A stretch of 32,000 bases of DNA from Candidatus Heimdallarchaeota archaeon B3_Heim. Lineage in GTDB: Archaea > Asgardarchaeota > Heimdallarchaeia > Hodarchaeales > Hodarchaeaceae. This document shows, piece by piece, positions 1 to 32,000 of the stretch. The DNA is taken from positions 30,001-62,000 of the forward strand of contig NJBF01000027.1 in NCBI GenBank assembly GCA_003144275.1, written 5' to 3'. The number at the start of each line of letters is the position of its first letter. The stretch's first letter is position 1. The translations under genes were made by a program, and so were the position numbers. A model generated the notes under the pieces. The model had not been told where the DNA came from, ran no database searches, and was given only the letters and a program-made list of their open reading frames with translations.

Positions 1-253
1 TCACTGTGACAAGATATTTCGCTGGATTAGGTGTGGGAAAAGTGATTGGATCTGCTTTATATATTAAATAAGGTGTAGTGGATGTATTATAGTATTCTCG
101 AATTTGTTTGAATATTTCCTGTAAATCTAAGGTAGCTATATCAATACCAGGAGCAGGTTCTTGAACGATTCCACGATTATTTTGATATCCTCTCAGTTTA
201 ACAAGATTTGATAAGAGATCCCAAGGTATCTTCCCTTCTGGTAACTCGTTCAT
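1..253 (-). CDS. AIR synthase-related (PurM/HypE-like) family protein, N-terminal part; runs off the window edge
   Basis: Not in the ORF track; hand translation from ATG at 253: MNELPEGKIPWDLLSNL...PAPGIDIATL...LIYKADPITFPTPNPAKYLVTV, matching the GKIP / G-x-D-x-A / DPIT pattern of archaeal AIR-synthase-related proteins. Confidence 0.7.
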   Translation of the reverse strand, partial: MNELPEGKIPWDLLSNLVKLRGYQNNRGIVQEPAPGIDIATLDLQEIFKQIREYYNTSTTPYLIYKADPITFPTPNPAKYLVTV

Positions 254-326
254 ACAAAATCTATTCCTAACATGTGCAAAGTATTTATCACGAGATTGTT
301 TTCAAGGTGTACGAAGGGACTAATAA

Positions 327-848
327 ATGAAACGGGAGAAACCTATATTTGCGGAAACATTTTTCTCTCTCGGGAAGAACCGAATAACTCAATCTATGTA
401 CTTTTATTATTATGATACATCAAAAATTTACTACAATTTAATGAAAACAGGTGCTATTCGGGGTGAGCTTGATTCCATTCAATCTAATCTGCAGCGTTAT
501 ATTGATGAGGACACTCTCCATATCAATGAAAATCTGACTAGAATGGTAATCGATTCTACTGATGTGCTTTTTCGTGATAATGATCCATTTTTCCCAATTC
601 TTAGCTTTCAAGTACTCTCTACACACTATACCCTGAGTACTGAATCTTTCAATGAAGTTCATTTGTATGCTAAACCCGAAAAGATCCCCTACTCTGCAAT
701 TTCTTGTTGGTTTACCTGTGGTTATATCCTAAAAGTAGAATCTAATTCTTTTTTCAGTACTAATGACATCCAACAAAATGTTACTTTTTATCTTACTAAA
801 AATGAGATTGTTGGTGATCATGAAAGGATTTTTATTCAATATTCGTGA
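327..848 (+). CDS. Conserved archaeal hypothetical protein
   Basis: 173 aa ORF; segments YYYD...YY, LQRYIDEDTLHINE and C-terminal GDHERIFI resemble an uncharacterised archaeal family (from recall). Confidence 0.55.
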   Translation: MKREKPIFAETFFSLGKNRITQSMYFYYYDTSKIYYNLMKTGAIRGELDSIQSNLQRYIDEDTLHINENLTRMVIDSTDVLFRDNDPFFPILSFQVLSTHYTLSTESFNEVHLYAKPEKIPYSAISCWFTCGYILKVESNSFFSTNDIQQNVTFYLTKNEIVGDHERIFIQYS

Positions 849-1046
849 GCCATTGTTTGCTACTTATGAAAAAGATGTTTATACAAACGACGATACTCAA
901 GTACTTACAGTCGGAGTAGAAGTTTATAATCCATCAATTAGGTAAATGGCTAAAAATGGACATCTTATTATTTTATCTCCATAAAGCAAGAAGATATTAT
1001 ATATTGCCATTCAGATCGTTCAGATGAATGCTGGAAATGCTACTTA

Positions 1047-1679
1047 ATGGCCGAACTTGGACAATCAATCTTTGATATTCTTGTTTTCGTACTTCCTTTA
1101 TATTTCGGGAATGCTGCGCCAACGATTCTTGGAGGTGGCCCTCCTATCGATGGGGGACGTTTTTGGAAAGATGGTAAACGAATTTTAGGCGATGGTAAGA
1201 CAATTAGAGGCTTTTGGCTGGCAGTACTTGTTGGAATACTCATAGGATTTTTCTTAGCACTTATCATTGCTTCCTTTGATGGAGTGCTCTTAGGCAATCC
1301 TCCTATTGATATAAGACTAGAGTACCAAGAATTTTACCAATCGAGTATTGTATATTCACTGATATCCTTCTTGAATTTACCTGATGTATTAGCTGATCCA
1401 CTAGTGCTAGGAGGAGTAGCAGGAGGTCTTTCAACTCTTGGTGGAATGACTGGTGATATGGTTGGTTCTTTCATCAAACGTAGAAGTGGAATTTCTCGTG
1501 GAAAAACCTTTATTTTTCTTGACCAGCTCGGATTTCTTGTCCTAGGTATGATGTTTGTATATCCTATTATACCATGGCCTCCACTATGGTTAGCATTCTT
1601 AGTTCCAATAACCTTTCTCACTCACATCGCTGCAAATTTATTTGGATACTTTACTGGTATTCAAGACGACCCTCTTTAG
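1047..1679 (+). CDS. carS: CDP-archaeol synthase (CDP-2,3-bis-O-geranylgeranyl-sn-glycerol synthase)
   Basis: GNAAP..LGGGPPIDGGRFWKDGKRILGDGKTIRG, GDMVGSFIKRR and LDQLGF motifs with several hydrophobic helices. Confidence 0.92.
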   Translation: MAELGQSIFDILVFVLPLYFGNAAPTILGGGPPIDGGRFWKDGKRILGDGKTIRGFWLAVLVGILIGFFLALIIASFDGVLLGNPPIDIRLEYQEFYQSSIVYSLISFLNLPDVLADPLVLGGVAGGLSTLGGMTGDMVGSFIKRRSGISRGKTFIFLDQLGFLVLGMMFVYPIIPWPPLWLAFLVPITFLTHIAANLFGYFTGIQDDPL

Positions 1680-1863
1680 AATTTGCATCTGACTGGTCAT
1701 TTTTAACAATTAGGTTTTAATGAAATCTCTGTAACAATATTAGTGAGTAAAAACAGATTCGTAAGATTTTTCAAGTCATCTGTGAGGGGAGATGTGGGAT
1801 AACAAAATATTAGTGATGCGTAGATTAAACACTTTACTTTGAGAAACAAGGAACAATTCGAAA

Positions 1864-2142
1864 ATGTCAGAGGATAATACGGTATTCATTGGAAACAAAC
1901 CTGTTACAGCATATGTCATGGCTTGTGTAACACAATTCAATCGGAATGCAGATTCAATTGTATTAAAAGCTCGTGGTCGAGCTATAAGCCGAGCAGTAGA
2001 CGTTGCCGAGGTTTTGAGGCATAGATTCATGAAAGATCTCGTTGAACTTACAGACATAAAAATAGCCACAGAACAAATAGAAACACGTGAAGGTAATCTA
2101 ACAAATGTTAGCGCAATCGAAATTACCATCACAAAGACTTAA
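1864..2142 (+). CDS. albA: DNA/RNA-binding protein Alba
   Basis: [14 protein letters not shown] and [16 protein letters not shown] signature, C-terminal VSAIEITI. Confidence 0.96.
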
Positions 2143-2339
2143 AGACCGTCGTAAAACCTTGACTTGAACACTACATTTTCTTGCAGGTTAAATCCACTCT
2201 ATATAAATTCAAGCGGAAATTCTAACAATTTTCTCTTTTTTACAATTAATAATGGTCTTTCATTTTGTGATGAACTCAGTCATACTAGTTTGACATACAA
2301 TCCCGAGTTTAAACTCTAGGCTTGAATCATTCATTATGA

Positions 2340-3050
2340 ATGTATATAGGAATATTTATTATCGTAGTAATCCGTTTTTTTGTGAAAACAAACGGAATAT
2401 CCAAAAAAACAAGTAAAAGAAAATTGGTGCATTTCGTGAAAATTGTAGATCAAGTTTGTGACAAAATACGACCAAATCTGACAATCGAATATCAGTCTGG
2501 TCGGTTAAATGTAAAAGATTTCCGTGATTTAATCAAAAGAATTAAGTTTTCTCCACGGGAAAAACGTTACGTAAGTGCAAATTTCAGATTAATTATCACA
2601 AAGCTCGGACTATTTCATTATTTACCTGAAATCAGCGGAAATGAAGATTTGGCTTTATTTCAACTAATAGAAGTTGTAACAGAAACTTGGATCGAATCAG
2701 GAATAGTGAAAAATAGAAGTGAGGCCGCTAATCGCCTCATAGAGCAGATTAAAGAAAGAATTCAGGACAAAACGATCACAATCTTATCTGTTTCAGAAGC
2801 TGGAGATTTAAGAATTTTAATTCAATCTTTACGCGAGAATATAGCACGTTTTTGGGAGAAATCACCCGAGAGAATCCCTGAGTTTATTGAACAATTTCGT
2901 GATGTACTTTCAGAGACGAGTCAATCTTCTAGACTACTTTATGATATCGCATCATATAATCGGAAAATTCAAACTGGAAAAGTGAAGTATTCGGAAGACA
3001 TTCTTGAAATCGTGGACGAATGGGAACAGAGATTATATCTAGATAAATAA
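2340..3050 (+). CDS. Hypothetical, predominantly alpha-helical protein (true start may be downstream)
   Basis: 236 aa ORF filling the gap between albA and iorB; no recognisable motif. Confidence 0.55.
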   Translation: MYIGIFIIVVIRFFVKTNGISKKTSKRKLVHFVKIVDQVCDKIRPNLTIEYQSGRLNVKDFRDLIKRIKFSPREKRYVSANFRLIITKLGLFHYLPEISGNEDLALFQLIEVVTETWIESGIVKNRSEAANRLIEQIKERIQDKTITILSVSEAGDLRILIQSLRENIARFWEKSPERIPEFIEQFRDVLSETSQSSRLLYDIASYNRKIQTGKVKYSEDILEIVDEWEQRLYLDK

Positions 3051-3080
3051 TGAGGGGAAATTGGGGATTTTCTATTTTAT

Positions 3081-3677
3081 CTATGATAAGAATTCCTCAA
3101 AACTTGTTCGTCCAAGTTGATATGCTTCTAAATTCAGGTCATAAAATTGCTCTTTGAATTGAAGTTTAAGAGCATTTTTTAGAGCTTTATTTGTTAAAGG
3201 TAGATCAGGAACAGCAGATAATGATCCTAACATTATTATATTCTGTATTATAGGTTTTCCAAACTCGGTTGCCAGTTGCGTTGCATTAAGAGAGAAGATT
3301 CGAGTAGAATAGTTCTTTAGTTCAGTGAGTATTGCTTTTACCTCTGGATACCTATTTTTAGATAAGATAAAACTTGGGCTGGGAATGGGATATTTATTTA
3401 CTAAACTATACCCATTTGGTTTAATGAACTGAGCGTATCGTAATGCCTCAGCTGGCTCAAAACCTATCAGTATATCAGCTGTCCGTTCCATAATTAAGGG
3501 TGAATGAACATCACCTAATCTAACATTTGAAAACACACTTCCGCCTCGTTGGGACATACCATGAGTTTCAGATCCACGTACAGTAAAGCCCATTTCCACT
3601 GCTGCATTGCAGAGAATGTCAGTAACAGAAAGAATTCCCTGACCCCCCACACCTGCTAAAAATATTTGGTATTCCAT
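3081..3677 (-). CDS. iorB: Indolepyruvate:ferredoxin oxidoreductase beta subunit
   Basis: LAGVGGQG, SETHGMSQRGGSV, ADILIGFEPAEALR, NIIMLG motifs; directly downstream of iorA; ATG at 3677 (alternative GTG at 3686). Confidence 0.93.
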   Translation of the reverse strand: MEYQIFLAGVGGQGILSVTDILCNAAVEMGFTVRGSETHGMSQRGGSVFSNVRLGDVHSPLIMERTADILIGFEPAEALRYAQFIKPNGYSLVNKYPIPSPSFILSKNRYPEVKAILTELKNYSTRIFSLNATQLATEFGKPIIQNIIMLGSLSAVPDLPLTNKALKNALKLQFKEQFYDLNLEAYQLGRTSFEEFLS

Positions 3678-3678
3678 C

Positions 3679-5586
3679 TTATTCACCTAGAACCTCTTTT
3701 ACACTTTTAGGAACAATAACACCATAAGGACATACTTCAGAACATAAACCACACCTTGCACAGAGGAACTGATCAATAATTGGAATAACTTTCCCTTTAT
3801 CATTTTTCTGATCTGACCACATTATAGCAGGACAAGCAATCCGGTTTATACACGTATGACACCCCACACATCGAGAAGATTCCACTAAATATGTAATATC
3901 AGGGAGACCCTCCCGTCTTACAAATTGAATTCTACATTCACCTTTCGAGACAATTACAGAGACGCCATCAAATTTCACAGCTTCTTTCATAACTTCTAGT
4001 GAACTCTTCGGATCAAAAGCGTCTACTTCTGTAACAAGGTTCACCCCTACACCCTTGGCCGCTTCTGCTATTGACAATTTTTCCCCAGGATTAGGTTGGA
4101 ATCCAGTCATTGCTGTTGCAGCATTATCAACAACAAGGAGGAGTAATTTACTATTATTGTAAACAGCATTTACCAAACCAGGAAGCCCCGTATGCCAAAA
4201 TGTAGAGTCGCCTATTATGGCTACTATTGGTTCCTTTTGATTTGGTATCTGGGAAATTCCAGACCCTATACCTAACGAAGAACCCATACATATAACTAAA
4301 TGGCCTGCATTTAATGGTGGGGATGCTCCGAGCGTGTAACAACCTATATCGGTACTTACAATGCGATGACGTTTGGGAACTGACTTATTAAGGGCATAAA
4401 AGGTTGCACGATGAGGACAGCCAGGACAAAGTACTGGGGGACGAGAAAATAGCAAATCACCTTCAATAGAAGGAATGGATGGAATAGATACTTCTTGATT
4501 CAGTACTCTTGACAAACCTTTCAAGAGCTTTCTTGTAGTAAGTTCTCCGTGGGGTGGTGTGATTCCCTCAGCACGTCCAATAATTTTTCCAAGAAAATTT
4601 TCCTCAAATGACAATTTTTTGACAAAGGTTTCTAAAACAGAATCAGCTTCCTCAATAATTAGAATGGTACTAGAAGAATAAACCTTGAGAAAGTCACCTA
4701 CAATCTTTTTGGGGAATGGGTGAGAAACCCCAATTTTTAGCACAGGAAAATCTAGTTCCAGATGGTTTATAACCTCTCGGGTATACGCGTAAGCCGATCC
4801 ACTAGTTATTATAGCATGTTCCTGTTTTTTTCCTTGTTCAATTCGATTCCAATTACTTCCTACCATATATTTTGAAATACGTTCCACACGTTCCAAAATT
4901 CGTAACTTATTTTGTCTAGCGTTACCTGGAACACATACGAACCGAGATGGATCGATTTTAAGTTTCATATCTTCTGGAATATTTGGATTTGTAATGGGAT
5001 TAAGTGGAATATCTGCTCTAGAATGTGCAATTCTAGTGACAGTTCTCAGAATAACGGGAGTTTCAAACTTCTCACTTACTTCAAAGGCCGATTTAAGCAT
5101 TTCTTTGGCTTCTCTAGCATCACTGGGTTCGAACATAGGAATATTAGCGAGTTTAGTGTACCACCGATTATCCTGCTCGTTTTGGCTACTATGCATCTCT
5201 GGATCTTCTGCAACAATCATCACCAACCCACCTAACACTCCAGCATTGACTAAAGTTAAAAAAACATCAGCTGCAACATTTAAGCCAACGTGTTTACAGA
5301 TGAAAACTGTTCTTAACCCACTAAATGAGAACCCATATGCACTTTCAAGTGCAACAGCTTCATTTGTACTCCATTCAAGATATAGATCATAACCTTTTTG
5401 TTTTAGGACATCTTTCGCCCTGAAAAGAGTTGTAGGAATTTCAGAGGAAGGGGTTCCTGGATATGTAAACACTCCTGCAACACCTAGCTCGACAATTCCA
5501 CGCGCAATAGCCTCATTCCCTAGTAGAACAAGATTTTTCTTCCCTACTTCCTTAACATCTTGGAATATATCTTTTAGCTTTGCCAA
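3679..5586 (-). CDS. iorA: Indolepyruvate:ferredoxin oxidoreductase alpha subunit
   Basis: LLGNEAIARG, YPGTPSSE, KHVGLNVAAD, RPPVLCPGCPHR, DIGCYTLG, TPP motif IGDSTFWHTG...DN, two C-terminal ferredoxin motifs (CVGCHTC...CP; CARCGLCSEVCP). Confidence 0.95.
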   Translation of the reverse strand: MAKLKDIFQDVKEVGKKNLVLLGNEAIARGIVELGVAGVFTYPGTPSSEIPTTLFRAKDVLKQKGYDLYLEWSTNEAVALESAYGFSFSGLRTVFICKHVGLNVAADVFLTLVNAGVLGGLVMIVAEDPEMHSSQNEQDNRWYTKLANIPMFEPSDAREAKEMLKSAFEVSEKFETPVILRTVTRIAHSRADIPLNPITNPNIPEDMKLKIDPSRFVCVPGNARQNKLRILERVERISKYMVGSNWNRIEQGKKQEHAIITSGSAYAYTREVINHLELDFPVLKIGVSHPFPKKIVGDFLKVYSSSTILIIEEADSVLETFVKKLSFEENFLGKIIGRAEGITPPHGELTTRKLLKGLSRVLNQEVSIPSIPSIEGDLLFSRPPVLCPGCPHRATFYALNKSVPKRHRIVSTDIGCYTLGASPPLNAGHLVICMGSSLGIGSGISQIPNQKEPIVAIIGDSTFWHTGLPGLVNAVYNNSKLLLLVVDNAATAMTGFQPNPGEKLSIAEAAKGVGVNLVTEVDAFDPKSSLEVMKEAVKFDGVSVIVSKGECRIQFVRREGLPDITYLVESSRCVGCHTCINRIACPAIMWSDQKNDKGKVIPIIDQFLCARCGLCSEVCPYGVIVPKSVKEVLGE

Positions 5587-5780
5587 AATTGTGTCAACTC
5601 GAAAAAATTAAAAGAGGTAAATTTCCAATTAGCATTATTAAACGACGATATGATTTGTAAAGTTATAGTTTTTGCTTTATATTTTATTGCCTTATAGGAC
5701 TCAATCACCAAAAATTAACTAGAATTAAGTTGATTGAAAAATTATCTATCCTTTCCCCCTGTTTATTCGAGTACACTTGT

Positions 5781-6278
5781 TCAAGGACTCTTGTAGGTTA
5801 TTGCTGTAGAAATTCGAGAATTTTCTTTCAGTCTTAGGCCTTTTTCTCCAACCTGTACAATTGTGGTAATTTTCTGCCCCTCTGCTGAAGGTGTCCAATA
5901 GAAGGCTGGATGAGTGCTACCAGTCTGAAATAATCGTGTATGAGGAAAAATAAGAGCATAATAGTTCACATTGTTCAATATTTCGTTATAGGTGAGTAGA
6001 TATTGGCCTGGCGGAAGACTCCACCATGCATATTTGGGATCATCCTCAATAATTGGAGTAACTTTTTCGAGTATTGCTGATCTAAATTCACTACCTCCAA
6101 AATCAAGATGACCCTGACTATAGAAAGAATCAATTGATTTTATTGTCAAATCTAACGCACTTTTTCTAATTTGCTTGGATGGAAATACTAGATTTTTCCA
6201 GATAATGAGAATTTCATCATTTTGTACTATAACCAATTTCATCACCGAATCAAGAACAACTGGAATTAGGAGCTCCAA
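5781..6278 (-). CDS. dCTP deaminase/dUTPase superfamily protein
   Basis: LDLTI..I, G.LDFGGSE, WWSLPPGQYLLTYNE, G..L.ENSRIS pattern of archaeal trimeric dUTPase-like proteins. Confidence 0.7.
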   Translation of the reverse strand: MELLIPVVLDSVMKLVIVQNDEILIIWKNLVFPSKQIRKSALDLTIKSIDSFYSQGHLDFGGSEFRSAILEKVTPIIEDDPKYAWWSLPPGQYLLTYNEILNNVNYYALIFPHTRLFQTGSTHPAFYWTPSAEGQKITTIVQVGEKGLRLKENSRISTAITYKSP

Positions 6279-6412
6279 TTAACAGATACATTTCAGTTAC
6301 ACATCCGCAGAATCTTTATTATTGTTTTCAAAAATTTTTGGATCTGAAATGAGTCAACAGAGATTTGACAATTTTATTTCAAAACATTATGAACATCTGA
6401 AGATGATTACAA

Positions 6413-7876
6413 ATGACCCATTATCTTGATCCTTTCTTCAATCCGCAATCAATCGCACTTGTAGGAGCTAGTAACAACATTTCCTCTTGGGGTTTCATCG
6501 TTGCCCATAATATTATACAGAATAACTATACTGGTTCTTTCTATCCTATAAATCCAAAAAGTGACAAGATTTTGGGACATGTTGCTTATGCAACTATTTT
6601 GGATATACCACAAGAAATTAAAATCGATCTAGTAATTATAATTATACCTGCTGTTAAGGTTTTATCAATTCTTAAACAAATGACAATACGTAATATTCAT
6701 CATGTCGTTATTATCTCTGGTGGGTTTAAAGAATCAGGAAAAGAAGGAGAATTACTAGAACAAGAGGTAAGTACATATGCAATGAAAAACGGTATCCGAA
6801 TAATAGGCCCCAATGGGATGGGAATAGTCTCAACACGAGTGAATCTTACAGCTGTAATGTGGCCCGTCAAGGAATTAAAACAAGGAGGGCTTGCCTTTAT
6901 TTCCCAATCTGGAAACATAGGAACAATAGGAATATCTGTAGCTTCTCGTCGAGGGATAGGTTTGAATACATACGTCTCAGCAGGAAATATGGCTGATTTA
7001 ACCATTGCAGATTATCTTGAATATTTCGGGAAGCACGATAAAGAAACACAAGTCATAGGACTCTATGTTGAGGGGATACAAGATGCAAGAAGGTTTGTCT
7101 CGCTTGTGAAGGAAATATCAAAAATTAAACCAGTAATTATACTGAAGGCTGGGGGGACAAAGGCTGGCCGACGAGCCGCACATTCTCATACTGGTGCCAT
7201 TACAGGAGATGATACCGTTTTCAAAGATATACTGCAGAATGCAGGAAGTATAATAGTAAATTCCCTAGAAGAGATGTTTGACTTATTTTTAGCTTTTTCA
7301 AACTGGATCGACTGGTCTTTTCCGAGAGGAAAAGTAGTGATACTAACTTTAGGGGGAGGTTGGGGCGTGATGGCCGCAGATGAATGTTCTCGTCATGGAA
7401 TAACGCTTGAAACGTTATCAGAAAAAGCATATGAGCGAATCAACGCCTTGTTACCTCCTTATTGGTCTAAGGGAAATCCTATCGATACTGTTGCATCTTT
7501 GAATCTAGATTCTCTAAGACAAATAATGCTGATTGTCTTTGAAGAAATGCCTCAAGTCGAAGCAATTCTCTTACTTGGAATTGGTGGGTTTTCATTTCTT
7601 GCTAATTTAGCCAAATCTTCCCCTCTAATACCTGAAGAAGACAAATCTAGTTTAGATTTTATTATACAGGCAGAAGTAGAGTTATTTAAAGAAATTTTAG
7701 CATTATCTGATAGATTTCGTAAACCAATATTGATTACAACATTACTAGTTCCTGCAGATTCTCCCGGAGTAAAATATTTGCAGTCTCAGAATTTTCCTCT
7801 TTTTTCAAGTCCAGCAAACATGGTCCAAGTTTTCAGATATATGGTTAACCACTACCGCTGGAAAAATCGAATTTAG
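6413..7876 (+). CDS. ADP-forming acyl-CoA synthetase, alpha subunit (CoA-binding plus ligase domains)
   Basis: FFNPQSIALVGAS, IISGGFKE, RIIGPNGMG, SQSG, GNMAD, phospho-His motif AAHSHTGA, GGGWGVMAADEC, GNPIDT. Confidence 0.88.
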   Translation: MTHYLDPFFNPQSIALVGASNNISSWGFIVAHNIIQNNYTGSFYPINPKSDKILGHVAYATILDIPQEIKIDLVIIIIPAVKVLSILKQMTIRNIHHVVIISGGFKESGKEGELLEQEVSTYAMKNGIRIIGPNGMGIVSTRVNLTAVMWPVKELKQGGLAFISQSGNIGTIGISVASRRGIGLNTYVSAGNMADLTIADYLEYFGKHDKETQVIGLYVEGIQDARRFVSLVKEISKIKPVIILKAGGTKAGRRAAHSHTGAITGDDTVFKDILQNAGSIIVNSLEEMFDLFLAFSNWIDWSFPRGKVVILTLGGGWGVMAADECSRHGITLETLSEKAYERINALLPPYWSKGNPIDTVASLNLDSLRQIMLIVFEEMPQVEAILLLGIGGFSFLANLAKSSPLIPEEDKSSLDFIIQAEVELFKEILALSDRFRKPILITTLLVPADSPGVKYLQSQNFPLFSSPANMVQVFRYMVNHYRWKNRI

Positions 7877-7878
7877 AA

Positions 7879-9306
7879 CTATTCTTTTTCCTGATAGAAT
7901 GTTGGCACCATCGCTTGTGACAAAATTAAAGACATTCCTGCCTCTGTAAAGCCTAAACATAACAATAAGAGCCCCAATACTAGTTCATCATCTATAGCTG
8001 ACTTTCCAATTATTTGAGGTAATGATGAACCTATAATCAATCCCCAACGGACATTTTCATCTTGTTCCTTCTGTAAACGATCGATAATCTCCAAGTTTTC
8101 TTTATTTTCTGGATTCATTTGATGAAGACATGAATACGCAAGGCTAGCTATTCGTTTCACCTGTTGGTCACTGGAATAAATAAATGGTTCAAAGTAAGAT
8201 GCATATGAATATTTGTCTTCGAGTAAACAAAAGGAAAATGAGCGCAATAAAATTAGGAAGCGGCCAAAATAACCTGAATCCCGTTGAGCAATGCCCTCTT
8301 TAATAAAAGGTTCAAGATCAATTGATTCTTTTGTTGTCTCAAGAAAAAAACTTACATTAATTCCTGATGCCTTGATATCCATTGTATTACTACGAATTAA
8401 TCCAAGTAATATTTTCATAATCTGTTGATTTGTAGATAATATTTGATAAATCTGGTCATAATCGGGGTCCAATTCTTTTATTTGTTCCAAAGACTGTAAG
8501 AATTTTTTCTTCATTGGTTTATTATTATATAAAGAAAAAAAGGTGAATATTATTGCAAGATCTGTTCCAAATTTAGATTGAAACTCAAATTCTCCATGAA
8601 TTAACTTGTTCAGCTTCTCCATTCGAATAATTGGATCTGAAATGAGCGGAAGAAGAAATGCAAAACAAATAATGGTTATCCTTCGACTTTCTTTATTCGT
8701 TAAATGTGGAATTATTGACTCTAAAATAAAGTCGGTAGCATTCTCCGTATTCCCTGAATTTATCGCACTTAAAGCAAAACCTATAAAATATAGAGTAGGA
8801 TTTTCAAGTTTAAAATTTAAATAAGAATCCAATAAAAACTTAAAATCCTTGCTAGAAGACTTAGATGCTTCTCCGAGGAGTCCCATACTCACAGCAAGAC
8901 CTTGTTTTACCTGTTCTGGTTGATTTTTAAATTTCTTTTTAATTTCTTTGTTAACTTTCCTCTTAATCTTAGTATTTTGTGTAAAATAAGCATTAATCCC
9001 TTGGCCTAGCGCAGATGTAATCCTGATTGATGAAAGTGGATCTTTGAAATGCTTTTTTAATACCTTCTGTTGTCGTTTTGGTTTTTTTCCTTTTTCTAAG
9101 ATAGATGAAAAGGCTAATCCGATAATACCTGACCGTCTAATACTCAAATTTTGGCTTTTAATCGCATTTTCAAGGTATCTGAAACGAATTTTTTTTTTAA
9201 TATTTGGTTCAAATCCTAATGCAATTGCTAAAGCTTCTTGTTCAGTCATTGAAACCGTTTTCAGGCGTTCAAGCAAAAATTCTGCAATAGGATCATAATG
9301 CTTCAA
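7879..9306 (-). CDS. Alpha-solenoid repeat protein (HEAT/PC-like repeats; possibly Rpn1/Rpn2-related)
   Basis: Recurring ~35-40 aa units with small-residue helices: IRRSGIIGLAF, IRITSALGQGI, VKQGLAVSMGL, VKRIASLAY, VRWGLIIGSSL. Confidence 0.6.
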   Translation of the reverse strand: MKHYDPIAEFLLERLKTVSMTEQEALAIALGFEPNIKKKIRFRYLENAIKSQNLSIRRSGIIGLAFSSILEKGKKPKRQQKVLKKHFKDPLSSIRITSALGQGINAYFTQNTKIKRKVNKEIKKKFKNQPEQVKQGLAVSMGLLGEASKSSSKDFKFLLDSYLNFKLENPTLYFIGFALSAINSGNTENATDFILESIIPHLTNKESRRITIICFAFLLPLISDPIIRMEKLNKLIHGEFEFQSKFGTDLAIIFTFFSLYNNKPMKKKFLQSLEQIKELDPDYDQIYQILSTNQQIMKILLGLIRSNTMDIKASGINVSFFLETTKESIDLEPFIKEGIAQRDSGYFGRFLILLRSFSFCLLEDKYSYASYFEPFIYSSDQQVKRIASLAYSCLHQMNPENKENLEIIDRLQKEQDENVRWGLIIGSSLPQIIGKSAIDDELVLGLLLLCLGFTEAGMSLILSQAMVPTFYQEKE

Positions 9307-9515
9307 TCTAAATCCTCATTTTATGGTAAACGGCTTAAGAAATCTCAATTATGCCTTATATAATTTGTTGATTTGGAACTACTCATGAAAGTCAATCGAG
9401 GGGATAATTCCGATTAATTCTTATCCATTTCATTCAGAATATCTCATTTCCCAATACATATTTGAATTCTTTAACAAGAGGCTCCTTTATAATTTTAGTA
9501 AGGTGATAATTGAAT

Positions 9516-10292
9516 ATGACTTATTCTAACATTATTGTTACTACAGAGAATCGGATAACTACAATAAAAATAAATCGCGAAAAAGCTTTGAATGCTTTAA
9601 ACGAAAAAACAATTGTAGAATTGCATGATTGCATAGATCAGTTATCTCAATCGGAAGATACTAAAGTCGTGGTAATTACAGGTGTAGGAAAGAAATCCTT
9701 CATCGCAGGCGCAGACATTACAATGTTTGAAGGCAAATCTCCGACATCTATTAGGAAACTCATCTTAAAACTCCAAGAAACTCTGAATAAACTAGAAGAT
9801 CTACCCTTCCCTGTAATCGCTTCGATCAATGGTTATTGTTTAGGTGGTGGAATTGAACTAGCAATGGCATGTGACTTACGAATAGCTAGTAGTACTGCCA
9901 TAATAGGTCAACCAGAAATAAAACTCGGTTTGATTCCTGGAGCAGGAGGTACGCAACGGTTATCACGAATAGTAGGGACTGGTAGAGCCAAAGAAATTAT
10001 TTTTTTGGGTGATAACGTTGATGCAGAATCTGCAAAATCGTTTGGACTAGTAAATTGGGTTGTTCCTCCCGAAAATCTTGAAGAGAAGACTCTAAAAATC
10101 GCCTCCCGTCTTGCAAAGGGGCCTTCATTTGCTTTGAATATGGCAAAAGAAGTAATAAATAGAGGACCAGAAAGTTCCCTTCTTGATGCAATTAGAATGG
10201 AAGCAGAATTATTTGCTCTTTGTTTTGCACATGAGGACGTCAAAGAGGGAGTTAATGCTTTTCTCAACAAGCGAAAACCAAATTTCAAATAG
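9516..10292 (+). CDS. Enoyl-CoA hydratase/isomerase (crotonase family)
   Basis: INREKALNAL, FIAGADI, GGGIELAMACDLR, GQPEIKLGLIPGAGGTQRL (both catalytic Glu present); AGGTGA at 9501-9506 favours ATG 9516. Confidence 0.93.
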   Translation: MTYSNIIVTTENRITTIKINREKALNALNEKTIVELHDCIDQLSQSEDTKVVVITGVGKKSFIAGADITMFEGKSPTSIRKLILKLQETLNKLEDLPFPVIASINGYCLGGGIELAMACDLRIASSTAIIGQPEIKLGLIPGAGGTQRLSRIVGTGRAKEIIFLGDNVDAESAKSFGLVNWVVPPENLEEKTLKIASRLAKGPSFALNMAKEVINRGPESSLLDAIRMEAELFALCFAHEDVKEGVNAFLNKRKPNFK

Positions 10293-10996
10293 TGGGTGCT
10301 GTAAAAATTATGGGTACCTTAATACCTCGGCTAAAGGAATATGAAAAATCACTCCTTTCCGAATTTTCACAGGAAATTCTTGGTAATAAGACCCCCATAA
10401 TCGCGATTGGAGGATTTTCAGGTACTGGAAAAGATACTGTCGCATCAATTGTCCAGAAATACTTTGAAACTCGTCATCATCTTTCCCTAAAATTAATTCA
10501 TGCAGGAGAATTTGTTAGAAAAATAGCTGTTAAATCAGGGTGGGATGAGAAGAATATGGATGAATTTATGGAGCATATTAAAAATACGCAAGATAATGAG
10601 TTTGCAGAAAAGGTAGATTTAGAGATCGAAAAACATGCATTGAAAACCGCTCTTCTAGAAGGCGGGATTTTTGTAGGAAGAATGGCTCCATTTACCATTG
10701 GAACTCATGGTACGACAATTTGGTTGGAAGTAGCGGCACAAGTAATTGCACAACGAATAGCCAATGATCCTACCCGTTCTGAATACCATATGAATGAAGA
10801 GGAGTTAATTAAGAAAATCCAATCACGTGATCAGACTGATGGAGATCGATTGGAAAGAATATATCACGTATCGTTCCGTGATAAAAAATATTTCGACCTA
10901 ACTTTGAGAAATGAATCGTATTCACTTGTAGAGCTAGAGGGGATGATCATAAAACTACTTGAGGAAAAATTTTCTACTAATAATAGCGAGGATTAG
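10292..10996 (+). CDS. cmk: Archaeal-type cytidylate kinase-like nucleotide kinase
   Basis: P-loop IAIGGFSGTGKDT, AGEFVRKIA, VGRMA, IWLEV...RIA, RD..D..R...IY, FDL pattern; start could be ATG 10310. Confidence 0.65.
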   Translation: MGAVKIMGTLIPRLKEYEKSLLSEFSQEILGNKTPIIAIGGFSGTGKDTVASIVQKYFETRHHLSLKLIHAGEFVRKIAVKSGWDEKNMDEFMEHIKNTQDNEFAEKVDLEIEKHALKTALLEGGIFVGRMAPFTIGTHGTTIWLEVAAQVIAQRIANDPTRSEYHMNEEELIKKIQSRDQTDGDRLERIYHVSFRDKKYFDLTLRNESYSLVELEGMIIKLLEEKFSTNNSED

Positions 10997-10999
10997 AAA

Positions 11000-11509
11000 A
11001 TGGAGCTTGAAAACCTTTCTAAAGATGACCTAATAAAAATTATAGACATGTATGCTAAAAATTGGTTAGCGCATGATGGATGCTGGTTTTTAGCAGCAGA
11101 AAAAAGACACGGACTAGAGGAAGCTATTCAAATTGACAAAGAAGGATGGAAAAATTTCACGGTTGTTGAAGCAAAACGTATTATGAAAATGTTCAATATA
11201 CCAGAAGGATCTGGGTTGGATGCATTAGAAAAAGCACTATCATTACGTCTATATGCAACAATCAATATTCAAGAAATCGACAGAGTCTCACCCACTAAAT
11301 TGATTTTCAAAATGAAAACATGTCGAGTTCAAGCTGCTCGCGAAAGAAAGAATTTACCTCATTTTCCATGTAAAGAAGTTGGTTTAGTAGAATATGCTGG
11401 TTTTGCAAAAACTATCGATTCACGGATTCAAACTAAAGTTATTGCTTGCCCACCAGATGAACTAGAAAGAGATTTTCATTGCGGTTGGGAGTTTTCAACC
11501 CCAGAATAA
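11000..11509 (+). CDS. DUF6125-like protein
   Basis: WLAHDGCWFLAAEKRHG..A..ID...W...EAKRI, CRVQAARERK, PCKEVG..EY..FA, CPPD, CGWEF. Confidence 0.75.
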   Translation: MELENLSKDDLIKIIDMYAKNWLAHDGCWFLAAEKRHGLEEAIQIDKEGWKNFTVVEAKRIMKMFNIPEGSGLDALEKALSLRLYATINIQEIDRVSPTKLIFKMKTCRVQAARERKNLPHFPCKEVGLVEYAGFAKTIDSRIQTKVIACPPDELERDFHCGWEFSTPE

Positions 11510-11567
11510 CACAGAAATCAACGAAATTTTTTATCAGGGTTTAATTATAATAGGAATTTAAGTAGGT

Positions 11568-11903
11568 TTATTCAGACCAAACCCAATTACACTTAACACA
11601 TTGGTAATAGGTGGTTGTTTCCCATTCTTCCTTTTTTCGATCTTCAGCTTCCCAATAACGAGCTTCAGTATGATTACATTTTGGACAAATAACACGAGCT
11701 GTCGGCCGGACATCAAACTCGTCTTCAATCACAGTTAGTCGATCTTTCTCGGTATGATCAATTTTCGATTTTATCTGGTATGATTGGTTCTTAAATTCTT
11801 CTTTGGATTCTTCCTTGCATACTTTACAGTACAGAGAGATTGAACCGTCATCTTTTCTATTTGGCTGAAGTAAGGCACCACAATTTTCGCAAAAATTAAC
11901 CAT
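11568..11903 (-). CDS. Transcription factor S / RpoM-family zinc-ribbon protein with a non-canonical hairpin
   Basis: N-terminal FCENCGALL...CKVC and C-terminal CPKC...CVKC zinc ribbons; QTRSADE motif replaced by EDRKKEE. Confidence 0.85.
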   Translation of the reverse strand: MVNFCENCGALLQPNRKDDGSISLYCKVCKEESKEEFKNQSYQIKSKIDHTEKDRLTVIEDEFDVRPTARVICPKCNHTEARYWEAEDRKKEEWETTTYYQCVKCNWVWSE

Positions 11904-12067
11904 AAGAATCACTCATTCGAAGGAATGTTTAGTATCCACCTTTTATTAGGTTTCTAAGCATCGAAGACTGATTTAAGATGAGATTTTCTAAGTATTATCA
12001 TTCTCCCCTTTTTAAAGCTATAGTAACAAACTATCAATGATGAGGATGGGGCCGATGAGAAACATCA

Positions 12068-13120
12068 TCAAATTGCATCTGTTACTTCGGATAAAGTGAA
12101 TATACATTTTGTACCTTTTCCCCCAGCACAGAGTGGATCCTCTTCCATTTGAAATTGTTTGTTAAGGACTTCAGAAGCATAACCACTCCACATCTGTCCT
12201 AAAAAGCGACAAAAAGACAAATTTGACCCTCTTTCTCCCAGACCACAAATTTCAACCGAGCCATAGAATAATAACTCATCTAATTCCTCTATTGGGAGTA
12301 GACCAATTCCTTTAAGCAATTGATGATTCTTCAATTCGGGGAATTCTAGGCGTATATTTCTTACCATTATCTCGCCTATTTGATGTGCATACTCACTTAA
12401 TTTTTCAGAATTATCAATATTGATATAGAAAAGCTCAAGAATCTTCAATGGTTTATCTGCTATGTCTTTTCTTTCCAATAAAGATGGTAAATTTTCACCG
12501 ACAACTATTCTTGTCGCCTCAATTAAAAACCTAGCAGCATCCTGTGCTCGGATTCCAGTGCCTAGAATAGGTTCCAGAAGAACTGTAATTGACAATGAAA
12601 CTCCTGGAATTTCCTCTTCTGTACCAATTACCTCTGCAAATACGTCTTCTGCAGCACGAAATTGTATTTCATACGTAAAACGAGGAGATATTGTCTCTGA
12701 ATTCGTAAACGATGCTTGTACATTAGTGCCCATAAATGCATATCCTAAACCTTTCACAACAATAAGCAAGAGCCTTTTTACAAGCTTTTCCTCCTTTTCA
12801 GAGGAGGAACGCCATATTCTTCCCTTTCCAAGATGGATCGTTCCAATTCGGGTATCCTCCTTCCAATCGATTTCACAGGGAGAAAAACCCAGAGAGGCAA
12901 GAAACAATTTTGCTTGAGCTGTAGGGTTATCACCAGCTGAAAGAGTGAAAGTTTCCCTCACAAGAGGAAGAATGATTGCTTCTAGTGCTTTTTCTCTTTC
13001 AGTTTTTTCAATTTGCTCTAAAAGCTCCTTAGCTATGTTCAATACTGATAAACCTAAGAATCTTTTTACCCGTACTCCGACAATCCCTTCTGAAAATCCA
13101 GTAGTCTGTTTCTCAGTCAA
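12068..13120 (-). CDS. V4R-domain-containing protein
   Basis: C-terminal C...CRFLGQMWSGYASEVL....EEDPLCAGGKGTKCIFTL is the V4R Cys pattern; the N-terminal half looks like a second, Cys-less alpha/beta unit. Confidence 0.65.
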   Translation of the reverse strand: MTEKQTTGFSEGIVGVRVKRFLGLSVLNIAKELLEQIEKTEREKALEAIILPLVRETFTLSAGDNPTAQAKLFLASLGFSPCEIDWKEDTRIGTIHLGKGRIWRSSSEKEEKLVKRLLLIVVKGLGYAFMGTNVQASFTNSETISPRFTYEIQFRAAEDVFAEVIGTEEEIPGVSLSITVLLEPILGTGIRAQDAARFLIEATRIVVGENLPSLLERKDIADKPLKILELFYINIDNSEKLSEYAHQIGEIMVRNIRLEFPELKNHQLLKGIGLLPIEELDELLFYGSVEICGLGERGSNLSFCRFLGQMWSGYASEVLNKQFQMEEDPLCAGGKGTKCIFTLSEVTDAI

Positions 13121-13284
13121 TTCTTTGACCTTCTTCTAAAATATTAACATTAAATGGAAGAATTTTTCTCTTCAAATAACAAGATTTATCAATTATATGA
13201 ATAATGTAAACAATAAGAAGCAAAAAGGCCTTAAAAAGGATTGGATTAGAAGGACTCAGTTACTAATTTTTTAATTTTGGATGA

Positions 13285-13653
13285 GTGTTAGACAAAATGA
13301 ACCGATTTGTGCGCTTTTTCCGTAGGATCTTCACACCACCAAAATTATCCCATAATGCTTCCCGAGTAGCACAGAAACGCATGGAAATTGCTTCAAAAAT
13401 TAGTGATGACGAAATCTATGTGCAAACGGTTCGTAATGCTCTTCGTGTCCCAGAGGCAACTGTAACAGATAAATTGACATTTGCCTTTTCCTCTCTACCA
13501 GAAGCCCCAACTAACTTCCCAAATGCAAAAAATCTTTTTTTTGATATATTAGAATTTCTCGAAATAAACGAAGAAATAACCTCTACAGATGTGCAGCTTT
13601 TCAAAGAAACACTTGAGCATGTGAACTCTTTTGAAGAATTAATGACAGGATAA
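13285..13653 (+). CDS. Hypothetical protein
   Basis: 122 aa ORF filling the gap between the V4R and GTPase genes; alternative ATG at 13297. Confidence 0.55.
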   Translation: MLDKMNRFVRFFRRIFTPPKLSHNASRVAQKRMEIASKISDDEIYVQTVRNALRVPEATVTDKLTFAFSSLPEAPTNFPNAKNLFFDILEFLEINEEITSTDVQLFKETLEHVNSFEELMTG

Positions 13654-13705
13654 ACTTAGAACTTATCCTATAATATCGTCTGTTTGTGCTTACGCAGAAC
13701 TCACA

Positions 13706-14242
13706 CTATCGATTTAGCTCAATAATGGAAATTGCCATGTGCTCAAATGTTTCTTGAATATGATCCCCAGTTTTTGCCGAAGTTTCAAAAAAATGTGCGA
13801 CCTTGTAAGCAGTCTGTGCTTTTTGCCCTTCTGATGTTGAAATTTGCCGTTCATCAATTAAATCATTCTTATTTCCTACTAAATACAATGTTGCAATTGG
13901 AGAATATTTCCTGAGCTGTTCTTGCCAGAGTGGTATCTTTTCTAATGTATCTGGACGAGTAATGTCATAAACTAGCAGGGCACCAGTTACCCCTTGAAAA
14001 AAGACACGTCCAACTTGAGTGGATCTCGTATGGCCCCCCAAATCCCAGATTTGTAGCCCAACCCTAACATCTTTTCCGTCTAAAGTTAAATTCACAGATT
14101 TTACAAGAAAGTTTGCACCAATGGTAGCCATATAATCGCCTGGAAAACGGTCTTCCACATAACGGAGCACCATGGAAGATTTTCCGACACGAAACTCACC
14201 AAGAAGTAATATCTTGGCGAGAAAGTTGAAGTTTAACGACAT
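13706..14242 (-). CDS. Rab-like small GTPase (atypical G3 box)
   Basis: G1 GEFRVGKS, G2 TIG, G3 WDLGGH, G4 GNKND, G5 ETSAK; no C-terminal prenylation motif. Confidence 0.92.
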   Translation of the reverse strand: MSLNFNFLAKILLLGEFRVGKSSMVLRYVEDRFPGDYMATIGANFLVKSVNLTLDGKDVRVGLQIWDLGGHTRSTQVGRVFFQGVTGALLVYDITRPDTLEKIPLWQEQLRKYSPIATLYLVGNKNDLIDERQISTSEGQKAQTAYKVAHFFETSAKTGDHIQETFEHMAISIIELNR

Positions 14243-14435
14243 ATTGGTTCAAATCTGGAGCACAAAGGTGATTGAATATTACACGTATTCTGTGATATAG
14301 AAGTAAAAAAAGGTTTTCACATTGTCTTAAGAAAAGCTTTGTTTTGTCACCTTTTGGCGAAGATAAATAGAAACAATGATGATAAACGTTTCAGAAAACT
14401 CTAAATGATGTTCATAAAATCGATACACGATTTTG

Positions 14436-14726
14436 ATGAGACAATTTTTTAGAAATTTTGGGAATATAAGAAAGATGATACGAAGAGGGAACCCTTCTCA
14501 AAGTGTTATTCGCGTCTGTCCAATTTGTCTGAAGAGTACATTATCAATACAACCTAGTTTTTTGACGTTTATTGTACCTCCTAACTACTCCTGCTCAAAC
14601 TGTGACTACAAAGGGCCTATATTTGCAGAAGTCCCTGTTGAAGATTATATTCAGCTACTTAACGAAAAAGAAGAGAATATTGAGCAAATGCACGTAAATA
14701 TGGACATTATAGAAGATGACGAATAG
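14436..14726 (+). CDS. Small zinc-ribbon protein
   Basis: CPIC...YSCSNCDYKGP motif with acidic tail; stop overlaps the M20 start. Confidence 0.7.
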   Translation: MRQFFRNFGNIRKMIRRGNPSQSVIRVCPICLKSTLSIQPSFLTFIVPPNYSCSNCDYKGPIFAEVPVEDYIQLLNEKEENIEQMHVNMDIIEDDE

Positions 14727-15849
14727 TTTATCAATTGTAAAGAATTTAATTCGGATAAATACTGAAAATCCACCCGGAATAACTACTGAAATTATTAATT
14801 GGATTGAACAATGGGCGAAAACCGAGAAAATTCCTGCAAAAGTCCAATGGTATGAGAACAAAAAAGGAAATATTCAATTAAAAGTCGGTGATGCCGATAA
14901 AACCATACTTATTTGCGGACATCTAGATACTGTTCCAATTGGTGATATCTATAATTGGAACCATGATCCAGTTGGTGGAGTAGAGATAGATGATCATATT
15001 TATGGAAGAGGATCCGCTGATATGAAATCAGGGGTGGCTGTTGCTCTTAGTACTCTTAAAAGAATTAATAGGGAGTTTAAACCCTCAGAAATGCAGTATA
15101 GCATCACTTTCTTGGGGACTAGTGATGAAGAAGTAGGATTGGGAGGAGTTAAGGCCTCATTAGAACTGGGTTTATTAGATAAAACGGAGTTTCTTATCAT
15201 CCCTGAACCGACTGGTTTGAAAGTTGGTATTGCAGAAAAGGGGGTTCTTTGGTTATCAATAATTGCTTCAGGTAAAACTGCTCATGGTTCAACCCCTGAA
15301 AAAGGAATAAATGCGATTGAAGAAATTGTAAAACTGTTTCCCATCCTTCATTCATCGGTACCTAATCATGTAGATGACATTCTTGGGAAGAGTACACTCA
15401 ATATCGGAGTTATTCAGGGTGGGAATATCGCTAATGTGGTTCCAGAACGAGCTGAGGTTCAGTGTGATTTTCGACTTGTTCCCCCCATTCAACCAGCGGA
15501 TTTTAGCAATAAGTTAACTCAAAAAATTGCAGATTTTGCCCTTGAAAGCCCAGCAAAGTTTGAATGTCAAGTTAAGCAGACTATGCCAGTAATAAAATCC
15601 TCTGAGGATAACTATTTTGTTAAGAAATTTCTAGAAAAATCTGGAACTCAACAACTTTCAGGGTTAAATTACGCAACAGATGGAGCAGTCTTAGTATCTA
15701 ATGCTCCAAAGGAGCTTCCTTTTGTCCTTTATGGTCCTGGAAATCCCAAAAAAATTCATGTATCTGATGAACGCGTTAGTATCCAAGAAATACACGCTGC
15801 TGAACAAACTTTCATGGATTTCCTAACCGAAGTGTGTTTCTCAAGATAG
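14716..15849 (+). CDS. M20 family metallopeptidase/deacylase (ArgE/DapE-like)
   Basis: GHLDTVP, GRGSADMKSG, DEE, EPT, AHGSTPEKGINAI, ATDG, GPG...IH..DE. Confidence 0.9.
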   Translation: MTNSLSIVKNLIRINTENPPGITTEIINWIEQWAKTEKIPAKVQWYENKKGNIQLKVGDADKTILICGHLDTVPIGDIYNWNHDPVGGVEIDDHIYGRGSADMKSGVAVALSTLKRINREFKPSEMQYSITFLGTSDEEVGLGGVKASLELGLLDKTEFLIIPEPTGLKVGIAEKGVLWLSIIASGKTAHGSTPEKGINAIEEIVKLFPILHSSVPNHVDDILGKSTLNIGVIQGGNIANVVPERAEVQCDFRLVPPIQPADFSNKLTQKIADFALESPAKFECQVKQTMPVIKSSEDNYFVKKFLEKSGTQQLSGLNYATDGAVLVSNAPKELPFVLYGPGNPKKIHVSDERVSIQEIHAAEQTFMDFLTEVCFSR

Positions 15850-15886
15850 AAGAAAAATGATTATCATAAGTATTAGGAAGAATTTT

Positions 15887-16318
15887 TCATGCAAGATTGA
15901 TAATGAATTGTTCTTGTTCATCAGTTTCAATTGCTAAAGGATTAACATTGCGTACTCTACGAATTGCTTCTTTAGATTCTACTTGATCAAGTATTTTAAT
16001 CAACGATGCCAGAATAGTGCCAGTTCGGCCATAACCCGCTGTGCAATGTATAAGTACAGGAAAATTTGGCTTTAATTTTTGTTGTTGTGCCAAAAATTTC
16101 ATTATCTCTGGAATGTCGTCAGAAGAGGGAATACCATAATCAATGATTGGTCTATGTAAGTATGCAACATCTAGTAATTGTGATAATTCCTCAGATGTAC
16201 TGTCTTCTTGTAAGCAGATAATTCCTGCTAAATCTATACTTTTAAGAAATGGAAGGTCAGATATTTGTGGTTGACTTGCTCCACCAAATCTTTCTTTATC
16301 TATCCAGTAGAGAATCAA
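15887..16318 (-). CDS. Protein-tyrosine/dual-specificity phosphatase
   Basis: Catalytic loop IHCTAGYGRTGT, PIIDYGIP acid loop, IET.EQ..F. Confidence 0.9.
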   Translation of the reverse strand: MILYWIDKERFGGASQPQISDLPFLKSIDLAGIICLQEDSTSEELSQLLDVAYLHRPIIDYGIPSSDDIPEIMKFLAQQQKLKPNFPVLIHCTAGYGRTGTILASLIKILDQVESKEAIRRVRNVNPLAIETDEQEQFIINLA

Positions 16319-16320
16319 TT

Positions 16321-17004
16321 TTAAAACCTTAAATCTTTCAGTAATATAAAACGGACTTGATTCGATTCCAAATCCGTTAATACTTTAGTAAGAACAGATT
16401 CCTCTGTATAAACAGGTTTTGTCAAATCAAGAATAACATAGACATCAAAATCCAGTATTCTTGCATCGAGAGCAGTGTATTTAACACAATAATCCAAAGC
16501 CAACCCGCAAATGAAAACATTGGTAATACTAAATGCCTTCAGATACTCATTTAATCCTGTTTTTGTTTTTTTATCGTTTTCTAGAAAGGCAGAATAGGAA
16601 TCAAGACTCTTGTGATACCCTTTTCTAAGAATAATATTGGCCAATTTCTGATCAAGATTTGGTGCGAATTCAGCTCCCTTAGACCCTTGTACACAATGAT
16701 CTGGCCAGAGAACTGGGCCCAATCCAGGACCAGAATATTCATCAAACGGATTTTTTCCAGTATGAGCACTAGCAAATGAAAGGTGACCAGGTGGATGCCA
16801 ATCTTGTGTAAAAACAATCTGATTATTTTGAGAAAAAAAGGTTCCTAAGTCATTGATTCCAGGAATTATTGTATCTCCATCCGTCACAGCAAGGCTCCCT
16901 CCAGGTAAAAAATCATTTTGCATGTCAATAACTAATAATCCGTCAGAATCAGTTATTTTTATCGGAGAGCTTAAGTTCACGTTGATCTGCATATTTTTCC
17001 TCAT
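16321..17004 (-). CDS. pncA: Nicotinamidase/pyrazinamidase
   Basis: VIDMQNDFLPGGSLAV, TQDWHP.GH.SF, WPDHCVQG, RKG...DSYSAF, GLALDYCV. Confidence 0.93.
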   Translation of the reverse strand: MRKNMQINVNLSSPIKITDSDGLLVIDMQNDFLPGGSLAVTDGDTIIPGINDLGTFFSQNNQIVFTQDWHPPGHLSFASAHTGKNPFDEYSGPGLGPVLWPDHCVQGSKGAEFAPNLDQKLANIILRKGYHKSLDSYSAFLENDKKTKTGLNEYLKAFSITNVFICGLALDYCVKYTALDARILDFDVYVILDLTKPVYTEESVLTKVLTDLESNQVRFILLKDLRF

Positions 17005-17055
17005 CCACTTGATCGTGATATACTTATCCGTCTCGGATTGATATAAATTCTGTAC

Positions 17056-18255
17056 CTATTTTCTTAACACATCGAGTTGCTCTCGAATATAAGCTCTTAT
17101 TTCTTCAACAGATGGTTTCTCACGAATTCTTTTCCCTTTCTCAATTTGTTTGCTTAATAATGGTTTCATTGTAATCTTACAGTTCTTACAGAGCACATCC
17201 TCGTTTTTCCACTTCAGTACTTTTATTTTTAGACATTTTTCGCACCTTAGAACATTCTTTCTCCCAGAAAATTTCCCTCGTTTTGCTACAGGTTTCCACT
17301 CTCCATTCTCATCAGCTAATGCAACAATGTCCAAGGCAAAATCAATTGGTGGAGCAGCACTAATTTCACTTCCAATACCGAATCCATCAACGAGATCTAC
17401 ATACTCAAAAACATCTTCTTCACCTAGGCCACCTGAGATATATAATTTTACATCATAAAAACCTCGGTGATCCAGCTCCCACCTTACCTCTTGAATAATA
17501 CTTTTGAAATTTCCCCTACGGGAGGAAGGAGTATCCAATCTAACTCCTGCTAAATTTGGAATTGCTTCTGCTGCCAGAATAGCTTCAATTTTTTCGTCAT
17601 AATATGTGTCGATTAAGGCAATTCTAGGAACATTACTTGATACATGAGTATCAAATGCTTTCCAAGCAGTTACTTGATCTTGAAAGAGAATGATGAGAGA
17701 ATGAGGAATCGTACCTGTAGGTGATATTCCTAACTTTTCAGCTCCTAGGATACAACTGATTCCATCACAACCTCCAATGTAGGCGCAATATGATACGACT
17801 GGAGTAATGGCAGGATGAGCTCTGCGAGCTCCGAAACTTAGAACTGATTTATCCTTAGCTGCTAATCGTATTCGAGCAGTTTTTGTGGTCATACCACTCT
17901 TAGAGCAAACGAAACCGAGTAGAGGCGTTTCAAATTTACCAAAACTAAGATATTTTCCAATAATCACAATTGTAGGAATTTTTACTCCATTTTCATCTTC
18001 TTTTTGAAAAATAGATCCCTCAGGCATCGTATAAACGTCAATATCCAGACCAACCAACAGATCAAGAATATCTTCTATACCTGCTAGGACTCCCCAGTTA
18101 GATCCTTTTATTGAAGAGGCAGTTACCTCAACAACTACCATTTGATCACGTGATGCCTTTTTCAATACCTCTTCAGTCCGTAAGAAATAAACATCAGTTG
18201 TCTTGGCATTCTTTATCTCGGCCTCAGTAGCTAAAAAAAATGAATTCTCGCCCAA
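17056..18255 (-). CDS. pncB: Nicotinate phosphoribosyltransferase
   Basis: TDVYFLRT, FGKFETPLLG, SFGARRAHP, GTIPHSLI, LIDTY, GVRLDTPSSRRG, SGG, DGFGIG, KRGKFSGRK; adjacent to pncA. Confidence 0.9.
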   Translation of the reverse strand: MGENSFFLATEAEIKNAKTTDVYFLRTEEVLKKASRDQMVVVEVTASSIKGSNWGVLAGIEDILDLLVGLDIDVYTMPEGSIFQKEDENGVKIPTIVIIGKYLSFGKFETPLLGFVCSKSGMTTKTARIRLAAKDKSVLSFGARRAHPAITPVVSYCAYIGGCDGISCILGAEKLGISPTGTIPHSLIILFQDQVTAWKAFDTHVSSNVPRIALIDTYYDEKIEAILAAEAIPNLAGVRLDTPSSRRGNFKSIIQEVRWELDHRGFYDVKLYISGGLGEEDVFEYVDLVDGFGIGSEISAAPPIDFALDIVALADENGEWKPVAKRGKFSGRKNVLRCEKCLKIKVLKWKNEDVLCKNCKITMKPLLSKQIEKGKRIREKPSVEEIRAYIREQLDVLRK

Positions 18256-18473
18256 TTATTCTCACCGTTAAATGCTAATGGATTTGTTATAATACGCTTA
18301 TAAGCTAGTTCTTTAATCATTAATCTGTTTACTTAGCGTGTAAGATGAACATATTTTTGCGTAAACACATATAAATTATATTACGAAAATCTACTTCAAG
18401 GATTCTTTCTCGCAAAATGTATTAAAACCCAGAATGAGCTACCTAAAACAAACAAATCATAATCAAATTACTA

Positions 18474-18481
18474 TTATATAA
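18474..18481 (+). promoter_or_regulatory. Candidate archaeal TATA box for the small GTPase gene
   Basis: TTATATAA ending 27 nt upstream of the GTG at 18508; positional inference only. Confidence 0.35.
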
Positions 18482-18507
18482 AAATCATTCCTAAAAGAGG
18501 GTAAAAT

Positions 18508-19050
18508 GTGCCATTATATAAAATATGTCTGTTAGGAGACGGAGGAGTCGGAAAAACGTCACTTCGCGAGCGATTTTTGGGAAAAGGGTTCCAAAGTGGC
18601 TATATTTTAACAATAGGAGCTGATTTTGCTGTTCAAAATCTTACTATTAGAGATATTCAGTACAAATTCCAAATCTGGGATTTAGCAGGACAACAGCGGT
18701 TCTCTGCAGTACGGGCGTTGTATTATAAAGGCTCACATGGAGCGATTTTAGTTTTTGATCAGACCCGTCTAGACTCGCTTTATAGCTTAGATAATTGGAA
18801 ACAGGAACTTTACACTAATGTTGGTCGAGAAATTCCCTTCGTCATTTTAGGCAATAAAAGCGATCTGCCTGGTGCAATAGATCAAGAACAAATTGATCGA
18901 TTCGTTAAAAAAGCTCACTCAGAAACTCAAGATATCCCTTTTAACCTCAAATATTTAAAAACATCAGCCAAATCTGGTTTAAATGTAACAGAAGCATTTG
19001 AGCAATTGGCTATCATCATTGGAGAATATATTGAGGAATACAAAAAGTGA
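18508..19050 (+). CDS. Rab-like small GTPase
   Basis: GDGGVGKTS, TIGADF, WDLAGQQRF, YYKG, GNKSDL, TSAKSG; no CaaX/CC tail. Confidence 0.95.
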   Translation: MPLYKICLLGDGGVGKTSLRERFLGKGFQSGYILTIGADFAVQNLTIRDIQYKFQIWDLAGQQRFSAVRALYYKGSHGAILVFDQTRLDSLYSLDNWKQELYTNVGREIPFVILGNKSDLPGAIDQEQIDRFVKKAHSETQDIPFNLKYLKTSAKSGLNVTEAFEQLAIIIGEYIEEYKK

Positions 19051-19063
19051 AATATCTAATCTT

Positions 19064-19828
19064 TCACAATGATGAAATAAAAATGGATATTTCTTCGGGC
19101 GCATGAAAAACTCGAAACTCATCGCTTAATTTTTGCGTATTTAGCTGGTCGATGGATCGTACATGAATCTCTATTTCTTCATCCACAGCAAAATTTCTTG
19201 GGTATTTTTCAACGCATTTTCGGCATCCTACACAAAATTCTGGCAGAAAATCGACATCTGAATATTTTTTTGAGTCCAAAGCACCGAAAGCGCACACTTT
19301 CGTGTCAAAATCTTGAGACTTAAGAGGTTTTTTTTGTCGTACTGGTAAGCTTGAAGTGATAGAGTCAATTCCTCTATCGGTCGGAAAAATTCCAATCATT
19401 TGTCCTGCTTTTTTCCCAGCCGATAGAATATTTAGAATCATCGAATCGTTTATTCCTGAGGTAAGTTTCGCGACAGAATTTGATGTTAATGGACTAGCAA
19501 CGATACATTTTAAATTGTGATTAGCTAACCAAATACCTTTAGCAAAAGTTGGATCTTTCGGTAAGGCTGAATAGTCGGCATTAGATTTTCTTAGTAATTG
19601 TTCTATATTATGATCCAAAACAAACTGGCTTTCAAATAAGAAAAGCAAATTTGTATTTTTCAGATTCAATTTACTTAAATTCCAGAAAAAACCATATCTA
19701 TTGTAAACTAAGGCGCCTGCATCTGAAAAAATCACTAAAATTGGATATTTTTTCAAAAGTAAATTTACAAAGATTCGATAATTCTCATCAAAAAAATCTC
19801 CCCCTCCTGTTATGCACCAAACTATCAG
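19064..19828 (-). CDS. Dihydromethanopterin reductase (DmrX/MJ0208)-like flavoprotein with ferredoxin insert; start anomalous
   Basis: In-frame upstream extension LIVWCITGGG (from 19828), S.AG..V...YG.F, SPLTSNSVAKL..GI.DS, PTD, CVGCRKC, IHVRSID..N..KL; no ATG/GTG/TTG in frame upstream of 19756. Confidence 0.75.
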   Translation of the reverse strand: MIVWCITGGGDFFDENYRIFVNLLLKKYPILVIFSDAGALVYNRYGFFWNLSKLNLKNTNLLFLFESQFVLDHNIEQLLRKSNADYSALPKDPTFAKGIWLANHNLKCIVASPLTSNSVAKLTSGINDSMILNILSAGKKAGQMIGIFPTDRGIDSITSSLPVRQKKPLKSQDFDTKVCAFGALDSKKYSDVDFLPEFCVGCRKCVEKYPRNFAVDEEIEIHVRSIDQLNTQKLSDEFRVFHAPEEISIFISSL

Positions 19829-19914
19829 ATTATTCTCATGATTGGCAACAAAGGATGTTAAGGAACTATTTTCTCGTGAATGAGTGTTTTGACCATTTTT
19901 TGTCAGTTTGCAGC

Positions 19915-20757
19915 CTAGCCTGTTTCTTCAATAGATCCGATATCACAGTCTGGTCCAACCTTAACTTTTTTTCCAATCACAGTTTTCGCTTTAACTCCTT
20001 CAAGATAAACCTGCCCACCAGATTTAATATTATTTACCTTCAAAGATCCTTTTCTGGAAGTTTGCTCAATATAAATGTCTCCTCCACACACTAAATCATC
20101 ATCAATTCTGCAATTCCCGTTTAACTCAGAAGTGAATTCGTTATTACACTCCACCGATCCAAAAATTTTGTAACTCCCTGAGAATTCAGCTTTATCACAA
20201 ACTACGTTGCCGTCAACTTTGATGGCCCCACTAGAAACAACAGAAGCATTTTTACCTAATAGAGAACCCTCTATTTTACCTGAACCTGATGATGCGAAAC
20301 GTTCATGAACTTTCAATTCCCCATTAACTTTAAATGAACCTGATGATAGAAAACTTCCTGCTTCAATTGGGCCTTCAGCCTTTAGTGAACCTGAAACTTT
20401 TAAAGAATCAGTTTTAAGGTTTCCTGGTAAAGTTCCAGATCCAGAAATTTTAATCTCTTCGTCACTAACTTTTCCTGAACCTGAAATCGTGATTGTACCA
20501 TCTTTCCAACCTTCTATTCGTCCTGAACCGGATATTGTCACATATGAGTCAGTCACTTTTCCAGAACCTGAGATTGAAATATAAGATAAATTTCTAAGAA
20601 AACTATTTTTTTTGAGTACACTAACTTCCTCTTGAAGTTTTACACTGTATTTCTCCTTTAATTCTTTATATTCAGCCTCTGTGATCTCATCAGCATGTAA
20701 TCGTATTTCTAATGCTTTAATTAATGTTTTAAGGTCTTCAATTTCTTTATTCGACAT
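19915..20757 (-). CDS. Bactofilin-like (polymer-forming cytoskeletal, YhbE/YhbF-type) beta-helix protein with N-terminal SHOCT-like helices
   Basis: Many I/V-S-G-S-G-x-I/V-x-G repeats; C-terminal YLEGVKAKTVIGKKVKVGPDCDIGSIE matches the YhbF-type end; ATG 20757 (alternative TTG 20766). Confidence 0.72.
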   Translation of the reverse strand: MSNKEIEDLKTLIKALEIRLHADEITEAEYKELKEKYSVKLQEEVSVLKKNSFLRNLSYISISGSGKVTDSYVTISGSGRIEGWKDGTITISGSGKVSDEEIKISGSGTLPGNLKTDSLKVSGSLKAEGPIEAGSFLSSGSFKVNGELKVHERFASSGSGKIEGSLLGKNASVVSSGAIKVDGNVVCDKAEFSGSYKIFGSVECNNEFTSELNGNCRIDDDLVCGGDIYIEQTSRKGSLKVNNIKSGGQVYLEGVKAKTVIGKKVKVGPDCDIGSIEETG

Positions 20758-20895
20758 TAGTTTCAACCTTTTTATTCTTACAGGTTAGTAGATTAGATAT
20801 TTTCTACAAATTGTTGAAAATTCTAATTCTACAAGCGTATCTACTCTATTTTATATCTTAAAGCGACAATTGTTATAAAATGTTGTAATAATCTC

Positions 20896-20933
20896 GGTTT
20901 AGAGCCAAAGCTCGAGAGCTTATACAATAAACC
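20896..20933. promoter_or_regulatory. Nested inverted repeat, candidate operator in a divergent promoter
   Basis: GGTTTA-N6-AAGCTC-GA-GAGCTT-N6-TAAACC; both arm pairs share the axis 20914/20915. Confidence 0.45.
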
Positions 20934-21028
20934 CCAAAGTTAAAACTTACGAATCTTTATTAATTCGAACTCACGGAACATTTTTTTGTTGCAAATCTTC
21001 ATTTCTTAAACGAAAATGTAAACACAAT

Positions 21029-21535
21029 GTGAGGATGAATTTTCTGTCGAATAATTTAGAAAAGCGTACTGCAGAGATTTTAAAAATTCTTTCAGATCCT
21101 ACGAGAAGGAAGATAATCAGCATAATTATACAAGAACCTAAAAATCCCCAAGAACTTGCCTCTCTGCTAAATATATCCCGACCTGCTATTGAAAAGCACT
21201 TGAAACTTATGTGTTCTCAATATGTAACTGAACGAACAGTTGAGCCTTTTCCCTCCCCTCATTATGTATATTATGTTTCTACACCTGGTTTGGACCTTTT
21301 AAATGCGATTTCAACAGCTACTGTCATTTATTTTCAATCAATGGATGGGATAATCAACGCTGAAATAGAAAAAATTGAACGTGACTTCATTTTACAAAGG
21401 ATCAGCCGAAAGGAGTATGAATCTCGGCATGAAAGTCTAAGATTGAAACAGATTGATCTCGCCGACTTACAGTTAACTCGGATTTGGATAGAAGAGGCAA
21501 AACAAATGATAGCAAAGCATGAAAGGGATTCATAA
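21029..21535 (+). CDS. ArsR/SmtB-type winged-helix regulator with C-terminal helical extension
   Basis: ILKILSDPTRRKII, PQELASLLNISRPAIEKHLKLM, wing HYVYY; alternative ATG at 21035. Confidence 0.85.
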   Translation: MRMNFLSNNLEKRTAEILKILSDPTRRKIISIIIQEPKNPQELASLLNISRPAIEKHLKLMCSQYVTERTVEPFPSPHYVYYVSTPGLDLLNAISTATVIYFQSMDGIINAEIEKIERDFILQRISRKEYESRHESLRLKQIDLADLQLTRIWIEEAKQMIAKHERDS

Positions 21536-21552
21536 CGCAATACTGTATAAAA

Positions 21553-22464
21553 TCATCGTATGTGGAGCAGGTTAACGAGGAGTCGTAGGTGTCTAGGAAT
21601 TTCAGTTCTATAAATACGAAAATTAATTTTTTGTAGCTCAGTTTTATCAGGATGGGAAGGAGAATAAACCTCAATAACGTCGATAAAGCGTTGATAGAGC
21701 TTTATCCCTGCAATATTTGCTTCGAGCGGGTATTCCAAAGCTGCTTGGTCTTCATTAAGGCGAACATTCACGGTACCAAGATACATCTTTGCAGAAGAAG
21801 AAATCGCATCGGATATCATGAGAACTAGTTCTCCCGCATCTAATAATCTGGGAAAATTAGTTTTGAACTTGGATACAGGATCTTTTCCCCCCTGGACTGG
21901 GCGGTAATTTGAATCAAGTGGAATTAATACTTCATCCTGCTCAATTCCTCGTTCCGTTCTATGACCATTCAGTTCTATTGAAATATCTGAGTGAATTACT
22001 TCAACTTTTGTCTTTTCTAGATTAGTAAGCGCGTGTTCACGAGTATACGGGGTGGGATACAAAAAATTGGCTTGTTTTAATAAAACCTCTGTCACCCAGA
22101 GTTTTTCCTGAAAAACGACTGACAGATTCATTGTTGCTGGATCAAGGAGGAAAATTAATTCTGGACTCTTCATTCCACAAATCGTTGTTAGGCTAGTTGT
22201 TCGTTTTCCCCCAACTTTGTCAATTAAGGTATGTAGAATTGAAGGAACAATAATTTTATCTTGATATTGGATTTCATATGTTTCATCAAATAATAGAGGA
22301 TCCTTGGACGGTACAGAATAAGCATGATGAATCCATACATCTCCACTCACCCCCAATTGCAATTCTAAACTTTCTAATAGCGATTTTCGTCCTGGAAAGG
22401 AAAAATCATCAGCTTGTTCCATTTCTGGATCGTGAAAATCTGTTTTAGATCGATGATCTTTCAT
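21553..22464 (-). CDS. Hypothetical protein
   Basis: 303 aa ORF, apparently beta-rich, no family recognised. Confidence 0.6.
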   Translation of the reverse strand: MKDHRSKTDFHDPEMEQADDFSFPGRKSLLESLELQLGVSGDVWIHHAYSVPSKDPLLFDETYEIQYQDKIIVPSILHTLIDKVGGKRTTSLTTICGMKSPELIFLLDPATMNLSVVFQEKLWVTEVLLKQANFLYPTPYTREHALTNLEKTKVEVIHSDISIELNGHRTERGIEQDEVLIPLDSNYRPVQGGKDPVSKFKTNFPRLLDAGELVLMISDAISSSAKMYLGTVNVRLNEDQAALEYPLEANIAGIKLYQRFIDVIEVYSPSHPDKTELQKINFRIYRTEIPRHLRLLVNLLHIR

Positions 22465-22743
22465 TCCATATTATCAGTCGAATTAAGATTAAAAAGACTT
22501 ACCACTTAAATGATATTTTTCCCAAATTTGAGTATTTCATCATCAATTCTTGTTGGTAAATATCAAAGAAATACCAATCCAATCACCTGCGGATCTAATG
22601 GAATAGATTGCTTTCGTAAAATTTTTACAAAAGAAATACTTCCTATTAGTAATAAGTAAAAACAAGTAACGCTGTTTTGATGATATTTTTTTCAAGAAAC
22701 AGAGAGTTGACAATAAGAAATCAAGATTAAAAAACTTAAAGTA

Positions 22744-23958
22744 TTAGAATTTGATTACTTGTACAGGAACAAATCTAGCAACCCGTTTTCCTAATTCCAG
22801 TCTTTCAACCACTGGTAGAACCTCAGATGATCCACGATAACCATATTCTAAGGATTCTACATTTTGGATTAACAACCGACTTTGCATGGGGGCTTGAGAA
22901 AGCTCAAAGTAGAATTCACGTTCATGTACAAGTGTTTTTACTTCACTATAGGGGTATAATAGTTTATATCCTCCTCCATGTGGAAGAATATTTATCTTAT
23001 TAAGGATTGACGTGTGATCTTTTTCTTTTGCTTGCTGTGTTTGCATTCCCGTCCAATATTTTGTATTGATATTAGGTTTGCCCTCATACAAGTAAATGAA
23101 CGAATAACCATTAAATCCTATTGGGAATAATGGAAGAGGAGTTTCACCAGTTGCATCTAAAGAGTTATACAACCCTAGACGCATCGTAAATAAGTTGTTT
23201 TCTTGATAATACCCTTGATGAGTTGGGTTAGAAATACAAGTAATATTTTCCTCCCCAAAGAGAATTTCTGCAATCGATGTTCTCTTACTTTTCGAATATT
23301 CCTCCACTGATTTGAAATAGTTCAAATATTCAATACCTGATTTTTCTGGCAAACCCTCAACTAGACCAAATGGAGTTTTGACTCTCTCAAATTCTTCTTC
23401 CTTCCAGAAGCTTAAACCTTGTTTTTCTGTTTGTTGAGATGAATGTATAAGCACATAATCTCCTGGCAGTAAAAGCTTTTCATAATGAGAAGAATCGTCA
23501 GTCAATGACTCCAATCGGAGTAAATCAATGAAGTGATTGGATTTCCATACATCCCATTTGCCTGTTCGTCTTCCTACAGGTACACCATCTTTTTTTAAGA
23601 CTTGCAAACGATCCATTATCTGAAGTTTAGAAGGCATATTTGTGACATGGTAAAGACCAAAACCACAACCATTAGGATGAAGGAGACTAGGAAAAAGAAA
23701 ATCTTTCGTGATTACAGCACATCCATAACCAACTCCTGAATTAAATCTCGATTTATTTCTTGTAACACTGCCATCGGGCCCGAAAATAACTAATACATTA
23801 TTCGGATCAGAACCGGTAGCTTGATAAAAACTGATTATCTTAGCTAAACCAATGCTCATAACTTCTTTGGCTAATTTTGAAGTTAAATCTTCAGTCGTCC
23901 AAGAGTACATATGATAACTTGCTTCTTGTAACAAATTCCTTATCTGGACGCTATCCAT
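22744..23958 (-). CDS. Divergent RtcB-family RNA ligase-like protein
   Basis: Ordered RtcB motifs: PD62, NGC98G, SN141H142F, IH172S, TH247, MRLG, PH327GGG, C-terminal YRGSSEVL.VV...ELGKRVARFVPVQVIK403. Confidence 0.72.
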   Translation of the reverse strand: MDSVQIRNLLQEASYHMYSWTTEDLTSKLAKEVMSIGLAKIISFYQATGSDPNNVLVIFGPDGSVTRNKSRFNSGVGYGCAVITKDFLFPSLLHPNGCGFGLYHVTNMPSKLQIMDRLQVLKKDGVPVGRRTGKWDVWKSNHFIDLLRLESLTDDSSHYEKLLLPGDYVLIHSSQQTEKQGLSFWKEEEFERVKTPFGLVEGLPEKSGIEYLNYFKSVEEYSKSKRTSIAEILFGEENITCISNPTHQGYYQENNLFTMRLGLYNSLDATGETPLPLFPIGFNGYSFIYLYEGKPNINTKYWTGMQTQQAKEKDHTSILNKINILPHGGGYKLLYPYSEVKTLVHEREFYFELSQAPMQSRLLIQNVESLEYGYRGSSEVLPVVERLELGKRVARFVPVQVIKF

Positions 23959-24124
23959 CTAAATCTGACCTCCAATGAAGAGATTCAAGAATTAGGAATG
24001 ATTACTTCATTTCTAGCTAATTGATTGAACTAGTTATCCATTCAATAGCTTTTTCTCATATAAGTCTTAGCATTTCATTATCGCTATTAGAAATGAAAAA
24101 AAAAGGAAGACAACTATTTGTAAA

Positions 24125-25741
24125 TCAATATCCTTGAGCTTGACCATCCTTACGAGGATCAGAACCACCCATATAAGATCCATTCTCCGAAACAGATATA
24201 ATTTGACCCCCTCCAAAGTTCATCCCCACAGAGTCTCGTACATTATGTGCCATTCCCCGTAATTGTGCTTTTACTTGAAGAAGTATAGGTTCTTCAAATG
24301 CAACAAGGTTAGAATTTTGCTCATGATGAAAACGAGGACAGTTTATAGCGTCCTGAGGATCCATTCCATGTAGAACAAGGTTAAGAAATACTTGTGATTG
24401 TCCAATCGGTTGATGATGTCCGCCCATCACACCAAAGGAATGTAAAAGTTGATTTGTAGAAGGAGAAGTGATCATAGCAGGAATAATAGTGTGATACGGT
24501 CTTTTATGCGGTTCATATTGGTTAGGATGTCCTTTTTTCAGGGTAAATCCAGCTCCGCGATTCTGGAAAGCAATCCCTGTAATTGGATCAACGATTCCGG
24601 AACCAAATCCATAGTATAGGGAGTTGATAAAAGAGATGGCAAATCCTTCTTTGTCGATAGCTGTCAAATAAACTGTATCTTCCCCCATATCCAAGGTATA
24701 TGGTAATGTATTCAGAGCTTTTCTAGGGTTTATTTGACTGGCTCGAGTATGAGCATATCTATTACTCAAAAGATCACTTACTTTCACAGTCATTGAATCT
24801 GGATCAGCTATATATGCAGAAGCATCAGAAAATGCTAGTTTTTTTGCTTCAATAAGAAAGTGTAAATATTCTGCGGAGTTGAGTGGATAACGTGCAATAT
24901 CTAGCTCTTCCGCAATTGCTAAGATTTGTAAGGTGACAAGTCCTTGGCCATTCGGTCCATGTTCCCACAATTGATGATCATAAATTACTTTGGAAATCGG
25001 TTTCGTCCATTCTGCTGAAAAATCATTAAGATCAGATATACTAATGACACTTCCTTCCCCTTGTAGAAATTTAATTGTCCGATTCGCAAGATCACCTTTG
25101 TAGAAAAATTCATACCCATGTTTTGCGAGTTTCTGAAAAGTTGTTCCCAATTTTTCTTGAGTAAATATCTCCCCTGGTCGTGGAGCTCGTTCTTCGTCAA
25201 TTAAATATGTTCGACTCGCCCCTTCATGTAATTTGAGCTTTGGTACTAATTCATTCCAGACCTGAGCAATCAAAGGACTCACAGGAAATCCTGAATTTGC
25301 GTAATCTATGGCAGGATTAAGTACCTCTTCCCATGGTAAAAGACCAAATTTTTCGTGAATTATCCCCCATGCGCTTACAGCCCCAGGAACGGTAATTGGT
25401 AAGATTCCTGTTAAAGGTATTTCAGACAAATTATTCTCTGAAACTAAAGCATTATAGGATAATTTTCTAGGGGAAAAACCTGATCCATTAATTCCGATTG
25501 GTCGGTTTTCTCCAGGCACATGAAGTAGTGCAAATGCATCTCCTCCTATTCCTGTAGAAAATGGTTCAACTACATTAAGAACGGCCGCCATTGCAATTAC
25601 GGCATCACACGCATTTCCACCAGCCTTAAGCATTTGAATTCCTACAGATGAAGCTAAAGGTTGCGATGATGCGACTAAGCCATTTTTTGCATGTATAGCG
25701 GATCTTCCTGCTGAAGGTCGTCTCCAAAATTTTACTGCCAT
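24125..25741 (-). CDS. ggt: Gamma-glutamyltransferase family protein
   Basis: GGNACDAVIA, VVEPFSTGIGGDAF, TVPGAV, nucleophile Thr in DTVYLTAID, SFINSLYYGFGSG, KRPYHTIIP, GVMGG..QP, GGSDPRKDG. Confidence 0.92.
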   Translation of the reverse strand: MAVKFWRRPSAGRSAIHAKNGLVASSQPLASSVGIQMLKAGGNACDAVIAMAAVLNVVEPFSTGIGGDAFALLHVPGENRPIGINGSGFSPRKLSYNALVSENNLSEIPLTGILPITVPGAVSAWGIIHEKFGLLPWEEVLNPAIDYANSGFPVSPLIAQVWNELVPKLKLHEGASRTYLIDEERAPRPGEIFTQEKLGTTFQKLAKHGYEFFYKGDLANRTIKFLQGEGSVISISDLNDFSAEWTKPISKVIYDHQLWEHGPNGQGLVTLQILAIAEELDIARYPLNSAEYLHFLIEAKKLAFSDASAYIADPDSMTVKVSDLLSNRYAHTRASQINPRKALNTLPYTLDMGEDTVYLTAIDKEGFAISFINSLYYGFGSGIVDPITGIAFQNRGAGFTLKKGHPNQYEPHKRPYHTIIPAMITSPSTNQLLHSFGVMGGHHQPIGQSQVFLNLVLHGMDPQDAINCPRFHHEQNSNLVAFEEPILLQVKAQLRGMAHNVRDSVGMNFGGGQIISVSENGSYMGGSDPRKDGQAQGY

Positions 25742-25762
25742 TTTAATTGATCCTTTATCATT

Positions 25763-27805
25763 TCATGAATATTTTTCTATCCAGTTAATGATCTGTTTGA
25801 TACGATCCACAATATGCCGAGGTTCACCACTACGAGATAGTTCATGACCATCACGAGGATATCGAATGAATCGCATTACTTTACCGTACCGTTTACCTAG
25901 CCAAAAGAGCTGTTCTGCACTCACGATAGGTACTCGAAAATCATTTTCGGCATGGATTATTAATAACGGTGTATTAATATTCTTCACGTGAGCAACGGGA
26001 GAATCAGACCAATTACGTGCGTACGTATCTATGATCTCACCATAGTGTTGCTCGAACCATATTGGAATATCAGTTGTTAAACCGAATCCAATAAATTCAT
26101 ACACTCCTCTTTGACTAATAGCGGCTTTAAAGCGATTCGTTTGTGTGATTAACCATGCAGTCATATATCCTCCATAACTCCCACCAGTTACACTAATCCG
26201 TTGGGGGTCTAAACTCGGGTATTGGCTTAAAGCTGTGTCTAATCCTTTCAGAATATCATTTGCAGCAATCGTACCCCAATTTTCGAATACCGCTTTTCGA
26301 AACTCAACTCCATACCCATCAGAACCGTGAGGATTACAGAATATAACTGCAAATCCGCGACCAACGAGTGAATTCCATTCGTGCCACATAGTTTTCTCAT
26401 GAGGTGACCACATTGCAGCAGGCCCGCCATGAATCTCTAAGACTACAGGAATTTTCTCATCGCTGAAGCTTTCAGAGGGTAAGAAAATCCAGCCTTGTAA
26501 AGAATGTCCATTCAGCTGGAAAGAATAGGATTCTACTTTAGCAGGAGGATGCTCCTTCAAATAATTGTTATTTACTTCTGTTATCCTTCTTTCAACTGGA
26601 TTCTCGAGATTAGTGATGAAGATGTCACTTGGAAAGGAATTATGAGAAACTTCTATTGCTAGATCGCCAGTAGTTCTTGCTAGTGAGTACGAATTGATAT
26701 TACGTTCACCACCTACTACTTCTTCAACTAATTTAGTATGTAAATCTATTTTATAAAGTGATATTCGACCGTTAATAGGAGATAGGAATAATAGGGTCTC
26801 ATCAGTTAACCAACAAGCCATTGAAGCTGATCTGTGAAATTTTTCAGTTAAACAACTAATTTGAAAATCTTGTGGTGTATCTAAACTACATACAAAAATT
26901 TGTTGATCATCAAAAACTGTTTTATTCTCTCTTTTAGCTTCATACAGAACATTCTTTCCATCGGGAGATAGTTGGAAATTTGACACCCATCCAAACGCGG
27001 ATCCAAGAACGTTTGCTTTAGATGGATCATTTACTGTGATACTCAATATTTCTTGGGACATCGTCACAGAGGGATCATCAATATACTTGGACAGAATGAT
27101 TTGAGTGTCAGCGTGAGTGAATGTTCCTAATGTATAATGATACGCGATATTACCTAGATGAATCACGTCAGATATACGAGAAGGTTTGTCATCACGAAAA
27201 AAATTTCCTATAGGTATTATAAAGGGCTGTGCCTTTCGTCCTTCCAGAAAATGAGTACCTTCACGATAAAACCCGTCATTAATTACCCGAGGATCCCTTG
27301 AAAGAGATTTTATTGTTTTTTCCTTTATTTTTTCGACTTCAAAATCGATTGGGCTAAGCACAAAGGATTTACTCACTTTTGGTTGTATTATCACTTCAAG
27401 TTCTTCTTCATTAACCATAGCCAGAACGTGGAAAGATTGACTATCGTGGCTCCAAGTGAATCCTACAACACCTTTTGGGAAGTTTGTTACTTGAAACGCC
27501 TCTCCCCCAGTAACCGACATGAGAAAAACTTGCATACCATTTTCCTGACGAGATGATAGAAATGCCAATAATTTACCAGAAGGGGAAAATTTTGCAGATG
27601 TGTCTAAGTGAGTTCCAGAAGTATAACGGATATAGTTTGTAGAGTCTTTAGTTTTTAGAAATAACCCTCCCTGATAAGAATTTTTCTTCTCATTTATTGT
27701 ACGAATAGTAAATACTAATCTCCCATCTGGAGATAAACATGGATTTTCAGCAAACCGTAAGTGGACAAAATCTTCAGCATTAATTGTTTTAACATGACTA
27801 TTCAT
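25763..27805 (-). CDS. S9 family serine peptidase (acylaminoacyl/dipeptidyl peptidase) with beta-propeller
   Basis: SPDG/SPSG propeller repeats, IHGGP, GGSYGG nucleophile, HAENDFRVP, GHELSRSG; ATG 27805 preferred to 27847. Confidence 0.92.
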   Translation of the reverse strand: MNSHVKTINAEDFVHLRFAENPCLSPDGRLVFTIRTINEKKNSYQGGLFLKTKDSTNYIRYTSGTHLDTSAKFSPSGKLLAFLSSRQENGMQVFLMSVTGGEAFQVTNFPKGVVGFTWSHDSQSFHVLAMVNEEELEVIIQPKVSKSFVLSPIDFEVEKIKEKTIKSLSRDPRVINDGFYREGTHFLEGRKAQPFIIPIGNFFRDDKPSRISDVIHLGNIAYHYTLGTFTHADTQIILSKYIDDPSVTMSQEILSITVNDPSKANVLGSAFGWVSNFQLSPDGKNVLYEAKRENKTVFDDQQIFVCSLDTPQDFQISCLTEKFHRSASMACWLTDETLLFLSPINGRISLYKIDLHTKLVEEVVGGERNINSYSLARTTGDLAIEVSHNSFPSDIFITNLENPVERRITEVNNNYLKEHPPAKVESYSFQLNGHSLQGWIFLPSESFSDEKIPVVLEIHGGPAAMWSPHEKTMWHEWNSLVGRGFAVIFCNPHGSDGYGVEFRKAVFENWGTIAANDILKGLDTALSQYPSLDPQRISVTGGSYGGYMTAWLITQTNRFKAAISQRGVYEFIGFGLTTDIPIWFEQHYGEIIDTYARNWSDSPVAHVKNINTPLLIIHAENDFRVPIVSAEQLFWLGKRYGKVMRFIRYPRDGHELSRSGEPRHIVDRIKQIINWIEKYS

Positions 27806-27904
27806 AATGTTTCCCAACGATTGATGAATACAAATTCTCATGGGCAATCTTCTTCATAAGATTTATCCAGACCTCCACAATTTTGTCTTTGAATAATTTG
27901 ATTT

Positions 27905-28414
27905 TTACTCCATCTCTTCTGTTTCTGATATTTTATTCCCATATTTATGCATTTTTAACCAGCGCTCACGTACAATTGGCATGTGTTCACGCCTTACGTC
28001 GCATTTCCCTTTCGAATGGAGATATATTACCACTCCATCCGGATCTCGGATAGTAGTAAACTTATCATCAAAAATTTGCTCTCCACAGGCTATACATGTA
28101 AGGCGTGAAACCATTTTTTCAGTTACAGACGATCTTTGAGGTTGATCTTGATCTTCACGATACTCTACTTCTTCATCGTCCCTGGTTTTACCAATAATAT
28201 CCTGAACTGAATTTCCACCCATATCTATATCTGCGGGAGAAAAAGTAATCATATCATCCTTTCGTTTTTGTAAGGAGAGTTTTCTTTTTGTAGATGTTTT
28301 AACTGAATAAAATGGGCATGAAAGTAGATGACATTCGGTAGCCTTATCCCAGTACGAGCATAGATTGTTATTCCGAAACATACATTCTCTTTTATATTCT
28401 CTAAACGGAATCAT
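27905..28414 (-). CDS. Hypothetical protein with two Cys/His clusters
   Basis: N-terminal C-x7-C-x8-C-x4-C, C-terminal CIAC...H-x4-C, charged linker between. Confidence 0.6.
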   Translation of the reverse strand: MIPFREYKRECMFRNNNLCSYWDKATECHLLSCPFYSVKTSTKRKLSLQKRKDDMITFSPADIDMGGNSVQDIIGKTRDDEEVEYREDQDQPQRSSVTEKMVSRLTCIACGEQIFDDKFTTIRDPDGVVIYLHSKGKCDVRREHMPIVRERWLKMHKYGNKISETEEME

Positions 28415-28609
28415 TGACGGGTTTCCAATCTAAAGGGATTTTTAAGATCAACTAGGGAGATAGGAATGAAGGATAATAACAACTCTTGTTTCCTAAAGAA
28501 TGAAGAATTCTGGATTAAATTATTTGAAATCTGTTTAAGTGATTTTGAATCGAAAAAATTCGTTTTTCAGAAAGGTATACTTAAGGAAATAAACCATGAA
28601 AATCTTTGA

Positions 28610-29650
28610 TTGTTGATTCGGGGGATACAAGAGGAAAGACTGATATTGAACGACATAAAGCGAGTTAGTAGTATGCTCGCCTCATCTAAACTAGCTAAAC
28701 TTCCTTCTGGTCATCCATTACACACCTTCATGCAAGAAAATCGTGCTATTGAAGCATTACTGGAACAATTTAAATTTATATTGAAGCAAATAAAGCAAAA
28801 TCAAGATGAAGCATTAAAACTAGAATTAAGAGCAAAATATAACTTGTTATTAGATATAAAAAAACATTATTTAAGACAAGAAGAACTATTATTTCCTCTT
28901 CTACAAGAGAGGGGAATGCATAAACCTTTATCATTATGGCGGACAAATATTGATAATATCCGTGGACGTTTATTACGAATAGAAGAGCTATTCTCTGCCA
29001 ATTTGATTTTCCCTCAGTCTATTGAAAATAAGATAAAACCTATATTGCAGACTATTCCTTGGATAATTAAGAAAGAAGAGACTGAAATTTTCCCTGCTGC
29101 ACTCGAAAAATTTTCCGAAGATGACTGGTTCCGCATTGCATCATTAAGTGACGGTTTCGGTTATTGTATTATTGTTCCAGATCGAGATTGGCAAAAATCA
29201 TCAATAAGTCCTAAATATAAAGAAATAGAACACTCTCAGATGATTAGCTTCTCTACAGGACGTATGCCTCAAGGATTATTTGAAAGAATAATGGAATATA
29301 TTCCACTACAAATATCTTTTATTGATGCTGAGGATAAATTGGTCTATTTTTCACCTACTAAGGTTCCAATTTTTAGAAGAACACTCGCAAATCTAGGTCG
29401 TGATGTCTACCACTGCCATCCTCCCAAAAGCATTAATCATGTGAACCGTATACTGAAAGATTTCAAGACAAACAAGCGTGATGAGGAAGAATTCTGGATT
29501 AATCATCAAGGAAGATTCATTTACTTTCAATATCATGCTGTACGAGATGAGAAAGGAGCATATTTAGGAACTCTTGAAAGAATCCAAGACGCTACACGAT
29601 TACGTGAGATTCAAGGAGAAAAACGATTATTGAGCAATTTTAAGAAATAG
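28610..29650 (+). CDS. Hemerythrin-like plus PAS domain protein (DUF438-type family)
   Basis: GHPLHTFMQEN, HYLRQEELLFP, KKEETEIFP, GYC; PAS part ISFIDAEDKLVYFS...R....LGRDVYHCHPPKS...G.YLGTLE. Confidence 0.85.
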   Translation: MLIRGIQEERLILNDIKRVSSMLASSKLAKLPSGHPLHTFMQENRAIEALLEQFKFILKQIKQNQDEALKLELRAKYNLLLDIKKHYLRQEELLFPLLQERGMHKPLSLWRTNIDNIRGRLLRIEELFSANLIFPQSIENKIKPILQTIPWIIKKEETEIFPAALEKFSEDDWFRIASLSDGFGYCIIVPDRDWQKSSISPKYKEIEHSQMISFSTGRMPQGLFERIMEYIPLQISFIDAEDKLVYFSPTKVPIFRRTLANLGRDVYHCHPPKSINHVNRILKDFKTNKRDEEEFWINHQGRFIYFQYHAVRDEKGAYLGTLERIQDATRLREIQGEKRLLSNFKK

Positions 29651-29798
29651 TGGCTAGTCCAAATTTCTCATGAAAATAGTTAATCCAAAAAACTCTTAAT
29701 GATTTGATTGAAATTCTCATCATGTAGATTGATACTCTAATGTAGATTTCATTCGAATTTTACACTTTCAGAATGAAAATTCAGACTGAAGTGACTCA

Positions 29799-30254
29799 AT
29801 GTCAGAACCTGATTTATCAGTTGAACTTGAAAGTTTGAAAATTCAAATTACTCCTGGCGCAACTGAAGTATTATTGAATAGCAATGTTCCTCAAGCAATG
29901 CTAGTAAAAGAGATAAAAAAACGGTGGGAGAAGGATACTACTGCGTTAACAGTTAAAGATGCCATTGATTTAATGTTAAACTCTGATAAATACGTACAGT
30001 TGTCACGCAAGCTGCATAAAGAGCTTAAAGAGAAAGTAGAGGAGATTTCTTCGGTTCCAAGAATTCTCAGAAGAACTTATTTTACTCTAAAGCGACTAGA
30101 AGCACCAATTTCTGCAGGTCAAGTTTCACAAATAACACACCGAAAAACTAGTACAGAAAGAGTATATTTGAACAAATTAGCAAAAGCAGGATTGGTAAAA
30201 AAGGTAACGACAAAAAAAAATAAAATTCATTATTCAATCATCAAATTAAAGTAA
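29799..30254 (+). CDS. Winged-helix DNA-binding protein
   Basis: C-terminal ISAGQVSQITHRKTSTERVYLNKLAKAGLVKK...HY wHTH pattern. Confidence 0.7.
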   Translation: MSEPDLSVELESLKIQITPGATEVLLNSNVPQAMLVKEIKKRWEKDTTALTVKDAIDLMLNSDKYVQLSRKLHKELKEKVEEISSVPRILRRTYFTLKRLEAPISAGQVSQITHRKTSTERVYLNKLAKAGLVKKVTTKKNKIHYSIIKLK

Positions 30255-30365
30255 TAAGAAGGAAATCTTGTAGAATCTATAACTACTATAGTTGAATTCA
30301 AGAAAGTAGTTTTTGACTGTTATACACAAATCATAATCCGTACTAATTGTTAAGGTGTAACTATT

Positions 30366-31115
30366 TTGTATAAGGTAGTATTTTTACGTCATGGCGAATC
30401 AATTTGGAATAAAATAAATAAATTTACAGGTTGGACTGATGTAGATTTATCAGAAAAGGGTATTAAAGAAGCAACTACGTCGGGACATGTATTAAGAGAT
30501 GGAGAATATTCTTTCGATGTCGCGTTTACTAGTGTTCTGAAAAGGGCTATTCGAACATTGTGGTTAGCCTTAGATGAAATGGATTTAATGTGGATCCCTG
30601 TTCATCGGTCTTGGAAGTTGAATGAACGCCATTACGGCGCATTACAAGGATTGAATAAGTCAGAAATGGCTGCTAAACACGGTGATCAACAAGTTTTAAT
30701 CTGGAGACGTAGCTATGACATACGACCCCCAGGACTAGAAGAGGATGATGATCGATATCCTGGAAAAGATTTAAAATATCGCGATCTTACAAAAGATGAA
30801 CTCCCCACCTCTGAATGTTTGAAAGATACTGTAGCTCGTGTCCTTCCATATTGGCATGATGTGATTGCACCAACCATAAAAACAGGTAAACTAGTGCTTA
30901 TTGCGGCTCATGGAAATAGTCTACGAGCTCTCGTGAAGTACCTTGATGATGTCCCTAAAGATGAAATCCTCAAATTGAATATTCCTACTGGTATTCCGCT
31001 TGTTTATGAGCTAGATAAAGATTTGGCACCTATTAAAAACTATTATCTTGGTGATCCAGAAATCGTTGCTAAGGCAATGCAAAAAGTAGCAAATCAGGGA
31101 AAATTAAAGAAATAA
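30366..31115 (+). CDS. gpmA: 2,3-bisphosphoglycerate-dependent phosphoglycerate mutase
   Basis: [75 protein letters not shown]; TTG start. Confidence 0.97.
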
Positions 31116-31136
31116 ATCTACTTTGTGCATGTTAAA

Positions 31137-32000
31137 TCACGAGGATTCTTTCAAAATCCTTCTTGCATCATCCAAATAACGATAGACAGCTTTATTTTTG
31201 GTTGTGGCACTTAAATGCTGTTCTTGGTTTTCAATTGTGTTTAATGCATCAATTGCCTTTGCCTTTTGACGAAATAGCCTATGTTTTTCAGATTCTCGCA
31301 CTATTTCTGCAAAAATTGTGTAAGCATTCTCAAAATCAGATCGGCCCCAGGCCAAATATCCCCGCTGCAGTTTACATTCTAGTTGTAATGCTGGTAATCT
31401 CTTTTCAGAGATTTCACAATCAATTTTTGCTAATCTTTCTTTGGCTTCTATATAAGCTTTTGAATTACCAATCCTAGACATTTCAATTAATAATTCAGTT
31501 AATGCTAGCTCATCAGAATAAGTTATGGCCCCAATTTCCTTGTTTATTTCTATAGCAGTTTTCAAAGCAGTTTGAGCTGCACCGTAATTCATGTCATATT
31601 TCTCAATTTTTGCTAGTAATCTATAAAACTTAACTTTGTCCCAATTGGATTTACATAAATTACGAACGTTTTCTAATTTATTTCTAGCTTCTTCGGATTT
31701 ATCTTGAGAGCAAAGGATATTTACTTCTACTTCCAAGATATTAAGCTCATTAAAAGCTTCATCCTTCTTCCTAACAATGGATCTTACAGTATCAATTGAT
31801 TTAACTGAATCAGAAAGCTTGTTTTGCAAAAAATATATTTCAGCATAGCCCAAATGAACAAATGCTTCTGCGAAACCCTTCTCGCTTTCGCCCTCTTCGG
31901 TTATTAGATTGAGGGCTTTATCCAGCATTGTTTTTGCTTTCTTGAATTTTCCTGAAAGTTTAAAAGTTCTCATAAATTCAAAATATAGTTTAAATAACAT
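31137..32000 (-). CDS. TPR-like helical repeat protein, probably N-terminally truncated by the window edge
   Basis: Repeated A...L.KAL, LGYAEIY, LAKIE...NY.AA...LK.AIEI, GYLAWGRSDFENAY..F patterns; ORF reaches position 32000. Confidence 0.65.
   Translation of the reverse strand: MLFKLYFEFMRTFKLSGKFKKAKTMLDKALNLITEEGESEKGFAEAFVHLGYAEIYFLQNKLSDSVKSIDTVRSIVRKKDEAFNELNILEVEVNILCSQDKSEEARNKLENVRNLCKSNWDKVKFYRLLAKIEKYDMNYGAAQTALKTAIEINKEIGAITYSDELALTELLIEMSRIGNSKAYIEAKERLAKIDCEISEKRLPALQLECKLQRGYLAWGRSDFENAYTIFAEIVRESEKHRLFRQKAKAIDALNTIENQEQHLSATTKNKAVYRYLDDARRILKESS

Follow-up and report, generated by a model that had tools for sequence, protein, structure and literature searches.

The zinc ribbon at the C-terminus of the archaeal and eukaryotic factors TFS and TFIIS enters the NTP-entry pore of RNA polymerase, where a hairpin Arg and an Asp-Glu pair work on backtracked RNA and at metal B. 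An Asp-to-Glu change inactivates TFIIS. Among bacterial proteins, Gfh1 and DksA retain an acidic tip and yet do not stimulate cleavage, while GreA and GreB both cleave. Hodarchaeales, the lineage considered here, form an archaeal order that stands beside eukaryotes in some phylogenies. To our knowledge, TFS4 of Sulfolobales is the sole archaeal TFS paralogue with a demonstrated change of function. Limited to that group and virus-induced, TFS4 has a shorter, acid-free hairpin that carries KKK, and its C-ribbon, strongly positive, faces acidic patches of the funnel (Fouqueau 2017, PMC5715097; Pilotto 2021, PMC8448823). Both TFS4 and tip-swap chimeras indicate that a change of the tip alone can turn a TFS paralogue into a regulator (PMC5715097). 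For TFIIS, a passage of PMC2994637 that cites Jeon 1994 describes cleavage as dependent on the Asp-Glu dipeptide. Two tfs genes each have been listed, without analysis, for a single Lokiarchaeote, a single Thorarchaeote and the Heimdallarchaeote AB_125 (Fouqueau 2017, PMC5715097).

Here we characterize a TFS paralogue with a rebuilt hairpin, termed type A, from Candidatus Heimdallarchaeota archaeon B3_Heim. It is encoded in a stretch of 32,000 nucleotides (contig NJBF01000027.1, positions 30,001 to 62,000 of the forward strand; hereafter the window), in which we distinguish the following features, numbered from the first letter of the window.

11568..11903, reverse strand: reading frame of type A, the TFS paralogue (111 aa with no internal stops; stop codon 11568-11570)
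11817..11891, reverse strand: N-terminal zinc ribbon (C5, C8, C26, C29), from the translation, with invariant Cys and a PF02150 match of 20.1 bits
11589..11687, reverse strand: C-terminal TFIIS-type zinc ribbon (C73, C76, C102, C105), from PF01096 and invariant Cys
11598..11654, reverse strand: rebuilt hairpin WEAEDRKKEEWETTTYYQC, residues 84-102
11909..11914, reverse strand: Shine-Dalgarno-like GAGTGA, at -11 to -6 relative to the ATG at 11903
11939..11950, reverse strand: TATA-box-like CCTAATAAAAGG, a candidate promoter of its own recognized in the sequence, 36-47 nt 5' of the ATG
12068-13120, reverse strand: 350-aa protein with a V4R-like C-terminus, directly 5' of type A, no Pfam match
13706-14242, reverse strand: Ras/Rab-like small GTPase, farther 5' of type A

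A GTG at 11912, three codons 5' of the ATG at 11903, likewise opens the type A frame. We place the start at the ATG, because homologues begin MV[NSK]FC and because the Shine-Dalgarno-like GAGTGA lies 6-11 nt 5' of it; in most orthologous type A loci, GGTGA occurs at an equal distance from the ATG. The TATA-like CCTAATAAAAGG is kept in the four nearest orthologous loci (L008-L011) and sits inside a 165-nt gap to the next gene, and gap and box together suggest a separate type A transcript.

The predicted protein falls, with near certainty, into the TFS/Rpb9/A12.2/C11 family. Its C-ribbon matches PF01096 at 30 bits (cut-off 21; residues 72-109), while the PF02150 score of the N-ribbon, a match recorded for most homologues, lies under the 25.2 cut-off. 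All eight zinc-ribbon Cys are invariant in the 29 members of the family formed by type A and its sub-paralogue type B (described below), in keeping with the original prediction that both ribbons are intact. With the archaeal TFS equivalog model TIGR01384, type A reaches 57.4 bits and thus stays under the 64.75 cut-off. In an AlphaFold2 model built on the family alignment (mean pLDDT 70), a flexible linker joins the two ribbons, with the hairpin predicted as strands 80-87 and 96-102 and a loop of residues 88-95. When this model was compared with the PDB by Foldseek, chains of C11, Rpb9 and A12.2 were at the top (E 1e-6 to 1e-4), a result that confirms the superfamily and discriminates nothing finer.

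Residues 84-102 read WEAEDRKKEEWETTTYYQC, as had been reported for this hairpin, and are one residue longer than the canonical WQxQTRSADExxTxFYxC. Alignment with the canonical TFS of the same genome (WQLQTRSADEASTTFYRC; 40% identity) places E92-E93 of type A at the canonical Asp-Glu, K90-K91 at Ser-Ala, R89 at the conserved Arg and D88 at Thr, with E85 and E87 at the two canonical Gln and one extra residue after the hairpin acids. The substitution of Glu for Asp, the two Lys before it and the single-residue extension of the loop, all noted previously from the sequence, were recovered in this alignment. Some type A orthologues have two extra hairpin residues (RKKTEEWE, RRKQEEWE). With six acids and three bases the type A hairpin has a net charge of -3, compared with 0 for the canonical hairpin; the C-ribbon of type A has a net charge of -1. 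Residues invariant in and around the hairpin over the 29 sequences of types A and B are Y83, W84, E85, R89, K91, E93, W94 and E95. The residue at 92, which corresponds to the catalytic Asp, is Glu throughout type A, whose sequences all present an EE pair, whereas type B has E, Q, D, S or P there; an extra residue directly before it is tolerated in some type A sequences. Because position 92 varies, the signature of the family is best given as R-x-K-x-E-W-E, and not as "EE replacing DE". This motif is near-invariant in at least 25 clusters that share just 61-93% overall identity, which, with the low median dN/dS given below, speaks against a chance feature.

Searched with Pfam over its full 3.95 Mb, the assembly (94% complete) yielded three TFS-like genes: a canonical TFS, type A and a third paralogue of 146 aa. 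The canonical gene, on contig C57 (L001:1282-1626), encodes 114 aa with the hairpin YWQLQTRSADEASTTFYRC (QTRSADEA) and scores 76.1 bits with TIGR01384, above the cut-off of 64.75. The original prediction regarded the gene in the window as a paralogue, to be abandoned if it proved the only TFS in the genome and stimulated cleavage normally; the copy on C57 removes that objection and leaves type A as one member of a set. Of the 22 genus genomes, 21 carry a canonical TFS. Two incidental features of the canonical genes were observed: a fibrillarin-like gene, read from its ORF translation, adjoins the copy on C57, and in the genus (L001, L045-L056) the first zinc knuckle is FC[ED]CG, a C-x-C spacing that is one residue short of the usual C-x-x-C. 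Type B, a sub-paralogue of type A with 49-57% identity to it, occurs in eight genomes of the genus (L037-L044), B3_Heim not being among them. It comprises 115 aa, with a basic insert in the N-ribbon (e.g. KQRKRDMKK) and hairpins of the form RRK[QDESP]EWES, such as YWEGENRRKQEWES and YWEAGDRRKSEWES. Genomes with type B have four TFS-family genes, and genomes of the family as a whole carry three to four.

The type A hairpin is confined to a narrow phylogenetic range. Homologues in a protein database fell into 27 clusters, 65-93% identical to type A, every one of them derived from MAGs of Hodarchaeales or Heimdallarchaeota. Among 83 Heimdallarchaeia genomes, type A (61-100% identity) was present in 21 of the 22 of its own genus/family, and no close relative occurred in any other family. 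Across 400 Asgard genomes, scores above 150 bits with the family profile were confined to the same Hodarchaeales group plus one contig in a further genome, and a motif scan of 185,579 GTDB species genomes returned solely these loci, of which 20 were type A and 8 were type B; the record titles give Hodarchaeota or Heimdallarchaeota, apart from a few discordant submitter labels. Three representatives were found at E < 1e-30 among 1.84 billion cluster representatives. Viral contigs yielded no relatives, and we accordingly discarded a viral origin of the gene.

Two exceptions to this distribution probably reflect assembly and binning. In G180, a genome of another Asgard family, a type-B-like gene lies on a contig of 4.5 kb (C13; L057), and the gene next to it shares 53% identity with one from Hodarchaeales, as against 23-28% with genes of G180's own genus; judged by these neighbour-gene identities the contig is probably mis-binned, and horizontal transfer into G180 was rejected. 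Contamination of the G180 genome is 7%. The single genus genome that lacks type A, G048, lacks the conserved neighbour gene as well, so that the locus is probably unassembled there, and a true loss was likewise set aside.

The type A gene is flanked on its 5' side by the 350-aa protein, for which two leads suggest a V4R domain: our reading of its C-terminal motif, and an ESM-Atlas search in which its own cluster scores 0.96 and PF02830 is on 15% of members. On the 3' side, in convergent orientation, are genes for a DUF6125 protein and a cytidylate-kinase-like protein. The order V4R-like, type A, DUF6125, cytidylate-kinase-like is found in 17 of 21 type A loci, all of one genus; in the sister Hodarchaeales family the V4R-like gene lies elsewhere and this synteny is absent. 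The neighbourhood of the gene in the window contains no transcription, defence or mobile genes. A functional link of type A to its neighbours was considered and rejected, since the synteny is limited to the genus, the sister family differs, and the 165-nt gap and TATA-like box intervene.

Rates of change were compared over 13 genomes from which both type A and canonical TFS were recovered. Mean pairwise identity was 70.8% for type A vs 72.3% for canonical TFS, and median dN/dS was 0.065 for type A (11 usable pairs) vs 0.118 for canonical TFS. Column conservation in type A was 0.75 in the N-ribbon, 0.72 in the linker, 0.87 in the C-ribbon and 0.91, the highest value, in the hairpin; the corresponding values for canonical TFS were 0.80, 0.75, 0.89 and 0.96. 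Type A is thus under strong purifying selection that is centred on the hairpin, and it behaves like a core gene, unlike a fast-evolving defence gene. The rebuilt hairpin is the business end of the protein, held nearly as tightly as the catalytic hairpin of canonical TFS. Since this altered hairpin is both fixed and selected, a changed function is likely. To that extent the functional reading offered originally is sustained: there is a paralogue, with a fixed and selected hairpin, in which function has probably shifted. The part of that reading modelled on TFS4 is not.

An allosteric inhibitor of the TFS4 type, induced by stress or infection, would wedge in the funnel and open the DNA-binding channel of the polymerase. 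It is the least probable of the explanations we weighed, and we regard it as very improbable, even granting that type A is a TFS paralogue with basic residues beside the tip and that TFS4 itself sets a precedent for inhibition. The TFS4 model NF047723 scores 20.7 bits on type A vs a cut-off of 120 bits, and TFS4 (7oqy_Y) ranks just 50th among the Foldseek matches of the type A model. The short, acid-free KKK tip and the positive C-ribbon of TFS4 are both absent from type A, which has a longer hairpin with Glu-Glu kept and net charges of -3 (hairpin) and -1 (C-ribbon). Its evolution is as slow as that of canonical TFS, it has no relatives on viral contigs, and no defence or mobile genes lie nearby. 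The Lys residues ahead of the acids, first pointed out in support of the analogy with TFS4, are real as an observation and fail as a TFS4 character. Type A arose independently of TFS4, in a different phylum.

The relationship of types A and B to other members of the family was assessed by aligning 81 sequences (113 columns) and building a tree with IQ-TREE (LG+C20), from which C11, A12.2 and TFIIS were left out. Types A and B form one clade (99/95), the canonical TFS of the genus a separate clade (100/97), and the Rpb9 sequences a clade of their own (96/100), which does not join A+B in the maximum-likelihood tree. In the full tree, A+B nest (UFboot 92-99) among other non-canonical paralogues: P0032, a metagenomic protein whose tip reads RRYEGE; P0035 and P0072, both from a single "Odinarchaeota" MAG, with tips KVEEFET and KAEEYER; and second TFS paralogues of a sister Hodarchaeales family (L066 in G069 and L067 in G070), with tips TKEDFEE and QTDEYDE. 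After removal of the hairpin columns, the surviving clades are A+B (SH-aLRT 96) and A+B+P0032 (90). A profile of the other non-canonical proteins gives type A 100-108 bits and canonical TFS 93-100 bits. We therefore gave up the idea of an ancient, Asgard-wide non-canonical clade, which apart from P0032 dissolves once the hairpin columns are gone and has little profile support. The acid-aromatic-acid tip shared by these Asgard paralogues may reflect either common descent or convergence.

Topology tests, made over the same 113 columns, bear on two further origins. Constraining A+B to join the canonical TFS of the genus cost a delta lnL of 23.3 (AU p = 0.107). An origin of type A by recent duplication of that TFS is neither rejected nor supported, and the protein has too little length for the event to be dated. 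Constraining A+B to join Rpb9 cost 12.4 (AU p = 0.295). That tree is not rejected, and its penalty is smaller than the 23.3 incurred by the union of A+B with the genus's canonical TFS. It would suit an Rpb9-like, stably bound polymerase subunit, an archaeal counterpart or relative of eukaryotic Rpb9 whose C-ribbon, on the funnel rim, would tune trigger-loop dynamics and fidelity without entering the pore. The hairpin string R-[RK]-K-E-E does resemble the loops of insect and plant Rpb9 (RRAEEE, RGEEG), and the best full-length PDB sequence matches of type A are Rpb9 chains, led by Drosophila Rpb9 (9mu7_I, 41 bits), in which RRAEEE stands against RRKEEWE. This last match is non-specific, and we dropped the argument from it to an Rpb9-like identity, since these Rpb9 chains give a higher score (46-49 bits) with the genome's own canonical TFS. 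We consider a subunit of this kind unlikely, if somewhat less so than a TFS4-type inhibitor: the maximum-likelihood tree keeps Rpb9 as its own clade, the family profile gives archaeal TFS 60-88 bits and Rpb9 about 50, and the Rpb9 loop differs in length and varies among the seven Rpb9 sequences sampled, whereas the type A loop is near-invariant. The A/B family is, moreover, limited to one family of one order.

The reading that we prefer, at a probability of roughly 0.45, is that type A, to judge from its sequence, acts as a secondary-channel factor with a changed activity that is probably other than standard cleavage. By homology, its N-ribbon and linker would dock on the lobe/jaw of the RNA polymerase and its C-ribbon would reach into the funnel and pore for NTP entry, where canonical TFS also acts. 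There the hairpin would present the Arg of the QTR motif (R89) and the second acid (E93), both kept, with basic residues for the Ser-Ala pair and an added, invariant Trp-Glu that lengthens the loop. With a longer, Trp-bearing tip in which the first acid appears non-essential, the canonical Asp-Glu geometry at metal B would presumably not be reproduced, and from such a tip we infer a modulator of the secondary channel. Type A would then compete with TFS and alter backtracking, cleavage or elongation, and would not serve as a standard stimulator of cleavage. The site at which it binds and its effect on the polymerase are the conjectural portion of this scheme.

Some metal-B-dependent cleavage by type A is nonetheless possible, because EE is present in every sequence together with the conserved Arg; comparison with the acidic-tipped factors of bacteria indicates that retained acids would predict neither cleavage nor its absence. 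A specialised TFS isoform that is still a cleavage factor, differing from canonical TFS as GreA and GreB differ, is accordingly the most serious competitor, which we judge somewhat improbable. In such an isoform metal B would be held by E92-E93, or by E93 and E95 as E-W-E, and the Trp would contact backtracked RNA or the trigger loop to confer another substrate preference, cleavage increment or set of conditions. The invariance of R89, E93 and E95, a hairpin constrained much like the catalytic one (0.91 vs 0.96), and slow evolution befitting a housekeeping factor are all consistent with it. Some type B sequences, however, have Q, S or P at the equivalent of the Asp, a position that also tolerates an adjacent insertion; the loop, extended by 1-2 residues, has a bulky Trp at its tip; and type A falls under the equivalog cut-off of TIGR01384. 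The Asp-Glu dipeptide of TFIIS is also reported as critical, as cited in PMC2994637. We retain a modulator with altered activity as the more probable role of type A.

Other members of the family were noted in the course of these searches. The third TFS-family gene of B3_Heim, termed type C (G000 contig C88:88688-89128, equivalent to L003:1249-1689 on the plus strand; 146 aa), occurs, at 60-94% identity, in 21 of the 22 genus genomes. It has an intact N-ribbon and, in the linker, an invariant EPPP[IV]P; in the C-ribbon a C-x-H...C-x2-C site replaces the four Cys, and we call this third paralogue degenerate. The invariant hairpin FQGFYQFSxGDEASRKYW of type C retains Asp-Glu. The only significant PDB sequence matches of type C are Rpb9 chains (26-28 bits), and in a quick tree it formed a very long branch beside Rpb9 (SH-aLRT 86), a placement left unresolved by the careful tree. 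In several other Heimdallarchaeia families, B3_Heim being free of them, we also observed "half-TFS" ORFs of about 90 aa that match the N-ribbon and linker alone (for example G074:C173:7706-7885 and G071:C123:19597-19773) and resemble TFS2 of Crenarchaeota.

Since the proteins come from Hodarchaeales, they bear on the origin of eukaryotic TFIIS, Rpb9, A12.2 and C11. It is conceivable, although we think it a long shot, that Hodarchaeales already split TFS into a catalytic factor and at least one non-canonical paralogue bound to the polymerase; types A and B, with their Rpb9-like R-R-K-E-E loop, or else type C, would then be sister to Rpb9 within archaea or its forerunner in function. Were this true, the "only eukaryote-specific" subunit of Pol II would have begun in archaea. 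A literature search, in which "TFS" was confounded with "TFs", found no description of this hairpin class, nor is there one in Eme 2023. What distinguishes type A is that its tip represents a second, chemically different solution, lengthened and acidic-aromatic where that of TFS4 is shortened and basic, and that it has been fixed under strong selection across a whole family of Hodarchaeales. It thus provides a natural tip-swap experiment on the secondary-channel factors that tune archaeal and eukaryotic polymerases.

Among known systems, type A may first be set beside canonical TFS (TIGR01384; e.g. 1qyp, the C-domain of Thermococcus celer TFS). The two share a length of about 110 aa, two four-Cys ribbons, the I-x-H linker and the PF01096 C-ribbon, and type A keeps the hairpin Arg and the second Glu; it departs from canonical TFS, whose hairpin follows Q-T-R-S/G/R-A/G-D-E, in having E[DN]R[RK]KEEWE for QTRSADE, in a loop that is 1-2 residues longer and in a net hairpin charge of -3 vs 0. 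The other non-canonical Asgard paralogues resemble type A in their two-ribbon build and K/T-[ED]-[ED]-[FYW]-[ED] tip. With Rpb9, type A has in common the two-ribbon architecture and a non-canonical loop of the form R-[RK]-x-[ED]-[ED], and it differs from Rpb9 in a loop one residue longer and an invariant Trp. As with TFS4, a TFS paralogue retained alongside the canonical gene combines two intact ribbons with a changed tip; unlike that of TFS4, the type A tip is longer and acid-rich.

What the first reader, a model, noticed from the sequence alone, without database searches (positions are those of the whole stretch)
22744..23958. Highly divergent RtcB-like RNA ligase with a remodelled active site
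Seen: RtcB motifs occur in the right order (D62, C98, N141-H142, H172, H247, H327 in HGGG, K403 near the C-terminus). Established: in RtcB the Cys, His and Asn residues bind Mn2+ and the His of HGAGR is guanylylated. Deviations seen: the metal-ligand Asp of DINC/DIGC reads HPNGC, HGAGR reads HGGGY, RKGA reads RLGL, HTGSRG reads HSSQQ, and the N-terminus is unlike canonical RtcB. Inference: this is a non-housekeeping paralogue rather than the tRNA-splicing ligase, possibly with a different substrate or chemistry (RNA repair, 3'-phosphate capping, or a different nucleotide). No archease, RtcA or tRNA gene is nearby in this window.
Basis: partly seen in the sequence, partly recalled or inferred. 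Interest (0 to 1): 0.78.

Follow-up and report, generated by a model that had tools for sequence, protein, structure and literature searches.

The report
Compact RtcB-like enzyme, extra paralogue
This Asgard-archaeal gene encodes a small, unannotated relative of the RNA ligase RtcB that keeps the GTP- and metal-using catalytic core but lacks the RNA-holding residues, so it probably does RtcB-style phosphate chemistry on a substrate that is still unknown.

Summary
It matches no Pfam family. Its AlphaFold model (pLDDT 94.5) matches only RtcB structures (Z about 25; next unrelated fold 4.3).

Invariant across 56 homologues are the bridging Cys (C98), three metal His (H142, H172, H247), N141 and the nucleophile His (H327). 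Nearly invariant are the guanine contacts K403, D145 and Y374.

Lost are the M2 Asp (now Pro95), the Arg that holds the 5'-OH strand (now Gln176), the Arg of HGAGR (now Tyr331), and 61 residues between the Cys and NHF.

The genome also has a canonical archease-RtcB operon, RtcA, and a second compact paralogue, so this is not the tRNA-splicing ligase.

The family occurs in 141 of 301 Asgard genomes searched. In at least 18 genera it lies beside HD, GDPD or calcineurin-like phosphoesterase genes, and fused forms exist.

The window's copy belongs to a Hodarchaeales-restricted clade without such neighbours. Its conserved 303-aa neighbour is not a dependent partner.

This scan had already found the same family on other genomes. 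Substrate and chemistry remain untested.

The parts
22744..23958 (-). CDS of the compact RtcB-like protein (404 aa), 'type A' clade
   Evidence: ORF. 80 homologues found. dN/dS 0.09-0.17. AF2 model pLDDT 94.5. RtcB fold, Z 25.
23969..23973 (-). GGAGG Shine-Dalgarno-like motif 10 nt upstream of the ATG
   Evidence: Read directly from the sequence. Function is inferred.
23773..23775 (-). D62 of GPDGS; by position the counterpart of P. horikoshii D65 of PDAH
   Evidence: Invariant 56/56. D62-to-Cys spacing is 36 residues against 33 in Pho RtcB. The equivalence is inferred from motif and spacing, not from a superposition.
23665..23679 (-). HPNGC 94-98. C98 is the Cys that bridges both metals. P95 stands where the M2 ligand Asp95 of DINC/DIGC stands. 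N96 is invariant.
   Evidence: Roles of Pho C98 and D95 from PMC9745838.
23524..23538 (-). NHFID 141-145. N141 = Pho N202 (GTP alpha-beta oxygen and 5'-OH anchor). H142 = H203 (M2 ligand). D145 = E206 (guanine N1/N2 contact).
   Evidence: HMM alignment to 1uc2. Conservation. Roles from PMC9745838 and PMC8051266.
23431..23445 (-). HSSQQ 172-176. H172 = Pho H234 (M1 ligand). Q176 stands where R238, the Arg that grips the 5'-OH strand, stands.
   Evidence: Role of R238 from PMC8051266.
23215..23220 (-). H247-Q248, counterparts of Pho H329 (M1 ligand) and N330 (gamma-phosphate contact)
   Evidence: Both invariant. The assignment rests on spacing and on the approximate alignment, which is 2 residues off at this point, so it is inferred.
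22966..22980 (-). HGGGY 327-331. H327 is the counterpart of the guanylylated His404. Y331 replaces the Arg of HGAGR.
   Evidence: All five residues invariant. Aligned to HGSGR of the genome's own RtcB.
22834..22839 (-). Y374-R375. Y374 aligns with Pho Y451 of the guanine pocket.
   Evidence: HMM alignment to 1uc2 and 2epg. Kept in 55/56. The role of Y451 is from my own memory and from an earlier scan note, and was not checked in a paper here.
22750..22752 (-). K403, counterpart of Pho K480, which contacts guanine O6
   Evidence: Kept in 51/56. Role from PMC9745838.

Best explanation
The gene encodes an active member of an unannotated, compact sister family of RtcB. It is an extra paralogue, not the tRNA-splicing ligase. 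Proposed mechanism, all steps inferred: a metal centre bridged by Cys98 (M1: H172, H247, C98; M2: C98, H142, with no Asp ligand) binds GTP in a pocket that keeps K403, D145 and Y374. His327 attacks the alpha-phosphate to form a covalent enzyme-GMP. The GMP is then passed to a phosphomonoester, or an opened cyclic phosphate, on the substrate, which activates that phosphate. The residues with which canonical RtcB holds the 5'-OH RNA strand are missing, as is the Arg of HGAGR. The acceptor is therefore probably not bound as a canonical 5'-OH RNA strand. The reaction may stop at the capped pyrophosphate product, or it may join the phosphate to a different hydroxyl. In most relatives this step is paired with a phosphoesterase (HD, GDPD or calcineurin-like) that would make or undo the phosphate end. 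The window's own clade has lost that linkage and stands alone.
For: Fold. The 16 Foldseek hits with E <= 0.001 are all RtcB (best E 2e-10, prob 1.00). VIA-align gives Z 22-25, 308-325 residues aligned and rmsd 3.5-3.7 A, against 4.3 for the next unrelated fold.

Core. C98, H142, H172, H247, N141, H327, Q248 and D62 are invariant; K403, D145 and Y374 are kept in at least 90% of 56 sequences down to 23% identity. The counterparts are defined by alignments to Pho and the genome's own RtcB and by published roles.

Selection. dN/dS is 0.09-0.17.

Not housekeeping. The genome has archease plus canonical RtcB at C53:10549-12452 and RtcA on C80. Canonical RtcB is found in 285 of 301 Asgard genomes, the compact family in 141 of 301.

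Lost RNA contacts. R238 is Q176, the Arg of HGAGR is Y331, and there are 61 fewer residues between the Cys and NHF, the segment that holds R190 and Q194 in Pho.

Phosphoesterase linkage. HD lies beside the gene in 8 lineages, GDPD in 10 genera and Metallophos in 7 genera, with gaps of -4 to 78 bp. A 936-aa Metallophos protein cluster matches the model over 352 residues, TM 0.70.
Against: No biochemistry exists for any member. The M2 Asp ligand is Pro in 55 of 56 sequences, so two-metal GTP chemistry may be altered or need another ligand. Sequence-level homology to RtcB is marginal: hhalign E 0.02 and 8.7e-4, PDB hmmsearch E 0.027. Residue equivalences therefore rest on motifs plus fold. The window's own clade has no phosphoesterase neighbour, so the guilt-by-association argument is borrowed from paralogous clades at about 27-30% identity. 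Expression evidence is thin: two 151-nt contigs of one RNA library over the 5' end.
Confidence: 0.65

Rival explanations
1. It is a conventional 3'-phosphate/5'-OH RNA ligase: a very divergent RNA-repair paralogue, comparable to bacterial RtcB2 with PrfH, that binds RNA through other residues such as the family-specific invariant R71, R67, R226 and R375.
For: Complete RtcB fold and core. New invariant arginines exist. HD and calcineurin-like partners resemble end-healing enzymes: the Metallophos partner scores E 6e-12 against a 2',3'-cyclic-nucleotide phosphodiesterase model. The Woesearchaeota locus lies among tRNA-modification genes.
Against: R238, the HGAGR Arg and the R190/Q194 segment are all missing. 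RtcB needs no healing enzymes. The commonest partner is GDPD, a glycerophosphodiesterase. No endonuclease, helicase, Ro, archease or RtcA was found as a neighbour in 47 loci.
Confidence: 0.18
2. It is a catalytically dead RtcB-fold protein, a scaffold or binding protein.
For: Loss of the M2 Asp and of the RNA-contact arginines.
Against: The nucleophile His, the bridging Cys, three metal His and N141 are invariant, and the guanine contacts nearly so (at least 90%), over more than 380 clusters' worth of divergence, with dN/dS about 0.1. Pseudoenzymes normally lose exactly these residues.
Confidence: 0.05
3. It is the organism's tRNA-splicing ligase.
For: None beyond the fold.
Against: A canonical RtcB at 560 bits with adjacent archease is present in the same genome. 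The compact family was not found in 160 of the 301 Asgard genomes searched, whereas canonical RtcB is nearly universal.
Confidence: 0.01

Closest known systems
Canonical RtcB 3'-phosphate/5'-OH RNA ligase (Pfam PF01139; P. horikoshii PH1602, E. coli RtcB, human RTCB)
   Same: Same fold over almost the whole chain: Z 22-25, 308-325 aligned residues. Same order of motifs. The bridging Cys, both M1 His, the M2 His, the Asn of NHF, the nucleophile His in an HGxG loop, the C-terminal Lys and a Tyr of the guanine pocket are all kept.
   Different: About 80 residues shorter, with 14-17% identity. No PF01139 match at E <= 1. The M2 Asp is Pro, R238 is Gln, the HGAGR Arg is Tyr, N330 is Gln and E206 is Asp. 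There are 61 fewer residues between the Cys and NHF. No archease partner. It co-exists with a canonical RtcB.
Bacterial RtcB paralogues: E. coli RtcB2 with PrfH, and Myxococcus xanthus RtcB3
   Same: These are extra RtcB copies beside the main one with specialised tasks. RtcB2 repairs 16S rRNA cut by colicin E3 (PMC9304027 and PMC13166195, abstracts seen). [quoted passage not shown] The only family-model hit of the window protein is a 45-residue stretch of NCBIfam PRK09588, 'RNA ligase RtcB family protein' (E 1e-4, 21 bits against a cut-off of 407).
   Different: Those paralogues are ordinary PF01139 members. As far as I know they keep the Asp and Arg residues, but I did not check this here. 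The window protein lies outside PF01139.
The same compact family as noted earlier in this scan on other genomes (e1-5396086 and first-reader notes e1-5454840, e1-5449370, e1-5422435, e1-5415982, e1-5454475)
   Same: Same motif pattern (PNxC, HQ, HGGGY, terminal K), same fold verdict and same phosphoesterase neighbourhood, all reproduced independently here.
   Different: The window's gene belongs to a separate clade ('type A', SH-aLRT 98) confined to one Hodarchaeales group. It has no phosphoesterase neighbour and co-exists with a 'type B' copy.

Membership tests
RtcB superfamily (fold level) | RtcB fold over the full catalytic domain | tested here: met
   Foldseek: the 16 hits with E <= 0.001 are all RtcB, best E 2e-10. 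VIA-align: Z 22-25, rmsd 3.5-3.7 A, 308-325 residues aligned; next unrelated fold Z 4.3.
RtcB family as curated (Pfam PF01139 / NCBIfam RtcB models) | Score above the family's curated cut-off | tested here: not met
   No Pfam hit at E <= 1. NCBIfam PRK09588 gives 21 bits against a cut-off of 407, over residues 77-121 only. The genome's canonical RtcB scores 560 bits with the same model.
RtcB ligase | Nucleophile His in an HGxG loop (Pho H404) | tested here: met
   H327-G-G-G is invariant 56/56 and aligns with HGSG of the genome's own RtcB.
RtcB ligase | M1 site: Cys98, His234, His329 | tested here: met
   C98, H172 and H247 are invariant. C98 and H172 are aligned by HMM or profile. H247 is assigned by spacing and an approximate alignment.
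RtcB ligase | M2 site: Asp95, Cys98, His203 | tested here: not met
   Cys and His (H142) are present, but the Asp position is Pro in 55/56 sequences. Whether the invariant N96 or D62 substitutes could not be measured.
RtcB ligase | Guanine-specific contacts (Lys480 to O6, Glu206 to N1/N2) | tested here: inconclusive
   K403 is kept in 51/56. The Glu position is Asp in 52/56. This is compatible with GTP, but specificity is not shown.
RtcB ligase | Contacts to the 5'-OH strand (Arg238, Arg190, Gln194) | tested here: not met
   R238 aligns with Q176 (Q, P, D and others in the family). The Cys-to-NHF segment is 61 residues shorter. Roles from PMC8051266.
RtcB ligase | GTP- and Mn-dependent joining of 3'-P or 2',3'>P ends to 5'-OH ends | not testable with these tools
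   Needs enzyme assays.
Archaeal tRNA-splicing RtcB | Single essential copy, commonly with archease | tested here: not met
   Archease lies beside the canonical RtcB at C53:10549-12452, not beside this gene. The genome holds two compact paralogues in addition.

The most novel reading that the evidence does not exclude
The compact RtcB-like family does not work on RNA at all. It would use the RtcB mechanism (His-GMP, then transfer to a phosphomonoester or an opened vicinal cyclic phosphate) on glycerophosphate-type or other small or lipid-head-group phosphoesters. It would make GDP-activated alcohol phosphates or new phosphodiesters, in a make-and-break cycle with the GDPD, HD and calcineurin-like phosphoesterases encoded beside it. 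That would be a new, GTP-driven route to phosphodiester bonds outside nucleic acids. The Hodarchaeales type A copy would be a further specialised offshoot.
Probability: 0.3. Interest if true: 0.85.

Novelty: new variant of a known kind. Interest (0 to 1): 0.6.

Why it matters
RtcB is the only known ligase type that activates a 3'-phosphate through a His-GMP intermediate, and all studied members act on nucleic-acid ends. Here is a large family that no Pfam or NCBIfam model captures. It occurs in about half of the Asgard genomes searched, and also in DPANN, Altiarchaeota and some bacteria. It keeps that chemistry's core yet has shed the RNA-strand contacts, and it is wired to phosphoesterases instead of to archease or RtcA. 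Finding its substrate would either reveal a new RNA-end modification or repair pathway in the closest archaeal relatives of eukaryotes, or take RtcB chemistry outside nucleic acids. It also shows that Hodarchaeales carry three RtcB-fold enzymes per genome, which matters when RNA ligation capacity is inferred from annotation.

Tried and rejected
1. The conserved 303-aa downstream gene (window 21553-22464, minus strand) as functional partner. It is adjacent in every type A locus. But two genomes of the same group, 90% and 94% complete, keep GGT, the 303-aa gene, ArsR, bactofilin and Arf in the same order with no RtcB-like gene between them. I read the adjacency as shared synteny.

2. The complex prediction of the two proteins gave 'no answer' (score 0.00). 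It counts neither way.

3. Fold of the 303-aa protein (model pLDDT 75.6). Foldseek found nothing at E <= 0.001. VIA-wide gave a best Z of 5.6 to Roadblock/LC7 domains, below the level that means anything.

4. Sequence-only proof of homology. hhalign of the family against 31 canonical Asgard RtcBs aligned only the C-terminal 36 residues (E 8.7e-4). The -glob run failed. phmmer against PDB found nothing.

5. A search for fused forms among proteins of 768-2190 aa found none. Fusions are known only from the 743-aa P0113 and from the 936-aa Atlas cluster.

6. Defence-system models (PADLOC) and Rfam gave no match.

7. The unknown 210-aa divergent neighbour in family f14 is not detectably an HD protein.

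8. Literature searches found no description of this compact family. This covers only the held library.

9. Expression. One RNA library has two short contigs over 23625-23773 and 23853-24003. The rest of the stretch has no RNA cover in that run. This is too thin to conclude anything.

10. Model coordinates are not exposed, so distances in the metal site could not be measured.

Full report
**The gene**

On the minus strand, 22744-23958 is a 404-aa ORF. A GGAGG lies 10 nt upstream of its ATG, and T-rich tracts follow both it and the upstream gene. Against orthologues of 82%, 65% and 59% identity, dN/dS is 0.09, 0.11 and 0.17. It is therefore a real gene under purifying selection. The window holds no tRNA gene, and no Rfam family matches around the gene.

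**What it resembles**

- Pfam gives no hit at E <= 1. NCBIfam gives only 21 bits to an RtcB-family model over residues 77-121. phmmer against PDB finds nothing.
- A profile of 56 homologues finds RtcB chains first among PDB sequences, but weakly (E 0.027-0.75). It aligns the NHF...H block and the C-terminal YR...P..V.K block.
- hhalign against the genome's own RtcB gives a full-length, motif-consistent alignment at E 0.02.
- The structure settles the matter. The AlphaFold2 model (pLDDT 94.5, pTM 0.93) has 16 Foldseek hits with E <= 0.001, all of them RtcB (best E 2e-10). VIA-align gives Z 22-25 with 308-325 aligned residues at 3.5-3.7 A, against 4.3 for the best unrelated fold.

**Active site**

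Published structures of P. horikoshii RtcB define the following roles (PMC9745838 and PMC8051266):

- M1 site: H234, H329, C98.
- M2 site: C98, D95, H203.
- N202 and N330: GTP phosphate contacts.
- H404: nucleophile.
- K480 and E206: guanine contacts.
- R238, R190 and Q194: contacts to the 5'-OH strand.

In this family the counterparts C98, H142, H172, H247, N141, Q248 and H327 are invariant. K403, D145 and Y374 are kept in at least 90% of sequences.

Four things are changed. The M2 Asp is Pro95, next to an invariant Asn96. R238 is Gln176. The Arg of HGAGR is the invariant Tyr331. The stretch from the Cys to NHF is 43 residues instead of 104. The nucleotide-and-metal machinery is thus kept, while the known polynucleotide contacts are gone. 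These equivalences rest on motif alignments plus the shared fold. I could not superpose coordinates.

**Not the housekeeping ligase**

The same contig carries an archease gene directly upstream of a canonical RtcB of 560 bits (C53:10549-12452). RtcA is on contig C80. In 301 Asgard genomes, canonical RtcB was found in 285 (88 of 90 high-quality). The compact family was found in 141 (55 of 90 high-quality).

**The family**

- 80 word-index homologues, all named 'hypothetical protein', come from Hodarchaeales, Heimdallarchaeota, Lokiarchaeum ossiferum, Thorarchaeota and Woesearchaeota.
- An exhaustive profile search finds 384 clusters at 50% identity.
- The ESM Atlas adds clusters dominated by Altiarchaeota and some bacteria.
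- All 24 genomes of the window's order have the family, and most have two copies.
- The window's genome has a second copy on C70, 27% identical.
- In a maximum-likelihood tree the window's clade ('type A') is one well-supported group (SH-aLRT 98). Its neighbouring clades include the operonic Heimdall forms. The genome's type B copy sits in the other half of the tree with the Loki, Thor and Woese forms.

**Context**

In 47 loci, relatives of the other clades lie next to phosphoesterase genes:

- An HD phosphohydrolase in 8 lineages. It is mostly immediately upstream on the same strand (overlap of 4 bp, gaps of 2 and 35 bp) and divergently oriented in three genera.
- GDPD in 10 genera.
- A 520-555-aa calcineurin-like phosphoesterase in 6 genera, plus a 255-aa form in a seventh. 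This includes Metallophos, RtcB-like, GDPD three-gene operons with 12-78 bp gaps.

An Atlas cluster of 936-aa Metallophos proteins matches the model over 352 residues at TM 0.70, which I read as a fusion. One 743-aa protein fuses an APH-type kinase to the domain, inside a radical-SAM, aminotransferase, SDR and HAD cluster. Other neighbours include DegV and YhhN, both lipid-related families. No RNA-repair genes recur.

The window's genome keeps an orthologue of the Metallophos protein on C34 and a GDPD on C80, unlinked to either RtcB-like gene.

**The window's own neighbourhood**

Type A loci read S9 peptidase, GGT, RtcB-like, 303-aa protein, ArsR, bactofilin, flavoprotein, Arf-like GTPase. The 303-aa protein was found only in Hodarchaeales-type genomes. 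Two genomes keep it in place without the RtcB-like gene, so I do not count it as a partner. See Tried and rejected for the complex and fold attempts.

**Reading**

The best-supported view is an active RtcB-type His-nucleotidylating, phosphate-activating enzyme. It is an accessory paralogue whose substrate is not bound the way canonical RtcB binds a 5'-OH RNA strand. Whether the substrate is a special nucleic-acid end or a small or lipid phosphoester is open. The GDPD, DegV and YhhN contexts lean towards the latter. The HD and cyclic-nucleotide-phosphodiesterase-like partners are compatible with the former.

This agrees with an earlier follow-up in this scan on another genome (e1-5396086), which I reproduced independently. 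New here are the type A/type B split, the three RtcB-fold genes per Hodarchaeales genome, and the loss of the phosphoesterase linkage in type A.

Noticed in passing
window 21553-22464 (-): A 303-aa protein found only in Hodarchaeales-type genomes, with many invariant His, Asp and Arg residues. No Pfam or NCBIfam match. AF2 pLDDT 75.6. Its best structural resemblance is weak (Z 5.6) and is to Asgard Roadblock/LC7 domains. It sits in a conserved block with ArsR, bactofilin and an Arf-like GTPase, so a GTPase-regulator role is a lead.
   Followed up: partly
G000:C70:16789-18012 (L013:5986-7227): Second compact RtcB-like paralogue ('type B', 413 aa, 27% identical). A HIT-domain gene lies three ORFs upstream on the opposite strand, also in a congener. 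HIT enzymes remove nucleotidyl caps, but the link is unsupported beyond one genus.
   Followed up: partly
G000:C53:10549-12452 (about 18 kb before the window start): Classical archease-RtcB gene pair, with RtcA on C80:29447-30415. The housekeeping RNA ligation set is complete.
   Followed up: yes
L026:6276-9992, L028:6294-10018, L071, L074: Heimdall-class operons of Metallophos (about 525 aa), RtcB-like and GDPD with 12-78 bp gaps. A 936-aa Metallophos protein cluster in the ESM Atlas matches the RtcB-like model, consistent with a fusion.
   Followed up: partly
P0113 (743 aa; context): APH-type kinase fused to the RtcB-like domain, inside a cluster with two radical-SAM enzymes, an aminotransferase, an SDR and HAD hydrolases. 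It looks like small-molecule biosynthesis.
   Followed up: no
L021:9415-10065 and homologues in family f14: An unannotated protein of about 210 aa always lies divergently upstream of the RtcB-like gene in one Asgard family (7 genera). No Pfam match and no detectable similarity to the HD partner.
   Followed up: partly
L064 and L065 (bacterial-type contigs): Distant family members of 369-376 aa lie next to CHAT protease, an AAA/TPR (MalT-like) protein, patatin, HigB and an integrase. These are defence-island-like surroundings, though no PADLOC model matches.
   Followed up: no
L092 and L093 (G014, G013) versus window 21553-27847: In two congeners both the RtcB-like gene and the S9 peptidase gene are missing from an otherwise colinear block (GGT, 303-aa gene, ArsR, bactofilin, Arf). 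This is an insertion or a loss that I could not polarise.
   Followed up: partly
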